A stretch of 64,000 nt of DNA from an uncultured Candidatus Saccharibacteria bacterium (GTDB taxonomy: Bacteria; Patescibacteriota; Minisyncoccia; Phycocordibacterales; UBA9973): contig CAZSFP010000001.1 in NCBI GenBank assembly GCA_964606285.1, positions 69,376-133,375 on the forward strand, given 5' to 3'. Below, piece by piece: positions 1 through 64,000 of this stretch. The first letter of the stretch is position 1; every line of letters begins with the position of its first letter. Made by a program: the position numbers and the translations under genes. Under the pieces are notes generated by a model. The model was not told where the DNA came from, searched no databases, and saw nothing but the letters and a program-made list of their open reading frames with translations.

Positions 1-234
1 GTAAATATCGAAACTTTGCCGATCGTGTTTTCCGAAGATGTCCGTGCTTTGTCTGTCATTGATCCATTACCAATCCAAGATGATTTGCTTCGGGCAAAGA
101 AAAAAGAATTTACCGCCATCATGAATCGGTACCCAGAAATCGATACTGCAACATTCAAAATTAGTCCGTTTTGGAAGTATCGATTTCCAGAAAATCAGGA
201 AGATATAGATATTCGACTTGCGCCTCTTGATTAA
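1..234 (+). CDS. 3' end of an unidentified CDS that continues upstream of the window
   Basis: The reading frame is open from position 1 with no stop until 232-234. The product is not recognisable (neither map- nor adk-like). Confidence 0.3.
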   Translation, partial: VNIETLPIVFSEDVRALSVIDPLPIQDDLLRAKKKEFTAIMNRYPEIDTATFKISPFWKYRFPENQEDIDIRLAPLD

Positions 235-272
235 AAATACCAATTGCTGTATACTAATCAACATCGTTTTGC

Positions 273-488
273 ATGGATAAAAAAAACACTCACAATGAAA
301 CCGTACGAGGAACTATCACTGAAGCATTGCCGAACACATTGTTCCGGGTAATGATCGGAGATAACGAGATACTCGCATATCTATCGGGCAAGATGCGTCT
401 CCATCGCATCAAGGTGCTCGTCGGAGATACTGTCGAAGTTGTACTCGATCCATACGGTGGCAAGGGGAGAATTATGAAGCGTCTCTGA
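273..488 (+). CDS. infA: translation initiation factor IF-1
   Basis: 71-aa S1-like protein with the IF-1 signature (GTITEALPNTLFRV...LAYLSGKMR...GDTVEVVLDPY..GRI). Sits at the head of the rpmJ-rpsM-rpsK cluster. Confidence 0.9.
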   Translation: MDKKNTHNETVRGTITEALPNTLFRVMIGDNEILAYLSGKMRLHRIKVLVGDTVEVVLDPYGGKGRIMKRL

Positions 489-577
489 ACATTGTTCGAA
501 GGCCCTTCTTGTGTTTTTGGGAAATCTAGTGTAGGATGGCGAAGCGTTTATTTTTAATACAAAAAAGCTTAATTTAT

Positions 578-688
578 ATGAAGATTCGTGCAGCAGTCAA
601 AAAAATATGTGAAAAATGCAAGGTCGTAAAACGACAGGGTCATTTGCGCGTTATTTGCACAAATCCAAAACATAAGCAAAAGCAATAA
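578..688 (+). CDS. rpmJ: 50S ribosomal protein L36
   Basis: Manual translation gives [36 protein letters not shown] (36 aa, CxxC...C..H zinc ribbon). Canonical position between infA and rpsM. Absent from the ORF track because it is under 60 aa. Confidence 0.85.
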
Positions 689-701
689 TTTTTTTATATC
701 A

Positions 702-1082
702 ATGAGAATCCTCGGTATCAACGTTCCAAATGACAAGCGACTTGAGATAGCTCTCACGGTCTTTTATGGTATTGGCATTCCACGTGCTCAAGCTATCCTC
801 GATGCGGTCAAAATTCCACGTGGCAAAAAAGCAGAAACACTTACTATCGATGAAGAGAACGAAATTCGAAAAATGGTTGAAGGATTCAAGATCGAAGGAA
901 ATCTCAAGCGTGAAATTTCAGCAAACATCAAGCGTCTCAAAGACATCAAAGCATACCGCGGTGTCCGACACATGAGAAAACTTCCGGTTCGTGGTCAGCG
1001 CACAAAGACAAATTCTCGAACTGTTCGTGGAAACGTTCGAAAGACTATGTCATCTGGTCGCCGAAAAGAATCAAAGACATAG
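702..1082 (+). CDS. rpsM: 30S ribosomal protein S13
   Basis: 126 aa, MRILGINVP...YRGVRH...RTKTNSRT, typical S13. Confidence 0.9.
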   Translation: MRILGINVPNDKRLEIALTVFYGIGIPRAQAILDAVKIPRGKKAETLTIDEENEIRKMVEGFKIEGNLKREISANIKRLKDIKAYRGVRHMRKLPVRGQRTKTNSRTVRGNVRKTMSSGRRKESKT

Positions 1083-1131
1083 CATTTGTATTTCTCTACT
1101 TACTACTCACTAGCAACTACTTACTATTCAT

Positions 1132-1563
1132 ATGGCCTCAAAGAAACCAACAACTCAAGAAGAAGGATCTGAACCAAAAGCACCAAAGGTGGCTGCTGTT
1201 CGTGTACCAAAGAAAAAGATCGCCGAAGGAACACTTCACATCGAAGCGACATTCAACAACACAAAGGTTACGTTGACTGACAAGTCAGGTAATACTATCT
1301 TTTGGACTTCAACAGGATCTCTCGGATTCAAGGGTGCAAAAAAGGGAACACCGTTTGCTGCATCAAAGGCTGGTGATGTTCTCGGTGAAAAAGCTGCAGC
1401 ACTTGGTATCAAAGAAGTTGATGTCATTGTTCGCGGGGTTGGTTCTGGTCGAGAACCAACAATCCGTGCATTTATGGCACGTGGTATCGATATCACGAGT
1501 ATCAAGGATCAGACGCCAGTTCCGCACAACGGACCAAAGCCTAAAAAGCCACGACGCGTATAA
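1132..1563 (+). CDS. rpsK: 30S ribosomal protein S11
   Basis: 143 aa with the S11 motifs (HIEATFNNTKVTLTD..GN..FWTS.G..GFKG..K.TPFAA). Confidence 0.9.
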   Translation: MASKKPTTQEEGSEPKAPKVAAVRVPKKKIAEGTLHIEATFNNTKVTLTDKSGNTIFWTSTGSLGFKGAKKGTPFAASKAGDVLGEKAAALGIKEVDVIVRGVGSGREPTIRAFMARGIDITSIKDQTPVPHNGPKPKKPRRV

Positions 1564-1603
1564 TTAATTTATTTATCATTCGTTTCTCCCACTTACATTT
1601 ATT

Positions 1604-2209
1604 ATGAAATTCGGACCAAAATACAAAATATGTCGACGATTGGGTGCTGGTGTGTACGAACAATGCCAGACACAAAAGTTTGTCCTCTCTGAAGGCCGCC
1701 ACAAGAAAATTGGTATGAAAAAACCAAAGGCGCTTTCTGGATATGGCGCACAGTTGATCGAAAAACAAAAGATCCGCTTTAGTTATGGTGTGTCTGAAAA
1801 GCAATTTTCAAACTACGTCAAACGCGCAACGGCGACAAAGGGTGGTTCTCCAGCAGAACGACTCTTTGGTTTCCTTGAAACTCGTCTCGACAACGTGGTA
1901 TACCGTCTCGGCCTCGCACATACTCGCGCTCTTGCTCGACAGATGGTTGCGCATGGACACTTTGTCGTCAATGGTACTCGAACAACTGTCCCATCCTATA
2001 CCGTTCGTGCAGGTGATACGATTACTGTCCGAGAAGGAAGTAAGAAATCAGCACTCTTTGCAAATCTTGCCGCAAAGATGAAGACATACACCGTTCCCGC
2101 ATGGCTCTCTCTTAACGCAGAAACACTGACAGCGACCGTCCAAAGTTATCCCAAGAATACCGAATCATTCCTGGATTTCAACGCCGTTCTTGAGTTTTAT
2201 AGTCGTTAA
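1604..2209 (+). CDS. rpsD: 30S ribosomal protein S4
   Basis: 201 aa; S4 N-terminus (GPKYKICRRLG) and S4 RNA-binding region (LDNVVYRLGLA.TR..ARQ.V.HGH..VNG). Confidence 0.9.
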   Translation: MKFGPKYKICRRLGAGVYEQCQTQKFVLSEGRHKKIGMKKPKALSGYGAQLIEKQKIRFSYGVSEKQFSNYVKRATATKGGSPAERLFGFLETRLDNVVYRLGLAHTRALARQMVAHGHFVVNGTRTTVPSYTVRAGDTITVREGSKKSALFANLAAKMKTYTVPAWLSLNAETLTATVQSYPKNTESFLDFNAVLEFYSR

Positions 2210-2223
2210 TATTCATAAGGCCA

Positions 2224-3228
2224 TTGGCCACAATATATTTTATGTCATCACACATCACTACAATTCTTTTGCCATCAAAGCCACGCATTGTGTCAGAAGC
2301 AGACGGGAAAGGTGTCTATGAAATCGACGGTTTGTACCCTGGATACGGTCATACACTCGGCAACTCTCTCCGCCGCATTATCCTCTCATCTCTTCCGGGA
2401 GCTGCGTTGACTTCACTTAAAATCGCGGGTGTTTCTCATGAATTTTCAACAATTCCTGGTGTCAAAGAAGACGTCATCATGATTCTTCTCAACTTGAAGA
2501 AAGTTCATTTCAAATTGATCGGTGATGAACCACAGACAGTTACATTGTCTGTCAAAGGAGCAAAGGCTGTTACAGCAAAAGATATTACTGTAAATGGACA
2601 AGTTGAAGTAACAAGTCCTGATGCATATATCTGTGAATTGACTGACAAGTCTGCAACGCTTGATATCGAAATGACAATCGAGAAAGGTCTCGGTTTCGTT
2701 CCAAAAGAAGTTCATCAAAAAGAAAAAACAGATGTTGGTAGTATCGCGATTGATGCACTTTTCTCTCCAATTCGTCGTGTTAGTTATGAAGTTGAAAACA
2801 TGCGCGTAGGTGACAAAACAAACCACAACCGTCTCCGTATCGCGATTGAAACTGATGGTTCTATTTCTCCACGAGAAGCACTTGAATCTTCAATCTCACT
2901 CATGATCGTCCAGCTCCAAGCAATTCTTGATATCAAACCAGAAGAAAAAACAGCCGCTGTTGCAGAAGAGCAAGTTGAATCATCTGATGAATCAGGAGAA
3001 TCAGTAGGATCATCTGACAATGACATGACTGATGTCATGAAAACACGCGTTGATACACTCGAACTCTCGACACGAACATTGAATGCCTTGAATGCCGGAA
3101 ATATCCGAACATTGGGCGGTCTTGCTCGAAAAAAGAAGGAAGATCTTCTCGAAATCGAAGGAATCGGCGAGAAAGGAATTCAAGAGATCAAAGTTGTCCT
3201 CGCACAATTTGGACTCACATTAAAATAA
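2224..3228 (+). CDS. rpoA: DNA-directed RNA polymerase subunit alpha
   Basis: 334 aa; N-terminal domain GYGHTLGNSLRRIILSS.PG and C-terminal domain (LELSTRTLNALNAGNIRTLGGL). The true start may be the downstream Met near 2242. Confidence 0.9.
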   Translation: MATIYFMSSHITTILLPSKPRIVSEADGKGVYEIDGLYPGYGHTLGNSLRRIILSSLPGAALTSLKIAGVSHEFSTIPGVKEDVIMILLNLKKVHFKLIGDEPQTVTLSVKGAKAVTAKDITVNGQVEVTSPDAYICELTDKSATLDIEMTIEKGLGFVPKEVHQKEKTDVGSIAIDALFSPIRRVSYEVENMRVGDKTNHNRLRIAIETDGSISPREALESSISLMIVQLQAILDIKPEEKTAAVAEEQVESSDESGESVGSSDNDMTDVMKTRVDTLELSTRTLNALNAGNIRTLGGLARKKKEDLLEIEGIGEKGIQEIKVVLAQFGLTLK

Positions 3229-3269
3229 TTGACTTTACGGAGCACTTCTTGTAAGCTTACACACATTGT

Positions 3270-3623
3270 ATGAGACATCATAATTCAGTACGAAAATTTG
3301 GACGACCAGCAGATGAGCGACGCGCGCTCCTCCGGTCTTTGGCATTGTCTCTCATTACACATGAGCGAATCACAACAACCGAAGCAAAAGCAAAGGAACT
3401 CCGTCCGTTTGTTGAAAAATTGGTTACTCTCGGTAAGACTGCATCAGTCACATCACACCGATTGCTCGCATCTCGTCTCATGAACCAAAAAGAAGAAGTC
3501 AAAAAGGTCGTGACTGATATCGCACCACGATACACGACTCGCGCAGGCGGCTATACACGCGTTGTAAAGCTCCCACGACGCCTTTCGGACGGCGCTGCGA
3601 TGGCCATTATCGAATTTGTATAA
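3270..3623 (+). CDS. rplQ: 50S ribosomal protein L17
   Basis: 117 aa; MRHHNSVRKFGR....R.ALLRSLA.SLI.HERI.TT..KAKELR. Confidence 0.9.
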   Translation: MRHHNSVRKFGRPADERRALLRSLALSLITHERITTTEAKAKELRPFVEKLVTLGKTASVTSHRLLASRLMNQKEEVKKVVTDIAPRYTTRAGGYTRVVKLPRRLSDGAAMAIIEFV

Positions 3624-3627
3624 TTAT

Positions 3628-3972
3628 ATGAACTACACTATAGACGCAACAGAAAAGAAAATCGGACGAATCGCTTCAGAGGCGGCGATGATTTTGACTG
3701 GCAAAAACAGTCCGACATTTGAGAAAAACAAAGTCTCAGGAAACAAGGTAACGATCATCAACGCATCAAAAGTTTCTATCGATCCGCGAAAACTTCTTTC
3801 TGTCGAATTTGAACGATATTCAGGATACCCAGGCGGTTTCAAGTCTGAAACTCTTGGAAAGACGATCGAGAAAAAAGGCTACGGAGAAGTGTTCGTTCAT
3901 GCGGTCTACAACATGATTCCTGCAAACAAACTCCGATCTATTATCATGAAAAATCTCACCGTAACTGAATAA
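3628..3972 (+). CDS. rplM: 50S ribosomal protein L13
   Basis: L13-like (ASK.LGR.AS..A..L.GK..P.F.....G..V.IINA.K). Start chosen at the ATG that does not overlap rplQ; the track ORF begins at 3616. Confidence 0.8.
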   Translation: MNYTIDATEKKIGRIASEAAMILTGKNSPTFEKNKVSGNKVTIINASKVSIDPRKLLSVEFERYSGYPGGFKSETLGKTIEKKGYGEVFVHAVYNMIPANKLRSIIMKNLTVTE

Positions 3973-3979
3973 TTTTATT

Positions 3980-4393
3980 ATGGAAGCAACAAAAACAACA
4001 GCAAAAAGATATCGTGAAGCAGTCGGTCGTAGAAAGACTTCTACCGCACGTGTTCGCCTCACACCAGCCGCAAAGACATCATTTGTCATCAATGGCCTCG
4101 ATGGTCTCGCATATGTCCGTACAAGCGACCTTTTCAGTATCGTCAACGAACCATTTGTGAAAGGGAAGATTGCTGATACGTATGAAGTCACTGTCGTCGT
4201 TTCTGGTGGCGGTAATCACTCTCAGGTAGAAGCAATCCGACATGGTATCTCTCGTATTCTCTCAACAGATGATGAAGCAACTCGCACATCTCTCAAGAAA
4301 CTCGGATTCCTCAAACGAGATCCTCGTATGAAAGAACGTCGAAAATTCGGTCTCAAGAAAGCTCGTAAGGCGCCAAAGTGGTCAAAACGTTAG
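3980..4393 (+). CDS. rpsI: 30S ribosomal protein S9
   Basis: 137 aa; S9 C-terminal signature GGG.SGQA.AIRHGISRAL ... KKARKAPKWSKR. Confidence 0.9.
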   Translation: MEATKTTAKRYREAVGRRKTSTARVRLTPAAKTSFVINGLDGLAYVRTSDLFSIVNEPFVKGKIADTYEVTVVVSGGGNHSQVEAIRHGISRILSTDDEATRTSLKKLGFLKRDPRMKERRKFGLKKARKAPKWSKR

Positions 4394-4466
4394 TCTCAAA
4401 AAATCTCTCCTTCTGGAGAGATTTTTGTTTTTATGCTAGTATGAACATTGTAAAAAATATAATCCT

Positions 4467-5048
4467 ATGCAAGACGAAGAAGATAAAAAAATAGATATTG
4501 GTGAAGAATTGTCTGACGACGTTTCTTTTATTGAAGAAGATGGCGAAGGTGCCGAACTTTCATCTGCTGCCAAAATAAAGAAACTCCGTGAAGAATTGAA
4601 GACCGCGAACAAAGAACGTCTCGAGTATCTGACTGGTTGGCAGCGTGCCCAGGCTGATTATGTAAATCTCAAAAAAGAATCTGGCGAGAGTCTCATTCGT
4701 GGCAAAGAGATTGGCAGGGAACAACTCCTCGATTCATTACTCCCCGCACTCGATAGTTTCGATATGGCGATCGGCAACAAGGAATCATGGGAGAAAGTTG
4801 ATGCGAACTGGCGCAATGGCATCGAATACATCTATTCTCGACTTCTTACTGCACTTACAGAGAACAATGTCACCGTGATCGACAGTGTCGGTGCTCCATT
4901 TGATCCAAATCTCCATGAAGCGATCGAAAATATTCCAACTGACGACACTGGACGTGATCATACAATCGAATCAATCATCCAGAAAGGATACAAGATGGGT
5001 GATCGGATTCTCCGCCCTGCACGAGTGAAAGTATATACTCTAAAATAA
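4467..5048 (+). CDS. grpE: nucleotide exchange factor GrpE
   Basis: 193 aa; acidic N-terminus, coiled coil, then GrpE core (RAQADYVNLKKE....G.E.LL...LP.LDSF..A......V.G..FDPN.HEA). Confidence 0.85.
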   Translation: MQDEEDKKIDIGEELSDDVSFIEEDGEGAELSSAAKIKKLREELKTANKERLEYLTGWQRAQADYVNLKKESGESLIRGKEIGREQLLDSLLPALDSFDMAIGNKESWEKVDANWRNGIEYIYSRLLTALTENNVTVIDSVGAPFDPNLHEAIENIPTDDTGRDHTIESIIQKGYKMGDRILRPARVKVYTLK

Positions 5049-5052
5049 TAAC

Positions 5053-5086
5053 AAAATCCCTTCAATTGAAGGGATTTTGTTATTTT
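5053..5086 (+). terminator. rho-independent terminator after grpE
   Basis: AAAATCCCTTCAATTGAAGGGATTTT hairpin followed by a T-run. Confidence 0.8.
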
Positions 5087-5113
5087 GACAAACTATCTAT
5101 AAAAGTGTATTGT
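5085..5113 (+). promoter_or_regulatory. sigma70-like promoter, copy 1 of a duplicated promoter
   Basis: TTGACA-17 nt-TATTGT. A 41-nt block, TTGACAAACTATCTATAAAAGTGTATTGTGTGCGGGAAATA, is identical at 5910-5950. Confidence 0.6.
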
Positions 5114-5145
5114 GTGCGGGAAATACATCTTTAAAACTCTGGGCT

Positions 5146-5859
5146 ATGAAAATTAAAATATTTCTTATTGATATGTTAACTGGATTGTTTTTACTTATTC
5201 AGTTATATCCTCCATTATTTTCTTTTGTTCCTTCAGAAAAAATTCCCATGATAAGCACAGGTCTCATCATGATTACCGGATTTGTTATTCTCTTTTTGCA
5301 GGTGCCATATGGTCAATTTTTAGAAGAATGGCATGAAAAAAAGATAGATACGCAGCAGTACGCTCTTCGTATCTGTAGTTTATTCATACTGAGAAAAGAG
5401 AAATATTTTCTGATTGATATTGCACCTGCATATTTTGAAGAATCTGAGATTTATAGTCTGACCCACATGCTCTATAGAATGAAAGGATTCTCGCATCGTT
5501 TGACAGTGAGGATGCAGATGGTAAATATCCGAAGATTTCAAAACAACAAACAAAAATTCACTGTTTTAGCAAATGATATAAGTTTGCAATTTCCAACCAA
5601 TATTATCGCTGATTTAAAGAGTTTTTGTATTATGTATGGTCTTCATGGGGATTCTTTGACTCATCTTGTGACGGAATACACAAAGCTTTTGCAGGAAAAA
5701 CTTGGCCAAGAAAAAGCCGAAGTGTTTCTTGTTGAATTGGTGCGATTGTTGGGAGAGGATCAGACGTTTAAAAAAGATGAAGATAAGGTTCGTACAGAAA
5801 TTATAAAACGCCTTAATATTCATATTGATTTGATCAAAAAATCTATGGTTACTGCATAA
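5146..5859 (+). CDS. hypothetical membrane protein, paralog A of a tandem pair
   Basis: Starts MKIKIFLID. Two N-terminal TM helices plus a roughly 170-aa soluble domain. Shares blocks such as KEKYFLIDIA and LNIHIDLIK with the next gene. The track ORF begins at an in-frame TTG at 5110 inside the promoter (MCAGN read-through). Confidence 0.65.
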   Translation: MKIKIFLIDMLTGLFLLIQLYPPLFSFVPSEKIPMISTGLIMITGFVILFLQVPYGQFLEEWHEKKIDTQQYALRICSLFILRKEKYFLIDIAPAYFEESEIYSLTHMLYRMKGFSHRLTVRMQMVNIRRFQNNKQKFTVLANDISLQFPTNIIADLKSFCIMYGLHGDSLTHLVTEYTKLLQEKLGQEKAEVFLVELVRLLGEDQTFKKDEDKVRTEIIKRLNIHIDLIKKSMVTA

Positions 5860-5864
5860 TAGAT

Positions 5865-5897
5865 AAAAATCCCTTTAATGTATAGGGATTTTTTTAT
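5865..5897 (+). terminator. rho-independent terminator
   Basis: AAAATCCCTTTAATGTATAGGGATTTTTTTATTT, same stem as the grpE terminator. Confidence 0.8.
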
Positions 5898-5909
5898 TTC
5901 CTCATATTA

Positions 5910-5938
5910 TTGACAAACTATCTATAAAAGTGTATTGT
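5910..5938 (+). promoter_or_regulatory. sigma70-like promoter, copy 2
   Basis: TTGACA-17-TATTGT, identical to 5085-5113. Confidence 0.6.
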
Positions 5939-5970
5939 GTGCGGGAAATATACCTTTTAAAAATACGGTT

Positions 5971-6681
5971 ATGAAACTAAAACTCATCATTCTCGGAATA
6001 GCTGTTGTGATACTTGCTATCGGTTCTATTTTTTCTCTGGAACAATGGATTTGGAAAATCAATGTATGGTTACCATTTATGGTAGCAGGAATATTTGTAT
6101 ATGTATTTACTGCATATACTGATTTTATTGAAAAAATATCAAAAAAAGAATTGACCAAAGAGGAATACATAGAGTATTTGCTTGATTGGAAATTATCTAA
6201 AAAAGAAAAATATATCCTTATTGATACTGCATTGTCATATCTCAGGATTCCCGATATCAATGATATAACACGTGATCTCTATCAAAAATTAGGACAACAT
6301 GATCTTATTTTAAGGAGATTGCAGGATAACAATGTTGAGCGTTTCTTGAAAAGCCAATATATCAAAGATAGTTTTACAATGAATCTCAGAATGAGTTCCT
6401 CACATGTTGGTGATATTATTTCAGCAATGAAATCATATATTATTTTGCATGGGCTCAATAAGAAGGCGTTCAAGGTATATATCTCATTGTACCGCAAACG
6501 TTGCGAAGCAAGAATTGGATCAGAAAAAACAAAAAAACTGTTTATAAAAATTTCTGAGGAAGTTGAAATAACAAAAGAAATTAAATCGTATGAAAAATGG
6601 TTCCGTGAATGCATTATTGATGAACTTAAAATTCATATAGAAGAGTTACAGTCTTCAAAAAAACAAAAGCTTGTAGCTTGA
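5971..6681 (+). CDS. hypothetical membrane protein, paralog B
   Basis: Starts MKLKLIILG; two TM helices plus a soluble domain; KEKYILIDTA and LKIHIEEL blocks match paralog A. Confidence 0.65.
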   Translation: MKLKLIILGIAVVILAIGSIFSLEQWIWKINVWLPFMVAGIFVYVFTAYTDFIEKISKKELTKEEYIEYLLDWKLSKKEKYILIDTALSYLRIPDINDITRDLYQKLGQHDLILRRLQDNNVERFLKSQYIKDSFTMNLRMSSSHVGDIISAMKSYIILHGLNKKAFKVYISLYRKRCEARIGSEKTKKLFIKISEEVEITKEIKSYEKWFRECIIDELKIHIEELQSSKKQKLVA

Positions 6682-6687
6682 TACATA

Positions 6688-6718
6688 TAAAATCCCGCAT
6701 AATTGTGCGGGATTTTTT
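6688..6718 (+). terminator. rho-independent terminator
   Basis: AAAATCCCGCATAATTGTGCGGGATTTTTT. Confidence 0.8.
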
Positions 6719-6757
6719 GCTGGAAAAAATCGGAGAATGTGGTAGGATGGAAAGCAT

Positions 6758-8056
6758 ATGATTCAAAAAACACATGTAGCTACACTCGCAGGCAAGGTCG
6801 GACAGGAAGTCACTGTTGCTGGTTTTGTCCATGCGCTCCGCATCCAAAGCAAAATCATCTTTCTCGTTCTTCGTGATGTGACTGGACTCGTTCAAAACAT
6901 CATTGAAATCTCAAATCCGGAAGCATTTGACACAGCAAAAGAACTTTCGCTTGAATCTGTTATCACTATCACTGGTACGGTCAAAGAAGCAAAACAGGCT
7001 CCGGGTGGGTTTGAAATCGGGGTATCATCTATCACAGTTCTTTCGAAATCTCTCCCAGAATTGGCAATTCCTGTCGTTGTGAAAGGGAATGATGAAGAGA
7101 CAGAAGCACCGACTCGATTTGACTATCGTTGGATCGATCTTCGCAAGCCAGAAAAGACAAAGATTTTCAAAGTGTGGACTGCTCTTGAAAAAGGATTCCG
7201 CAAGTATTGGGATGAGAACAATTTCATGCAGATCTATACTCCATCATTCATGTCGACACCATCTGAGACTGGTGCTGAAGTTTTCGAGGTGAATTATTTT
7301 GATAAGAAAGCCTATCTCGCGCAGTCACCGCAATTTTATAAACAAATGGCGATTGCTTCAGGATTTGAACGGGTGTTTATGGTTGGTCCAGTTTTTCGTG
7401 CTGAACAATCCTTTACGACTCGTCACCTGACAGAATTTACTGGTTGGGACTTTGAACTTGGGTTTGTTGAATCACATCATGATGTCATGGATCAAGAAGA
7501 GGGTATGATTGTTTCAGGGTTTACAACACTCAAAGAATCGTTTCCTGAACTTGATTTGGATATTCCGGCACGACCGTTTCCACGGATCACGATGGTTGAT
7601 GCAAAGAAAATTCTCGCGGATCAAAATGTTGCAAGCGGAGAAGATCATGATCTCTCACCCGAAGAAGAGCGTGCAATTTCTGACTATGTCAAAAAAGAAT
7701 ACAATCATGATTTTGTATTTATTACCGATTATCACAAATCAAAAAGCGCGTTCTATCACATGCGTCTCGAAGAAGGGTCTGATCGATCTCGTCGTGCCGA
7801 CCTTCTCTTCCGTGGTATCGAAGTAACAACACTTGCCCAGCGTGAACACCGTATTGATATTCTCGAAAAACAGGCGACAGAAAAGGGTATGTCACTCGAA
7901 GCATTGAAAGACTACTTGAACTTCTTTCGGTATGGCGTGCCACCACATGGTGGTGCAGGTATTGGCCCAGGACGCTTCATCATGAAGATCCTCGACCTGC
8001 CAAACGTTCGTGAAGCGACCTATCTCCCACGTGATGTGAAGCGTCTCAATCCATAG
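6758..8056 (+). CDS. aspS: aspartyl-tRNA synthetase, archaeal/eukaryotic short type (AsnRS not excluded)
   Basis: 432 aa class IIb aaRS: N-terminal OB fold, motif 2 FRAEQSFTTRHLTEFTGWDFE, motif 3 GGAGIGPGR, C-terminus PRDVKRLNP. gatB is present in the window, consistent with a non-discriminating AspRS. Confidence 0.6.
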   Translation: MIQKTHVATLAGKVGQEVTVAGFVHALRIQSKIIFLVLRDVTGLVQNIIEISNPEAFDTAKELSLESVITITGTVKEAKQAPGGFEIGVSSITVLSKSLPELAIPVVVKGNDEETEAPTRFDYRWIDLRKPEKTKIFKVWTALEKGFRKYWDENNFMQIYTPSFMSTPSETGAEVFEVNYFDKKAYLAQSPQFYKQMAIASGFERVFMVGPVFRAEQSFTTRHLTEFTGWDFELGFVESHHDVMDQEEGMIVSGFTTLKESFPELDLDIPARPFPRITMVDAKKILADQNVASGEDHDLSPEEERAISDYVKKEYNHDFVFITDYHKSKSAFYHMRLEEGSDRSRRADLLFRGIEVTTLAQREHRIDILEKQATEKGMSLEALKDYLNFFRYGVPPHGGAGIGPGRFIMKILDLPNVREATYLPRDVKRLNP

Positions 8057-8062
8057 AAAATA

Positions 8063-8099
8063 AAAAAACATGGCCATACGGTCATGTTTTTGTTTTTTT
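8063..8099. terminator. bidirectional terminator between convergent aspS and 8098..8841
   Basis: ACATGGCC-ATAC-GGTCATGT hairpin flanked by an A-run and a T-run. Confidence 0.6.
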
Positions 8100-8841
8100 A
8101 CACAAGAACCTTCTCTTTATTTTTTTGGAGAAATTCTTCTTGTGTTTTTTCAATTCTGGTTTTTAATTCTTGTGCAAAATTCCATTTCTCTTTTTCATCA
8201 AGTGTTGGAGAGAAGTATCCTGTTTTTACTGAAGCATGCAAATAATTCAAAAAATGCCGGGTATGTTTTTCTTCATCTTTTAATTCTTTGGAGATCAACC
8301 TGTTTGTTTGATGGGCAATTGTCTGTATTCCTAATTTTTTAGGAAAAGACATCCATATTTTGGGATCAAACGTATTCAATATCACAGTAAAGTCAGTTAT
8401 GGTATTTTCTTCGTCTAGTATTTTCCCTAAAAGATCCGAAAGATGAGGACATGTTTCTATGCTTTTATACAGGATAGATCCCGGACAACTACTCGTTAGT
8501 CCGTATCCACCATAAGGAAAATTGCCAGTTTTCATAAGTCCCTCTATTATTTTTATGAGACTTTTGTAATCTTTTGCATCTGCAAGTTTTTGCTGGTATG
8601 TCAGTGTGACATAGTGTTTCAATATTCGCGCAGTTCTGGTTTCTTTCTTTTTTCTATTTTTCAATATATGAACAATGGTTGTATGAGAAAGGTCAAATGT
8701 GTGCGGATCAATGAGTGACAGAAGTTTTTCTTTTCTGTTGCTCCACCATACGAGAAAAACAACGGTTGCACATAAAGCAAAAATAATCGAACCATAATAG
8801 TCCGACAGGGAGAAGTGGGGAATAATAATGTAAATGTACAT
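8098..8841 (-). CDS. hypothetical membrane-anchored protein
   Basis: 247 aa with an N-terminal TM segment; no recognisable domain. Confidence 0.5.
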   Translation of the reverse strand: MYIYIIIPHFSLSDYYGSIIFALCATVVFLVWWSNRKEKLLSLIDPHTFDLSHTTIVHILKNRKKKETRTARILKHYVTLTYQQKLADAKDYKSLIKIIEGLMKTGNFPYGGYGLTSSCPGSILYKSIETCPHLSDLLGKILDEENTITDFTVILNTFDPKIWMSFPKKLGIQTIAHQTNRLISKELKDEEKHTRHFLNYLHASVKTGYFSPTLDEKEKWNFAQELKTRIEKTQEEFLQKNKEKVLV

Positions 8842-8959
8842 GATAATAATTTAAAGGTTTTCTGTATACTACCAGTTTTTGAGTATATGTCAAACAAACT
8901 ATTCTTTGATCCAGGTTCATAAAATGTTATTATTTCTATAAGTATTTTTTGCTTTACGC

Positions 8960-9733
8960 ATGACATTTCTCATCAAACAGGAAAAATTTGAAGGACCGTT
9001 CGATCTCCTCCTCTCGCTTGTTGAAGCGCGCAAATTTTTTGTGAACGATATTTCACTTGCGGCTGTCACCGAAGATTATATTCGGTTCGTCTCATCTATG
9101 GATGAGCAGTCCATAGATGATCTCACATCATTCATCAGTGTTGCAGCAACACTTATTCTCATCAAATCAAAATCACTGCTCCCAACTCTTGAACTTTCAA
9201 AAGATGAATCATCTGCTGTCGATGATCTCGAGCGACGGTTGCTTCTCTATGGGCAGATTGAAAAACAAGCGAAACTGTTGGCACCGCTTGTTTCATATCG
9301 AAAACTTTTTTTTCATGCACCAGAAAAAATGCAGCCAGTTTTTTCTCCACATGAAAGTATTACAAAGGAAAGTCTTCTGGGTGCGCTCCAAGATGTATTC
9401 CGTGCAATGCCGGAAGTAGTTGAGAAAAAACCAGAATTGACGTTGAAGAAAATCATGACGATCGAAGAGATGATTGATTCGATCGCTGTTCGTGTACAGA
9501 AAGGATTACAGATTTCATTTCGTGACATGTCCGGCTATAAAAAAGGCGCAGTGACCAAAGAAGAAAAGATCACAGTTATCGTTTCATTTTTGGCATTGCT
9601 CGAACTTGTCCGTCAAGGTCTCGTCTCTGCGGCACAAGGAAATCATTTTGATGACATCACGATCGATCAACCAGAAGAAATCCCTGTTATTCCCCAAGCT
9701 GATACTGAACAAAACGCAGATACTATCGTATAA
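8960..9733 (+). CDS. scpA: segregation and condensation protein A
   Basis: N-terminus FEGPFDLLLSLVEARKFFVNDISLAAVTEDYIRFV is the ScpA signature; followed by scpB. Confidence 0.85.
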   Translation: MTFLIKQEKFEGPFDLLLSLVEARKFFVNDISLAAVTEDYIRFVSSMDEQSIDDLTSFISVAATLILIKSKSLLPTLELSKDESSAVDDLERRLLLYGQIEKQAKLLAPLVSYRKLFFHAPEKMQPVFSPHESITKESLLGALQDVFRAMPEVVEKKPELTLKKIMTIEEMIDSIAVRVQKGLQISFRDMSGYKKGAVTKEEKITVIVSFLALLELVRQGLVSAAQGNHFDDITIDQPEEIPVIPQADTEQNADTIV

Positions 9734-9741
9734 TTACTCCT

Positions 9742-10287
9742 ATGGATCTCTCGCCACTTCTACAACTCGAAGCACTACTCTTTACTGCCGGTGAACCGGT
9801 AGAAGTGTCATTTTTGGTAAAAAAACTTGGCACAAATGTTGCTGCGGTCCAATCCCTTGTCGATGAACTCATGGCAAAATATGAAGGTACGGCGCTGTCT
9901 ATTTTGAAAACTGATACGACAATCAGTCTCGTGACGAGTCCATTGGTCGGGGAATTTCTCGCAGCAGAGAGAAAGGAAACATTGTCGCGTGAATTGACCA
10001 AACCATCACTCGAGACACTTGCCATCGTTCTGTATGGTGACTATGTGACTCGTGCAGACATTGATTATCTTCGTGGTGTCAATTCTCAGTTCATTCTTCG
10101 AAGCCTCCTGATGCGAGGTCTTGTTGATCGTGGTGTTCATCCGTCTGATAGCCGCAAGGTTGTCTATACACCGTCTACTGATTTGCTTTCATTTCTCGGT
10201 TTTACTGATCGAGGATCATTGCCTGACTATGAACGGATGCGTGCTGTCGTGACGGATAAAATTATCAACCAACCAACAGAACAATAA
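9742..10287 (+). CDS. scpB: segregation and condensation protein B
   Basis: 181 aa; LEALLFTAGEPV....L and tandem winged-helix pattern. Confidence 0.85.
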   Translation: MDLSPLLQLEALLFTAGEPVEVSFLVKKLGTNVAAVQSLVDELMAKYEGTALSILKTDTTISLVTSPLVGEFLAAERKETLSRELTKPSLETLAIVLYGDYVTRADIDYLRGVNSQFILRSLLMRGLVDRGVHPSDSRKVVYTPSTDLLSFLGFTDRGSLPDYERMRAVVTDKIINQPTEQ

Positions 10288-10290
10288 CCC

Positions 10291-11343
10291 ATGCTTGATT
10301 TCATTAAAATTTTCTTGCCCACAACACTCGCATTCCTTATCGGTATTGCGATTACACCTCTTGCGACATCATTCATGTATCATTTTAAACTCTGGAAAAA
10401 AAGCGCGCGTGCAGGGGATGATAAACCGGCAATTTTCAACAAGATCCACAATACAGATGAAGAAATTCGTACACCACGTGTTGGAGGTGTCATTATTTGG
10501 GGAAGTATTGTCATTGCTATGGGAATACTTTTTATTATTGCAAAAATTATCCCATCACCTCTTTCATCAAAACTCGAATTCGTTAGTCGCAATCAGACTT
10601 TGATTCCTCTCGCAGCGCTTGTCTTTGGATCGTTGCTTGGTCTCATTGATGATTTATTGCAAGTGTTCAACGTTGGTTCGTATTCACGTGATCATATTCA
10701 GTATCGCCGGGTCAAGGTTGTTGCGGTCATCCTGATCGGACTAGTGCTCGGTTCATGGTTTTATTTCAAACTCGGTATGACCGGTATCACTGTACCATTT
10801 TTCGGCATGATTTCTCTCGGGTATCTTTTTATTCCCTTTTTTATCTTGGTATTACTTGCGACATTTTCAACGAGTGTCATTGATGGTATCGATGGATTGG
10901 CGGGTGGGGTGCTTGCGACAGTATTTGCCGCATACACCGGCATTGCATTTTTTCAAAACCAGATCGATATCGCTGCATTCTCTGGTGTTATCACAGGCGC
11001 AACTCTTGCATTTCTTTGGTTCAATGTCCCACCGGCACGATTTTATATGGGAGAGACGGGTATGCTTGGTTTGACAGTTGTATTGACGGTTATTGCATTT
11101 TTGACCGATAGTGTGTTGGTATTACCGATCATTGCGTTACCGCTCGTCGCGACATCTTTGTCGGTCATTATTCAGATTTCTTATTACAAGGCGACAGGTG
11201 GCAAACGGTTGTTCAAACTCTCACCACTGCATCATCATTTTGAAGCACTTGGTTGGTCGAGACCAAAGATTACAATGCGGTATTGGATCGTGTCGATCAT
11301 GAGTGCCATTATCGGTATTATTATTGCAGTCATTGGTATATGA
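10291..11343 (+). CDS. mraY: phospho-N-acetylmuramoyl-pentapeptide transferase
   Basis: 350 aa polytopic protein; LGLIDD, DGIDGLAGG, NVPPARFYMGETGMLGL and HHHFE motifs. Confidence 0.9.
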   Translation: MLDFIKIFLPTTLAFLIGIAITPLATSFMYHFKLWKKSARAGDDKPAIFNKIHNTDEEIRTPRVGGVIIWGSIVIAMGILFIIAKIIPSPLSSKLEFVSRNQTLIPLAALVFGSLLGLIDDLLQVFNVGSYSRDHIQYRRVKVVAVILIGLVLGSWFYFKLGMTGITVPFFGMISLGYLFIPFFILVLLATFSTSVIDGIDGLAGGVLATVFAAYTGIAFFQNQIDIAAFSGVITGATLAFLWFNVPPARFYMGETGMLGLTVVLTVIAFLTDSVLVLPIIALPLVATSLSVIIQISYYKATGGKRLFKLSPLHHHFEALGWSRPKITMRYWIVSIMSAIIGIIIAVIGI

Positions 11344-12449
11344 AAACCGAGCGAAAACCTATCGATCGATTTTTCTTTTTCACTGTCCTTGGTCTTCTTG
11401 GTGTTGGTATTCTTATTTTTATTTCTGCGTCATTCGGTATTCTTGCAAAAAATGAAACGAAATTTTATGGTGTTCTTTTTAATCAACTTATTTTCGGTGT
11501 TGGTGGTGGATTGATTGCATTGTCGGTTGCGTCAAAAATTCCGTACAAATTTTGGCGGAATTACTCGTTGTATTTGTTTATTGGATCGATTGTCATCACA
11601 CTTCTGGTGTTCGTGCCGGCACTAGGATTTTCTCATGGTGGTGCACGTCGCTGGATATCACTCGGGCCTGTGTCGTTTCAGCCTGTCGAATTTTTGAAAA
11701 TTGGCTTTGTTATATATTTTGCCGCATGGCTTTCATGGGTCAAAAACCGTGTATCTGATATCCGTTTTGGAGTGTTGCCGCTGGTGATACTACTCGGTAT
11801 TATCGCGCTTGTGCTCTTCAAGCAGCCAGATACCAAAAGCTTCATGCTTATGCTTGCGGCGGCGCTCGCCATGCTGTTCGTCTCAGGAATATCATGGAAG
11901 TATATCATCGGACTTCTCGTTGGTGGGGCCGTGGCACTCGGTATATTGGTTGCTGCGAAGCCATATCTCTTTGAACGTGTACAGACATTTCTCAATCCAT
12001 CACATGATACTGCTGGTTCGTCATATCAATTGATTCAATCATTAAATGCGATCGGTTCTGGGGGTGTCTTTGGAAGAGGGTTCGGACAAAGCGTCCAGAA
12101 ATTCAGTTACCTGCCGGAACCGCAAGGTGATTCGATCTTTGCGGTTGTTGGTGAAGAATTTGGTTTTGTCGGTGCGACGGGCCTCATCGTACTCTTTGTT
12201 GTTTTCTGTTTGCGGGGATTGTGGATCGCATCACGAATTCAAGATGCATTTGGTAGACTTTTGGTCGTAGGAATTGTTATACTGTTGGTAGCACAGTCAT
12301 TTTTGAATATTGCGTCGATTATCGGAGTCTTTCCGCTGACGGGTGTACCACTCGTTTTTATCAGTCATGGAGGAACGGCACTTTTGATCGCGCTCTTTGC
12401 TGTCGGTATCGTGCTCAATGTATCGCGGTCATTACCGCAAAAAGAATAA
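11340..12449 (+). CDS. ftsW: SEDS family peptidoglycan glycosyltransferase FtsW
   Basis: SEDS-family membrane protein. Its ATG overlaps the mraY TGA (ATGA). Position between mraY and murG argues for FtsW rather than RodA. Confidence 0.8.
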   Translation: MKTERKPIDRFFFFTVLGLLGVGILIFISASFGILAKNETKFYGVLFNQLIFGVGGGLIALSVASKIPYKFWRNYSLYLFIGSIVITLLVFVPALGFSHGGARRWISLGPVSFQPVEFLKIGFVIYFAAWLSWVKNRVSDIRFGVLPLVILLGIIALVLFKQPDTKSFMLMLAAALAMLFVSGISWKYIIGLLVGGAVALGILVAAKPYLFERVQTFLNPSHDTAGSSYQLIQSLNAIGSGGVFGRGFGQSVQKFSYLPEPQGDSIFAVVGEEFGFVGATGLIVLFVVFCLRGLWIASRIQDAFGRLLVVGIVILLVAQSFLNIASIIGVFPLTGVPLVFISHGGTALLIALFAVGIVLNVSRSLPQKE

Positions 12450-12452
12450 TTT

Positions 12453-13604
12453 ATGAAAATCGGATTTACCGGAGGGGGAACAGGCGGGCATGTGTATCCA
12501 CTCATCGCCGTTGCCGAAAAAGTGAATACTGAAATCGAACGCCAGAAAATTCTTGGTGCAGAGTTGTATTTCTTTTCAGACAAAGAATATGACAAAGGCG
12601 CATTATTTGAAAATAACCTTACCTTTGTTCCTGTGACTGCCGGCAAACTTCGCCTCTATTTTTCTCTGCAAAATATTATTGATGTCATCAAAACACCATT
12701 TGCTATTTTTGATGCTATTTTGAAACTCTACAAAGTGTATCCAGACGTTATTTTCAGTAAAGGCGGATACGTATCATTTCCTGTTCTCTGTGCTGCAAGA
12801 ATACTGGGTATTCCAGTCGTCATTCATGAATCAGATACGTATCCGGGACGAGTTAATGCATGGGCGGGAAAATTTGCCGCACGTATCGGCGTCTCATACA
12901 ACGAAGCTGCCATGTTTTTCCCAAGAGAAAAAACAGCATGGACCGGCCAGCCAGTTCGGGCAGAAATAATGAAACCTGAAACATCAGGACAATATGAATT
13001 TTTCAAACTTGATTCACGCCTCCCGGTCCTCCTTGTTCTCGGTGGTTCTCAGGGTGCAGACAAGATCAATACCGTGCTTCTCGATGCGTTGCCAGATCTC
13101 TTGGCAAAATATCAGGTCATTCATCAAGTCGGGACTAAACTTGTCGATATTTACAAAGAAGAGGTCAATGTTGTTCTTGGTACTGACAATCCATACAAGG
13201 ACCGCTATGTGCCGCTTGGATTTCTCAATGCAGTAACACTCAAAAATGCCGCAGGAGCAGCATCACTTATCATTTCTCGTGCGGGATCATCGCTCTTTGA
13301 AATTGCAAATTGGGGCGTACCGTCGATCATCATTCCGATCACGACATCAAACGGCGATCATCAACGCAAAAATGCGTTTGCATATGCGCGTGCTGGTGGT
13401 TGTGTCGTCATCGAAGAAGCAAATCTCACACCACATGTTCTTGTGTCACAAGTCGAAGATATTTTGAATAATCCTGCAATCTATGAAGGATTAAAGATGG
13501 GCGCTAAAAACTTTGCGCACCCAGACGCCGCTGAAATTATTGCGAAAGAGCTTCTCTCGATCTCTTTGTCACACGAAAAACCAGGTACTCCAAAAACACA
13601 ATAG
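12453..13604 (+). CDS. murG: undecaprenyldiphospho-muramoylpentapeptide beta-N-acetylglucosaminyltransferase
   Basis: 383 aa GT28; N-terminus GGGTGGHVYP, C-terminal donor-binding region. Confidence 0.9.
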   Translation: MKIGFTGGGTGGHVYPLIAVAEKVNTEIERQKILGAELYFFSDKEYDKGALFENNLTFVPVTAGKLRLYFSLQNIIDVIKTPFAIFDAILKLYKVYPDVIFSKGGYVSFPVLCAARILGIPVVIHESDTYPGRVNAWAGKFAARIGVSYNEAAMFFPREKTAWTGQPVRAEIMKPETSGQYEFFKLDSRLPVLLVLGGSQGADKINTVLLDALPDLLAKYQVIHQVGTKLVDIYKEEVNVVLGTDNPYKDRYVPLGFLNAVTLKNAAGAASLIISRAGSSLFEIANWGVPSIIIPITTSNGDHQRKNAFAYARAGGCVVIEEANLTPHVLVSQVEDILNNPAIYEGLKMGAKNFAHPDAAEIIAKELLSISLSHEKPGTPKTQ

Positions 13605-13623
13605 TTTGTGCTAGTATATAGCT

Positions 13624-15087
13624 ATGTCACAAAAAGTAGTCACTCGTTTTGCCCCTAGTCCGACAGGTTTTATGCATATCGGCGGCGTTCGCACTGCATT
13701 GTATGCGTGGCTTTTTGCTCGCAAACACAACGGTACATTTATACTTCGTATCGAAGACACTGATAAAAAACGTGAAGTCGAAGGTTCGATCGATCATATT
13801 ATTGCATCTTTAAAATGGCTCGGTATCTCATGGGACGAGGGTCCTGATATCGGCGGATCACATGCACCGTATTTACAATCACAAAGACTTGATTCATATA
13901 AAAAATACGCACAAATTCTCATCGACAAAGGATTTGCCTATGCTGATCCGTATACAGAAGCAGAGTTAGAGAAATTTCGTGCAGATGCAGAAGCATCGAA
14001 GCAACCGTTTCTTTATCGAAATTATCGACCAGAAAATCCTCCAGTATGGGATGGTTCTCAACCGCTTCGATTCAAAGTAAAAGATATAAAAACATATGAA
14101 TGGAATGATCTTGTCCGTGGTACATTGTCTGCCGGACCAGAAGCACTTGATGATATCATTTTGATAAAAAGTGACGGATATCCAACCTACAATTTTGCCC
14201 ACATCATAGATGATCTAGAAATGGGTGTGACACATATCATGCGTGCAGATGAATTTATCTCTTCAACGCCAAAGTTTCTCTGTATTTATGAAGCGCTCGG
14301 CATACAACGTCCGGAAATAGCGACATTGCCACCAATCATGGGACCAGAAGGAAAAAAGAAATTGAGTAAACGAGATGGAGCCAAAGATATTCTTGATTAT
14401 AAAAACGAAGGTTATCTTCCAGAAGCAATCATGAACTTTTTGATATTTATTGGATGGAATCCTGGTGGAGAACGTGAACTTTATACTGCAGAAGAATTGA
14501 TGCAAGAATTTGATATTTCAAAAATTCATAGCAGTGGTGGAAAATTCAACGAAGACAAACTCAACTGGTTCAACCGTGAATATATCAAAAAGCTCGATCA
14601 GAGTGGGTTTTGGACTAATGGAGAGAAATGGGTGCCGCAATGGGTCTATGACATAGATACAAAATATGAAATGCTTGCAAAAATAGAATTCTTGATCCGT
14701 GATCGTATTGAAAAATTCTCTGACATCAAGACTTTGTTTGAATCAGGTGAATTCGATTATTTCTTCAAAGAACCGGTTATCGATGATATTCAAAATATGA
14801 TTTGGAAATCTCTTCGTGATACTGCGGACGGAAAAGAAAAAACAAAAACGTATCTCACTCAGGCAAAAAATCTCCTTGAAACCATTTCTGAATCTGATTG
14901 GTCAGAAACAAAAGTAAAAGAATTGATCTGGCCACTGACAGAAACATACGGTCGTGGCGAACTGCTTTGGCCGATCCGGTATTCACTTTCTGGTCGTGAT
15001 AAGTCTCCTGATCCATTCGTTCTTGCCGGGATTCTCGGTAAAGATACTACAGTCAAACGTCTCACTACCGCAATATCACTTCTATAA
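13624..15087 (+). CDS. gltX: glutamyl-tRNA synthetase
   Basis: 487 aa; RFAPSPTGFMHIGGVRTALY (HIGH) and KLSKR (KMSKS) motifs. Confidence 0.9.
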   Translation: MSQKVVTRFAPSPTGFMHIGGVRTALYAWLFARKHNGTFILRIEDTDKKREVEGSIDHIIASLKWLGISWDEGPDIGGSHAPYLQSQRLDSYKKYAQILIDKGFAYADPYTEAELEKFRADAEASKQPFLYRNYRPENPPVWDGSQPLRFKVKDIKTYEWNDLVRGTLSAGPEALDDIILIKSDGYPTYNFAHIIDDLEMGVTHIMRADEFISSTPKFLCIYEALGIQRPEIATLPPIMGPEGKKKLSKRDGAKDILDYKNEGYLPEAIMNFLIFIGWNPGGERELYTAEELMQEFDISKIHSSGGKFNEDKLNWFNREYIKKLDQSGFWTNGEKWVPQWVYDIDTKYEMLAKIEFLIRDRIEKFSDIKTLFESGEFDYFFKEPVIDDIQNMIWKSLRDTADGKEKTKTYLTQAKNLLETISESDWSETKVKELIWPLTETYGRGELLWPIRYSLSGRDKSPDPFVLAGILGKDTTVKRLTTAISLL

Positions 15088-15091
15088 AATA

Positions 15092-15127
15092 AAAACACCC
15101 CTTACTCATGATAAGAGGTGTTTTATT
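15092..15127 (+). terminator. rho-independent terminator after gltX
   Basis: ACACCCCTT-ACTCATGAT-AAGAGGTGT hairpin plus TTTTATT. Confidence 0.7.
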
Positions 15128-15185
15128 GTGCTGGATACTTTGAGTCCAATATGTAGGTGTATCCCGTGGACAATATATTGATGGT

Positions 15186-15250
15186 GGGCGGATCCGCTGT
15201 TTGCCTTCCTTGTGAAGGGAACAGTTGAGGATCCGCCCGGAACTTTTTTT
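15186..15250 (+). terminator. long imperfect GC-rich hairpin plus U7; second terminator or 3' end of a small RNA
   Basis: Stem GGGCGGATCC...GGATCCGCCC with nested CUGUU/AACAG and CCUUC/GAAGG helices (about 20 bp) followed by TTTTTTT. Strikingly GC-rich for this genome. Confidence 0.4.
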
Positions 15251-15598
15251 GATATTACATGAATAGATTCTGTGGGGGGTCAGAGAAAACGGAAAAAGAG
15301 TTATATATTCCTCGGGTGGAAAGTATGGATTTATTTTGAAGTCCATATCTATGTGAGGCTTTTTTTGTTCAGATTTTTGTGGTGCTTCTGCAACTACTTC
15401 AAATTCAATATTTTCTGTACAATTACTGGAATTGAGACGGTGACTTAGTGATGAACCAAGCATACCTATTCCTACTACTATGAATCCTTTCATATAAGAT
15501 GATGTTTGGAACAATTTCCAAGTATCCTACTACAGGTGTTTTAAAAAGGCAAGATGTATCCAAATTTTTTATAAAATCTTCTATGGTAGAATAGACGT

Positions 15599-16045
15599 AT
15601 GTCAATACTTAAAATAGGAACTGTTGCACCAGATTTTTCATTACTTGATCACGATGGAAAGGTGACGTCACTATCTCAATTTCATGGATCATATGTCTTA
15701 CTCTATTTTTATCCGAAAGATGACACACCAGGTTGTACCAAAGAAGCATGCATGATTCGTGATGTCTACAATGACTTTCAAAAGAAGGGAATTGTGGTCC
15801 TTGGAGTTTCAAAAGATTCACCGGTATCACATGCGAGGTTCCGTGAGAAATATGAATTGCCGTTCACGTTGCTTTCTGATCCCGACAAAAAAGTTATCAA
15901 AGCATACGGTGCACTTGCGGGTATCTTAACTCGCCGTATTTCATATCTCATCGATCCAAAAGGAATAATCGTCCGTGTCTATCCAAAAGTTGATCCAGCG
16001 AGTCATGCAGGAGAAATTTTGAAAGATATAGAATCTTTGAATTAA
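15599..16045 (+). CDS. bcp: thiol peroxidase (peroxiredoxin, Bcp type)
   Basis: 148 aa; peroxidatic-cysteine motif FYPKDDTPGCT. Confidence 0.85.
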   Translation: MSILKIGTVAPDFSLLDHDGKVTSLSQFHGSYVLLYFYPKDDTPGCTKEACMIRDVYNDFQKKGIVVLGVSKDSPVSHARFREKYELPFTLLSDPDKKVIKAYGALAGILTRRISYLIDPKGIIVRVYPKVDPASHAGEILKDIESLN

Positions 16046-16138
16046 GAGTTGTATCCTAGTTTTTGATTTTGAATTTTTATACTAGTACCTATAACCTTGA
16101 ACCTTTTATCTGTTCTCTAGTTATCCACATCTATTTCC

Positions 16139-16167
16139 TTGCATGTGAACGATCGTTCACATATACT
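16139..16167 (+). promoter_or_regulatory. lexA promoter with an embedded SOS (Cheo) box
   Basis: TTGCAT-17 nt-TATACT. The spacer, GTGAACGATCGTTCACA, contains the perfect palindrome TGTGAACGATCGTTCACA (16144-16161), i.e. GAAC-N4-GTTC. lexA lies directly downstream. Confidence 0.8.
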
Positions 16168-16213
16168 ATATGTAGTCGAAAAGATAATAATTAATCAAAT
16201 AACAAGACTATAT

Positions 16214-16408
16214 ATGACACGAGAACAATATGTGAAAATAATAGAAAAAGAACTTCACCAGATCAACAAGAAGATCGATCTCAAAATTCTTCGCGGTCAG
16301 GAATATTCTAGAGAAGCACGAGACCACAAGCTCCTCTTGAAGAAAATCCGACAAAACACACGACGAAGTCTTTTTGGTAAATTATTCTTCTTTCTCCCAC
16401 AGTTTTAA
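16214..16408 (+). CDS. small basic helical protein (64 aa) upstream of and coupled to lexA
   Basis: ATG 40 nt downstream of the SOS-box promoter; stop is 3 nt before the lexA ATG. The track ORF 16139..16408 begins at a TTG inside the promoter. Coding status is uncertain. Confidence 0.35.
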   Translation: MTREQYVKIIEKELHQINKKIDLKILRGQEYSREARDHKLLLKKIRQNTRRSLFGKLFFFLPQF

Positions 16409-16411
16409 TTT

Positions 16412-16978
16412 ATGGATACTAATTATAAAGAAAAACTTATATCGTTCTACCGATCCAAAAAGCGCATGCCCACATATTCTGAAATGATGGGGCTTTTTGG
16501 TTTCAAATCAAAAAACGCAGTCTTCCGTCTCGTTGAGAAATTCATCGATGCTGGGTTAGTTGCCAAAGATCATTTGGGTAGACTGATTCCGAATGCATCG
16601 CTCGGCAATATCCCACTTCTTGGTTCTGTGACAGCAGGCTTTCCGGCAACCGTTGAAGAAGAAATGAAAGACACCCTCGATCTCAATGATTATCTCCTGA
16701 CCAAAACAGGGACGACGTATATGCTTGAAGTCGATGGGAACTCTATGATTGATGCGCATATTGCTGATGGTGATATGGTGCTTGCTGAACGAACAAATGA
16801 TGCCAAGGATGGAGAGATTGTTATCGCAGAGATCGACGGGGAATTCACGATGAAATATTTGAAGAAAAAAGGGGACGCAGTCTGGCTTGAGCCAGCAAAC
16901 AAAGCATTCAAGCCGATGTACCCGAAACATTCCTTCAGTATCGTTGCCCGTATCAAGGCAGTTATCAGGAAGTATTAA
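16412..16978 (+). CDS. lexA: LexA repressor (S24 peptidase)
   Basis: 188 aa; N-terminal winged HTH; cleavage site and S24 domain (LLGSVTAG.P, VDGNSM, GD.V....T.DAKDGEIV.A, W.K). Confidence 0.9.
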   Translation: MDTNYKEKLISFYRSKKRMPTYSEMMGLFGFKSKNAVFRLVEKFIDAGLVAKDHLGRLIPNASLGNIPLLGSVTAGFPATVEEEMKDTLDLNDYLLTKTGTTYMLEVDGNSMIDAHIADGDMVLAERTNDAKDGEIVIAEIDGEFTMKYLKKKGDAVWLEPANKAFKPMYPKHSFSIVARIKAVIRKY

Positions 16979-16981
16979 ATA

Positions 16982-17554
16982 ATGATTACTATATCTAAAT
17001 ATACAATACCCAATTTTGAAGATATAAGGCATAACTATAATTTTAAAGATCGTATTGATCTTAAATATGCAAGTTATATTGCGTGTTTATATTATGAATT
17101 TGCTTATTATCGAATGTTGGGATTTAGTGATATTCGTAGTAGATTTTTTAAAGAAAATTTACCTGATAATAATCTAATAAATAATTATTTAAATCAATCT
17201 TGGTCCGAAGCTTATTCAGTTTATGCATTATTGCGAACCTCTATTGAAGCAGTAAGAAAAATAAATAAAGGATTACTAAACGAAAATCTTATTAATTCTT
17301 ATTATAAAACTAAGATAAAAAATATTATTAACATTACTAACGACATTATTAAGCATCCAATGTTTAATGATGCTAGTGGTCAATCTCAGGCATATCGTCC
17401 AATAAGTTTGGATATAGGGGGAAATATAGATATAGAAAGATGGATAGATAAAACTACACCTTCTTCGACTTTAAGTATTTCTCCAATGGAAGATTTCGAA
17501 GCAGTAAAAAATTATTTAGAACACATAGCAGAATTATTAAAATCAATAAAATAA
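16982..17554 (+). CDS. hypothetical protein in the lexA operon with anomalously AT-rich composition
   Basis: 190 aa, starts 4 nt after lexA. GC is visibly lower than the flanking genes. No recognisable domain. Confidence 0.5.
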   Translation: MITISKYTIPNFEDIRHNYNFKDRIDLKYASYIACLYYEFAYYRMLGFSDIRSRFFKENLPDNNLINNYLNQSWSEAYSVYALLRTSIEAVRKINKGLLNENLINSYYKTKIKNIINITNDIIKHPMFNDASGQSQAYRPISLDIGGNIDIERWIDKTTPSSTLSISPMEDFEAVKNYLEHIAELLKSIK

Positions 17555-17599
17555 TAAAGAAGATACAATTTGTTAATTTTTCTGCTATGATACGTTTCT

Positions 17600-18169
17600 A
17601 TGCAGATAACCTCAGCAACGTTTGTAAAAGGAATAACTTCAGATGATGCGATACTGACCGACGGGATACCTCAGGTCGCGTTTATTGGCCGTTCCAATGT
17701 CGGCAAATCAAGTATTTTGAATGCACTCACTTGGCAAAAGGATTTGGCGCGCACAAGTTCTTTTCCTGGCAGAACCCAGGAGATCAACTTCTTTTTGATC
17801 AACAAGTCTTTCTATCTCGTAGATCTTCCAGGATACGGTTATGCGCAGATGTCCGGTGGTGGGCGAGATAAAATACGAACTATTATTTATACGTATCTTT
17901 TTCATTCTCTTGCGACTCAGAAAAAAGTGGTTCTGATTATCGATGCACTCGTTGGTCCAACAAAAGAGGATTTGGAAGTCCTCCATGAACTCGAAGAACA
18001 CAAAAAGGATATTGTGGTTATCGCAAACAAGATAGACAAAGTACCAAAAGCGAGCTACATCAATCATATGAAGAAAATCCAGACTCAAATCGGCCGACAC
18101 AAGATGATCGTGTATTCTTCCAAGAAAAAAACAGGTGATACTGATGTTCTCCGAACAATTTTGAAATAA
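17600..18169 (+). CDS. engB: ribosome biogenesis GTP-binding protein YihA/YsxC
   Basis: 189 aa; G1 [10 protein letters not shown]3 DLPGYG, NKIDK motif. Confidence 0.85.
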
Positions 18170-18264
18170 CCATACAATATATACTTTGTATAGGTAACAA
18201 TTTTCTCTATGTTTCGTTTATACTATATGTACCGCTATACGGTATATTAATTACTATAAAATTT

Positions 18265-18981
18265 ATGAATAAAAAAATATACATGTCTCTTAGTTCTCTG
18301 GCGATTGGTGCAGTATGTGGACTTATGATTGTTGCAGTGCCTGCGCATGCATTGCTGCCAGATATATCTCTCGATACAAGTACCCAAGTCAATACCCAAT
18401 ATGATTCCAATAATGGAAACAATGCAAATGCCAATGCTTCAACTAATGCACGGGTAAACAGTCAAAAAAATAATAAGAATGATAATGACTCACTGATCAT
18501 CAATAGAAGCCGAACCAATATGAATAGCAATGCAAATGCTGCTGTTTCTTTGGAAAATATCAAAGATAGAAACGACCTGTCTTTGTATGTGAATTCTCTT
18601 GTCAAAGCAGATAAGGATTTCAAAGGAATTCGTTCAGACGATAAAGAAGTTATCGTGACGTATAAACAATACGCAGAATTGTTCGGATTTATTCCAGTAC
18701 GTTTTAACGCACATGCACAAATAGAAAATGATGGCATAGTGCATGTTCGATATCCATGGTATCGTTTCTTGCTTTCTGGAGCTAGTAAGAACGCCTTAGA
18801 AGCTCGGTTACAGACCAAAGCTCATGGTATCATCGGTGACTCTACAAATGAATCTACTACACAATTTTCTGCTCAGACACAAGCTCATCTGATCAATGAA
18901 TTTCGTAAAGAAATGAAAGAAAATTATGAAGCTGATATCAAAGTAAACGCAAAAGTAGATAATTCTACTAATACGAGATAA
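18265..18981 (+). CDS. secreted hypothetical protein
   Basis: Signal peptide MNKKIYMSLSSLAIGAVCGLMIVAVPAHA; N/S/A-rich low-complexity region; folded C-terminal domain. Confidence 0.55.
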   Translation: MNKKIYMSLSSLAIGAVCGLMIVAVPAHALLPDISLDTSTQVNTQYDSNNGNNANANASTNARVNSQKNNKNDNDSLIINRSRTNMNSNANAAVSLENIKDRNDLSLYVNSLVKADKDFKGIRSDDKEVIVTYKQYAELFGFIPVRFNAHAQIENDGIVHVRYPWYRFLLSGASKNALEARLQTKAHGIIGDSTNESTTQFSAQTQAHLINEFRKEMKENYEADIKVNAKVDNSTNTR

Positions 18982-18988
18982 TTAAAAT

Positions 18989-19025
18989 AAAAACACTCCA
19001 TATGACATGGTGTGTTTTTATTTTC
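18989..19025 (+). terminator. rho-independent terminator
   Basis: AAAACACTCCATATGACATGGTGTGTTTTTATTTT. Confidence 0.75.
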
Positions 19026-19087
19026 CACAGTACTGTATTTTTCTGATGTGCTACAATAATTCTATTACAATAATCACACACATTTGT

Positions 19088-19153
19088 ATGGCAAAAGGAA
19101 ATAATCGTCAACAAAAAAACAAAAAGAAGCCAAAGAAAGAAAAGGCGAAGTAA
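19088..19153 (+). CDS. 21-aa highly basic peptide (MAKGNNRQQKNKKKPKKEKAK) in its own small transcription unit
   Basis: Extended -10 (TGCTACAAT) about 35 nt upstream; strong terminator immediately downstream. It could equally be a non-coding small RNA. Confidence 0.3.
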   Translation: MAKGNNRQQKNKKKPKKEKAK

Positions 19154-19154
19154 T

Positions 19155-19187
19155 AAAAACTCCACAGATAAAGTCTGTGGAGTTTTT
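19155..19187 (+). terminator. rho-independent terminator
   Basis: CTCCACAG-ATAAAGT-CTGTGGAG plus TTTTTG. Confidence 0.75.
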
Positions 19188-19202
19188 GAATGAATGAATT
19201 TT

Positions 19203-19248
19203 ACTCTCCTCCTTTTCGAGGAGGAGTACCCGAAGGGGGAGGTGGTGA
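19203..19248 (+). repeat. solo copy of a GC-rich hairpin repeat (family also at 52762-52799 and 53151-53199)
   Basis: ACTCTCCTCCTTTTCGAGGAGGAGTACCCGAAGGGGGAGGTGGTGA is about 96% identical to the reverse complement of the copy at 53151-53199. Followed by GGTGGTGA...TTACCACC, and a perfect palindrome CTTCCTTGATCAAGGAAG at 19297-19314. Confidence 0.7.
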
Positions 19249-19365
19249 TCTTGTATTCTATAATTACCACCCCGTCTGGCGAGTATGCCAGCCACTCTTC
19301 CTTGATCAAGGAAGGGAATTGGGAAAAATGCAAGATCTGTTTTTGTATGGTACACATATATACAC

Positions 19366-20610
19366 ATGAGAGAACAGTATGAACAATTTGATGTTATTGT
19401 CATCGGTGGCGGCGCATCAGGGATGATGGCCGCGGGTATTGCTGCATCACGAGGAAAGAAAGTCCTTATTCTTGATAAAAATAAACGTCTCGGTCAGAAA
19501 CTCGCGATCACTGGTGGTGGTCGTTGTAATATCACAAATGACGAAGATGATCTTCGATTGTTTCTGAAACACTATGGCAAAGCCGAACAATTTCTTTATT
19601 CGCCGTTTGATCAGTTTAACAAAGACAAAACGTTCTCATTTTTTGAATCTCTCAATATGCCGCTCGTTGTCCAAGCTCGTAAACGTGCATTTCCACAAAC
19701 AGAACGCGCTGAAGACGTTCGAACACTCATGGAGAATTTTATCCGGATGCATGGTGTGACCGTCAGAACGAATACATCGGTAACTCGCATAGAAACTGTA
19801 GACGGGAAAATTTCCGGTGTCATTGCTGGAGGAAAAATGTATACCGCAGAAAGTTATATTCTCGCGACTGGTGGTGTCTCACATCCCGAAACCGGTTCGA
19901 CAGGTGATGGTTTCGGTTGGATGAAAAAACTGGGACATACCGTAGCGGCGCCGACACCGTCCATCGTCCCACTCGCAGTCAAAGATACGTGGATCAAATC
20001 GCTTGCCGGGGTGTCACTGTCATTTATGAAAATTACATTTTATGTAAACGGTGTAAAGCAATTCAATAAAAAAGGTAAAATTCTTTTTACACACTTCGGA
20101 CTGTCTGGTCCACTTATTTTGAACTCTGCAACAAAAGTAGCAGATCTTTTGCATGATGGAGAAGTCACGGCTCAGATCGATGCATATCCCGATACGGATC
20201 TCGGTGTACTCGAAGACAAAATCATAAAAATCTTTGATGCGAACAAAAACAAAATGTTCAAAAATGTGCTTCCAGAATGTGTTCCTGAGGGTATGGCACA
20301 GGCACTTTTGAAATTGCTTCCAATTGACGAACAAACAAAAATTCACAGCATTACAAAACCAATGCGAAAAGAATTGGTCCGTATCCTGAAGGCACTGCCA
20401 GTCACAATCACGGGACTCATGGGATTTGACCGTGCGGTTATCGCCGATGGTGGTGTGGACCTGCGAGAAATAGATACAAAAACGATGCGGTCACTCCGTT
20501 GCCCAAATCTTTTTATTACCGGAGATCTGCTGCATGTGAATCGTCCATCTGGCGGATTTTCTCTCCAACTCTGTTGGACGACGGGATATGTTGCCGGAAT
20601 GAACACGTAA
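19366..20610 (+). CDS. FAD-dependent oxidoreductase, HI0933/BaiN-like family
   Basis: 414 aa; N-terminal Rossmann fold DVIVIGGGASGMMAAGIAA; GGGRCN motif typical of HI0933-like flavoproteins. Confidence 0.7.
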   Translation: MREQYEQFDVIVIGGGASGMMAAGIAASRGKKVLILDKNKRLGQKLAITGGGRCNITNDEDDLRLFLKHYGKAEQFLYSPFDQFNKDKTFSFFESLNMPLVVQARKRAFPQTERAEDVRTLMENFIRMHGVTVRTNTSVTRIETVDGKISGVIAGGKMYTAESYILATGGVSHPETGSTGDGFGWMKKLGHTVAAPTPSIVPLAVKDTWIKSLAGVSLSFMKITFYVNGVKQFNKKGKILFTHFGLSGPLILNSATKVADLLHDGEVTAQIDAYPDTDLGVLEDKIIKIFDANKNKMFKNVLPECVPEGMAQALLKLLPIDEQTKIHSITKPMRKELVRILKALPVTITGLMGFDRAVIADGGVDLREIDTKTMRSLRCPNLFITGDLLHVNRPSGGFSLQLCWTTGYVAGMNT

Positions 20611-20630
20611 TCCTTTCAATTTTGTCAAAA

Positions 20631-22127
20631 ATGCGGTATGCTCGTGTGATGGCAAAGGAAGAAACTATTCTTCGTTTCGAAGAAGTCTCATTTGAATACG
20701 CTCACGACAAACCTATTTTGAACGAGGTTGATTTTTCGTTGCGTCGTGGATCCAAGGTCACGATCATGGGTCAAAACGGAGCAGGGAAGAGTACAATCTT
20801 CCATCTCATTACTGGAACATTGAAACCAGAATCCGGTACGATAAACAGAGTTCAGGGACTCACTATCGCGCTTTCTCGACAAGTCATCCCTCGTGATGAT
20901 TTGAAACTCACTGTTCGAGAATTTTTCCAGAAATCATTTTCAAAACCGGTCTATGATATTGATCCTCGAATCGATGATGTCCTCGAAGTAGTGAATCTCG
21001 TTGGTCATGAAAAACTTCATGATAGAGTTCTCAGTACATTTTCTGGTGGCCAGCAAGCGCGTATTCTCCTCGCATCTGCATTGATCCAAGATCCCGACCT
21101 GCTCCTCCTCGATGAACCAACAAACAACCTCGATACGGCAGGTATTGAACACCTGACAGACTTCCTCATCAATTACAAAAAGACCGTTGTCGTTATTTCG
21201 CACGATGCAGATTTCTTGAATGCATTTAGTGATGGTGTCCTTTATCTCGATATTCATACGCGCAAAGTCGAACAATACGTCGGCAACTATTTGAACGTAT
21301 TGAAAGACATCACTGCCCGCGTTGAAAAAGAAAATATGAAAAACGCGCGTTTGGAAAAAGAAATCCAGGCAAAGAAATACAAAGCAAATCAATTCGCCTA
21401 CAAAGGTGGTCAGATGCGTCTCGTGGCAAAACGCATGCGTGAAAAAGCCGAAGAACTCGAAGAAGAAATCGTCGAAGTTCGGAGAGAGGATAAAACGATT
21501 CGCGCATTTACTATTCCATGTCAGGAAGACCTCTCCGGCAATCTTCTCACGATCGATTCATATACGACCCTTGATGCCAAAACAGGAAAAATCACCAAAC
21601 GAAAAGCACAGGTCAAACTCCGCAAGAATCAGCATCTTCTTTTACGAGGTCCGAATGGTATCGGCAAAAGTACACTCCTCGAACATATTGCGAAAAATAC
21701 CGCAGAAGGTTCTCTGATCGCACCGGGTGTTCGTGTCGGCTATTACCGCCAAGATTTCTCGACGCTCAACTTTGATGACACGGTCTACCAGTCACTTTGT
21801 AGTGCCATGCTTGCTGGCGGGAGAATTGTTGAAGAAGGTTTTATGCGCGGTGTTGCATCGAGTTTTCTCATCACGGGCGAACTTATGAAAACGCGCGTTG
21901 GTAGCCTCTCAGAGGGTCAGAAAGGCCTTGTGGCGTTCGCCAGACTGGTCCTCGAACGTCCAGGTATCCTTATTCTCGATGAACCGACAAACCATATCAA
22001 CTTCCGTCACCTCCCAGTTATCGCTGAAGCTATTTCAAACTATCAAGGCGCATTGATTCTCGTCTCACACGTTCCAGAATTTGTCGAGAAAATTCGGATT
22101 GATGAGATTCTCGATCTCGGGAAATAA
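20631..22127 (+). CDS. ABC-F family ATPase (two tandem ABC domains, no TMD)
   Basis: Two Walker A motifs (GQNGAGKST, GPNGIGKST), two LSGG signatures and two Walker B/D loops. The start may instead be ATG 20649. The track ORF begins at 20499, overlapping the upstream gene. Confidence 0.8.
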   Translation: MRYARVMAKEETILRFEEVSFEYAHDKPILNEVDFSLRRGSKVTIMGQNGAGKSTIFHLITGTLKPESGTINRVQGLTIALSRQVIPRDDLKLTVREFFQKSFSKPVYDIDPRIDDVLEVVNLVGHEKLHDRVLSTFSGGQQARILLASALIQDPDLLLLDEPTNNLDTAGIEHLTDFLINYKKTVVVISHDADFLNAFSDGVLYLDIHTRKVEQYVGNYLNVLKDITARVEKENMKNARLEKEIQAKKYKANQFAYKGGQMRLVAKRMREKAEELEEEIVEVRREDKTIRAFTIPCQEDLSGNLLTIDSYTTLDAKTGKITKRKAQVKLRKNQHLLLRGPNGIGKSTLLEHIAKNTAEGSLIAPGVRVGYYRQDFSTLNFDDTVYQSLCSAMLAGGRIVEEGFMRGVASSFLITGELMKTRVGSLSEGQKGLVAFARLVLERPGILILDEPTNHINFRHLPVIAEAISNYQGALILVSHVPEFVEKIRIDEILDLGK

Positions 22128-22170
22128 AATAAGGTGGTTTTTCTACATAGTAGGTGAAATTCGGGCTTAA

Positions 22171-22202
22171 TTGACAAGTTCACATTAAAGTATTAATGTG
22201 AA
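22171..22202 (+). promoter_or_regulatory. promoter (TTGACA-17-TAATGT) overlapped by a 24-bp perfect palindrome
   Basis: TTCACATTAA-AGTA-TTAATGTGAA (22179-22202) spans the spacer and -10, about 30 nt upstream of the 22233 ATG. Confidence 0.5.
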
Positions 22203-22232
22203 GAAAATTGTTGTTTAACTAAAAAATAAAAA

Positions 22233-22691
22233 ATGAGAAGAAATTATCTTCAGAGACTTTTAAATCCTCCGGGTACACAAGCTTTTAGTGGAATTGATAC
22301 ATTTCGTGGTATACCACAAGAAGCTCTTAGTGAGCTTTTTAAAATTGCGAATTTTGATTACATGGGGTCAACCAATTTCGAGTTAGGTGTTATAGGAAAA
22401 TCACTTCGTAAAATATGTGAAAACAGACCCGCATACAAATTGCACGAAAAAGTAATAAAAGGGAAAAGGTTTTTCATTCTGATTCAGATTGATAGACTAA
22501 ATAAATATTGTGATTTAATTGAAGCATGGTCAGTTGATAATTACCATGATGAATATCATGGACTCAAAGATGTTTTCAATGGAAATATGACCAGAGGTAT
22601 ACAGGGTTGGCTGGACATCAGTGATGATGTTATTTTTTTTACAAACAAAGAAATGGCAAAGAAAATGGACTCATTTTTAATTTTTGAATAA
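22233..22691 (+). CDS. hypothetical protein
   Basis: 152 aa, AT-rich, own promoter and terminator, no recognisable domain. Confidence 0.5.
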   Translation: MRRNYLQRLLNPPGTQAFSGIDTFRGIPQEALSELFKIANFDYMGSTNFELGVIGKSLRKICENRPAYKLHEKVIKGKRFFILIQIDRLNKYCDLIEAWSVDNYHDEYHGLKDVFNGNMTRGIQGWLDISDDVIFFTNKEMAKKMDSFLIFE

Positions 22692-22706
22692 AAGATTTTT
22701 TGATTA

Positions 22707-22739
22707 AAAAGTACTAGTAGTGATACTGGTACTTTTTTT
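22707..22739 (+). terminator. rho-independent terminator
   Basis: AGTAC-TAGTAGTGATACTG-GTACT plus TTTTTTT. Confidence 0.6.
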
Positions 22740-22834
22740 ATTTCCTAATACTTAATCGAGTGCTATCCCACAACAGAGGAATGTTCTAATTGTCCCAAAA
22801 ACGAGATGAGATAAAAAAATGATATACTGTTTCT

Positions 22835-23167
22835 ATGTTATTCAAAATATTTAAAATACGAAAAATGGTGCGAGAGGGAACAGAGAATCCAAGTGGTTTT
22901 GCCGGCGAACAAGCCGGAGAATTGTTGTGGGGATTTTTGGTTATCCCTATTATTATTGCGGCACTCGTTTTGATACTTCTATTCATCTTTTCTTTTACAC
23001 ATGTCTGGGGTGGTCCATTTCTTCTCGCAAAAATATTTTTCTGGATTATTTTGTGTGGAACAGGTCTATTCATCTATATCGCACGCAAAAGTATCGGTGT
23101 CGTTAAAAAAATGACGACGAAAGCAGCTGACGAGACGATCAAAGTCACATCACAGATTGTTGAGTAG
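22835..23167 (+). CDS. hypothetical small membrane protein
   Basis: Two or three TM helices; the start may be the Met at 22865. Confidence 0.45.
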   Translation: MLFKIFKIRKMVREGTENPSGFAGEQAGELLWGFLVIPIIIAALVLILLFIFSFTHVWGGPFLLAKIFFWIILCGTGLFIYIARKSIGVVKKMTTKAADETIKVTSQIVE

Positions 23168-23250
23168 GAATTTCTAAAGATTTGCACTTTTATTGACCAA
23201 ACTACATAGTTCTGGTATATTTTCTCTGAAAACATTTAAAAAAGAGAAGG

Positions 23251-23442
23251 ATGGAGAAGAAAAAAAGAAAAAAGAGACCTCTTTATGGTCCAAGAGAATT
23301 TAGGCCTATCAAGACTGCATTGCTTGCAATGGGTTTCGAAATCGTCACAAAAGCAATTTCAAAACGAGATGCAGAACGTTTTGGCCTCGAGCCACCAGAC
23401 GCAGAACGCATAGAAGAAACTCAAAATCAAATTAGTTTCTAA
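23251..23442 (+). CDS. hypothetical small protein (63 aa)
   Basis: ORF with a basic N-terminus; no similarity recognised. Confidence 0.35.
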   Translation: MEKKKRKKRPLYGPREFRPIKTALLAMGFEIVTKAISKRDAERFGLEPPDAERIEETQNQISF

Positions 23443-23469
23443 AAGTGGTTTGAAGGTGATTATCGTATA

Positions 23470-23886
23470 ATGATTCATACTTCGTATGACCATTTGCGTG
23501 GTAAATTCACAAAAGCGGGCAGAATCTGGATTGTTGTTTCAAAAGCAATTACCGAAAGAAAGTATTCTAGATTTTTTTACCGGACGCGTAAAAAATATTT
23601 TGTACAATCAACGATAGATGAGGCAGATTTCTTGAATCACATTCTAAATAATCGTCCTGTGAGTAATGGGATGCTTATGGAGCTTGTTCAGGATTTTGAT
23701 GGAACAGCAAAATGGGTAGATCCGCGCGACAAAAGAAAAAAACGTAATCTCTATGAAAACGTTCCCAAAAATCTGCAGAAGCACGTAAACAGAATAAACA
23801 GTCGTAGTAAATACTATGAACATGTTGTTCGTAAAAAGAATGGTACAGTAAATCGTGCCCGTGATCTCCGAAAACGATGGAATTAA
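23470..23886 (+). CDS. hypothetical basic protein (138 aa)
   Basis: Lys/Arg-rich; followed by a terminator. Confidence 0.45.
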   Translation: MIHTSYDHLRGKFTKAGRIWIVVSKAITERKYSRFFYRTRKKYFVQSTIDEADFLNHILNNRPVSNGMLMELVQDFDGTAKWVDPRDKRKKRNLYENVPKNLQKHVNRINSRSKYYEHVVRKKNGTVNRARDLRKRWN

Positions 23887-23894
23887 TTTCCCCA

Positions 23895-23924
23895 AAATCC
23901 CCCATATTGCGGGGATTTTTTTAT
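23895..23924 (+). terminator. rho-independent terminator
   Basis: AAAATCCCCCATATTGCGGGGATTTTTTT. Confidence 0.8.
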
Positions 23925-23938
23925 GTTAAAATAAACAC

Positions 23939-24427
23939 ATGAACATACACCCACTTTTCGTGCATTTTCCAATAGCGTTACTGTTTCTCTGGTCATTGTG
24001 TGAACTTATTCCAATATCACGTTGGGTACCACAAATACATTGGCAATCTATAAAACATTTTCTGATTATTGTCGGCACACTTGGTGCATATGTGACATTT
24101 TTGACAGGAGGCATCGCAGAAGAACTCGTCGGTGAATCACGATTGATCGAATTTCACAGTACATTTGCCGGGGCGGTTGTTGTTATTTATAGTGTATTTC
24201 TTTTGGAATTTATCTTGGAAAAAGGAAGACCCATTCTTGAAAAATTCTCTGTTGTGAAATACACTGACATGTTTCTCACTTTGATCCACAACAAGGTCCT
24301 CCGCATAATCCTTGTTCTGGTCGCGTTCATCTGTCTCATGATAACTGGTGCCCTCGGCGGTGCGATAGTGTATGGTTCAAGTGGAGATCCATTTACTGAT
24401 CTTGTTCTCAAATTATTTGGATTGTAA
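23939..24427 (+). CDS. DUF2231-like polytopic membrane protein
   Basis: 162 aa, four TM helices; N-terminus HPLFVHFPIAL is reminiscent of the DUF2231 family (assigned from memory). Confidence 0.45.
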   Translation: MNIHPLFVHFPIALLFLWSLCELIPISRWVPQIHWQSIKHFLIIVGTLGAYVTFLTGGIAEELVGESRLIEFHSTFAGAVVVIYSVFLLEFILEKGRPILEKFSVVKYTDMFLTLIHNKVLRIILVLVAFICLMITGALGGAIVYGSSGDPFTDLVLKLFGL

Positions 24428-24642
24428 AAATAATAAAAAACACTCAACTCGAGACAGGGAAGAGTGTTTTTTTGTTTTTTATAAAAGTTATTAGCCTCAT
24501 AAACTTGCATATTTTAACAAAGTGTGTTATTCTTTCGGCAGGTACATATGTTCTATAGATATCGTTATGAAGTCTATATATCACAAGTATCCGCTACCAT
24601 ATTTCGTAAGGTGGCTTTATACAGACTTTATACATATTTATA

Positions 24643-26007
24643 ATGGCATTCTCATCCCGTTTCTCATCGTCTCGGCCTTCAACTGGCGGACGACCATCTT
24701 CTCGTTCTCAAAGTTCAGAACCACGGTCTTCATCATCTCCTCGAAGAGATGCAAAAGCTCCGTCATCATTTCGTGCGCCATCGTCATATCGCGGTGGTAG
24801 TTCTTCATCATCTCGTTACGGTGGTTATTCATCACGACCAGCTCGCTCAGGCGGATTTGGTGGTGGCAATCGATCACGTGGACGTGGCCGATTTGAACAA
24901 AAGATCGACACATCTCGATTTATCTTTACACCGACAAAAGCACAGGAAGCAAAGGTATATCAAAGCGAACATACGTTTACTGATTTCAAGTTTTCTCCGA
25001 TCCTTACACAGAATCTTGTTGACCGCGGCTATGCGATTCCAACAGAAATCCAAGACAAAACGATCACACACACACTCGCAGGGCGTGATATCGTTGGTCT
25101 TGCAAATACTGGTTCTGGGAAAACAGCAGCATTTCTTCTTCCGTTGATCGAAAAAGTTATCAAGAACGACAAGGAACGAATTCTTATCCTTGCACCAACA
25201 CGCGAACTCGCAATGCAGATCAATACAGAGCTTCGACTGTTTACAAAAGGTCTCCGTATATTCTCTAGTGTCTGTGTTGGTGGCATGCCGATCTATCATC
25301 AGATCCAAACACTTCGTCAGCTCAACCACTTTGTTATCGGTACTCCGGGACGTCTCAAAGACCTCTCAAAGCGCCGATCAATCGATTTTAGTACATTTAC
25401 TAATGTCGTGGTTGATGAATTCGATCACATGCTCGACATGGGATTCATCGATGACATCACACTTATTCTTGGTGGTTTGCCAAAGACGCGCCAATCATTT
25501 TTCTTTTCTGCAACGATGCCACCGCGCATCCAGTCTGCAGTTGAAAAATTCTTGACTGATCCTGTTACGATCAATGTCGGATCAGGTGTTACGACAAAAA
25601 ATGTTACTCAAGACGTCATTCGTGTTCGTCACAAAGATGACAAGATCGAAGAGCTCCACAAGATTCTTGGCCACGAAGATACATCAAAGACGATTATTTT
25701 CGTTGAAACAAAGCGGGAAGTTGAATCGCTCGCGCAAGACCTCAAACGCGCAGGATTCCGTGCAGATTCGATCCATGGCGACAAACGTCAGCGTGAACGA
25801 CAACGCACACTCAATCAATTTCGAGATGATGATATCACCGTCCTCGTGGCAACTGATGTCGCGGCTCGCGGTATCGATGTCAAAGACATCAGTCACGTCA
25901 TCAACTATACGGTCCCACAGACCTATGATGATTATGTGCACCGCATCGGCCGTACCGGTCGCGGAAATAGCACAGGGAAGGCGTTGACGTTTGTTATCGA
26001 ACGATAA
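24643..26007 (+). CDS. DEAD-box ATP-dependent RNA helicase with an N-terminal Ser/Arg/Gly-rich extension
   Basis: Q-motif, Walker A AxTGSGKT, motif II DEFD variant, SAT and HRIGRTGR motifs. The first roughly 85 aa are low-complexity (SSRPSTGGRPSSRSQSS...GGFGGGNRSRGRGR). Confidence 0.85.
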   Translation: MAFSSRFSSSRPSTGGRPSSRSQSSEPRSSSSPRRDAKAPSSFRAPSSYRGGSSSSSRYGGYSSRPARSGGFGGGNRSRGRGRFEQKIDTSRFIFTPTKAQEAKVYQSEHTFTDFKFSPILTQNLVDRGYAIPTEIQDKTITHTLAGRDIVGLANTGSGKTAAFLLPLIEKVIKNDKERILILAPTRELAMQINTELRLFTKGLRIFSSVCVGGMPIYHQIQTLRQLNHFVIGTPGRLKDLSKRRSIDFSTFTNVVVDEFDHMLDMGFIDDITLILGGLPKTRQSFFFSATMPPRIQSAVEKFLTDPVTINVGSGVTTKNVTQDVIRVRHKDDKIEELHKILGHEDTSKTIIFVETKREVESLAQDLKRAGFRADSIHGDKRQRERQRTLNQFRDDDITVLVATDVAARGIDVKDISHVINYTVPQTYDDYVHRIGRTGRGNSTGKALTFVIER

Positions 26008-26075
26008 TTTCTTATTCAAAAAATAGTTTTTTCCAAAAAACAGTATCTATTGACATAGTACTGTTTTTTGGTATA

Positions 26076-26516
26076 ATGTTGAAAATATTTAAAAAAAGAA
26101 TTATGATAGACTTCAAAAAATACTTTGGTCCTGCAATCGGAGAATTTACATTTACAGTTCCTACTGGTGGTAAACCATTTGATAATCCGCTCATTAAACC
26201 CGGCAAGGAATATGTTGGAAGAATTTTTCCGATACTTCCACTGGCAACTGAAACAGATTGTTTAAAATTCGCTAACAGTAAAGAAGAAAAAAGTATACTT
26301 TTGGGTGATGAAATACTTCCAATAATACCAAAAGAACATCATGACCAATTTCCCACAGCATTTACTGCTTATTTTGATTCAAGGGATGAAGGTGTTATGT
26401 CATATATTGTGGCAACAAAGGGTGAATTAATATCTTGTATTCCATGGAAAACCTGGAAATTTGAAACTATAGTGAGACTTTCAGGATATATTCTGTGTTT
26501 TTACGAAAAAGAATAG
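26076..26516 (+). CDS. hypothetical protein
   Basis: 146 aa, no recognisable domain. Confidence 0.45.
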   Translation: MLKIFKKRIMIDFKKYFGPAIGEFTFTVPTGGKPFDNPLIKPGKEYVGRIFPILPLATETDCLKFANSKEEKSILLGDEILPIIPKEHHDQFPTAFTAYFDSRDEGVMSYIVATKGELISCIPWKTWKFETIVRLSGYILCFYEKE

Positions 26517-26532
26517 AAATGCTCAAAAAGCT

Positions 26533-26566
26533 AAAATAACATCCATTTGGATGTTATTTTTATTTT
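26533..26566 (+). terminator. rho-independent terminator
   Basis: AACATCCA-TTTGG-ATGTT plus ATTTTTATTTT. Confidence 0.7.
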
Positions 26567-26675
26567 AGATAAAAAATATTAATTTAATTTTTAAAAAAAT
26601 AAAATATGAATCATCGAAGGTGAGAGGAAATAAAATAATATTAAAAATTATTTTAAATATGATGTGGGGAAGTAT

Positions 26676-26747
26676 ATGAAGAGAAAAATGAAACTATCTG
26701 TACTAAGTCTATTTATAGTTCTTATTCCATATATCCTTTATTCCTAG
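26676..26747 (+). CDS. 23-aa hydrophobic peptide (MKRKMKLSVLSLFIVLIPYILYS)
   Basis: GGGGAAG Shine-Dalgarno 6 nt upstream of the ATG; single TM helix with a cationic N-terminus, resembling type I toxins or small membrane peptides. Confidence 0.3.
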   Translation: MKRKMKLSVLSLFIVLIPYILYS

Positions 26748-26801
26748 TCCAATGTCGCAAAAGATATATTGTACGACATTATATCTCTTTTTCTCCCTCT
26801 A

Positions 26802-27167
26802 CTAACATTGGTTCGAAAGTTCATATCCACGAGATTCGGCTTCCTGCCCTGTGGCAAACCAAACTTGATTTTCGGGCTTGATCCGATCTGCGCTTTTGCA
26901 TCCTTTCGGATAATATTTTGTTCCATTTTTCGAAGCCACAAATAATCCAGTTTCTACGGGATTTGATTGGACTACGACAGTTTGGGTGCTTTTGGACGTA
27001 TTCTGCCCTTCTGGAGGCTTTTCTTGGCTTTCTGAGACGTATGGTACATCCTCTAATTCGTGATTTGAGCTCATCGACCAGCGCCCAAAGAAAAAACTCG
27101 TGACCGTCATGATCATCATAATGCCGATGGGTATAAGTCGGTCTTTGGTACTTTGATCGATGTCCAT
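26802..27167 (-). CDS. membrane-anchored small protein with a conserved Cys/Tyr C-terminal domain
   Basis: N-terminal TM segment; C-terminus KNGTKYYPKGCKSADRIKPENQVWFATGQEAESRGYELSNQC resembles a widespread small extracytoplasmic domain. The overlapping ORF 26821..27237 in another frame is taken as spurious. Confidence 0.5.
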   Translation of the reverse strand: MDIDQSTKDRLIPIGIMMIMTVTSFFFGRWSMSSNHELEDVPYVSESQEKPPEGQNTSKSTQTVVVQSNPVETGLFVASKNGTKYYPKGCKSADRIKPENQVWFATGQEAESRGYELSNQC

Positions 27168-27188
27168 AGAATAAGTATATAAATTTAT

Positions 27189-27214
27189 AGTACTGAGTAC
27201 TAGTACTCAGTACT
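27189..27214. promoter_or_regulatory. 26-bp perfect palindrome in a divergent promoter region
   Basis: AGTACTGAGTACT-AGTACTCAGTACT lies between the start of 26802..27167 (-) and the rpmA promoter TTGCAT-16-TATACT at 27232-27259. Confidence 0.5.
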
Positions 27215-27313
27215 TGATACTGGACAAGCCCTTGCATTTTTTCTGTTTTCCGGTATACTCGTTGAGTACAAATCAGAAAGTCTCCTTATATTGACTTTCT
27301 ACACATTTATTGT

Positions 27314-27586
27314 ATGGCAACAAAACTATCGGGCGGTAAAATTAAAAACTTTGGCGATTCCAATCCTAAGTATTTGGGAACGAAACTCTACGCTGGCGAA
27401 AAAGCAAAAGCGGGTAGTATTCTCGTTCGCCAACGCGGCACAAAGATCCTTCCAGGAACAAATGTCAGCATGGGCAAGGACCATACCCTCTTCTCTCTCG
27501 TTGACGGTATCGTCTCGTTTGGATCAAAACGAAAAACACATTTTGACGGAAAGACAATGGTCAAAAAAGTAGTTCACGTTAAATAA
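27314..27586 (+). CDS. rpmA: 50S ribosomal protein L27
   Basis: 90 aa; the G.GSTKNGRDS region is diverged ([16 protein letters not shown]), but [21 protein letters not shown] is the L27 core. Confidence 0.85.
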
Positions 27587-27596
27587 ATCTATAAAG

Positions 27597-27630
27597 AAAA
27601 AACCTTCATCATTTGATGAAGGTTTTTTCT
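27597..27630. terminator. bidirectional terminator (rpmA + / rplI -)
   Basis: AAAAAACCTTCATCATTTGATGAAGGTTTTTTC. Confidence 0.8.
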
Positions 27631-27660
27631 TATTTCTTTTTCTATATTGAGGGGGTATAA

Positions 27661-28104
27661 CTATCCTTTCTTCACTTCAATAGTCATACTGATCTTTCTT
27701 TTTCCATCAACGATAGCGATCTTGTGCTCCCCTATCGTTTTGATCGGTTTGTCGAGAACGATAAATTCAGCTGGAAGATTTATTTTGTAATTCTTTTGAA
27801 CGAGATCGATAATTTTTTTCTTGTCGATACTGGAAAACAGATGATCTTTGTCATTTGCTTTTTCGATGAACGAAAGCGTTTTGTCGGCAAGCGTTTCGAA
27901 TGCTTTATCAAGCAATGTATCCTCGAGTTTTTTTATAGATTCAGTTGCCGCCAATTCTTTCTGGAGTTTTGCAATGGATGCAGGAGTTGCAGCAACAGCA
28001 AGTTTCTTTGGGAACAGGAGATTGACCGCGTGGCCGTCAGAGACATCCTTGATCTCCCCTTTTCTGCCAATCTTTGGTACGTGTGCGAGTAGAATAACTT
28101 TCAT
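27661..28104 (-). CDS. rplI: 50S ribosomal protein L9
   Basis: 147 aa; MKVILL..V...G..G.I..V..G...N.L.P...A. Confidence 0.85.
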   Translation of the reverse strand: MKVILLAHVPKIGRKGEIKDVSDGHAVNLLFPKKLAVAATPASIAKLQKELAATESIKKLEDTLLDKAFETLADKTLSFIEKANDKDHLFSSIDKKKIIDLVQKNYKINLPAEFIVLDKPIKTIGEHKIAIVDGKRKISMTIEVKKG

Positions 28105-28134
28105 ATCAGAAAGTATACCACAGAGATATCTCTC

Positions 28135-29334
28135 CTATTTGTTCTTCAAAAATTCAACCGCTTTGTCAAGAACGCTGTCGTGTTCACGGGTATCTGTGTC
28201 TTTTGGCTCGGCGATGATATCAGGAGTGATACCGTGATCAGAGATTGAAATGCCGTTCGGAGTGAACCATTTTGCGACGGTTACTTTGATAGACGTGTCC
28301 TTGGTCAGCGGGACCAATTCTTGGACAGAACCTTTGCCAAATGTTTGTGTGCCGATAAGCGTTGCAACATTGTGTTCACGAAGCGCACCAGCGAGAATTT
28401 CCGATGCGGATGCGGAGCCGCCGTCAACGAGGATGACCATTTTGACATTGTCATTGAACACGTCATAGCCCTTGCTGTAATAGACTTCTTTGTCTTTGTG
28501 CGTACCGAAATCTTCACTGACAATGATCTTGTCTTTTGGAAGAAACCAGCTCGCCATGTCGATCGCTGCATCCATAAATCCACCTGGATTGCCGCGGAGA
28601 TCGAGGATAAGTTTCGTGCTGCCTGATTCTGCAAAATCAATCAATGCCTGACGGAACAATTCTCCGGCATTTGCAGAAAAGCTGTACAATTGGATCACAT
28701 AAATTCCATCATCCCTTTTTTTTGTTTCAAGTGTCGGTATCGCGACAGTATCACGAGTGAGTGTGATCTCTCGTGGTTTTTTCTCTGATTCACGGAAAAT
28801 AGTGAGAACCACTGTTGTACCTTTTTCACCGCGAATTTTCTTTATCGCTTCATCGATGGTTATGGTATTGGTGATGGTTTCGTCGATTTTCAAAATCTTA
28901 TCACCTGTTTTGATGCCTGCATTGGCAGCAGGACTGCCTTTGATAGGAGAAATAACAGTCAAAATCTTATCCTTCATACCTATTTCCATACCAACACCGG
29001 TAAAACTACCTCCTATTTCCTCATTAAATGCCTTGTTTTCTTCTGGCGGGAAGAAAACGGTATAAGGATCATCGAGTGAACTGACGAGTCCGGAAATCGC
29101 GCCGTAGACCTTGTCTTGGTCGGTAGCAGTATGAAGACCTTTTTCATTTAAAATTGACCATGCTTTCCAAAATGGAGAAAAGTCAGTGGTGAGGGATTGT
29201 TCAGAATCTTTGCCGGAAAGTGTTGTTGCTCGGCTGATAAAATTTGCCTGGTCTTTTCCAACAGAAAACCCCGCAAAAAATGTGACGAGTAATATCGCGA
29301 GAGATCCGAGAAGGGCAATAATGCGTTTGTTCAT
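28135..29334 (-). CDS. ctpA: carboxy-terminal processing peptidase (S41 family)
   Basis: 399 aa; signal anchor, PDZ domain (GIKTGDKILKID), catalytic region LDLRGNPGG and TASASEILAGAL. Confidence 0.85.
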   Translation of the reverse strand: MNKRIIALLGSLAILLVTFFAGFSVGKDQANFISRATTLSGKDSEQSLTTDFSPFWKAWSILNEKGLHTATDQDKVYGAISGLVSSLDDPYTVFFPPEENKAFNEEIGGSFTGVGMEIGMKDKILTVISPIKGSPAANAGIKTGDKILKIDETITNTITIDEAIKKIRGEKGTTVVLTIFRESEKKPREITLTRDTVAIPTLETKKRDDGIYVIQLYSFSANAGELFRQALIDFAESGSTKLILDLRGNPGGFMDAAIDMASWFLPKDKIIVSEDFGTHKDKEVYYSKGYDVFNDNVKMVILVDGGSASASEILAGALREHNVATLIGTQTFGKGSVQELVPLTKDTSIKVTVAKWFTPNGISISDHGITPDIIAEPKDTDTREHDSVLDKAVEFLKNK

Positions 29335-29474
29335 CCCGTTTAGAAGCAGATCGCGATCATTGTTCGCGCATCTAAGCTTGTATTAAAATTAATAATGTTT
29401 TTTGATTTCATATAATTTGATGTTTCTAGCGATCGCGGCTTCTAACGGGATTCATCCGGTTTATTCTATCACTT

Positions 29475-30149
29475 TTATTTTGGAGCGACAATCATAACAA
29501 ACTCACCGCGGAGTGTATCAGGATGCATTTTGAAAAAAGTTTGCAATTCTTCTGCGGTGCCACGATGAAATGTCTCATGTATTTTTGTGAGTTCACGAGC
29601 GATGACGATCTGTCGGTCTGGAATATGTGTCAGCAGTGATGCCAATGTTTTTTCTATACGGTGCACTGATTCATAAAAAACAACAGGTATATCAGTATCA
29701 ATCATGTTTTTGAAAATAGTCTCTCTCCCCTTTTTGTGTGGAAGGAATCCGAGAAATGTATATGAGGATGCTGGAATACCACTTGCAGAAAGTGCAGTGA
29801 TGATGGCAGATGCTCCAGGAATAGGTACGATGGTACATTCAGGGAGCTGTTCACGAACTTCCATGACGAGAAGGACACCGGGATCAGAAATGCATGGTGT
29901 ACCTGCATCTGAGACAAGAGCGAGATCATTGCCGTCTTGTAATAATTCAATAATAGCCGCACGTTCCTTTTCCGTGCTGTGTGTATGAAATGATCGTGTT
30001 TTTGTGGAGATATCGTAATGTGTGAGTAGATTCTTTGTTGTCCGAGTATCTTCACAGAGAATCAGATCAACAGCTTTCAAGACTTCAACCGCGCGATACG
30101 TCATATCACCAAGATTGCCTATGGGAGTTGCAACGATATAGAGGGTCAT
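29475..30149 (-). CDS. rsmI: 16S rRNA (cytidine1402-2'-O)-methyltransferase
   Basis: 224 aa tetrapyrrole-methylase fold; LYIVATPIGNLGDMT.RA...L...D.I.CEDTR. Confidence 0.85.
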   Translation of the reverse strand: MTLYIVATPIGNLGDMTYRAVEVLKAVDLILCEDTRTTKNLLTHYDISTKTRSFHTHSTEKERAAIIELLQDGNDLALVSDAGTPCISDPGVLLVMEVREQLPECTIVPIPGASAIITALSASGIPASSYTFLGFLPHKKGRETIFKNMIDTDIPVVFYESVHRIEKTLASLLTHIPDRQIVIARELTKIHETFHRGTAEELQTFFKMHPDTLRGEFVMIVAPK

Positions 30150-30601
30150 TTTTTGAGTGGATGGAGGTGTGCTGCAATACTAATTGCCAAGCCAATAATA
30201 ACCAAATTTTTGATGATGTATTGCCCTTCCATGGTTGGAACGAGAAAACCACTCCAAGTTATTTGTGGAAGAAGTATGAGTGGTGAAAAAACTGCAATCA
30301 TATGAAAGAAAAGAATTGCAATCGCAATGCGTTCTTTGCCTCGAACAAGAAAGAGTATACCGATCAGCATTTCAAACAATCCGAATCCGACCATAAAGAG
30401 ATCTGGATTGATGAACGGGAGCGTTTGTCCGAGAAGTTGCACAACCAACGGACCCGCCGGAGAGATCATGAGTACCTTGAGCAATCCAAACCAGAAAAAG
30501 ACGATAAAGATCGCCCATCGGCCAAACGGTATGCTGAGCCGTCGCATGAGATGAATAAGTCTCGCATCCATTCTCTCAAGATTTTCATGAATGTGTTTCA
30601 T
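30146..30601 (-). CDS. DoxX/DUF417-like small membrane protein
   Basis: 151 aa, four TM helices; overlaps the rsmI start by 4 nt. Confidence 0.4.
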   Translation of the reverse strand: MKHIHENLERMDARLIHLMRRLSIPFGRWAIFIVFFWFGLLKVLMISPAGPLVVQLLGQTLPFINPDLFMVGFGLFEMLIGILFLVRGKERIAIAILFFHMIAVFSPLILLPQITWSGFLVPTMEGQYIIKNLVIIGLAISIAAHLHPLKK

Positions 30602-30622
30602 ATATAAAAAGAGTATAACAGA

Positions 30623-30970
30623 TTAATCTTTATTTCTTATGATTTTTGTTTTAAACCATTGCTCTTGAAAATGTATCATTTCTATTATTTCTTCATCTGT
30701 ATAATTTTCTCCTTCTTTTACCACTATCAATTTATCGTCATCATCATTTTCCCGATGAACATATGCGATACAAATACCCGAGATTTCTTTCAAGGATGTT
30801 TTTTCACTCAAATAATATGCATCCAGTTCTTCGCCGTCTGGAGAAACGGTATCAGGAACATATCCATAGTTCAATTCATACACAAAACCATGTTTCGGAT
30901 GTTTTGTTCCAAATGGTCGATCAAAAACTAAGCTAACTTTTTCACCAAGAAAATCTGATGCTTTTGTCAT
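30623..30970 (-). CDS. truncated family-I inorganic-pyrophosphatase-like protein (115 aa)
   Basis: Alignable to the E. coli PPase core: FDRPF~FVDRF (R43), NYGYV~NYGYI (Y55), SPDGEELDAYYL~SLDGDPVDVLV (D65, D70), ENDDDDKLIVV~DEAGEDAKLVAV (D97, D102, K104), HFQEQWFK~HFFEHYK. Lacks the N-terminal 30-40 residues. The start is 2 nt after the upstream gene stop and cannot extend, because of an in-frame stop 7 codons upstream. Confidence 0.5.
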   Translation of the reverse strand: MTKASDFLGEKVSLVFDRPFGTKHPKHGFVYELNYGYVPDTVSPDGEELDAYYLSEKTSLKEISGICIAYVHRENDDDDKLIVVKEGENYTDEEIIEMIHFQEQWFKTKIIRNKD

Positions 30971-30972
30971 GA

Positions 30973-31413
30973 TTAGTTCATCTTTATTTTAAATTCATTA
31001 TTTTCTATTTTAGGATCTTTCCAATCAGTGAGTCTATAATAATCAAATAGTTTTCCAGCTTCTATAGTTTCGGTATGTTGTACTGGTAAAGTATCTATAC
31101 CAACAATAGCGTATTGGCGATCATCTATAATTTTTATATTTTCTGTCGGAATAGATTCGGAATCAAAAGAGTATATGTAGACATTTTCTTTTGGATCAAA
31201 ATGATTTGATTCTTTGAAACTGACTGTGTGTTTTTTGTCATCAAGAAAAGTCTCGCCGTTAGGTCGAGCACCCATGGCGACAGCGAAACTATAATCTGGG
31301 GTTAGATAAATACCGTTTAGTAATTCATCTCTCGGTACTTCAGTGTCGCCTTGTTGGGCCTGTCGATTCTCCAGCTTATTAAGTAGTATTTTTGATCCGT
31401 GATATAACTTCAT
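30973..31413 (-). CDS. minimal ADP-ribosyltransferase-like protein (PARP/Tpt1 fold) - tentative
   Basis: 146 aa starting MKLYHGS (HGS/HGT motif of ARTD/Tpt1 enzymes). It is followed by GIYLTPDYSFAVAMGARPNG (compare PARP GIYFAD..S.SANY and KptA VHLS.D...A...GARHG) and ENVYIYSFD (compare PARP NEYIVYD and KptA ENGVWLTS). Assigned from motifs only. Confidence 0.35.
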   Translation of the reverse strand: MKLYHGSKILLNKLENRQAQQGDTEVPRDELLNGIYLTPDYSFAVAMGARPNGETFLDDKKHTVSFKESNHFDPKENVYIYSFDSESIPTENIKIIDDRQYAIVGIDTLPVQHTETIEAGKLFDYYRLTDWKDPKIENNEFKIKMN

Positions 31414-31443
31414 ATTTTTAGATAGTATTACGTTTGTATATTG

Positions 31444-31515
31444 TGCGCGTGGAAGGAATCGAACCTTCGACCTCTGTCTTATCAGGACAGCGTTCTACCA
31501 CTGAACTACACGCGC
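31444..31515 (-). tRNA. tRNA-Ile (anticodon GAU)
   Basis: Cloverleaf is readable on the minus strand. Acceptor stem GCGCGTG/CACGCGC, D-loop AGTGGTAGA, anticodon stem-loop CTGTC-CTGATAA-GACAG, T-arm GAAGGTTCGATTCCTTC, discriminator A; CCA is not encoded. Confidence 0.85.
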
Positions 31516-31572
31516 ATATGGTTTTCAACCCGAAAACTATATCAAAAAAAACGAGTATTTGCAATCTTTTTG

Positions 31573-31606
31573 TAAAACAAAAACTCTCCACATTGCTGTG
31601 GAGAGT
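31573..31606. terminator. terminator downstream of the RRM protein gene (minus strand), hairpin usable on both strands
   Basis: ACTCTCCACA-TTGC-TGTGGAGAGT flanked by an A-run and a T-run. Confidence 0.7.
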
Positions 31607-31624
31607 TTTTGAAATCACGAGTGA

Positions 31625-31948
31625 TTAGTAGTCGCGTCGAGGACGGTTGAAACCGCCACCATTGCCACCACCGAATCCGCCTTGACGTGGAGGTCGTTCT
31701 GTCATAGGACGAGCGATGTTCACAGTCAATTTGCGGCCTTGGAAATCCTGATCGTGGAACATTGAGATCGCTTTTTCAGCATCTGCATCAGATGCCAATT
31801 CTACGAATCCAAATCCCTTTGATCGGCCAGTTGGCTTGTCGATAATAATTGCAGCTGAAGTAACTTCACCTGCTTGCTCAAAGTGCGCCTTGAGCTCTGC
31901 GTCTGTTGTGCTGTATGGAATACCGCCAACATAAAGTTTTGTTGCCAT
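31625..31948 (-). CDS. RRM-domain RNA-binding protein with a Gly-rich tail
   Basis: RNP2 LYVGGIPY and RNP1 KGFGFVEL; C-terminus RQGGFGGGNGGGFNRPRRDY. Confidence 0.85.
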   Translation of the reverse strand: MATKLYVGGIPYSTTDAELKAHFEQAGEVTSAAIIIDKPTGRSKGFGFVELASDADAEKAISMFHDQDFQGRKLTVNIARPMTERPPRQGGFGGGNGGGFNRPRRDY

Positions 31949-32076
31949 TTTCTATATGGTTATCGAATAACGTAATTCTTGTTCCCCACACAGTGTATGG
32001 CTCACAAACAAATTACCACTCCTAGTATAGCACATATAATGAAAAAAGCAACCCGTTGGGGATAACTATACACTCT

Positions 32077-32517
32077 CTAAATTGTTGGATCAGCAACTGT
32101 TGCACCACGGAGTGATTTCACAGAAAAGTATGAAGCAACAAGGAATAGAACTGCAGTGACTTGGTTTATAAAACCTGCAAAACCAGCAGTACCACTCGCG
32201 TATGAGTACCATCCCATATATGCAAAGAATATGAGAAAAATGACAGAAACAGCAACATTGAGGCGAAGTGAGAAAAGTTGGACTGGATTTGTGATGCCGG
32301 CAGTAATACCAAGTATTGCAACGGAGATGATCGGTATGATTGCGGGAATATTGAATATATTTGCCATGGTTGGAATTCCCAAAAGAACAAATACTGCACC
32401 AACGATAAATATCAATCGAACGATGTCTCCATAATAATGAGGTATGATTTTTTTAGTTTGTGGTTCCATAGAGAAAGTATACTCTTCTCGAATTAAAAAA
32501 CCAAACAATGTAGGCAA
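32077..32517 (-). CDS. hypothetical polytopic membrane protein
   Basis: Four TM helices; the start may be the internal Met (MEPQTKK) at 32469. Confidence 0.45.
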   Translation of the reverse strand: MPTLFGFLIREEYTFSMEPQTKKIIPHYYGDIVRLIFIVGAVFVLLGIPTMANIFNIPAIIPIISVAILGITAGITNPVQLFSLRLNVAVSVIFLIFFAYMGWYSYASGTAGFAGFINQVTAVLFLVASYFSVKSLRGATVADPTI

Positions 32518-32522
32518 AATAA

Positions 32523-32921
32523 TTATTCTGTTGTTTCCCCGTCAAATTCTGGAGCATCAGCTTCAGCTTTTTCTTTTGTTGAGCGAACAACACCGTCTTT
32601 GTGATGTGCGGGAGAATAAATTGTATAAAATTTCAAATCTTCATCACCGGTATTGATGACATTGTGTTGTGCACCTGATGGAACGATAATCGCATCGCCG
32701 TCTTCGACGATGTATTCGGCATCATTGATGACAACCTTCCCTTCGCCTGCTTCAAAGCGGAAAAATTGATCGTTTCCTTCATGGGTTTCGAGTCCAATAT
32801 CTTGACCTGGAAGGAGTGACATAAGCACCAACTGACAATGTTCTCCTGTGTAGAGTACTTCTCTAAAATTCGTATTACCGATCGTCAAATCTTCTATTTG
32901 TCCAAAGTATCCTGTTTTCAT
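32523..32921 (-). CDS. cupin domain protein
   Basis: 132 aa; two-His cupin motifs (G...H.H...E.F....G...V.......G..I..P.G..H...N). Confidence 0.7.
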   Translation of the reverse strand: MKTGYFGQIEDLTIGNTNFREVLYTGEHCQLVLMSLLPGQDIGLETHEGNDQFFRFEAGEGKVVINDAEYIVEDGDAIIVPSGAQHNVINTGDEDLKFYTIYSPAHHKDGVVRSTKEKAEADAPEFDGETTE

Positions 32922-32927
32922 AATTTT

Positions 32928-33638
32928 TTATTTTAGTTTCTGCACATTGGTAATGGTAACGGTTTGTCCATCACGAACATAGATAAATGTCGCACGTCCG
33001 GCGATATGACCGTCTTCATATGCCATGGTACCAGTTTTTGTCATGGGATCAATGTGGACACTCGTAACATACCAGACACCACCGAGAACGGGTTGTTGTG
33101 GTGCAAGTGTCCAGATGTTTGTGCGAATATATTGTTCGACAATAATTCTGTCATCGAGATCACTGCATGCAACATCATTCATTGGTGCTGCATACGTGAT
33201 TTTGGTCTGATCTTTGTAGATATATGTTCCATCACCACGATCTATCATCTCACCAAAGCCGGCTTGTGCAGTACCTTCACCAAATATTATTTTTAACTGC
33301 TCGGTCACATGCATTCCTTCCGCAAGTGAATCCCACCAGACCAGAGCAGTGCGTGCCATTGCGATTGGATCAACACCACTAACCGTTCCTTCGAATGTTC
33401 CAATCTTACTATCTTTTTCTGCTGGTAGATTTCTGAACTCACCTGTGACCATATCACCGATAAGATTCATTTTTAACCAACTGACATCATAGAGCCCGCG
33501 AGGAGTTTTGGTTTCGCGATAAAAGCACAACTCTATTGCTGTCGGTGCGGTAACGACAGGTACCACTTCTTTTTTGTTGAGGGTCATAAATCCCCAGATA
33601 AGGAGGATAACAACGCCGATAAATAATAAACTTCTCAT
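32928..33638 (-). CDS. hypothetical secreted/anchored protein
   Basis: 236 aa with an N-terminal signal-anchor; no recognisable domain. Confidence 0.5.
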   Translation of the reverse strand: MRSLLFIGVVILLIWGFMTLNKKEVVPVVTAPTAIELCFYRETKTPRGLYDVSWLKMNLIGDMVTGEFRNLPAEKDSKIGTFEGTVSGVDPIAMARTALVWWDSLAEGMHVTEQLKIIFGEGTAQAGFGEMIDRGDGTYIYKDQTKITYAAPMNDVACSDLDDRIIVEQYIRTNIWTLAPQQPVLGGVWYVTSVHIDPMTKTGTMAYEDGHIAGRATFIYVRDGQTVTITNVQKLK

Positions 33639-33739
33639 ATACTATAGTATATCATTTTTCGAAAGTAGTACCCCATTGATTATATTGACTTATTGTATAA
33701 AAATGATATAGTTATTAAAACTTTAAAAACATACGAATT

Positions 33740-34465
33740 ATGTTAACAGACTTATTTTCACCTGAGCAAAGGAATCCGGATGGCACCTATAATGAAACCG
33801 CTATTTTTGATAATCAAATAATGACATTAGCGTATCTTGAATTGATTACAGATGATGATCGTCAGTATTTTGAAGGGCAATTTATAAAAAGAAAATCAGA
33901 ATTACATGAACAGTGTATGAGTACTGAACAAGGAGCTATTCCTTTTATGCTTTGCCCAAACCCCCGTTCTTGTTCTTTTGAACATTTGATGGATGTAATA
34001 AATATTGGTGGAAAATCAGAATGGAATACATTGTTTCTTGATGAAAAAGAAATGGATGATTTATGGAAACATCCGCATACTGCACCGCTTTCACATATTG
34101 CATGCGGTATACAAATAGGAATTACTCATGATGACCCTTTTCATTTAAAGGAATCTGTTTTAGGGATTGATAAAGCGCCTGCAAATATACTGGCAAAAAT
34201 ACAAATGCAGCCCGGTTGTGATATAACAGGATTAACCCTGTATGAAGGATTGTTGCTCAGTTTGTATTATCCTGACATGTACGATGTATGGGATGGCATA
34301 CAAACAGCTGCGACATTGTATGGAAAGAAAAAAGAAACACTTCGTATGTATTGGCTCAATCAAAAACCAAATCGGTTTCTGAAAGTTGCGAGAGAAAGTG
34401 CTCCTTTGCTTGATATCAGATATATTTCTCCAAGAGCTCAGAAAAGAATAGTTATTGAGAAATAA
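33740..34465 (+). CDS. hypothetical protein
   Basis: 241 aa, no recognisable domain. Confidence 0.5.
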   Translation: MLTDLFSPEQRNPDGTYNETAIFDNQIMTLAYLELITDDDRQYFEGQFIKRKSELHEQCMSTEQGAIPFMLCPNPRSCSFEHLMDVINIGGKSEWNTLFLDEKEMDDLWKHPHTAPLSHIACGIQIGITHDDPFHLKESVLGIDKAPANILAKIQMQPGCDITGLTLYEGLLLSLYYPDMYDVWDGIQTAATLYGKKKETLRMYWLNQKPNRFLKVARESAPLLDIRYISPRAQKRIVIEK

Positions 34466-34549
34466 AACTCAAACAAAAATGGTACCCCATCACGGTGCCA
34501 TTTTTTTATTTTTATATAACATTCTCACATTCTCAAGAATATAAGAATG

Positions 34550-35041
34550 TTACTTTGCGAGAGTGAGGATGTGATCGAAATGTTTTTTGGAGACTGGTTG
34601 AATCGAGAGACGGGATCCGACAGTGCGAACGAGCATGCCGTTGAGCTTCGGATCGATCTTGATCTCACTCAGGGTCACCGGATGTTTGAATGTTTTGACA
34701 TATGCCATATCGACACAGTGCCAAATTGCCCGCCCGGATGACCCGTTCGGACGGGTTTTTTCTTTTGTTGCTTTCGGATCATAATGATCGTCTTTTTTGT
34801 CGAATTGTGTTTCATCAACATGTGCCTTGCTTGCAACTTTGACGACACCGTAGACACCTGTTGGATTCTCGGTCGTGCCACCGGAGTGATAAAAGAGAAC
34901 CATATCCCCTACTTTCATATCTCGCGTCATAAAATTCCGCGCCTGATAATTGCGGACACCGGTCCATGCGACTTTTTTATCTTTCTTCATGTCATCAATC
35001 GAATAACAATCCCATTCTGATTTTATAAGCCAGTAGTTCAT
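34550..35041 (-). CDS. EVE (PUA-like) domain protein
   Basis: MNYWLIKSEWDCYSIDD...WTGVRNYQARNFMTRDMKVGDMVLFYHSG....GVYGVVKV......D....D..YDPKAT......W.CVDMAY......PVTLSEIK..P.L..M.L...GSRLSIQPV.KKHFDHI is the canonical EVE signature. The track ORF extends to 35122, but the Met-28 start matches family N-termini. Confidence 0.75.
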   Translation of the reverse strand: MNYWLIKSEWDCYSIDDMKKDKKVAWTGVRNYQARNFMTRDMKVGDMVLFYHSGGTTENPTGVYGVVKVASKAHVDETQFDKKDDHYDPKATKEKTRPNGSSGRAIWHCVDMAYVKTFKHPVTLSEIKIDPKLNGMLVRTVGSRLSIQPVSKKHFDHILTLAK

Positions 35042-35120
35042 ATGGAGTAATTTTATCATATATTTCATCTTATTGACAAAATTATAAATAAAATGTAAAT
35101 TATTAAAAAAATAGAAAACC

Positions 35121-35549
35121 ATGAAGATTGAGTATAGAAGATTTGTTGCGTGTAAAGATTTTCAAAGTGAAAAAACTCAAAAAGGATTACAGAAAAAAGT
35201 TGCACAACTCCTAAGTTCATTATTGATAGGAGCTATTGTTGATAAACGGATAATTGATTTTTTACATGATACCCACATCAATGAATCAAATTCAGATAAA
35301 CAAAAAACACCTCTAGAGGTTTTTGTAGGATCTGGATTTGATACTTGTTCCATATCACCAAGTATTCTGATGGTGTATGATGTTCATTATAAAAAACATG
35401 GTTTTACGGACAAGAAAGAATTTTTTAGAGCCCTTCAATCCCTCAATGAGGTATGGGAAAAATTTTGCACTGTACGAAAATATTCTGATGATGTTTCTTA
35501 TAGTCAACATCTGGAAATTATTATTGAATTTTTTTATGTTACAAAATAA
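35121..35549 (+). CDS. hypothetical protein
   Basis: 142 aa; terminator hairpin AAATCACGTA-ATTTGAT-ACGTGATTT plus a T-run at 35548-35583. Confidence 0.45.
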   Translation: MKIEYRRFVACKDFQSEKTQKGLQKKVAQLLSSLLIGAIVDKRIIDFLHDTHINESNSDKQKTPLEVFVGSGFDTCSISPSILMVYDVHYKKHGFTDKKEFFRALQSLNEVWEKFCTVRKYSDDVSYSQHLEIIIEFFYVTK

Positions 35550-35586
35550 AAATCACGTAATTTGATACGTGATTTTTTTATTTCTA

Positions 35587-36567
35587 TTATTCCTCGTCCT
35601 CACTATCCCCTTGCGTCCCTGCAGCACATGCTTCGAGAATTTTTGAAATGTTACCGGCCATAATAGATGGAATATTGGACCACGATTGTTTGATACGGTG
35701 ATCAGTGATGCGGTCTTGTGGGAAATTGTAGGTGCGGATTTTCTCACTGCGGTCAGCGGTACCGATTTGATTTTTTCGGTCAGCAGAATATTTCTTTGCT
35801 TCCTCCTCGTCTTTCATTTGCTGGAGTCGCGCCGTCAAAACCGTCATCGCTTTCTCACGGTTGCCGAGCTGAGTACGTTCAGATGTACAGCGAACGTCGA
35901 TACCGGTCGGAATGTGGATGAGACGAACAGCAGTTTCAACTTTGTTGACGTTTTGCCCACCTGCACCACCTGAGCGAGAATACTCGATTTCAATATCGAC
36001 AGGATTTATCACGATAGTTGTACGAGTTTTGATCGGCAAAATAGCGACTGATGCAGTCGAAGTGTGCACACGGCCATTTTTCTCGGTTGCTGGGATGCGC
36101 TGGACGCGATGAACACCTGTTTCAAATCGGAGTTCACGGTAGACATCGCGACCCTTGATCTCAATAGCTGCCTCTTTGTAGCCATCGACAGAACTTTTTG
36201 ATTCGTGAATGAATTTCCATGACCATTTCTTTGATTCTGCATACCGTGCGTACATGTTGAGCAATTCCCAGGCAAAGAGTGATGCTTCGTCACCACCTGC
36301 ACCTGCACGGACTTCAAGAATGATTTCATTTGGAAATTCTTCCTCTTCTTTTTCACTTTCCAATATTTTTTGTATCTGTTCTTCTACTCCTTTTTTCTGT
36401 TCGTAGATCAATTCAAGTTCCTTTGTCGCCATTTCATGGAGTGTTTCGTCACTGTCGAGCATTTCCCGAACCTCAGCTTCTTCACGCAAAAGACGCTCAT
36501 ATTCGCCAGCGAGATATGCAGTCTTGTGATCTTTTTTTAATTCATGAATGTCGAATGGTTCGGTCAT
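35587..36567 (-). CDS. prfA: peptide chain release factor 1
   Basis: 326 aa; GGQ motif ([18 protein letters not shown]) and the RF1-specific PAT tripeptide in [18 protein letters not shown]. Confidence 0.8.
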
Positions 36568-36658
36568 ATTTTAAGTATATCATCCTACTTCGCTAAAGCT
36601 ACGCAGGATCTTCGAAAAAGAAAAACAACCGGTATGGCTGTTTTTCTTGTGGAGGGAG

Positions 36659-36919
36659 TTATTTCTTCTTTCCTGCGGCTACGCGCTTCTTGAAACGGTC
36701 AACACGACCAGCGGCATCGAGAACAGTTTCTTTGCCAGTATAAAATGGGTGTGACGCACTTGAGATTTCCACGTAGTAGAGTGGGTATTCTTTGCCGTCT
36801 TCTTTGTACACGACTGTTTCAGTCGTTGCGACAGTCGAAGAGATGAGGAATTGTGTTCCCTGACCTGCGTCTTGGAAGACGACTTGACGATAGTTTTTTG
36901 GGTGAATATCTGCTTTCAT
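36659..36919 (-). CDS. rpmE: 50S ribosomal protein L31 (type B, no CxxC)
   Basis: 86 aa; [10 protein letters not shown]...HPFYTGK...D..GRV.RF.KR. Confidence 0.8.
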
Positions 36920-36941
36920 AAGTTCCTAGATTAGCACAAAG

Positions 36942-38300
36942 TTATAAATCTTGCAATGGGTCAATCATAGTTTCCTGAATTTTCTTTGCCAAAGACATAA
37001 CACTGTTACCGTAAAAGGCATTTGCCGGCTTTTTACTGTCGCACGCCCGTCCAGAGTAGTATCGGCAAGCCGCATTTCGTTCTGCAGTATAACCAGAGCC
37101 ACCTTTCAAGTTATCTTGCAAAAGAACTGACGAGGCAAAGATTGCATCACGTGCATCCCACGGATCTGGTGTACTACCAACAAGTCCTGCGAGTCTGCTT
37201 TTGATCAAAACCCATGTTGATGGGATGAATTGCGCTGGTCCCATGCCACCACCGTAGCCACCACCAGCAATTGGACATGATACGAGAGTTTTATATGGAT
37301 CGCGACCAACACCTTCAGTAATCGAAAGGAATGGTGCAATATCACGTCCCGGCTTCATAACATTTGAAACATATGCGTTTGTTTTGGAATTTTTCCCAGC
37401 GCCAGTTGTTGAATCAGAGAGATAGCATGACCCAGTATTTGCACCCAAGTTACTTTCTTGGGTCATGACAGCGAGCACAAGCGCTGGTCGGACACCAGTT
37501 TTTGCACTGGCAGAAGTTGCATATTCAAGTGCTTTTCCAAACGGAATCGCACCAGTATCACGGAGAGAAAAGAGCTTATCGAGAATTTGTTTTTTTCGAG
37601 CTTGCCGAGCAGCAACTTCTTTTTCATATGCACTTTCTTGTTGTTTACTGATAGTCAAAAGTTGCTTCTTTTCTTTTTCACTGATTTCAACTTTCTTTTT
37701 TTGATTTTCGATTTCTACTTTTGCATCGACTTCAGCATCTTGTTTCTTTTCAAGACTTTTTTTCTCAGCTTCTGTTTTTGTTTTATCTTCTTTTATCTGA
37801 TCAACAGCTTCACTGATGGATTCCTTGATAGTGCTGTATTGGGATATATCCCCATAAAAATCAGAAACGCTGTCATTTGAAAGAAGTAAGTATACAAGAG
37901 ATGCATTGTCATCAAATTCTTGGGTTTTTCTGATGAGTGACGCCAAAGATGCTTTATTTCGGTCCATTGTATCCTCGAGTTCATTGATGGTCGATTTCTT
38001 TTGATTGATCTCTTTATTGAGTTTTGTTATAAGAATATTTTTTTGTTTTACTTTTGCTTGAGCAGCAGAAATTTGCGCCTGAAGGACGGAAATATCCCGA
38101 GAAATACCACCAGAATGAGCTTTTTGTTCCGCGAGTTGTGCTTCTTTTTCTTTGATATCTTGTTCGAGTTGGATCAATTCTGATTCGAGTTGCGCCCGTT
38201 CTGCTTCATTGGTCACTTGCGCCCGAGCAGATGTAGAAAAAACACCTGAAAAGGCAAGGAAACACATGCATATGAGTATCAGTTTTCGCATAAGGGTCAT
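36942..38300 (-). CDS. secreted coiled-coil protein with a C-terminal lytic-transglycosylase-like domain
   Basis: Signal peptide; long Q/E/K-rich coiled coil; C-terminal LVLAVMTQESNLG ... GGGMGPAQFIPSTW, which resembles SLT/MltB catalytic motifs. Confidence 0.6.
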   Translation of the reverse strand: MTLMRKLILICMCFLAFSGVFSTSARAQVTNEAERAQLESELIQLEQDIKEKEAQLAEQKAHSGGISRDISVLQAQISAAQAKVKQKNILITKLNKEINQKKSTINELEDTMDRNKASLASLIRKTQEFDDNASLVYLLLSNDSVSDFYGDISQYSTIKESISEAVDQIKEDKTKTEAEKKSLEKKQDAEVDAKVEIENQKKKVEISEKEKKQLLTISKQQESAYEKEVAARQARKKQILDKLFSLRDTGAIPFGKALEYATSASAKTGVRPALVLAVMTQESNLGANTGSCYLSDSTTGAGKNSKTNAYVSNVMKPGRDIAPFLSITEGVGRDPYKTLVSCPIAGGGYGGGMGPAQFIPSTWVLIKSRLAGLVGSTPDPWDARDAIFASSVLLQDNLKGGSGYTAERNAACRYYSGRACDSKKPANAFYGNSVMSLAKKIQETMIDPLQDL

Positions 38301-38365
38301 TATAGCATAAAACCAACCTTGTAAGGTTGGTTTTATGCACAGTATGATTTATTGTAAAATAAGAA

Positions 38366-39016
38366 TTATTCGCCTTTAGAGTCAGATTCTGGAGCAGCTT
38401 CTCCTTCTGCTTCCTCTTTACCTTTTTCAACAGAGATACCGATTGCAGAGATATCAACTGGTGCTTCTTCTTTTTCTTCAACTTGTGCCGTGATAGAAGC
38501 CACAATTTCAGTACCTGGTGTTAAAACAGTAACACCTTTTGGAACAATGATATTTGCAACGGTGATATGGCTATCGACTGCATTGAGTCCCCCGATATCA
38601 ACATGGAGATCGTGTGGAAGATCTTTTGGTAATGCCTCGATTTCAACTTCATGGAGTGAATGGATAAGAACACCGAGACTGCCTTTGACTGCTGGTGAGA
38701 CGCCATCGAGGATGATAGGAACATTGACACTGATCGGTTTGTTCGTATCAATACGGAGAAAATCGGCATGGATTGGAGTACCACGAACGACATCCTTTTG
38801 GAGGTCATGGATGAGGGTTGTGATCTTTTCACCATCGAGTTCGAGAGTAACTGTCGTAGATTCACCTGCTTCGTGCCATGCTTTGATGAAAAGTTTTGTT
38901 TCAAGAGAAATGGAAACAGGATCTTTACCCATACCGTACACGACCGCCGGAAGAAGTCCCTTTTCGCGAAGAGCTTCGTTTGATTCTGTTTTCTTTGTTG
39001 CCTGTAATGATATCAT
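38366..39016 (-). CDS. rplY: 50S ribosomal protein L25 / general stress protein Ctc
   Basis: 216 aa; L25 beta-barrel (LPAVVYG, HDLQKDVVRGTPIHADFLRI) plus an acidic C-terminal extension. Confidence 0.85.
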   Translation of the reverse strand: MISLQATKKTESNEALREKGLLPAVVYGMGKDPVSISLETKLFIKAWHEAGESTTVTLELDGEKITTLIHDLQKDVVRGTPIHADFLRIDTNKPISVNVPIILDGVSPAVKGSLGVLIHSLHEVEIEALPKDLPHDLHVDIGGLNAVDSHITVANIIVPKGVTVLTPGTEIVASITAQVEEKEEAPVDISAIGISVEKGKEEAEGEAAPESDSKGE

Positions 39017-39054
39017 AGTTGCCCCAGTATACTTATTTTTCTCAAAAACGCAAG

Positions 39055-40716
39055 CTAGGAATTGTGGGCATGGCTCCTTGACCCGCGGGAGAGGTGCTGT
39101 CGGATATCTTCGATGGTGCCACCGACTTTTTTACCGGGATTAAAGATATTGAGCGGGTCAAACATGTCTTTGACTGCTTGGAAAAGTTTGACGATATCTC
39201 CTCCGTACATTTGGACAAGATATGGTGTTCGGATGATGCCGTCATTGTGTTCTGCGGTGATTGATCCGCCGTATCGGATGACGAGCGTATAGACACGCTT
39301 TGAGAGATTGAGAATGATACCTTCGGATGGAGGTTCGGCCATATCCATAAGCGGAATAATATGAAAATTTCCATTTCCCGCATGGCCTGCGATCGTGTAG
39401 ACGAGTTTGTATTCACTAAGCAAAGCTTGGAGTTCCGGAAGAAATGTCGGTAAGTGTTCCGGTGGAACGATGATGTCATCGATAAATGGTGCGGTTTGTT
39501 TGCCTTTGACATGACTACGGAGGAGATTGAAACTTTCATGGCGAATGCGCCAATATTTCTCGGCCTCGAGTGCATTTACTGCGATTCGATATTTGTAACC
39601 ATATGGTTCTATTGTTTGCGCAACGAGAGACAGTTTTCGTGCAACTTCGTCTTCTGTGTCACCTGCCATCTCAACAAGTAAAACAAGTTTCGGCATGCCA
39701 CCGCGAAGAACGAGCCAAAGATCTGGTAAAAATTGCCAAAGAAGTTTCAGTGATTGTATAAACCCCATTTGTTTGACGAGTGACGGTGCGAAACGAACAG
39801 CAAGTTTCATACTGTAATCATCATAGGATTCGAAACTTTCCGGTTCGAGTGGCAAGATCTGGTCGACAACTTCACCGAGTTTTTGGATATGCGGCAAGAA
39901 TATCGCAATAAGGTTCTGATGTTTTTGTACCGGTACGAGACGGAAGGTAATTTCTGTCACAATGCCAAGTGTTCCCTGTGAACCAACGATGAGTCGACAA
40001 ACATCAAATGTCTTTGTTTTATCATCAAAAATATTCCAGAGATAATAGCCAGCAGAGTTTTTGGAAACCTGTGGTCGTGCCAGTGCGATGATTTCTTTGT
40101 TCTCACTAATGAGAGAAAATAATTTTCTATAGAGCTCGCCAATGAGTGATTTCTCCGTCATTTTTGCTGAGAGTTCTCGTTCACTGAGTGGGCGAATCGT
40201 ATATTCATAGCCATCAGAGAGGATGATGTTGAGTGATGCGATATAGTTTTCTGTTTTACCGTACTTGATACTTTTTTCTCCACCGGCATTGTTGCCGACC
40301 ATACCACCAACAGCACAGAGATCTTTTGATGCGGTAAATGACGGCATGATGACACCACGTGCAAGTGTTTCTTTTTCCATATCGCGATAATAAACACCTG
40401 GTTCGACGACCGCATATTTCTCATCAATAGAAATGATGTGATTCATATATCGAGTGACATCGATAATAATCGAATCATTCACTGCGCCACCAGACATATC
40501 AGTTCCAGCTGCACGAACGGTGAGTGAGAGATGCGGGAACTGTACTTTGTGTTTCCCTACCCATTTGACCAATTCTTGAATGTCAGCACTGTCTTTGGGA
40601 TAGACAACGAGTTCCGGACGGATTTCAAAGAGACTCGCATCACGTGAGTATTTCTCGAGTATTTCTCGGGAATCATCGATATCACCTCGAAAAAATTGTC
40701 TGATTTGATCCTTCAT
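39055..40716 (-). CDS. FAD-linked oxidase (GlcD / D-lactate dehydrogenase family)
   Basis: 553 aa; PCMH-type FAD-binding domain near the N-terminus and the C-terminal FAD-oxidase domain. Confidence 0.75.
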   Translation of the reverse strand: MKDQIRQFFRGDIDDSREILEKYSRDASLFEIRPELVVYPKDSADIQELVKWVGKHKVQFPHLSLTVRAAGTDMSGGAVNDSIIIDVTRYMNHIISIDEKYAVVEPGVYYRDMEKETLARGVIMPSFTASKDLCAVGGMVGNNAGGEKSIKYGKTENYIASLNIILSDGYEYTIRPLSERELSAKMTEKSLIGELYRKLFSLISENKEIIALARPQVSKNSAGYYLWNIFDDKTKTFDVCRLIVGSQGTLGIVTEITFRLVPVQKHQNLIAIFLPHIQKLGEVVDQILPLEPESFESYDDYSMKLAVRFAPSLVKQMGFIQSLKLLWQFLPDLWLVLRGGMPKLVLLVEMAGDTEDEVARKLSLVAQTIEPYGYKYRIAVNALEAEKYWRIRHESFNLLRSHVKGKQTAPFIDDIIVPPEHLPTFLPELQALLSEYKLVYTIAGHAGNGNFHIIPLMDMAEPPSEGIILNLSKRVYTLVIRYGGSITAEHNDGIIRTPYLVQMYGGDIVKLFQAVKDMFDPLNIFNPGKKVGGTIEDIRQHLSRGSRSHAHNS

Positions 40717-40772
40717 GTGACTTCAGTATAACGCATGTTTGCGATATCGCGCATTGTTGATACACTGTTTTT

Positions 40773-41687
40773 ATGACTACACCTTCAAACGTGGGATATG
40801 ACAAAAAACTCTGTATTCTTCCTTTTGACCACCGCTCGTATTTTACAAATTTGCTCGGCTTCGGAGATACGTTGACCGATGAACAAAAAAAAGAATTATC
40901 TTCGTACAAAAAACTCATTTACGATGGCTATGAAAAATCGCTCGGCATGGGTGTCGACAAAGATATTTCAGCGATTCTCGTCGATGATGTCTTTGGTTAT
41001 GAGCTTTTGATTGATGCAAAATCCAAGGGGTATACGACACTCCAGAGTACTGAAATCAGTGGTATTGATCATCTCGAATTCGAACACGGCAACGAATGGC
41101 AATCATGGATCGAAAAAGTCCAGCCGACATTTACAAAAGCACTTGTTCGATACAATGTTGATGGAGATAAAGATCTCAATCAAAAGACTTTAGAGAATTT
41201 GAAAAAATTATCTGACTATTCACATGCGAACGGCTATAAATTCTTGATCGAACCACTTGTTCCAGCAACAGAAACACAACTCAAAGAATTGGGTGGTGAC
41301 AAATCTCGATACGATCATGAACTTCGTCCAGATCTGACTGTTCGAATGATTACTGAGATGCAAAATGCGGGCATCGAACCAGATGTATGGAAAATAGAAG
41401 GCATGTATACGGAAGCAGATTATCAAAAAGTAGTAACTACTGCGCAATCGGGTGATCGAACACATGTCGGCATTGTCTCACTTGGAAGAAATGAAACGGA
41501 TGATGTCGTCGAACTTTGGCTTCGAACTGGCGCAAGAGTCTCTGGTGTCATCGGCTTTGCTGTCGGTCGGACAATCTTCCTCAATGCGCTCATGAAATAC
41601 AGAGAAGGTTCCTATACCTCCGATCAAGCCTCAACCGAAATCGCCGAACGATTCGTTCATTTTTATAACGTGTTTAATGGAAAATAA
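40773..41687 (+). CDS. aldolase-like TIM-barrel protein (DUF2090 / tagatose-bisphosphate-aldolase-like)
   Basis: 304 aa; KIEG...E.DY, LGRNE and similar motifs recalled from IolC C-terminal DUF2090-type proteins. Family assignment is tentative. Confidence 0.4.
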   Translation: MTTPSNVGYDKKLCILPFDHRSYFTNLLGFGDTLTDEQKKELSSYKKLIYDGYEKSLGMGVDKDISAILVDDVFGYELLIDAKSKGYTTLQSTEISGIDHLEFEHGNEWQSWIEKVQPTFTKALVRYNVDGDKDLNQKTLENLKKLSDYSHANGYKFLIEPLVPATETQLKELGGDKSRYDHELRPDLTVRMITEMQNAGIEPDVWKIEGMYTEADYQKVVTTAQSGDRTHVGIVSLGRNETDDVVELWLRTGARVSGVIGFAVGRTIFLNALMKYREGSYTSDQASTEIAERFVHFYNVFNGK

Positions 41688-41697
41688 AAAACTACTC

Positions 41698-42183
41698 TTA
41701 TTTAAAAGAAGTAGTTTTAGTAAAAATATATTCCATGTAGTTTTCCTTTTTATCCATCGTAGATATAATCACAACCGTGATTATAAATCCTAAATGATAT
41801 GCCAAGAGGTCATATGGATCTATTTGATTTTTTATAAATAATTCATCAAAAAGCCATCCAATAAGTCCACAGAAACCAATCATTAATAAGTGTTCCTTGT
41901 AGTATTCTTTTACCTGCGATATGTAACTACTTAAAAACATTGTAGCAATCACGAACATTGGTATTGCTGAAAAATCAGAAAGATAAAATCGTATTATTCT
42001 GGGAATCTCATAATAGTCTTGCATATGTCTTCCCAAAGGTGTTAAGAAGGAAAATATTCCGAAAATAATCATTTGCCACGGAGCATTATTTCGAATAAGT
42101 ATATACAGAATATAAACAGAAACTATGTATCCCAAAATTGCTTCTGGGGGAAAATAAAATATGATATCTAGTAAATCATCCAT
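41698..42183 (-). CDS. hypothetical polytopic membrane protein
   Basis: 161 aa, four TM helices. Confidence 0.45.
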   Translation of the reverse strand: MDDLLDIIFYFPPEAILGYIVSVYILYILIRNNAPWQMIIFGIFSFLTPLGRHMQDYYEIPRIIRFYLSDFSAIPMFVIATMFLSSYISQVKEYYKEHLLMIGFCGLIGWLFDELFIKNQIDPYDLLAYHLGFIITVVIISTMDKKENYMEYIFTKTTSFK

Positions 42184-42242
42184 GTATATTAATTTAAATG
42201 TGTTTCGTTATATTATATCATAAATATTAAAAAAGTAAATAA

Positions 42243-42286
42243 AAAAACCGCTCCGTAAAAATGTGGAGCGGTTTCTGTTTCTTTGT
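42243..42286. terminator. bidirectional rho-independent terminator
   Basis: AAAAAAACCGCTCC-GTAAAAATGT-GGAGCGGTTTCTGTTTCTTT, with an A-run on one side and a T-run on the other. Confidence 0.65.
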
Positions 42287-42516
42287 CGAGATTCATAAGG
42301 GGAACACGTCTCACCTTATGGTCTATTCTACTTCTTATACATATTCTTAAGCCCTATTCTTATTCAAACCGTATCCAATACAGTAAGCGGAGAAGGTGAT
42401 GCTTGTATAATAATAAAATCTAAAATCAATTTGTGTTCTTCACAACAGCAATTGCACTGTGGACTGTACTCCGGTAATTCCACCTGTAACAAATGATTTT
42501 AAGCGACAATGTTTTA

Positions 42517-42705
42517 TTATTTTTTATTTTCCATTATCAATCGCTCAATTTGATTGAAACGAGTAATTATGAACATAACTGAAATAAAAATTGCAGAAGC
42601 TAAATAAACAGTTGTATATTTACTACCGTTTATTGCTGCAAGTGCAGAAAGAGTAAATAAGAATGCAATAATTAAAACAAAGATAACTTGAATTATTTTT
42701 GACAT
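42517..42705 (-). CDS. small two-TM membrane protein (62 aa)
   Basis: MSKIIQVIFVLIIAFLFTLSALAA...AIFISVMFIITRF is hydrophobic, with a charged C-terminus. Confidence 0.4.
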   Translation of the reverse strand: MSKIIQVIFVLIIAFLFTLSALAAINGSKYTTVYLASAIFISVMFIITRFNQIERLIMENKK

Positions 42706-42875
42706 GGTATTTGATTTTTAAAGGTTAGTGTGTAGTTAGTTATTTTTATATCCGTTTGACGGGTGCAAAAATAACTAACTAGTATATAACCAAACTTATT
42801 CTTTTTATATTGTATCATATTAAATTATAAAAGTCAATATAAAATAACCTTGTTTTATAAGGTTATTTTTGAGGT

Positions 42876-43739
42876 TTATTTACTAAAGAGGCTTTTCCAG
42901 TCAGTCGAGAATTTCTCTATTCCCTTTTCGGTGAGGTCATGATGGATATCATACAGGGTCCAATCCTGCTCGTGAAGGTCTTTGTAGGCGATGCGTGTCT
43001 TGTCTGATACGAGAAGTTCATAGTCTTTTGGATCTTTTTCGAGTCCATATGCTGCCCATGCTTCAAGTATTGAAAGTGGTGCGGTAATGATATCTGTTTC
43101 ATTTTGAAAACAATAAAAGAGATGGTCGAGACTGCGGATACTTGCACCGAGCACCATGACATGACTATTCCACTGTCGATACATACGGAGAATGTTGCCG
43201 ATGATGTCACGTCCTTCGAGTCCGATATCATCAAGTCGTCCGATAAATGGCGAAACATAGACTTGTCCTCGTTTCGCACCGCGAGTTGCCATATGTACTG
43301 CGGCCGCTTGATCCTGTGAGAAACATAGTGTCATGTTTACATTGATATTTTCTGCAACTAAAACATGCGCCACAGAAAGTCCAATCTGTGTTGTTGGAAG
43401 CTTCACAAATATTCCCGGAAACCATGTCGCGAGTTTTCTTCCCTGTTCGAGCATATCTTCATATGACGTTGTCGCATCGGCATAGACTTCGACAGAGATT
43501 GAACCATTTGGAAGAATTTCATGAATCTGTTCAGCGACCGTGCGATATTCTTGCCAGATTGATTCCCCTTGCAGTAATCCTTTGTCTTTCATTTCAGAAA
43601 TATGCGGATTTTTCGCTACCAGTGATGGGTTGGTTGTTTGACCATCTAGATATCCGAGAAGTTCAACCACTTGTTTTGTTTCTGTGGGATTCCCGCTATC
43701 GAGAAAAATCTGTGTTTTGAGATATTCTGGTCTTGTCAT
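42876..43739 (-). CDS. tal: transaldolase
   Basis: 287 aa; FLDSGN...TTNPSL motif and the Schiff-base lysine region (IFVKLPTT). Confidence 0.8.
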   Translation of the reverse strand: MTRPEYLKTQIFLDSGNPTETKQVVELLGYLDGQTTNPSLVAKNPHISEMKDKGLLQGESIWQEYRTVAEQIHEILPNGSISVEVYADATTSYEDMLEQGRKLATWFPGIFVKLPTTQIGLSVAHVLVAENINVNMTLCFSQDQAAAVHMATRGAKRGQVYVSPFIGRLDDIGLEGRDIIGNILRMYRQWNSHVMVLGASIRSLDHLFYCFQNETDIITAPLSILEAWAAYGLEKDPKDYELLVSDKTRIAYKDLHEQDWTLYDIHHDLTEKGIEKFSTDWKSLFSK

Positions 43740-43792
43740 AAAAAAATTATATCACATGTACCCAAAAGAGTATCTATGCTAAAATATTCCAC

Positions 43793-44809
43793 ATGGAACC
43801 CATAAACAGAAAAATTGATTTTCTAGCAATTGGTGATGTCTTCAATGATACATTTATCGAACTCGAAGACGCGCATGTCACCTGCAACATCGACAATGCC
43901 AACTGTACTATCTCTATGAAATTTGGTGACAAACTTCCCTACAAGAGCGCTTCTGTTGTTCGCGGTGTTGGTAATGCAGGCAATGCAGCAACTGCTGCAG
44001 CGCGTCTCGGACTCTCTTCTGCACTCCTTACTATTACAGGTAACGATGATGACGGACAAAAAATATTTGATCATTTTGCAAAAGAACATGTCTCACAGCT
44101 GTTCATGAAAAAAGACGTGACGTTGCCGACCAACAATGCGTATGTTCTCAAATATGGCCCGGAACGAACTATTCTCGTCAAACAAGAAGCCTATCCCTAT
44201 ACTGTTCCTGTCGAACTACTCAATCAAAACAAACCGAAATGGATCTATCTCACATCCATCGGCAAAAGTACTGTCCAGTTTCATCACGATTTAGTCGGAT
44301 GGCTCACTGAACATCCAGAAATCAAACTTGCGTTTCAGCCTGGTACATTTCAAATGATCTTGGGTAAAGACGAACTTGTGGACGTGTACAAGAGAACCGA
44401 TGCCTTTTTCTGTAATAAAGAAGAAGCACAACGAATTCTTAATCTCCCTGATGCAGATTTTACCGAACTTCATACCGCCATGCGTGGACTCGGACCAAAG
44501 ATGGTTATCATCACGGATGGTGTGAATGGTCTGACAGCATCAGACGAAGATGGAAAAGTGGTATTTCTCCCAATGTATCCTGATCCGAAACCACCGATCA
44601 GTCGTACTGGCGCTGGTGATGCGACATCATCGACGATCGTTGCGGCACTGTCTCTCGGTCTACCATTTGAAGAAGCAGTGACTTGGGGACCAGTTAATTC
44701 GATGAATGTCGTCCAACATGTCGGTGCCCAGGAGGGTCTCCTTTCTCGGGAAAAAGTGCAGGAATATCTTGCCGTGGCACCAGAAGAATATAAATTAAAA
44801 GACCTCTAA
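43793..44809 (+). CDS. PfkB-family carbohydrate/nucleoside kinase
   Basis: 338 aa; N-terminal GVGNAGNAA and C-terminal TGAGDATSSTIVAAL (PfkB signature 2). Confidence 0.75.
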   Translation: MEPINRKIDFLAIGDVFNDTFIELEDAHVTCNIDNANCTISMKFGDKLPYKSASVVRGVGNAGNAATAAARLGLSSALLTITGNDDDGQKIFDHFAKEHVSQLFMKKDVTLPTNNAYVLKYGPERTILVKQEAYPYTVPVELLNQNKPKWIYLTSIGKSTVQFHHDLVGWLTEHPEIKLAFQPGTFQMILGKDELVDVYKRTDAFFCNKEEAQRILNLPDADFTELHTAMRGLGPKMVIITDGVNGLTASDEDGKVVFLPMYPDPKPPISRTGAGDATSSTIVAALSLGLPFEEAVTWGPVNSMNVVQHVGAQEGLLSREKVQEYLAVAPEEYKLKDL

Positions 44810-44810
44810 T

Positions 44811-45569
44811 ATGGAAGATCCAAATAAAAAAATAGACATTGATAAAATACTCAAACAAAATCCCGATGCAACAGTCGGTGATTTCAAGATAGCTGGTGAT
44901 GGACTACAGTATCAACCGAAAGAAAAAGAAAAGGTTAAAAATTCTTCAGAAAAAGATACGGAAACAATCAGAATTATTAAAAATTTGAAAATGGATCTTG
45001 AAAAAGAATTACAAGAAAGAAAAAAACTCTTGGGGATGACATTTGAGACAAGTCCGGGGATGACTGATATGCGCGATAGTCTAATCAATATCAAAATAGA
45101 GAAAATAGACAATCTCAAACAAGTCATAAAAGAATTTGAAAAAAGCAAAGATTACAAAGAAAAAAAGGATCGTAGTGACGAAGACACTATATTGAGCAAG
45201 CTTGGAACAGAACTCTCTGTTATAAAAATTCTTGAAAAAGCAAAGGCGGTTGACCTCCCTGATGGAATACAAAAAATAAAATTTGAAAAAATGATATCCA
45301 TTCTTGAAGAATCAATATTGGATTATTATGATCACAAAAAACAAAAAGAGAAATTGGTAAAGATTTTCAATGACGGAAAACTTCTTTTAGACAAAGAATC
45401 AAATCCAAAAATTGAAGTAAATGGTAAAAAGATGGCCCTGGATGAAATCTTGAAATCAATCCGAGAAATTGAAGAAAAAATGCTTATAGAACAAGAAAAC
45501 AAACTCAATGCAATAATCGAATTACGATTGGCGTTGGATGATGAGAATGAACAGGAAAATGCAAATTAA
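44811..45569 (+). CDS. hypothetical Lys/Glu-rich coiled-coil protein
   Basis: 252 aa, low-complexity helical protein. Confidence 0.45.
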   Translation: MEDPNKKIDIDKILKQNPDATVGDFKIAGDGLQYQPKEKEKVKNSSEKDTETIRIIKNLKMDLEKELQERKKLLGMTFETSPGMTDMRDSLINIKIEKIDNLKQVIKEFEKSKDYKEKKDRSDEDTILSKLGTELSVIKILEKAKAVDLPDGIQKIKFEKMISILEESILDYYDHKKQKEKLVKIFNDGKLLLDKESNPKIEVNGKKMALDEILKSIREIEEKMLIEQENKLNAIIELRLALDDENEQENAN

Positions 45570-45572
45570 TAT

Positions 45573-45941
45573 ATGTTTAACTTCAACAAGAATTTTCTCG
45601 ACAGAATAATAAAACGAGACAAAGAAAAGATAGAAAACTCTGACCTTTTGCCGGAGCATTTCGATACAAAAAAGACATGGTTTGAGACGGTAACTGAAAA
45701 TCCCGAAGGAAACCGAGGAGAACGATTTGAGACCGATCAAACACGAAAGATAGAAGAACTGAAAAAGGACATCGTGCAATTACAAAACCAGAAAAAAATC
45801 GCCGCTGAAAATCACGATATCAGTGAATTTGGTGAAATACATCCAGCAGTATTTGAAATGATGCGACGGGAAATACAGGATATCAATGACAAGATGGACA
45901 AAAAACAAAAAGAAATTGACGATCTTGTCGGAAACAATTAA
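45573..45941 (+). CDS. hypothetical protein
   Basis: 122 aa helical protein, 3 nt after the previous gene. Confidence 0.45.
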   Translation: MFNFNKNFLDRIIKRDKEKIENSDLLPEHFDTKKTWFETVTENPEGNRGERFETDQTRKIEELKKDIVQLQNQKKIAAENHDISEFGEIHPAVFEMMRREIQDINDKMDKKQKEIDDLVGNN

Positions 45942-46933
45942 CCTTTTCTGTTCAACACTTTTACAACAGTTGCACTGATATCATCCCGTGTCATACTGTA
46001 TTCTTTGATGAGTTGTGTCGGAGTACCCGACTGACCATATCGATCATGAACGCCGATGAATTCTATCGGTACTGGAAACGCTTGTGCGAGGTATTCGGCA
46101 ACGGCACTGCCCATACCACCGGCGATCTGATGTTCTTCGACGGTCACGATCGCTTTGGTTTCTCGAGCAAGAGCAATGATTGATTCAGTATCTAAAGGTT
46201 TGATAGTTGCGAGATTGAGAACTTTGACTTTGATCCCCTTCTTTTCCATATCTTTGGCAGCAAGGAGTGCATTGTGGACGAGTGCACCCGTGGCAATGAT
46301 ACCGACGTGAGCAATACCGTCTGGTTGATACATGATTTGCGCTTTACCGATCTCAAATGGCGTATCAAGTGTCGTCATGATAGGTGTTTTCTCACGAGCA
46401 AGACGGAGATATGCGGGTGATCCCAGTTTTGCCAGTGCAAGCGTTGCTTTGCGAGCTTCGATAGCATCACATGGGGAAATAACGGTCATATTTGGGAGGA
46501 CACGCATGAGAGCGATATCCTCGACTGCTTGGTGTGTACCACCATCAGGGCCGACAGAAATACCGGCATGTGAACCAACAATGATCACAGGACGATCGTT
46601 GTAAGTGATCGTAGTTCGAATCTGTTCCCAGTTTCGTCCGGGTGAAAACATGGCATAACTCGAACAAAACGGGATCTTGCCCATAGCAGCCATACCTGAG
46701 GCGACGGTCACGAGATTTTGTTCAGCAACACCGATCTCGACAAATCGTTCAGGAAAAGATTCTTTGAAAAGATGCATCTGGGTTGATTCTGTGAGATCGG
46801 CGCACAATGCGACGATATTTTTATCCAGCTTACCTGCTTCCAAAAGTCCTTCGCCAAATCCTTTGCGAATCGGTATTTGTTCGACATCGTCGTTGAACAA
46901 TTTTGTATTTAATTTTAATTTAGGATTAAGCAT
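45938..46933 (-). CDS. transketolase, C-terminal (pyrimidine-binding) subunit
   Basis: 331 aa; FVEIGVAEQNLV, transketolase central and C-terminal domains. Confidence 0.85.
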   Translation of the reverse strand: MLNPKLKLNTKLFNDDVEQIPIRKGFGEGLLEAGKLDKNIVALCADLTESTQMHLFKESFPERFVEIGVAEQNLVTVASGMAAMGKIPFCSSYAMFSPGRNWEQIRTTITYNDRPVIIVGSHAGISVGPDGGTHQAVEDIALMRVLPNMTVISPCDAIEARKATLALAKLGSPAYLRLAREKTPIMTTLDTPFEIGKAQIMYQPDGIAHVGIIATGALVHNALLAAKDMEKKGIKVKVLNLATIKPLDTESIIALARETKAIVTVEEHQIAGGMGSAVAEYLAQAFPVPIEFIGVHDRYGQSGTPTQLIKEYSMTRDDISATVVKVLNRKG

Positions 46934-47168
46934 TGTTTTCTATTTTAACAAACCTCGGAACTTCTATACCATCAATTTCAACCATTCCTTCAAATTCGGC
47001 GAGAGTTCGAACCCAATATTTTGAAAGTTCGTTGTCATAGAGAGATTCATAGACCACTACTTTTTCTTTTGTGGCTTCATCGAGGGCAAGAAAATGCACT
47101 TGATGCATTTTTCCTGTTTTTGAATGTTTGTATATACCTGGAGTTATCATAGATTTATTGATGTTCAC
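46926..47168 (-). CDS. DUF1653 family small protein
   Basis: 80 aa, G.YKHSKTGKMHQVHFLALDEATKEKVVVYESLY......WVR....F (DUF1653 pattern). Overlaps both transketolase subunit genes. Confidence 0.6.
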   Translation of the reverse strand: MNINKSMITPGIYKHSKTGKMHQVHFLALDEATKEKVVVYESLYDNELSKYWVRTLAEFEGMVEIDGIEVPRFVKIENNA

Positions 47169-48054
47169 TTTTAATTTTTCCGCCCAATGTTCGAAGTTCT
47201 TGGAGCGCGATTTTTACCTGATCTGCTTTTGGTGGATCACCCGCGACATCTTTTTTACCAAATGGATCACCGTGCCAACGAAAATCACCCTCTGCAAAAG
47301 AAACACCTTTGCCAGGAATCGTATGAGCGATGATGACTGTTGGTTTTTCAAATACTGTCCGCGCTTCACCAAATGCAGCATTGAGTGCTTCGAAATTGTG
47401 TCCATCAACTTCGATGACGTGCCAGTTGAATGCCCGCCATTTGTCAGCAAGTGGCTCGAGTGGCATAATGTCTTCGGTATAACCATCGATTTGGATGTTA
47501 TTCCGGTCAACGATAGCTGTGAGGTTGTGTAGTTTTTGCTTGCCGGCAAGGAGAATTGCTTCCCATGTATTCCCTTCATCATGCTCACCGTCAGACATCA
47601 GACAAAATATTTGCTTTTGAGTTGTGAGACCATTGTCTATCTTGTCAGCGATCGCCATGCCCACGGCTTGGGAGAGTCCTGAACCAAGAGGACCTGATGA
47701 TGTCTCGAGCCATGGCATATATTCGCGATGTGGATGACCTTGAAGTCGTGAACCAAATTTACGAAGTGTCTTGAGTTCCTCCATAGGAAAATAACCAGCA
47801 TGTGCCATTGTGGCATAGAGCACGGGACAAATATGACCATTCGAGAGAACGACACGATCTCGTTCTGACCAATCGGGTCGAGATGGATCATGACGGAGAA
47901 TGTGAAAATAGAGTAATGTAAAAATATCCGTCATACCGAGAGGTCCTGCAGTATGACCAGATCCGGCTTCAACCAACATATCAATGATCGATATGCGAAT
48001 ATCATTTGCTTTTTTTTGCAACGCTACAATTTTTTCATCCGAGAGAAATGACAT
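47155..48054 (-). CDS. transketolase, N-terminal (TPP-binding) subunit
   Basis: 299 aa; GSGHTAGPLGMTD, GHPH and ThDP motif GDG...EG. Confidence 0.85.
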   Translation of the reverse strand: MSFLSDEKIVALQKKANDIRISIIDMLVEAGSGHTAGPLGMTDIFTLLYFHILRHDPSRPDWSERDRVVLSNGHICPVLYATMAHAGYFPMEELKTLRKFGSRLQGHPHREYMPWLETSSGPLGSGLSQAVGMAIADKIDNGLTTQKQIFCLMSDGEHDEGNTWEAILLAGKQKLHNLTAIVDRNNIQIDGYTEDIMPLEPLADKWRAFNWHVIEVDGHNFEALNAAFGEARTVFEKPTVIIAHTIPGKGVSFAEGDFRWHGDPFGKKDVAGDPPKADQVKIALQELRTLGGKIKSEHQ

Positions 48055-48114
48055 GTGTATAGTATAACGTAGATAAAAATAAAAAAAACCTCCGGTGTGG
48101 AAGGTTTTTTAAAA

Positions 48115-48858
48115 TTATTGAAACGATTCAAATTCTTTAATCGCTTCACCGGGATCCATGGTGTTGTATATCGCTGAACCGATAACGAGACGGGTTGCAC
48201 CAGCGTTTATGAGTTCTTCTGCGGTATCGAAATTGACTCCCCCATCTACACTGATGTCGATATCCGGAAACATTTGGCGAAGGGTTTGGATCTGTTCAAG
48301 AACACGCTCATCAAATGGTTGCGCTTGATAGCCGATGGTTTCGATACCCATACATTGAACGAAATCAACATTGGAAATGATTGAAGAAAAATCTGAAACA
48401 GTATCTGTTGTTTCTATTGCGATGCCGATCTTTGTCTGTTCTCGGACATAGATATCGATCGCTTCGAGAAATTCAGCGAATTGTTCCCTGTCATCATCTT
48501 TTTTCAAATGAAAAACAATACTGGATGGTCCCATTTTCAAATAGGAATCAAAATGCTTCATACCATCAGCCACCATGAGATCAAATTCAAAGTTCATTTT
48601 CTCCCAATACGGCAAGCCTTCCTGTTCATCGAGAATCGCCTGCGCGTGTTGATCTATACCGAACAATCCATCATCGTCTTCATCTTCTGATGGTCCTTTC
48701 TTTTTTATTTTTGCATAAAATGGCCAGGTGATCGTATCTGAAAATGTCCCATCGCATATATCGATCTGTACCATGTCCACCGTACCCAAAACAGCTGAAA
48801 TCTTTTGTTTCAAATCTTCGTGTGTTTTTGGAAGTATTGCTGGAGTTATTTTTATCAT
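48115..48858 (-). CDS. rpe: ribulose-phosphate 3-epimerase (with an acidic insertion)
   Basis: 247 aa; QIDICDG..., VDGGVN..TAEEL..AGA..LV.GSAI; longer than the typical 220 aa because of an EDEDDDG insert. Confidence 0.75.
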   Translation of the reverse strand: MIKITPAILPKTHEDLKQKISAVLGTVDMVQIDICDGTFSDTITWPFYAKIKKKGPSEDEDDDGLFGIDQHAQAILDEQEGLPYWEKMNFEFDLMVADGMKHFDSYLKMGPSSIVFHLKKDDDREQFAEFLEAIDIYVREQTKIGIAIETTDTVSDFSSIISNVDFVQCMGIETIGYQAQPFDERVLEQIQTLRQMFPDIDISVDGGVNFDTAEELINAGATRLVIGSAIYNTMDPGEAIKEFESFQ

Positions 48859-48861
48859 ACA

Positions 48862-49299
48862 TTAAATCTTATAGAGTCTTCTGATATGCCGTTCTTCATG
48901 AGAAAATGCTGTCTCAAGAAATAGTTTGACTGCTTCTTTTGCTTCATCAATACCGACAAAGCGCGCACCGATCGAGAGAACGTTCGCATCATTGTGTTCG
49001 CGAGCAAGTTTTACTATTTCCAAATTGCCACCATAGTAGACCGCGGCACGGACATCAGGAAATTTGTCCGCAACCATGTCTTCACCCTGACCAGAACCAC
49101 CAAAGACGATCCCAACATTGTTTTCAGGGTCGTCTGACACTGCGCCCGCAGCTTTTTTGATAAAATCAGGATAATCATCGTTTTCATCATAGACAAAAGC
49201 ACCATGATCGAGAACGTCTCGTCCTTCATTGACCAAATATTTCATAATTTCATTTTTGAGCTCAAACCCTGCGTGATCTGTGGCTAGGTGAATTTTCAT
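48862..49299 (-). CDS. rpiB: ribose-5-phosphate isomerase B
   Basis: MKIHLATDHAGFELK....L; RpiB/LacAB family. Confidence 0.85.
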   Translation of the reverse strand: MKIHLATDHAGFELKNEIMKYLVNEGRDVLDHGAFVYDENDDYPDFIKKAAGAVSDDPENNVGIVFGGSGQGEDMVADKFPDVRAAVYYGGNLEIVKLAREHNDANVLSIGARFVGIDEAKEAVKLFLETAFSHEERHIRRLYKI

Positions 49300-49340
49300 G
49301 TACACAGTATATCAGAAATAATAATTCCTCGAAAATACAA

Positions 49341-49859
49341 TTATTTCTTACTAAAATGTCGGATTGTTTCAGCTATTTCATCAATGACATTGTCGATGCA
49401 GTCATAATTCCTTGCTTCAGTTTCATTAACCCACGCAAAATCCGTAAACGCATTTTCTTCGAGTTTTACATCGCCTTGGACATATTTTGCAGCAAAACGC
49501 ATAAGGGTAACTGGTACTTCATCTGGACGGACGAATACCATACTGCCGATATAGTGGAGCGATTCTTCGATCTCAATTCCCGCTTCTTCCATGACTTCAC
49601 GTTTCAATAGCTTTTCAATCATGTTTTCAAAATAAACGACACTTTCATTTTTACCATCCGCTCTGTCGAAAGCGAGATCTTTCCATTCGAGCTTTCCTCC
49701 AGGGACAGCGTATTTGCCGGGATGGACAACTTCCCGTTCATGGCGTTTCAATATGAGGCATCTGCCATCACTTTCGCGATACACGACAACGTTCGCCACA
49801 AAATAAAACAGTTTGTCACTTTTTGCTTTATCAAGACTAATTTTTGTTGGAGCTGGCAT
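49341..49859 (-). CDS. NUDIX hydrolase
   Basis: Nudix box GG.LE..E......REVMEEAGI. Confidence 0.8.
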   Translation of the reverse strand: MPAPTKISLDKAKSDKLFYFVANVVVYRESDGRCLILKRHEREVVHPGKYAVPGGKLEWKDLAFDRADGKNESVVYFENMIEKLLKREVMEEAGIEIEESLHYIGSMVFVRPDEVPVTLMRFAAKYVQGDVKLEENAFTDFAWVNETEARNYDCIDNVIDEIAETIRHFSKK

Positions 49860-50083
49860 ATAATTATTTTTGTAAAAATTCTTTTAAGGTAATCATTTTT
49901 AATACTGGATTACATGGTGCTTGAATACACATAACTTGTCTTTTATGAGGAATAATCGGCACGAACCATGAAATTAAGACGAGAACCAAAATAACTATAA
50001 ATACTATTTTAGAAGTAGACATATCTATAGTGTAGCAAGTGGTGTTTTCTATAGCAATGCAACTTAATAAGATTCATCATTCA

Positions 50084-50506
50084 CTAATCTTTCAAAAGAA
50101 GTTTAGCGTTTAATTCTTTCCCTGCCTTTAAAAATTCAATAGTAATATTTTTTGAGGAGGTTTTTAATTCTTCAAGTAATTTCTTTATACTTTCTTGTTT
50201 TTCTGGTACATATTTTTTCATACTAAAATGACGTATTTCTTCTGAAACGATATTTTCTACCCCTTGAAGTGAAGTCCATTTTTTCCCATTCCAAACTTTT
50301 ATTGTAATTTCGCCTGATATTGGAGTCAGAGTAGCATCGTGATAATAAACATCTTGAAGAACACTAATATTTATATCACCCATTTTAAAGTATCGTGGAT
50401 AATATTTTTTAGTTTCATATCCAAAGAAAATTCTAGATGATTTAAAATCAATTACTTCTTGATTTACAACTTCTTGTTTTATGTTTGGTTGTTTGGGGGT
50501 TTCCAT
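50084..50506 (-). CDS. hypothetical protein co-oriented downstream of gap
   Basis: 140 aa, AT-rich, 10 nt after the previous gene. Confidence 0.45.
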   Translation of the reverse strand: METPKQPNIKQEVVNQEVIDFKSSRIFFGYETKKYYPRYFKMGDINISVLQDVYYHDATLTPISGEITIKVWNGKKWTSLQGVENIVSEEIRHFSMKKYVPEKQESIKKLLEELKTSSKNITIEFLKAGKELNAKLLLKD

Positions 50507-50515
50507 ATTAAAATA

Positions 50516-50890
50516 TTATATCTCTGATAAAACCACGTTATATTTATTACCAACAGCATTTTGAATAATTTCTTGTGTTTCTTGCCATGAAATTTTAAGT
50601 GGTCCTAAATTAAGTGATTTTGAAGATCGGTCAATTATTATTTCATTTCCAAACAAATTCAAAACTGCACCACCCAGAGATTCAATTTTTTCTCCGCATT
50701 CATTTTCGAGATCAGCAAACATTTCTGGATGTTTTTTTTCGGGCATAGTAACAAAATGGAATTCATTTTTAGATTTGGCTATAACAAATTTTTGAGCACC
50801 GCCAAATTCTAAAATATCTTCTCCAAATGTAACAAGTGATTTACCAACTTGTATTTCAATATTCTTTTTCTCTTGCGATACTGTTTCCAT
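50516..50890 (-). CDS. hypothetical protein immediately downstream of gap
   Basis: 124 aa; starts 2 nt after the gap stop. Confidence 0.45.
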   Translation of the reverse strand: METVSQEKKNIEIQVGKSLVTFGEDILEFGGAQKFVIAKSKNEFHFVTMPEKKHPEMFADLENECGEKIESLGGAVLNLFGNEIIIDRSSKSLNLGPLKISWQETQEIIQNAVGNKYNVVLSEI

Positions 50891-50892
50891 AA

Positions 50893-51930
50893 TTAGATAG
50901 TTTTTCCTGTTTTAATCACATGCTCCACAAGCGTATGTGTATACCCCATTTCGTTGTCGTACCAACCCATCACTTTGACGAGATTACCGTCAACAACACG
51001 AGTGAGTGCGAGGTCAGCGATAGATGCATGACTGTTGCCGAGGATATCAGAAGAGACAAGAGGTTCTTCGGTGACGGCAAAGATATTTGCCCAACGAGCA
51101 TCTCCTGCAGCTTTTTTCAAAATCGCGTTTACTTCTTCTGCGTTTGTTGCACGCTTTGCGATGAACGTCACATCAACGATCGATCCAGCTGGAACTGGGA
51201 CGCGGATAGAAATACCGTCAAAAAGTCCTTCGAGAGATGGATAGGCTTTGGCGACAGCAATAGCTGCACCAGTAGAGCTCGGAACGATGTTCTGAGCAGC
51301 TGCACGACCTTCACGAAGGTCTTTCTTGCTCGGACCATCGACAAGGGCTTGTGATGCAGTGTAACCGTGCACAGTGTTGAGGATTGCTTTCTCGATACCG
51401 ATCGTTTCATCGAGAATCCCAATGAGTGGTGATGCAGCATTTGTCGTGCATGACGCATTTGATGTGATATCGCACGTGCCAAATTTTTCTTCGTTCACAC
51501 CGAGAAGAATCGTTTCGCCCATAAGAGAACCATCATCGGATTTCGCCGGTGCAGAAATAACAACTTTCTTTGCACCTTGATCGAGATGGAATTTTGCTTT
51601 TTCGTATGAAGTAAAGAGTCCTGTTGACTCGACAACAACATCGATACCGAGGTCCGCCCACGGAAGTTTTGTACTGTCCTTTTCTGAAACAAATTTTACA
51701 ACTTTTCCGTCAATGATGATCTTTCCATCTTCATGAGTGATTGCTTTTGGCCAGGTACGATAAACTGTATCGTATTTGAGAAGATATGCGAGCGATTCGA
51801 CAGAACCCAAATCATTGACTGCGACAATTTCGATATCATCCCGATCCCATGCGACCTTGAGAAATGCCCGACCGATACGTCCAAAACCATTGATTGCTAC
51901 TTTGATTTTTTTATTTCCAAATAATTTCAT
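50893..51930 (-). CDS. gap: glyceraldehyde-3-phosphate dehydrogenase
   Basis: 345 aa; INGFGRIGR Rossmann motif and the catalytic ASCTTN region. Confidence 0.9.
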   Translation of the reverse strand: MKLFGNKKIKVAINGFGRIGRAFLKVAWDRDDIEIVAVNDLGSVESLAYLLKYDTVYRTWPKAITHEDGKIIIDGKVVKFVSEKDSTKLPWADLGIDVVVESTGLFTSYEKAKFHLDQGAKKVVISAPAKSDDGSLMGETILLGVNEEKFGTCDITSNASCTTNAASPLIGILDETIGIEKAILNTVHGYTASQALVDGPSKKDLREGRAAAQNIVPSSTGAAIAVAKAYPSLEGLFDGISIRVPVPAGSIVDVTFIAKRATNAEEVNAILKKAAGDARWANIFAVTEEPLVSSDILGNSHASIADLALTRVVDGNLVKVMGWYDNEMGYTHTLVEHVIKTGKTI

Positions 51931-52043
51931 ATGAATCTAGTATATCAGATATATTGAAAAGAGAAATGAAAAACAAGAGTTATTTGACAGTGAATTCACA
52001 AAGTGATTAAATAGATAGCAAACGCACCTAAATATTTAGTCAT

Positions 52044-52379
52044 ATGGCTTACAAACTACCTGAAGTATCATTTCCTATTGATAATAAAATCAAGAAAGAA
52101 GATTTTACCGCTGTTGTTGGAAAAAATGAATATCTGTACATCAGAGGACTACGCGATGGAGAAGGTCTTACTGAAGCGAAAGTAAGAATAATCACATTTA
52201 TAGAAGATGCGAAAGACAAAGATCTCTATCGTGGAAGATTATTTATGCCCCACAGTTTTAATTTTGGCCCCGATGAATACAGGGTGTATGAATATAATTT
52301 CAAGGAAGAACAAGGGAAAGTATTCGAGCGCGGGAAAGTATACGAAGATATATTTGAAGTTGCACCGGAGCCATCATGA
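52044..52379 (+). CDS. hypothetical protein
   Basis: 111 aa, followed by a strong terminator. Confidence 0.45.
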   Translation: MAYKLPEVSFPIDNKIKKEDFTAVVGKNEYLYIRGLRDGEGLTEAKVRIITFIEDAKDKDLYRGRLFMPHSFNFGPDEYRVYEYNFKEEQGKVFERGKVYEDIFEVAPEPS

Positions 52380-52385
52380 AAAATA

Positions 52386-52426
52386 AAAATCCCCTCTGCA
52401 TATTTTGCAATATAAGGGGATTTTTT
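52386..52426 (+). terminator. rho-independent terminator
   Basis: AAAATCCCCT-CTGCATATTTTGCAATATA-AGGGGATTTTTT. Confidence 0.75.
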
Positions 52427-52441
52427 ATTTATATAAAAAAA

Positions 52442-52640
52442 ATACAACGCCCTGCATATACAAGGATATGAGGGCGTCGTTAGTGGTATGCGTTGTTTAG
52501 TCCTCTTGGATATAATTAATCCTATGGATCAAATAAGCATTCTCGAGACCGAAGTCAAACGCGAGACCGAAGTCAAACGGAATACTTGTCCATTAATTAT
52601 CTATGTATCTTTTTACGCCCTATTCGGACTCGCTTTCGCT
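52442..52640 (-). ncRNA. candidate roughly 200-nt non-coding RNA (unclassified)
   Basis: On the minus strand: extended -10 TGGTATAAT (plus coordinates 52643-52651); no ORF longer than 6 codons; GCGAAAGC hairpin; two tandem GAC-UUCG-GUC hairpins (plus-strand 17-nt direct repeat GAGACCGAAGTCAAACG x2 at 52545-52579); terminator ACGCCCT...AGGGCGT plus U8 at 52440-52481. Confidence 0.25.
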
Positions 52641-52761
52641 AACACACGGAAAATTATACCAATACCCTAAACACGATACGTCAAAGAACTCACTGTTTCT
52701 TTTTCAAGAAACCAATGCGTTCATATAGTACCGTATTTTCTTTAGATTAACAACTGAGTAT

Positions 52762-52799
52762 TACTCCCCTCCTTATCGAGGAGGGGTTGGGGGTGGTGG
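52762..52799 (+). repeat. GC-rich hairpin repeat, variant copy, abutting the DUF559 stop codon
   Basis: CTCCCCTCCTTATCGAGGAGGGGTTGGGGGTGGTGGT is related to 19203-19248 (same CTCC..CC-loop-GGAGG..G hairpin plus GGGGGNGGTGGTG tail). Confidence 0.6.
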
Positions 52800-53150
52800 T
52801 TAAAATTCACTTTGTATTTTTGATATAACACCATTCATATTTGTATTTATCTCAGTATTTGTAAATCGTAAAACTTTTATACCAAGTGAATTAAAATATT
52901 GCGTTCGTACAATATCATATTCTTGATCTTCTTCTGTATAATGCTGCGATCCATCTATTTCAATCACTAATTTTTTCTGAGTACAATAAAAATCTGCAAT
53001 GTATGTACCAATACTATGCTGTCTTCGAAATTTAAAACCGAGTTTTGAATTTTTTAATTGGTTCCATAATAAAATCTCTTGAGGGGTTGCATTATTTCTT
53101 AATGTTTTTCGATAAGAATGTAGTTGTGAAATATTATTAACTGTTTTCAT
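52800..53150 (-). CDS. DUF559 endonuclease-domain protein (Vsr-like restriction-endonuclease fold)
   Basis: 116 aa; LR...T..E..LW..L.....G.KFRRQ...G.YI.DF.C...KLVIEIDG..H.......D..R......LG..VLRF.N.E. is the DUF559 signature. Confidence 0.75.
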   Translation of the reverse strand: MKTVNNISQLHSYRKTLRNNATPQEILLWNQLKNSKLGFKFRRQHSIGTYIADFYCTQKKLVIEIDGSQHYTEEDQEYDIVRTQYFNSLGIKVLRFTNTEINTNMNGVISKIQSEF

Positions 53151-53199
53151 AAATCACCACCTCCCCCTATCGGGTACTCCTCCTCGACAAGGAGGAGAG
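53151..53199 (-). repeat. GC-rich hairpin repeat, inverted copy between the gatB stop and the DUF559 start
   Basis: Its reverse complement, AACTCTCCTCCTTGTCGAGGAGGAGTACCCGATAGGGGGAGGTGGTGA, matches 19203-19248 at all but 2 positions. On the minus strand it supplies GGAGG 10 nt upstream of the DUF559 ATG. Confidence 0.7.
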
Positions 53200-54612
53200 T
53201 TAATTCAATAATTCTTTCAAAAGTTTGATAACAACCTGAGGATTTGCGCTGCCATTTGTTTCTTTGATCGCTTTGCCGACGAGTGACATGATCGCATTTT
53301 CTTTTCCGGCTTTATATGTTGCTACGATGTCCGGATGTGTATCGATAAGTTTCTGGACGATATCCTTGAGTGCTCCTTCATCGTTTTTCTGAAAGAGATC
53401 TTTTTCTGTCGCAATCTTGAGTGGTGATTCATCATTTACCACGATAGTAGAAAGAATATCTTTTGCAGCGCGAGATGAGATCTTTTCTTCAGTCACCAAC
53501 GTTACAAGTTCAGCAAAATGTTCCGCTGATGGAAGTCTGATTTCTGGATTCTTTTTCTTGAGACCTATGTAATCAGAGGTAATATAATTTGAAGCAGTCG
53601 CGATTTTTTCTTTCACTTGCAAAATCTTGGCCACGTCTTCAAACCATGATGCCAAGAGTGCGTCATTGATATAACTTTCGATATCTTCGTCTTTGATTCC
53701 AAATGCTTCTTTGTAGCGAAGTCGCTTTTGTGATGGTAATTCAGGTAATCCTTGTCGCAAGGATTCGATATCAAACAATTTTGAAAGATAGAACTTTGGA
53801 ATATCTGGGTCTGGGAAATAGCGATAATCATGACTGTCTTCTTTTGACCGCTGTGAAAATGTTTTTTGTTTTCCTTCATCCCAACCACGCGTTTCCTGAA
53901 CGATTTCAGCACCACGACCTTCTTCGAGAAGCTTTGTCATCCGTTCTGTTTCGTATTTTGCGGCACGCATCATTGCAGAAAATGAGTTGATATTTTTCAC
54001 TTCAACTTTCGTACCCTTTTTTTCTGAATCTGGAGACACAGAGATATTGAGTTCAACACGCATCTCGCCTTTTTCCATGTTTGCTTCGGATACCCCAAGA
54101 TATTGCAACAAAAGCTGTAATTCACGTCCAAATTTCCCCGCATCTTCTGGGCTATGAATGACTGGCTCAGTCACCAATTCCATGAGTGGTACACCAGCGC
54201 GATTATAATCAACGAGTGAGAAATCTCCTTTATCATGCTTACTTGTTCCAGTGTCTTCTTCGAGATGGACACGAGTGATTTTCACGCCCGCAAGTTCCCC
54301 GCCAGACACGATGGGAAATTTATATTGTGAGATCTGATATCCTTTTGGAATATCCGGATAAAAATAGTTTTTGCGATCAAATTCGGTAAAGTCAGCAATA
54401 GTCGCACCAAGAGCAAGCCCTACCTTGATGACAGACTCGATCGCTGTCTTGTTTGGTACTGGCAGTGTTCCAGGATGTGCCATACACACCGGACAAATGT
54501 TTACATTGGGACGAATTTCATCTGGATCATTTTTGCAACCGCAAAACATCTTGCTTTCAGTAGCTAACTCAGCATGAATCTCTAATCCTATTGTAGTGTA
54601 ATATTGTTTCAT
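53200..54612 (-). CDS. gatB: aspartyl/glutamyl-tRNA amidotransferase subunit B
   Basis: 470 aa; N-terminus GLEIHAEL.T..K.FC.C and C-terminal YqeY-like tail. Confidence 0.9.
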   Translation of the reverse strand: MKQYYTTIGLEIHAELATESKMFCGCKNDPDEIRPNVNICPVCMAHPGTLPVPNKTAIESVIKVGLALGATIADFTEFDRKNYFYPDIPKGYQISQYKFPIVSGGELAGVKITRVHLEEDTGTSKHDKGDFSLVDYNRAGVPLMELVTEPVIHSPEDAGKFGRELQLLLQYLGVSEANMEKGEMRVELNISVSPDSEKKGTKVEVKNINSFSAMMRAAKYETERMTKLLEEGRGAEIVQETRGWDEGKQKTFSQRSKEDSHDYRYFPDPDIPKFYLSKLFDIESLRQGLPELPSQKRLRYKEAFGIKDEDIESYINDALLASWFEDVAKILQVKEKIATASNYITSDYIGLKKKNPEIRLPSAEHFAELVTLVTEEKISSRAAKDILSTIVVNDESPLKIATEKDLFQKNDEGALKDIVQKLIDTHPDIVATYKAGKENAIMSLVGKAIKETNGSANPQVVIKLLKELLN

Positions 54613-54695
54613 AATATTAAGCGTGCCTGCCCGTCCGTAGCTTTAGCGAAGGCGGGAATCTCAAGTCCGATAGTTGTGTAATACTCTTTTGCCAT
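54609..54695 (-). other. upstream ORF/relic: duplicated gatB 5' end (MAKEYYTTIGLEI...) overlapping the gatB start
   Basis: 28-codon ORF whose first 13 aa mirror gatB MKQYYTTIGLEI with synonymous nucleotide differences. Its TGA overlaps the gatB ATG (ATATTATGA). Confidence 0.4.
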
Positions 54696-54709
54696 ATGAG
54701 AAGTATATG

Positions 54710-55681
54710 TTATTTCTTTAAAATTTTCACCAATTCATCAGACAAAGATTTGATTGATGTATCGTCATAGAGTGAGAGGGTCAAAACTATTTTCTTTGTC
54801 TTTTTTTCAAATTCTTTCACTGCTTTCGCAATTGTTTTTTCATCAACGAGGTCAGTTTTGGTCAAAATAATAACTTCATCTTTTTCTCCAAGTCCTTTGC
54901 CGTATTGTTCCAATTCTTTTCTAATACCAAGATATGCATCCATCATGTCAGGATTTTCAAATGAGACGAGATGCGCGATGATTTTTGTTCGCGTAATATG
55001 TTTCAAAAATTTTGTTCCGAGGCCACGTCCTTCTGATGCTCCTTCGATAAGTCCAGGAATATCAGCGATGATATAACCATAGAGATCACCAAGGTGTGGT
55101 TCAAGTGTTGTGAATTGATAACTGCCAATTTTTGATTTTGCATTGGTGACACCATTGAGCAATGATGATTTGCCGGCATTTGGAAGTCCAACAAGTCCGA
55201 TATCAGCAAAGAGCGACAAGACGATACTGAATTGCGCGCTATCACCCGCCTTACCTTTCGTCGCTTTTTCGGGTGCAACATTTGTCGAGCTTTTGAAATG
55301 TTCGTTACCGAGACCGCCTTGACCACCACGAAGAATCATCTGTGTTTCGCCTTCTTTCAAAAGTTCGATCTGCATGCCTGTCGTTTCGTTCGTAACAAGT
55401 GATCCCACAGGCAAATCAATGGTGAGATCTTCACCTTTTTTACCATGCTTATTGTTTCCCTCACCTGGTGCACCGTCACCTGCGATAAACTCTCTTTTGT
55501 GTTTGTATTTTGCAAGAATTTCAACGTCACGAACAGCTCGAACATAGACGTCACCGCCGTAGCCGCCATCACCACCATTTGGTCCACCTTTGTCGATAAA
55601 TTTCTCTTGGCGCCAACGAACAACCCCATCGCCACCGCGACCGGACTGCACTTGTATTTTTAATTCATCAATGAGTGCCAT
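54710..55681 (-). CDS. obg: GTPase Obg (short form without a C-terminal extension)
   Basis: 323 aa; Gly-rich Obg fold (GGDGGYGGDV) and G-domain GLPNAGKSSL, DIPGLIEGA, TKTD. Confidence 0.85.
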   Translation of the reverse strand: MALIDELKIQVQSGRGGDGVVRWRQEKFIDKGGPNGGDGGYGGDVYVRAVRDVEILAKYKHKREFIAGDGAPGEGNNKHGKKGEDLTIDLPVGSLVTNETTGMQIELLKEGETQMILRGGQGGLGNEHFKSSTNVAPEKATKGKAGDSAQFSIVLSLFADIGLVGLPNAGKSSLLNGVTNAKSKIGSYQFTTLEPHLGDLYGYIIADIPGLIEGASEGRGLGTKFLKHITRTKIIAHLVSFENPDMMDAYLGIRKELEQYGKGLGEKDEVIILTKTDLVDEKTIAKAVKEFEKKTKKIVLTLSLYDDTSIKSLSDELVKILKK

Positions 55682-55687
55682 AAATAA

Positions 55688-56614
55688 TTAGAAGTCTTTT
55701 GATTCTAGCGCAGATTGAGCTAATTTCATAGCACTTTCTTTTGATACCACCGTTGCGAGAAAACGACCATTGTGACAAAAGAGTGCATCTGGAACGCCGG
55801 CAACTCGAGAAAGATCAGTATTGGTAAGTCCGGCCCAAGATTTTGGAAACGATTTGCGAGCTTGAAATTCCCACGGAACAACACGGATCGCATGGATACT
55901 CCATTGAGTCTTATCTCTTTTTGGAACAACAGCATACACCACATCAGGAAAATCTTTGAGACAACGATTAACATCGAAACGGGAAATGTATTCCTCAAAA
56001 ACAAGAATATTTTTTTCTAATGATTTTTCATATGTCGTATTTACAAAATCTTGTTTTTCCTTTTCAGCTTTTGCCTGAAGTATTTCAGAAGAAAGAATTA
56101 ATTTTGCGAGAGTGACCGCTTTCATAAATGCAGTATCTTCAAAATTTTTTGTCTCATCTTCTTTTTTTACAGGAAGAAAAATTGCCAAAACATCATTGAT
56201 ACTATAACTAGGAATACCTTCGTATATATTTTTTGAAATATTGACACCATTGTCAAATGCATCTATCGACATGACAAGTTTATTTTCGACAAGAGTTTGT
56301 ACTTCAGTAGATTCACATATTTGTTCACCAAATTCTTTCCAGATCAAACCAAAACTTGCATATGGAATACCATTTGGTCGAACACCTGCACCACCTATCT
56401 GATGATGATCAAATCTTCCGCGAGCGGGGTCATATTCCCCACCAACATCGAGAACAATATCACCTTGAGCAATAATTTCCGGATCGCGTGAACGAAGAAT
56501 TTTGATCCGATCGTTATAGAGGAGTGATAATGCGGCACAAGCAAAAACATCATCAGTGTGATATCCACCACCATGTGTCACAACAACTTTTTTCTTTTTG
56601 AGAAATGAGAACAT
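55688..56614 (-). CDS. MYG1/UPF0160 family metal-dependent hydrolase-like protein
   Basis: 308 aa; N-terminus VVTHGGGYHTDDVFACAAL is reminiscent of the UPF0160/MYG1 pattern (THxGxFHxDE); tentative. Confidence 0.45.
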   Translation of the reverse strand: MFSFLKKKKVVVTHGGGYHTDDVFACAALSLLYNDRIKILRSRDPEIIAQGDIVLDVGGEYDPARGRFDHHQIGGAGVRPNGIPYASFGLIWKEFGEQICESTEVQTLVENKLVMSIDAFDNGVNISKNIYEGIPSYSINDVLAIFLPVKKEDETKNFEDTAFMKAVTLAKLILSSEILQAKAEKEKQDFVNTTYEKSLEKNILVFEEYISRFDVNRCLKDFPDVVYAVVPKRDKTQWSIHAIRVVPWEFQARKSFPKSWAGLTNTDLSRVAGVPDALFCHNGRFLATVVSKESAMKLAQSALESKDF

Positions 56615-56955
56615 TAATCGAGACGGAGAAGCTTAACACCGATCCAGTTGATAAGTGAGACGACAACTGATCCGATCACAGCTGCAGTAAAGCTCGTGAT
56701 CGTGACCCCTGAAACAATCAACGAGAGGAGGTAGAACAACAAACCATTCAAAACGATTGAGAACAATCCGAGAGTGAGGATATTGATCGGTAGTGTGAGA
56801 ATACGAAGGATTGGCTTGATAATAAAATTAATAAGTCCGAGTACTGCGCCGGCAATAAGTGCAGCAATGATACCAGAGACCTGAATACCGGGCACGAAAT
56901 ATGCCGTAATCATAATGCCGACAGTAAGAATCAACCAATGTAAAATAATTTTCAT
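56614..56955 (-). CDS. DUF360 / phage-holin-4-like small membrane protein
   Basis: 113 aa, four TM helices; I.AA.I.GA.LGL.NFIIKPIL..LTLPINILTLGLF..V.NGL. Confidence 0.55.
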   Translation of the reverse strand: MKIILHWLILTVGIMITAYFVPGIQVSGIIAALIAGAVLGLINFIIKPILRILTLPINILTLGLFSIVLNGLLFYLLSLIVSGVTITSFTAAVIGSVVVSLINWIGVKLLRLD

Positions 56956-56988
56956 AGTAGATAGAAAAAAGTAAATAGTAAAAAGAAA

Positions 56989-57441
56989 TTAGAACAAAGA
57001 TTCGACAACAGTTTTGACATCAGCGCCGTCGGCCTTGCCTTTGAGTTCACTCATAACCGCACCAACGAGCTTGCCCATACCTGTTTTATCAGCAATACCG
57101 AGCGCGTCTTTTTTTGCTTGCGCGATCGGACGAATCTCATCCTGACTCATCATGGTAGGAAGAAATGTTTCCAAGACTGCGTATTGCGCCTGTTCTTCGG
57201 CAACGAGATCCATACGGCCACCTTTGGTGAACTGATCAATACTGTCTTTGCGTTGTTTTGCGAGACGAGTAATGACCGCAAGTGCTTCTTCGTCAGAAAG
57301 TTCATCCTGCGGTTTGCGGCCTTTTGCGACAAGTTCATTCATACATGCAGCTGATATACCACGAAGAACTTCGAGTCGAACTGCATCCTTTGCTAGCATT
57401 GCTTGTTTTATTTGATCTTTGATTGATTGTTGAAGTGACAT
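56989..57441 (-). CDS. GatB/YqeY domain protein
   Basis: 150 aa; I....MKA....L..LR.I.........G... YqeY pattern; C-terminal MGKLVGAVMSELKGKADG. Confidence 0.7.
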   Translation of the reverse strand: MSLQQSIKDQIKQAMLAKDAVRLEVLRGISAACMNELVAKGRKPQDELSDEEALAVITRLAKQRKDSIDQFTKGGRMDLVAEEQAQYAVLETFLPTMMSQDEIRPIAQAKKDALGIADKTGMGKLVGAVMSELKGKADGADVKTVVESLF

Positions 57442-57512
57442 AATCCAAGTATGACTGAAAAATGAAATTTCGTCAAAGATTGTTTCGATATAAAATTTGC
57501 TATACTTTTTTT

Positions 57513-58235
57513 ATGTCACATCAAAATATTATTTTCTTTGATACTGAAACGACCGGTAATACCAAAAATGATCGTCTCTGCCAACTTGCGTATAAGCATA
57601 GCGGTACGGTATTCAATGAACTCTACAAACCACCTATCCCTATATCTATCGAATCCAGCGCTGTTTGTCATATCACAAACAAAATGGTTGCTGATAAACC
57701 AGCATTCAAAGACAGTCCTGTATATACTACTGTCAAAACATTATTCGAAGATCCGACCATTGTTCCCGTGGCTCATAATGCAGTCTTTGATCTTCAGATG
57801 CTATCTTCTGAAGATATTCGTCCACCGCATTTTATCTGTACGATGCGTGTTGCACGAGAATTGGACCCCGAACAAAAAATTCCAAAGTATAGCCTGCAAT
57901 ACTTGCGCTATTTTCTCGAGATCGAAGTCGAAGCAACCGCCCACGACGCACTGGGAGATGTTCTCGTCCTTGAAAAACTCTTTGAGCGACTCCAGAAAAA
58001 GATTATGGAAATAAATTCTTGCGATGAATCAGAGGCAATCAAACGAATGATCGAGATATCATCTCATCCAACACTTCTCAAGACATTCAATTTTGGTAAA
58101 TATGCCGGCATGTCCATCGCAGATGTCGCCCAAAAAGATCGTGGATATCTCGAGTGGATGCTCGACGCAAAAAAGAAAGGAGACACACTCGATGAAGACT
58201 GGATTTATACCCTTGAACAAATCCTTTCCAGATAA
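57513..58235 (+). CDS. 3'-5' exonuclease (DEDDh, DnaQ-like) with a C-terminal extension
   Basis: Exo I FFDTETTG, Exo II AHNAVFDLQML, Exo III H.A..D. The track ORF starts at 57462; the Met at 57513 is directly before Exo I. Confidence 0.7.
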   Translation: MSHQNIIFFDTETTGNTKNDRLCQLAYKHSGTVFNELYKPPIPISIESSAVCHITNKMVADKPAFKDSPVYTTVKTLFEDPTIVPVAHNAVFDLQMLSSEDIRPPHFICTMRVARELDPEQKIPKYSLQYLRYFLEIEVEATAHDALGDVLVLEKLFERLQKKIMEINSCDESEAIKRMIEISSHPTLLKTFNFGKYAGMSIADVAQKDRGYLEWMLDAKKKGDTLDEDWIYTLEQILSR

Positions 58236-58239
58236 AATA

Positions 58240-58275
58240 AAAAACACCTGCGTAGTGCGGGTGTTTTTTGTTTTT
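58240..58275 (+). terminator. rho-independent terminator
   Basis: AACACCTGCG-TAGT-GCGGGTGTT plus TTTTGTTTTT. Confidence 0.7.
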
Positions 58276-58302
58276 GTATAGCATGAATACTATCCATGAA
58301 TA

Positions 58303-58767
58303 CTATCGTTTAAATCTCTGAACTTTTCCATCAACAAATGTGAATGTTATCTTTTTCCAGCCTTTTATTTCTGTAAATAATTCCGGATTTTCAAGGTCAC
58401 TATTGTCCAACAGAAGAGAGGTGTATTTTGTGGTGTCATAATTTTCATCATCATCATATTTAATATGTACAAGATGAACAATTTCCTGATCTTTTCCAAC
58501 ATAGAGTATTTCATGTGTGGTAATCTCAAACAATACTCCTTCTTTCAAAATACTTATTTCTTCAATTGGATTTCCCTCCGATTCATGCTTCATCCAAATT
58601 CCAAAGAACAGAGCAGAAACGCATCCAAGAAAAAAGATCAGTACAAATCTTCCTTGCGTGATTACTATGAATCCTTCATGTAGTGAACGAAAAACAATCA
58701 AAGAGGTTACTATTCCAAACAGGATTAACCAAAAAAGAAAATTCCAGAAAGGTTTATTTGTCTTCAT
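58303..58767 (-). CDS. hypothetical membrane protein
   Basis: Start taken at MKTNKPFWNFLFWLILFG; three TM helices. The longer track ORF (to 58971) overlaps the upstream gene. Confidence 0.4.
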   Translation of the reverse strand: MKTNKPFWNFLFWLILFGIVTSLIVFRSLHEGFIVITQGRFVLIFFLGCVSALFFGIWMKHESEGNPIEEISILKEGVLFEITTHEILYVGKDQEIVHLVHIKYDDDENYDTTKYTSLLLDNSDLENPELFTEIKGWKKITFTFVDGKVQRFKR

Positions 58768-58834
58768 GTTGTTAAATTTTTTTGTTTTCGAAATAGTACT
58801 CTTTTTATAATTTTTGTCAAATAAAAAAAACCGC

Positions 58835-59209
58835 CTATGGTGGTGCAGTTTTATTTTTCTGTTGCATTTCGCGGACACGATTTTCAAGACCAATTTTATA
58901 ATAATCAGAAATCCGATAACTCTCTGACCATGTAGTTTCATATTCTCCTCCGCTTCCGCTGTCCAGTTCAATTATTTTATTATCCAAAAGAAAACTGAAA
59001 TCATCAGCAGATATATGGAAATTAACTGTCCCAGATCTGTATATATAAAACTCACTTTCATCCCATTCATCATACCTATCTTCTCGAGAGTTATACCAAA
59101 CAAGTTCTGCTCCTTTGAAACATAACAATGCCAGCGCATCAACAACTTTTGGCGGCTTACCTTCTTCGATAATAGGAATGTAAATGGATAATTCTTTTTC
59201 CTCTTCCAT
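58835..59209 (-). CDS. hypothetical acidic protein
   Basis: 124 aa; its ATG is 1 nt after the stop of the preceding gene (TGACATG). Confidence 0.4.
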   Translation of the reverse strand: MEEEKELSIYIPIIEEGKPPKVVDALALLCFKGAELVWYNSREDRYDEWDESEFYIYRSGTVNFHISADDFSFLLDNKIIELDSGSGGEYETTWSESYRISDYYKIGLENRVREMQQKNKTAPP

Positions 59210-59210
59210 G

Positions 59211-59525
59211 TCACCAAATTTTTCGTTTGAAAACCACCCGCTTTTTCCACCAGACAGTATCTGGTGTATTACCTACCATTTCAGTAGATAATTCTTTTTC
59301 ACAAGCCATACACTCATCACGGAGAGCGAGATATGTATCTTTCAAATCATAATTACCATTATCAATTTCCCTTAACAGACTGTCTGCTGTTTTCTTATCA
59401 CATGATGAACAGTGGTGTAGGACATACTTATAATTTGAAATTTTCTTTTCATTTGCTCTTTTTACAATCCAGGACATACCAACACAGAAGAAAAATAATA
59501 CGATATATATTGCTACTTTTGCCAT
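59211..59525 (-). CDS. membrane-anchored zinc-ribbon protein
   Basis: N-terminal TM helix, then HHCSSC ... CMAC (two CxxC pairs). Confidence 0.4.
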   Translation of the reverse strand: MAKVAIYIVLFFFCVGMSWIVKRANEKKISNYKYVLHHCSSCDKKTADSLLREIDNGNYDLKDTYLALRDECMACEKELSTEMVGNTPDTVWWKKRVVFKRKIW

Positions 59526-59621
59526 TAATTTAAAATATAAAGATTTGTTTAAGAATACGGCGAAATAGCTTTTCCGTCAATATTCTTTCACATTGGTTTC
59601 ATCTACGGTATAATTGTCTTC

Positions 59622-60668
59622 ATGCAAACACTTCTCGTCATATTGCTTCTCATTTTGATCGCTGGTCTCGCCTATCTAGCATTTTTCAAGAAAGAAAAAG
59701 AAGATGCCGGTAAAAATACCGGTCTTGATCTCATTCTTCAACAAGTCAACGAACTCTCACGGACTGTCGAAAATAAAATCCAGTCTTCGCATCAGACACT
59801 CCATGAGAGCATGCGTTTCCAAACAAGCGAAACCAGTCGCATCATCACTGATATCACCGAGAAATTGACCCGTCTCGATGAGACAAACAAACAAGTCGTA
59901 TCTTTTGCCGACCAACTCAAAAGTCTTCAGGATATTTTAAAAAATCCGAAACAACGCGGAGTGCTCGGTGAATACTATCTCGAAACACTCCTCAAAAATG
60001 TTATGCCACCCGGTTCGTATCAGATCCAGTATCCATTCCCCGATGGATCCATAGTCGATGCAGCAGTTTTTGTCAAAGACAAGATCATTCCGATCGATTC
60101 AAAGTTCTCGCTCGAGAATTACAACCGTATTGTTGAAACATCTGACAAATCTGAAAAAGAACGCCTCGAGAAACTCTTTGTGAGTGATTTGAAAAACCGC
60201 ATTGTCGAAACTTCAAAATACATCCAACCGGAACAAAACACGATGGACTTTGCCTTTATGTTCATCCCGCACGAAGCAATCTACTATGATCTTCTCATCA
60301 ACAAAATCGGCGGAATTACTGGTGAAGATACAGAAAACCTCATCCAACGTGCCGCTTCAAAATACAAAGTCATCATTGTGTCTCCGACATCATTCCTCGC
60401 ATATCTCCAAACTGTTCTCCAGGGCTTGAAGGCCATGCAGATCGAAGAAGGTGCCAAAGATATCATCAAACGTGTCGGTGAACTCGGCATGCATATCGGT
60501 AAATATGATTCATACATGCAAAAACTTGGTAATTCACTCGGAACAACTGTGAATCAATACAACATCGCTCACAAAGAATTGAAAAAGATCGACAAAGACG
60601 TCACTCGCATCACCGGCCAGTCCATCGATATCGATCCGCTCACTCTCGAGAAACCTCAGGAGGAATAA
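59622..60668 (+). CDS. rmuC: DNA recombination protein RmuC
   Basis: 348 aa; N-terminal TM helix, coiled coil, RmuC nuclease-like C-terminal domain (MFIP.E..Y). Confidence 0.8.
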   Translation: MQTLLVILLLILIAGLAYLAFFKKEKEDAGKNTGLDLILQQVNELSRTVENKIQSSHQTLHESMRFQTSETSRIITDITEKLTRLDETNKQVVSFADQLKSLQDILKNPKQRGVLGEYYLETLLKNVMPPGSYQIQYPFPDGSIVDAAVFVKDKIIPIDSKFSLENYNRIVETSDKSEKERLEKLFVSDLKNRIVETSKYIQPEQNTMDFAFMFIPHEAIYYDLLINKIGGITGEDTENLIQRAASKYKVIIVSPTSFLAYLQTVLQGLKAMQIEEGAKDIIKRVGELGMHIGKYDSYMQKLGNSLGTTVNQYNIAHKELKKIDKDVTRITGQSIDIDPLTLEKPQEE

Positions 60669-60671
60669 AAT

Positions 60672-60705
60672 AAAAAATACCGCAGTGAATGCGGTATTTT
60701 GTTTG
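60672..60705. terminator. bidirectional terminator (rmuC + / HAD gene -)
   Basis: ATACCGCA-GTGAAT-GCGGTAT with a flanking A-run and T-run. Confidence 0.75.
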
Positions 60706-61416
60706 CTATTTTGGATTGTGATAGATAACATCTTTGCGTTCTACAACTATCTGCCAACCACTCTTGTGTTTCGCATAATCAATTAAGTCTTGATTTGGAT
60801 TGAACAACACAGGATGCTCAACTTTTTCAAACATAGAGATGTCTCCTGTCGTATCACCAAAAGCATATGAACCTTTGATGCCGACATTGAGTTTTGTATC
60901 AGCGAGAATTCGATCAATTATTTTTCCCTTATCCATAATAAGATCTTGATGCATTGTCTTGCCTGTAAATTTTTTATCTTTATCAGTTTCATAGTAGATA
61001 CCGTACGACTTATCAAAGCCATGTTCTTTCGCAAAAATATCAACTATCATCTTTGGAGAATGTGAAATCATGATCAATTTGTAACCATCATTCTTTAATT
61101 CCTCAATACGTTTTTTAGTATAGACGTATGTTCTTTTTTTATATTGTTCTACGACATCTTTACAAACTTCAAGGATTTCAAAATAATCTTTTCCTTGAAT
61201 ATATTTCATAAAGACATGAACAACAGCCATAATATAATCATTGTGTGCACCTTCACGATCACGCCATGCTGCTTCTTGTTTCTCATATTCATACAATGCT
61301 TCTTTGGGGAAAATTCCTGCAATAATAAGTGCTACAACAAGATCAGCAAGAAGACTTCCGCGATAAAACGTACCATCAGCATCAACAGTTGCAAATTCAT
61401 ATTTTTCTTCTTCCAT
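60706..61416 (-). CDS. HAD-IB family hydrolase
   Basis: 236 aa; motif I FATVDADGT; motif II S; motif IV GD..GD. Family HAD-IB. Confidence 0.65.
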   Translation of the reverse strand: MEEEKYEFATVDADGTFYRGSLLADLVVALIIAGIFPKEALYEYEKQEAAWRDREGAHNDYIMAVVHVFMKYIQGKDYFEILEVCKDVVEQYKKRTYVYTKKRIEELKNDGYKLIMISHSPKMIVDIFAKEHGFDKSYGIYYETDKDKKFTGKTMHQDLIMDKGKIIDRILADTKLNVGIKGSYAFGDTTGDISMFEKVEHPVLFNPNQDLIDYAKHKSGWQIVVERKDVIYHNPK

Positions 61417-61567
61417 AAGTAATCTATATTTTTTTAAAAATCAATTTCCCATACTTTACATAAAATATCCTTATTTGGCAAGTTTTTCAGGATTCACATA
61501 TTGACTCTTGACAATAATTATGGTCATGATAGGATGAGAGGAAATTTTAAAAAACTCAATACACGTT

Positions 61568-62074
61568 ATGAAGAACACATCTTTATCTTTTTCGTTGCAT
61601 GCATATGCGACAACCACAGCAAACAACCTCGAAGCTCTTCTTAGAGGTATAAAGGAATCTGACCAAGATCCTGAACAAAAGGTTCAGTTAACCCAACTGA
61701 AGGAAATAAGGGATAAATTTCAACCAAAACACTACAAGACAGAAGATCCCAATATCATTGGAATTGGGTCTATCGTCAATTTTACATATCAGGATAAAAT
61801 CTGGGATGTTGTAGTTGATAATTCTGCCGTATGCGTTGGTCGCAAACCTGTTGCTATTATGGCGACATCCAAGCTTGGACAAGCTCTTCAAAAGAAAAAA
61901 GCTGGTGACACATTTATGGTTACGATTGGTGGAAAAAACCGATCAGTTATTGTTAACAGTGTTTCTCCATATGATGCAAAAACAATACTTGCCATCATTA
62001 CTGCCGCAGAAAAAACAGTAAATACAACAGCAGAACCTGCAATAAAAGAAAAGGAGGTCATCTTCACTACATAG
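61568..62074 (+). CDS. GreA/GreB-family C-terminal (FKBP-like) domain protein
   Basis: IGSIVNF......W.VVV.......GRKPVAIMATSKLGQALQKKKAGDTFMV resembles the GreA C-terminal domain (SPLARALIGKKVGD). Confidence 0.45.
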   Translation: MKNTSLSFSLHAYATTTANNLEALLRGIKESDQDPEQKVQLTQLKEIRDKFQPKHYKTEDPNIIGIGSIVNFTYQDKIWDVVVDNSAVCVGRKPVAIMATSKLGQALQKKKAGDTFMVTIGGKNRSVIVNSVSPYDAKTILAIITAAEKTVNTTAEPAIKEKEVIFTT

Positions 62075-62084
62075 TAAAACAACA

Positions 62085-62120
62085 AAATATATACAAAAAA
62101 ATCCCTGCATTACGCAGGGA
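62085..62120. terminator. bidirectional terminator
   Basis: AAAAAAATCCCTGCATTACGCAGGGATTTTTTATTT. Confidence 0.8.
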
Positions 62121-62132
62121 TTTTTTATTTGA

Positions 62133-63218
62133 TTAGAGTCCTTCTTTTTTGAGTTCAGAAATAAGTTCACGAGTTTTCTTTGAAAGTTTTTGTGGAAATG
62201 TGATCGTGACTTTGAGGAGGATATCACCGCGCTTCGAATTGTGTGGCACACCACGACCCTTAACTCGAAGAATTTCACCATGAGTAATTCCTTCTGGAAT
62301 TTTGACTTCGATACTTCCATCAAGTGCTTCGAGATTGTAGGTTGTACCAAGAAGTGCGTCAGAGAGTTTGAGTTTGAGTGTTGTCACGAGATCATTCCCC
62401 TCCCGATGGAAAACTGGATGTGATGCAACATTTATTTTGATATACAAATCACCTGACGTGCCGCCTTTGACTGCTTCACCAAGTCCGGTCATGCGAATCA
62501 TCTCACCATCGCGAATACCTGCAGGGATTTTGATCTCAACGTCTTCTTGGGCACGAGTGACACCTGCACCACGACAATTTGAACATTGTTCATGTGGCAC
62601 TTTACCCGCACCCATACATGTCTCACAGGTTGCAACGGTTGAAAAGTTGCCGAGGAAGGAACGCTTTGTTTCGCGAATCTGACCTTGACCATTGCAAGTC
62701 TTGCACGTATCCATCTTTGTTCCTGGTTTTGCACCAGTACCTGTACAGACAGAGCAAGTGGACTGTTTATTGAAAAGAATTTTTCGTGTGATACCAAAGA
62801 CAGCATCAGCAAATGTTATATCAATCTCAGTTGAGATGTCACGGCCGCGGCGAACTTGTTGTTGCCGACGTCCGCCACCACCAAAGAAATCTCCAAAGAT
62901 ATCTCCGAGATCACCCATATCAAATTCGACACCACCTTGCTGGAACCCAGAGAAATCAAAACCACCAAATCCACCTTGCTGTCCATATGGATTGCCCCCT
63001 TGGAATCCTGGACCAGCGGAACCGAATTGGTCATACTGGGCGCGCTTTCGGTCATCTGAAAGCGTTTGGTAGGCTTCATTTACTTCTTTGAATTTCTTGT
63101 CGTCACCCTTGTTTTTGTCAGGATGATACTTGTGCGCAAGCTTATGAAAAGCCTTTTTTATTTCATCTTTTGTGGCTCCTTTTTGGACACCGAGTGTTTC
63201 ATAATAATCTTTTGACAT
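62133..63218 (-). CDS. dnaJ: chaperone DnaJ
   Basis: J-domain (YYETLGV...HPDKN), G/F-rich region, four CxxCxGxG repeats. Start taken at MSKDYYE. Confidence 0.9.
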
Positions 63219-63302
63219 AACGGCATTATAGCACATAAGTCAAATTTTGAAAATAAAAAACCAGTCTTTTATAGCTGGTTTTTTTATTTCAATTTCTATT
63301 AT

Positions 63303-63998
63303 TTAAAGAACACCGAGTGGGGCAGCTAACCATATATACGCATGTGGTTTCAGTTCATAATTCGTTTCATTAACAACTTTATGCAAGCGATATGACCACT
63401 GACCATTATTATGGAGCCATAACCAAACAAACCATGGTTCCCCATTCTTATCACGAGTCAGAAAGTAATTCCCACTATTTCCTTCAAAAAAAGCTTTCTT
63501 TCCATATGCACCAGAAAGGTATCTGTGCATAATTCCTTGAATATGATGAAGTGTTGTATTCGGATACAAATCTTGAGTAATTACCTCATCAATCATTTCG
63601 ACAAGATCTACACTTTTCGTAAATCTATACGGAGCAATGGGTACAATTTCCTGATGTTTTTCTTCATCAAAGAACGTAAAAAGAGGGAGATATTTTTTAT
63701 CAAAACTCTCAAGTTCACGTTCTGTAAAATCTGCATATTTAAACCGAAAAAAAGAATCGGGTGAATGTCCAATTGCCGAATATTTATCAACAGTATTTAT
63801 TGATGGACCAAAAAGTTTTAGACCTCCAAATTTTGTTTGAAATGGATATTTACCTTCCGTGGCATTTTGCAGTGCTTGCAAGGTAAATTTTGGTGAGATA
63901 GTTCCATTTTTGAACCGCTTATACAGTTCAGTCATTTTGTTGATAAATTCCACTGCTTCTTGGTCAGTGGTACCATTGTTTAAAGGAATTTCGAACAT
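63303..63998 (-). CDS. hypothetical protein
   Basis: 231 aa; its first Met is 2 nt from the window edge, so completeness is uncertain. Confidence 0.4.
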   Translation of the reverse strand: MFEIPLNNGTTDQEAVEFINKMTELYKRFKNGTISPKFTLQALQNATEGKYPFQTKFGGLKLFGPSINTVDKYSAIGHSPDSFFRFKYADFTERELESFDKKYLPLFTFFDEEKHQEIVPIAPYRFTKSVDLVEMIDEVITQDLYPNTTLHHIQGIMHRYLSGAYGKKAFFEGNSGNYFLTRDKNGEPWFVWLWLHNNGQWSYRLHKVVNETNYELKPHAYIWLAAPLGVL

Positions 63999-64000
63999 TA

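Follow-up and report, generated by a model that had tools for sequence, protein, structure and literature searches.

Since the 1990s, BoxC/PIT/TM repeats have been recognised in E. coli, and they are found in hundreds of genomes. For their description, Holder et al. 2015 (PMC4666352) cite Bergler (1992) and Hoyne/Maher (2000). Triplex formation by an isolated strand was observed by CD and NMR for the E. coli sequence only (Holder et al. 2015, PMC4666352), and purine-motif triplexes reportedly do not form in RNA (PMC4666352). TM motifs are linked to local genomic instability, and neither a mobility function nor a shared flanking gene was found with them (Holder et al., PMC4666352). The same authors cite earlier work in which PIT elements were active neither as promoters nor as terminators (PMC4666352). 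To our knowledge, no function, origin or partner protein is known for these repeats. The DUF559 family is almost without assigned function. One Caulobacter DUF559 protein causes DNA damage upon methyltransferase loss (PMC12907096).

Here, we analysed a 64,000-nt stretch of DNA from a candidate-phyla bacterium (hereafter, the window), in which a small DUF559 nuclease gene lies between two inverted copies of a repeat. Our comparison with related genomes reveals that gene and repeats arrived as one insertion, and our survey of other bacteria reveals that the two are recurrent neighbours.

A 458-nt cassette is inserted at the 3' end of gatB

The DUF559/Vsr-like nuclease gene (116 aa; 52800-53150, minus strand) adjoins gatB (53200-54612, minus strand; Pfam GatB_N and GatB_Yqey matches) and is flanked by inverted copies of a GC-rich repeat. 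Three relatives, whose GatB proteins are 96%, 89% and 84% identical to that of the window, have no DUF559 gene after gatB. In global alignments with the two closest relatives (L202 and L204; GatB 96% and 89%), the missing DNA appears as one clean 458-nt gap each, and the edges of the gap are the outer ends of both repeats. The inserted cassette thus delimited (52756..53213, minus strand) starts with AATTATTGAATTAACTCTCC and ends with GGAGGGGAGTAATACTC, and its sole ORF is the nuclease gene. The GC content is 26% in this ORF and 39.5% in the window.

The segment 52756-53213 entered gatB within its last 14 nt. In the relatives, gatB ends in ..KELLG or ..KELLS followed by the stop codon (DNA AGTTGCTA(G/A)GTTAA), while the last 14 nt of gatB in the window are inserted DNA. 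The host gene upstream of the insertion point occupies 53214..54612 (minus strand), and its new 3' end (..ELLN and stop, AATTATTGAATTAA; 53200..53213, minus strand) is provided by the left edge of the insert. A displaced remnant of the original 3' end (AGTTGTTAATCTAA; 52742..52755, minus strand) aligns to AGTTGCTAGGTTAA of L202 and L204 and, as in these two relatives, is separated by 10 nt from GTACT..ATGAAC. The original gatB stop therefore lay about 14 nt beyond the insertion point, and the cassette brought a replacement gatB end with it.

Copies of the repeat in the window

The left (5') end of the cassette is formed by copy c2 (about 53153/53154-53203, minus strand), between the gatB stop and the DUF559 ATG. 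The c2 hairpin (53177-53197) consists of the pyrimidine arm CTCCTCCT and the purine arm AGGAGGAG (gene strand), and is separated by a spacer (53168-53176) from a G-rich third strand, GGGGGAGGTGGTGA (53154-53167). This third strand doubles as the GGAGG Shine-Dalgarno sequence, 9 nt before the DUF559 ATG. The right end is formed by copy c1 (52761-52802, plus strand), which is inverted with respect to c2 and overlaps the DUF559 stop codon (TTA on the plus strand, 52800-52802). Its hairpin, CCCCTCCT-TATCG-AGGAGGGG, lies at 52766-52786 and its third strand, GGGGGTGGTGG, at 52789-52799. With the other copies c1 has in common only the 22-24-nt hairpin (~91%) and the G-rich tail, the spacer of about 9 nt being missing. 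The arm change of c1 relative to c2 is compensated (C/G versus T/A).

A solo copy, c3 (19198..19249, plus strand; hairpin 19206-19226, third strand 19236-19249), is 96% identical to c2 over 48 nt. It is followed after 14 nt by a degenerate inverted partner, c4 (19264..19319, minus strand), which was read from sequence and fold and consists of a C-box (TTACCACCCC), a small hairpin (CTGGC..GCCAG) and a hairpin CTTCCTTGATCAAGGAAG. Copy c4 fails both the strict hairpin filter and the triad filter. Given its position and orientation, c3 and c4 together are regarded as an 'empty' inverted pair, with the architecture of the doublets seen in metagenome loci. This doublet is missing at the orthologous site in the relatives L207 and L208. 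As a separate observation, AATT occurs at element ends (GAATT on either side of c3/c4, and a GAATTC loop in the terminator of the relatives), in an inconsistent manner.

Copies c1, c2 and c3 contain the only perfect hairpins of at least 7 bp, at least 60% GC and a 3-9-nt loop in the 64 kb, and the full repeat consensus had no match in 100 shuffles. No Rfam family reached threshold on the repeats, a long hairpin giving only sub-threshold matches of miRNA-precursor type; on this basis, the repeat element is not a described RNA family.

A first-pass annotation of the window, made from sequence alone, had placed the DUF559 gene between inverted GC-rich repeats next to gatB, had counted a repeat of about 46 nt three times in 64 kb, and had assigned the GGAGG ribosome-binding site to the inverted copy. 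These claims held, with c4 added as a fourth, degenerate copy. Its description of a 7-bp stem with a tetraloop-like loop failed, the stem of c1, c2 and c3 being a perfect 8 bp with a 5-nt loop, as did a repeat GC content of about 70% (51-62% for full copies, 60% for the 47-nt core) and a unit beginning right after the gatB stop, since the insert includes the last 14 nt of gatB with the stop. The unit had been sized at about 440 bp, compared with the 458 nt delimited here, and the genome put at 38% GC, compared with the value measured for the window.

The repeat carries an intrastrand-triplex motif

The order of segments in the repeat is a pyrimidine arm, a purine arm and a G-rich third strand mirroring the purine arm. 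The mirror-triad score is 8/8 for c1, c2 and c3, with c1 carrying its own arm variant. Over 157 elements, the triads (G.G:C, A.A:T or T.A:T) are satisfied at a mean of 94%; swapping the flanks lowers this to 81% and the parallel register to 77%, and none of 200 mirror-triad permutations reached the observed value. Furthermore, the variable purine in the arm is the same as that in the G-box in all 118 unique elements, and the 5' arm base pairs with the variable arm position (A:T, G:C or G:T) in 102 of 103 informative elements (76/77 in the first 80 loci). This covariation evidence rests on direct counts, made on pattern-selected and position-selected elements.

At the sequence level, the window repeat is a member of the BoxC/PIT/TM class of purine-motif intrastrand-triplex elements; that the window copies form a triplex is inferred. 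The published TM(ECO) consensus, CCCTCNCCC-N3-6-GGGNGAGGG-N3-GGGNGAGGG, is unmatched, the window arms being CTCCTCCT or CCCCTCCT and the second loop 2-10 nt. The window element is thus in the class and outside the E. coli sequence family.

No terminator-like site was found by consensus scan between gatB and the DUF559 gene or at the hairpins, and no T-run follows the cassette hairpins. The same kind of scan gave no convincing cassette promoter, promoter-like matches being no more frequent than in shuffles. A terminator or promoter role of the hairpins was rejected on these grounds. With no terminator or convincing promoter of its own, and with its ribosome-binding site supplied by the left repeat, the cassette is most likely expressed by read-through from gatB, which is the probable source; this is inferred from sequence.

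These observations bear on one alternative, in which the nuclease gene is a resident gene, the hairpins work at the RNA level (in translational attenuation, mRNA stabilisation or termination), REP-like repeats have no relation to the nuclease, and nothing is mobile. In support of it, GC-rich hairpins lie at gene boundaries, and RNA folding indicates that the CCUCC-rich 5' arm of c2 could pair either with its own 3' arm or with the G-box/Shine-Dalgarno region. We nevertheless consider it very unlikely, as it is contradicted by the empty sites. It does not accommodate the 458-nt presence/absence polymorphism together with a reciprocal cassette in a relative, or the in-frame insertions within TatD and GatB (both below). 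The third-strand mirror rule would be needless for an RNA hairpin, and the lack of T-runs and terminator calls, as well as the inactivity of PIT elements noted above, also speak against it.

The cassette encodes a small DUF559 nuclease

The 116-aa protein matches Pfam DUF559 (PF04480) with E=3.7e-35, residues 10-114 aligning to profile positions 3-106 of 109. This is a very large family, with 4,648 matches at E<=0.001 among 4,650 candidates scored. The match to NCBIfam PRK09767 (YcjD; E=9e-24) falls under the equivalog cut-off (83.8 versus 218 bits), so that the window protein is a member of the family and not an ortholog. The protein also matches PDB 3HRL with E=8e-26.

An AF2 model (pLDDT 84.7, pTM 0.74) was compared with solved structures by Foldseek. 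The top matches were 3HRL (TM 0.65/0.80; 41% identity in the structural alignment), I-Bth0305I (3R3P) and Vsr (1VSR/1CW0), which on the basis of this model indicates a restriction-endonuclease-like alpha/beta fold. Outside its own family, the nearest solved fold is that of the homodimeric homing endonuclease I-Bth0305I, whose target is a 14-bp pseudopalindrome. The residues D53, E64, D66, Q69, H70, R82, R95 and N98 are invariant in 34 homologs. From knowledge of the family, the conserved acidic and histidine residues are inferred to be catalytic; nuclease activity is itself inferred, without an assay. PADLOC gave only weak matches, to other PD-(D/E)XK proteins (DpdF, a methyl-directed REase and an HEase), and therefore identified no defence system. 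No Rfam intron was found around the gene, which is a free-standing ORF between genes.

Cassettes and bare repeats differ in position between relatives

The closest relative (81-86% nucleotide identity) carries a DUF559 cassette of about 450 nt at another site, between rpe and tkt, with the same layout as the window cassette (hairpin and G-box, gene, C-box and hairpin). In the window and in L204, the rpe-tkt spacer is merely a 36-nt terminator region. The two nucleases are only 54% identical in amino acid sequence, although the GatB proteins are 96% identical. By comparison, solo copies match the cassette end of their own genome at 96-100% in the two related genomes. In the closest relative, a solo copy is identical to the left end of its own cassette at 41/41 nt, with an arm variant differing from that of the window. 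This comparison covers only 64 kb of the genome under study (the window) and 42 kb of the relative (GCA_054403375.1).

Bare repeats, either singlets or inverted doublets of about 90-100 nt, also differ in their presence between relatives, and can interrupt conserved genes without breaking the reading frame, as half-elements do in TatD (L011) and in GatB (L018). In annotation, ORF calls in these genomes often run through the repeats and acquire spurious peptide tails, such as 'PPLxKEG' and 'GGVPEGRGGD'. The gatB site shows one imperfect 14-nt duplication (9/14). Neither rpe-tkt nor the in-frame insertions in TatD and GatB show an evident target-site duplication, and none is consistent overall.

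Both cassette insertions with known empty sites, gatB and rpe-tkt, entered repeat-free DNA. Simple 'homing into empty doublets' does not explain two insertions that are not in pre-existing repeats, and was rejected.

DUF559 genes and triplex repeats are associated across phyla

A triplex motif lies within 160 nt upstream or 200 nt downstream of the DUF559 gene in 71 of 80 loci, drawn from CPR, cyanobacteria, Bacteroidota, Ignavibacteria, Proteobacteria and others. Motif density is 5.08/kb near DUF559 and 0.146/kb elsewhere in the same loci, corresponding to a 35-fold local enrichment. Approached from the repeats, metagenome loci selected for a repeat (722 kb) contain 9 DUF559 genes, of which 8 are within 300 nt of a pattern-matching repeat. 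Thus, DUF559 genes of the clade of the window nuclease are almost always found beside such repeats, in many phyla. We found no paper linking a DUF559 nuclease to repeats in the literature searched, most subscription journals being outside its reach; the pairing appears undescribed, which such an incomplete search cannot prove.

The converse is different, as most motifs are solo, either single or in inverted doublets. Of 129 repeats, at least 68 have no DUF559 gene within 700 nt or more on either side, and no second DUF559 copy was found near the 'far' hairpins. At least 120 metagenome stretches match the repeat pattern, and viral contigs gave no match. The layout around DUF559 is not fixed either. 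Inward-facing cassette ends occur in about 12 further loci, gene-less doublets are also present in metagenome loci, and inverted-inward, inverted-outward and direct arrangements were all found, so a fixed TIR architecture was rejected. Doublets bracket an ordinary response-regulator gene in L132 and related loci, and 'repeat-gene-repeat' was therefore rejected as a diagnostic of the cassette.

The genes next to DUF559 are mostly not recurrent, 95 of 154 neighbouring genes being singletons. The recurrent positions are gatB (the window and L018) and metG-tatD (6-8 loci), which could possibly reflect long vertical residence. They also bear on a second alternative, a free-standing site-specific homing endonuclease that targets host gene 3' ends (here gatB) and homes between alleles, the flanking motifs serving only to insulate, to control expression and to supply the ribosome-binding site. 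Consistent with this alternative, presence/absence polymorphism is clean at one locus, a replacement gatB end is carried as in homing and integrating elements, and the fold is like that of I-Bth0305I. In L018, with a GatB identity of 69%, DUF559 also lies directly after gatB; the metG-tatD position recurs; and free-standing Vsr-like homing endonuclease genes have 5' hairpins that sequester the ribosome-binding site (PMC2677866). Against it, DUF559 cassettes are found at many unrelated sites, as the singleton neighbours indicate, and the cassette of the closest relative is at rpe-tkt and not at gatB. Solo motifs, doublets and in-frame half-elements are left unaccounted for by it, as is the triple covariation, a sign of DNA structure and not of an RNA hairpin. 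We consider this alternative unlikely.

ycjD and BoxC in E. coli

E. coli has a single DUF559 gene, ycjD, which adjoins BoxC copies and is present in 62% of E. coli genomes. The median number of BoxC places per genome is 18. In an evenly spread sample of 58 E. coli chromosomes, this median was 21 in ycjD-positive chromosomes (n=37) versus 4 in ycjD-negative ones (n=21; Mann-Whitney p=3e-9), about a fivefold difference in copies. This correlation is confounded by phylogroup. Moreover, ycjD is missing in 38% of genomes, yet every one of these contains BoxC, in at least one copy and in some cases 12-18.

The persistence of BoxC in ycjD-negative strains favours a third alternative, the passenger model, which remains possible. 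Here, unstable recombinogenic motifs would spread through host replication and repair or an unidentified enzyme, and DUF559 genes would be captured at the resulting hot spots, the protein being a solitary Vsr-like T:G mismatch nuclease, a restriction- or defence-type nuclease, or the product of an addictive gene. In line with this model, TM motifs are tied to local instability without a mobility gene (Holder et al., PMC4666352), and the doublets around the response-regulator gene suggest that repeat clusters may be mere recombination hot spots that trap genes. In L002, DUF559 lies between two identical 112-nt doublets, the expected product of recombination at repeats, and the Caulobacter DUF559 protein VsrA acts as a methylation-linked nuclease (PMC12907096). 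The passenger model leaves unexplained, however, why one gene family is the partner in 71/80 loci across phyla and in 8/9 cases (within 300 nt) in repeat-selected DNA, and why cassette ends and solo copies have genome-specific variants in common while the nucleases differ. In addition, the neighbourhood of the cassette showed no cytosine methyltransferase gene.

A proposed model and its limits

We lean, by a modest margin, towards a mobile cassette that is bounded by triplex elements, encodes a nuclease cognate to them and is spread by repair, with the mechanism inferred throughout. In this model, the nuclease would be the cognate enzyme of these repeats and may recognise either a pseudo-palindromic duplex or doublet, or a folded G-rich single strand. 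It would nick or cut at a repeat, and host repair or recombination would then copy the cassette or bare repeats into the break. The logic would be homing-like or REP/RAYT-like, without a cut-and-paste transposase reaction. A 116-aa nuclease is unable to perform strand transfer alone, and movement of the elements is inferred and not shown.

Because the same nuclease-repeat pairing extends from candidate-phyla bacteria to E. coli, the DUF559 nuclease is nominated as the missing partner of the repeats. Whether DUF559 proteins of the YcjD family are dedicated enzymes of BoxC/PIT/TM repeats, driving the spread of the repeats and of the cassette of about 450 bp, is a broader proposition that we find attractive but, on present evidence, would hesitate to favour. 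The link is an association only, since no biochemical or genetic result joins any DUF559 protein to repeats. E. coli K-12, with ycjD and about 20 BoxC copies, would allow a direct test of this link.

If the broader proposition is true, the cassette would be a new class of minimal mobile element, combining a PD-(D/E)XK nuclease with a DNA triplex-forming end, that spans candidate-phyla bacteria to E. coli and would account for the instability at the repeats. A specific link would give a testable role to both DUF559 and BoxC/PIT/TM repeats and would explain repeat spread and the rearrangement of surrounding loci. It would place beside REP/RAYT a second system in which a nuclease is paired with a structured repeat, made of other components, and at about 450 bp one of the smallest self-contained mobile units known.

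The first-pass suggestion of a minimal selfish or homing cassette, or a REP-like element with its nuclease, is supported by the empty gatB sites in three relatives, by the association of other repeat copies with a nuclease (the 71/80 loci and the cassette of the closest relative) and by the intact D53, E64, D66, Q69 and H70; action of the nuclease on the repeats is not shown. The annotation had overlooked the membership in the BoxC/PIT/TM class, the mostly solo copies and the variable arrangement around DUF559.

Comparison with known systems

E. coli YcjD and N. gonorrhoeae NGO0050 (PDB 3HRL) are uncharacterised DUF559 proteins of the same family as the window protein. The very-short-patch repair endonucleases Vsr/VsrA have the PD-(D/E)XK Vsr-like fold in common with it. 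Unlike in these systems, no methyltransferase partner is found near the cassette, and flanking triplex repeats are foreign to the Vsr model.

The same fold is seen in the Vsr-like ('EDxHD') free-standing homing endonucleases, including I-Bth0305I (Foldseek 3R3P) and the 'fractured gene' endonucleases (PMC3239194, PMC2677866). Their genes resemble the window gene in being small and promoter-less, with a 5' hairpin able to hide the ribosome-binding site, and they resemble the cassette in their presence/absence polymorphism at a host gene that is kept intact. By comparison, the window gene lies outside any intron or intein, is not phage-borne (as judged by the lack of viral-contig matches), encodes only a 116-aa catalytic module without extra DNA-binding domains, and is of a type bounded by a dispersed repeat family at many sites.

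Like Rickettsia palindromic elements (RPEs) and MITEs, these repeats are found in frame in conserved protein genes (TatD, GatB) as well as in intergenic spacers. The inverted doublets resemble non-autonomous, MITE-like derivatives of a gene-carrying form, and inverted ends are common to the cassette and the short gene-less c3/c4 doublet. Unlike RPEs and MITEs, the system encodes no DDE, serine or tyrosine transposase, leaves no consistent target-site duplication and has a half-element of about 45 nt as its unit.

The REP/REPIN-RAYT system is similar in several respects: a short palindromic repeat is dispersed as singlets and inverted doublets, one nuclease gene per genome (usually single-copy) is flanked by its own repeats, the repeat variants are genome-specific, and repeats are fewer where the enzyme gene is missing (in our case, in the E. 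coli sample). The differences lie in the following. RAYT is an HUH/Y1 transposase of the IS200/IS605 type, whereas the window enzyme is a PD-(D/E)XK Vsr-like nuclease, and REP is a simple hairpin with a GTAG-type head, whereas the window repeat has three interacting segments obeying the triplex rule. Furthermore, unlike in REP/RAYT, the window gene and the two repeats beside it were themselves inserted as one piece, and close relatives differ in this insertion.

Of the described repeats, those of the BoxC/PIT/TM class are closest to the window repeat. Both consist of a pyrimidine arm, loop, purine arm, loop and mirroring G-rich third strand, and the BoxC copy beside ycjD in E. coli has this same layout. 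Both are dispersed, mostly intergenic, in both orientations and often in inverted pairs, with a copy number that varies between strains and a link to local rearrangement. The published consensus (CCCTCNCCC..GGGNGAGGG..GGGNGAGGG) comes from proteobacteria, whereas the window, from a candidate-phyla genome, has CCTCC-rich arm variants, which also differ in that the second loop often contains an extra small hairpin. Finally, while published work on BoxC/PIT/TM repeats found no recurrent flanking gene, our comparison reveals a nuclease gene as the recurrent neighbour.

The cassette is an insertion at the 3′ end of gatB

In the window, gatB occupies positions 53200–54612 on the minus strand, and a 116-aa ORF (52800–53150), assigned to DUF559 by gene calling and Pfam, lies 3′ of it on the same strand. 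The gene is bounded by inverted copies of one repeat: c2 (53153–53203, minus strand), between the gatB stop and the DUF559 ATG, and c1 (52761–52802, plus strand), which overlaps the DUF559 stop and retains the hairpin and G-rich tail common to the other copies, without the spacer. A third copy, c3 (19198–19249), shares 96% identity with c2 across 48 nt and is followed 14 nt later by a degenerate inverted copy, c4 (19264–19319), the two forming an inverted pair without a gene. Perfect GC-rich hairpins of ≥7 bp occur in the whole 64 kb at c1, c2 and c3 only. The first-pass annotation, made from sequence alone, had described three copies, with inverted copies on either side of the DUF559 gene; both claims held, with c4 added. 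Its 7-bp stem with a tetraloop-like loop is corrected to an 8-bp stem with a 5-nt loop, and its GC content of about 70% to 51–62%.

The annotation had proposed looking for an empty site in relatives, and the closest relatives by GatB amino acid identity (L202/L203, 96%; L204, 89%; L205, 84%) all lack a DUF559 gene after gatB; in each, obg-gatB runs into the same downstream region. On both sides, the window and L202 are 81–86% identical in nucleotide sequence, and global alignments to L202 and L204 leave a single 458-nt gap opposite 52756–53213. The first nucleotides of the insert, AATTATTGAATTAA, form the present GatB end (..ELLN, stop), and its far end lies just beyond the c1 hairpin. Directly after the insert, AGTTGTTAATCTAA aligns to the true gatB end of the relatives (AGTTGCTAGGTTAA, ..ELLG, stop) and, as in the relatives, is separated by 10 nt from the conserved block that comes next. 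The gap and the displaced gatB-end alignments thus place the point of entry about 14 nt upstream of the original stop and show that the cassette supplied a replacement gene end; it does more than abut the gatB stop, where the annotation had placed it. The cassette lies inserted in the 3′-terminal part of a host gene and re-creates that gene's end.

A reciprocal arrangement is found in L202, where an insert of about 450 nt between rpe and tkt starts in the last codons of rpe and consists of a hairpin and G-box (the G-rich third segment of the repeat; C-box on the opposite strand), ATG–DUF559–TAA, and a C-box and hairpin. The window and L204 contain only a 36-nt terminator region at this site. 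Because the window and L202 nucleases are 54% identical and their end repeats are different variants, two cassette lineages are indicated rather than one that moved. The rpe-tkt terminator (CCTTCC..GGAGG) sits where L202 has the right hairpin of its cassette, and ordinary intrinsic terminators of the window (48076–48110 and other members of the D1 repeat family) have the form AAAAAACC..GGTTTTTT; microhomology between terminator and cassette hairpin may have been involved in the rpe-tkt insertion.

At the c3/c4 site, two relatives (L207 and L208) lack the pair and have a plain terminator hairpin instead. Next to this pair, engB is separated from a tiny Lys-rich ORF (MAKGNNRQQKNKKKPKKEKAK) by a 238-aa Asn-rich low-complexity ORF (18265–18981; region 18170–19020), which is missing in L207 and L208, where the tiny ORF directly follows engB; the 238-aa ORF is a second lineage-specific insertion. 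Beside the cassette, a conserved non-coding stretch of about 300 nt (52443–52741, minus strand) separates it from a 111-aa ORF, with about 83% nucleotide identity kept in L202 and L204. The stretch contains a TGnTATAAT-like extended –10 near 52650, a terminator-like hairpin at 52450–52465, and a tandem duplication, GACCGAAGTCAAACGC twice at about 52546–52580, seen in the window alone. Its Rfam matches are weak and sub-threshold only, and it might be a small RNA.

The predicted DUF559 fold resembles I-Bth0305I and Vsr

The 116-aa ORF matches Pfam DUF559 (profile search, E=3.7e-35) and the solved DUF559 protein 3HRL (E=8e-26); its score against the equivalog model for E. coli YcjD stays under the cut-off. 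In a search with its AlphaFold model (pLDDT 84.7), 3HRL is the nearest structure, with the catalytic domain of I-Bth0305I, a homing endonuclease, next and Vsr after it. Loss of conserved catalytic residues would have counted against the annotation; every acidic and His residue invariant among 34 homologs is kept in the window protein. Foldseek with the same model also retrieved DUF559-like domains in several Toxoplasma and Tetrahymena mitoribosomal proteins and, more weakly, the restriction-like endonuclease domain of R2 retrotransposons.

The repeat belongs to the BoxC class of triplex motifs

Holder et al. (PMC4666352, 2015) described BoxC, alias the PIT element or TM(ECO), as a purine-motif intrastrand-triplex motif comprising a C-rich arm, a G-rich arm and a second G-rich segment, with 23 copies in MG1655 and occurrence in >260 genomes. 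The motif formed a triplex in vitro and was linked to local genomic instability. The authors state that any mobility function is absent and mention neither an endonuclease nor ycjD; the history of BoxC before 2015 follows their account.

In c1, c2 and c3, the G-box mirrors its own purine arm at 8/8 positions (T allowed for A). Among 157 hairpins adjoining DUF559 genes, the mean mirror-triad match is 94%, as compared with 81% when flanks are exchanged between elements of different arm sequence and 77% in the parallel register; none of 200 permutations reached the observed value. Furthermore, the variable purine in the arm equals that in the G-box in 118/118 unique long-form elements (Fisher p=2e-30), and the opposite pyrimidine pairs with it in all but one informative case. 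This three-way constraint, together with the published statement that purine-motif triplexes do not form in RNA (PMC4666352), argues for a DNA-level structure rather than a purely RNA-regulatory one. The window repeat belongs to the BoxC/PIT/TM class, without matching the E. coli consensus sequence; triplex formation is not shown here.

DUF559 genes and the repeats are paired across phyla

Searching the DUF559 protein alignment against one genome per species yielded 80 loci, the best of at least 591 matches, with relatives of 46–72% identity from candidate-phyla bacteria, cyanobacteria, Bacteroidota, Ignavibacteria, Proteobacteria, Acidobacteria and one methanogen bin. Beyond the E. coli collection, nearly all sequences are metagenome assemblies. 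The hairpin filter accepted perfect stems only. In 71/80 loci, such a pyrimidine-arm/purine-arm stem of ≥7 bp stands no more than 160 nt upstream or 200 nt downstream of the DUF559 gene, bearing out the proposal that other copies might flank DUF559 genes, and hairpin density is 5.08 per kb by the gene versus 0.146 per kb elsewhere in the same loci. No second DUF559 copy explaining the distant hairpins was found in these loci. Many database ORFs of the family run on through the repeats, giving tails such as ‘SSPPCGGGVPEGRGGD’ or ‘PPPTPSLKRRG’.

Where repeats lie on both sides of the gene, their ends most often face inward, as they do in the window; outward-facing ends are also seen, as are direct repeats, exemplified by two identical 112-nt doublets bracketing DUF559 between metG and tatD (L002). 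DUF559 recurs between these genes in several candidate-phyla lineages (L002, L008, L009, L011, L012, L026 and L034). A bare doublet without a nuclease stands immediately upstream of tatD in L088, and in L011 a 90-nt doublet occurs three times within 2 kb, once fusing a GATase ORF to tatD in frame. A programmed-inversion survey (PMC9881135) reported ‘DUF559 domain-containing protein’ as enriched for flanking or overlapping inverted repeats (odds ratio 14), with ‘endonuclease domain-containing protein’ also among the enriched families; the triplex-motif ends are the probable cause of this enrichment.

Solo elements and rival explanations

The long-form repeat pattern matched at least 120 metagenome stretches and no viral contig. 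In 722 kb, 129 elements were counted: nine have a DUF559 gene ≤300 nt away, and 68 have none despite ≥700 nt of flank on both sides. Conversely, 8/9 DUF559 genes in this DNA have a pattern-matching element ≤300 nt away, the ninth (L136) at 469 nt. Solo elements are often inverted doublets of 90–100 nt, arranged as hairpin, G-box, short spacer, C-box and hairpin.

Half-elements (C-box, small hairpin, main hairpin; 42–48 nt) also enter conserved housekeeping genes in frame, adding 14–16 residues rich in Pro, Ser and Gly. One in tatD of L011 (~5448–5500) encodes a 16-aa insert absent in six orthologs, and one in gatB of L018 (~3560–3606) a 14-aa insert absent in the window and three relatives; neither site shows a visible target duplication. 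That the repeats are non-mobile RNA hairpins is contradicted by these in-frame insertions and by the empty sites, and we regard it as very unlikely. Site-specific homing into gatB would fit the clean polymorphism, and also L018, where the position is the same (GatB 69% identical), but leaves unexplained the many other sites (95/154 neighbouring genes are singletons) and the solo elements, and is unlikely.

Doublets also flank an ordinary response-regulator gene, so bracketing alone is not diagnostic of a cassette. In L132, they lie in both intergenic spacers (3360–3480 and 4190–4300) of a two-component operon (response regulator, sensor kinase), and orthologous soil-metagenome loci, including L091, L112, L120, L138 and L149, have doublets of the same architecture; the organism is high-GC, which shows that the repeat family extends to GC-rich genomes and to the surroundings of ordinary genes. 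A passenger model, in which the motifs are fragile and recombinogenic and DUF559 is merely trapped between them, remains possible; it is consistent with the reported instability and with doublets around ordinary genes, but does not account for one family as the partner across phyla or for matching variants.

BoxC copy number tracks ycjD in E. coli

The single DUF559 gene of E. coli K-12, ycjD, lies between sapF and fabI; on its flanks are an element made of a hairpin and a G-box, and a second copy of the ycjD 3′ end. In this locus (NC_000913.3, 1351186–1351830), the GTG start lies inside the G-box-like GAATGAGGTGAT, which closes a long hairpin (CACCTCATTCTGACAA..TTGTCAGAATGAGGTG), and the last ~70 nt of ycjD are duplicated downstream, followed by BoxC copies. 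This locus (envM/fabI) is where BoxC was first described.

The element flanking ycjD is BoxC, which occurs at scattered places in each of 5,426 complete E. coli genomes (median 18 places), and ycjD is present in 3,378 of them. In an evenly spread sample of 58 chromosomes, ycjD-positive ones have 13–29 BoxC places (median 21, n=37) and ycjD-negative ones 1–18 (median 4, n=21; Mann-Whitney p=3e-9), indicating that copy number tracks ycjD presence, in an apparently bimodal manner. Published data agree, with 29 motifs in strain 55989 versus one in IHE3034 (PMC4666352), and with ycjD or the eef operon at sapF-fabI according to phylogroup (PMC12817139). The correlation is confounded by phylogeny, and some ycjD-negative genomes have 12–18 copies. 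A few BoxC matches lie on plasmids (43–51 places).

A putative cognate nuclease and comparison with known systems

We lean, by a modest margin, towards a mobile cassette encoding a nuclease that is cognate to the repeats; this is a joint claim, its protein–DNA link resting on association without experiment. The annotation had proposed a minimal selfish or homing cassette, or a REP-like element carrying its nuclease: the insertion part held, and nuclease action on the repeats is only inferred. The window's solo c3 is 96% identical to the left end of its own cassette, and in the relative genome a solo singlet matches its own cassette left end at 41/41 nt, in a different variant from the window's; only 64 kb of the window genome and 42 kb of its relative were read. 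In the cognate-nuclease reading, the enzyme, a probable dimer like I-Bth0305I, which cuts a pseudopalindrome, would recognise the repeat, the repeat pair or the folded G-strand and nick or break DNA there, and host repair would then copy the cassette or the bare repeat. Any particular reaction is inferred, and we hold it less likely than the combined statement. Both insertions with known empty sites landed at ORF ends, in DNA without repeats, and no duplication of the target was consistent across the insertions examined.

The cassette, about 450 bp, is promoter-less. As the annotation had claimed, the repeat supplies the ribosome-binding site, the left copy placing GGAGG 9 nt before the nuclease ATG. 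A scan called no terminator between gatB and the nuclease. In the RNA fold, a CCUCC-rich arm is able to pair with its partner arm or the Shine-Dalgarno region; by analogy with the low expression of free-standing Vsr-like homing endonuclease genes (PMC2677866), this alternative pairing would keep nuclease expression low.

Repeats of this class and the DUF559 family have each been described before; neither their pairing nor a repeat–nuclease–repeat insertion unit was found in the searchable literature. There is a substantial chance, though in our judgement somewhat below even, that the cassettes are a distinct class of minimal mobile element. In logic they resemble REP/REPIN-RAYT systems and free-standing homing endonucleases, but lack a defining feature of each: the HUH transposase of the former and the intron, intein or phage setting of the latter.
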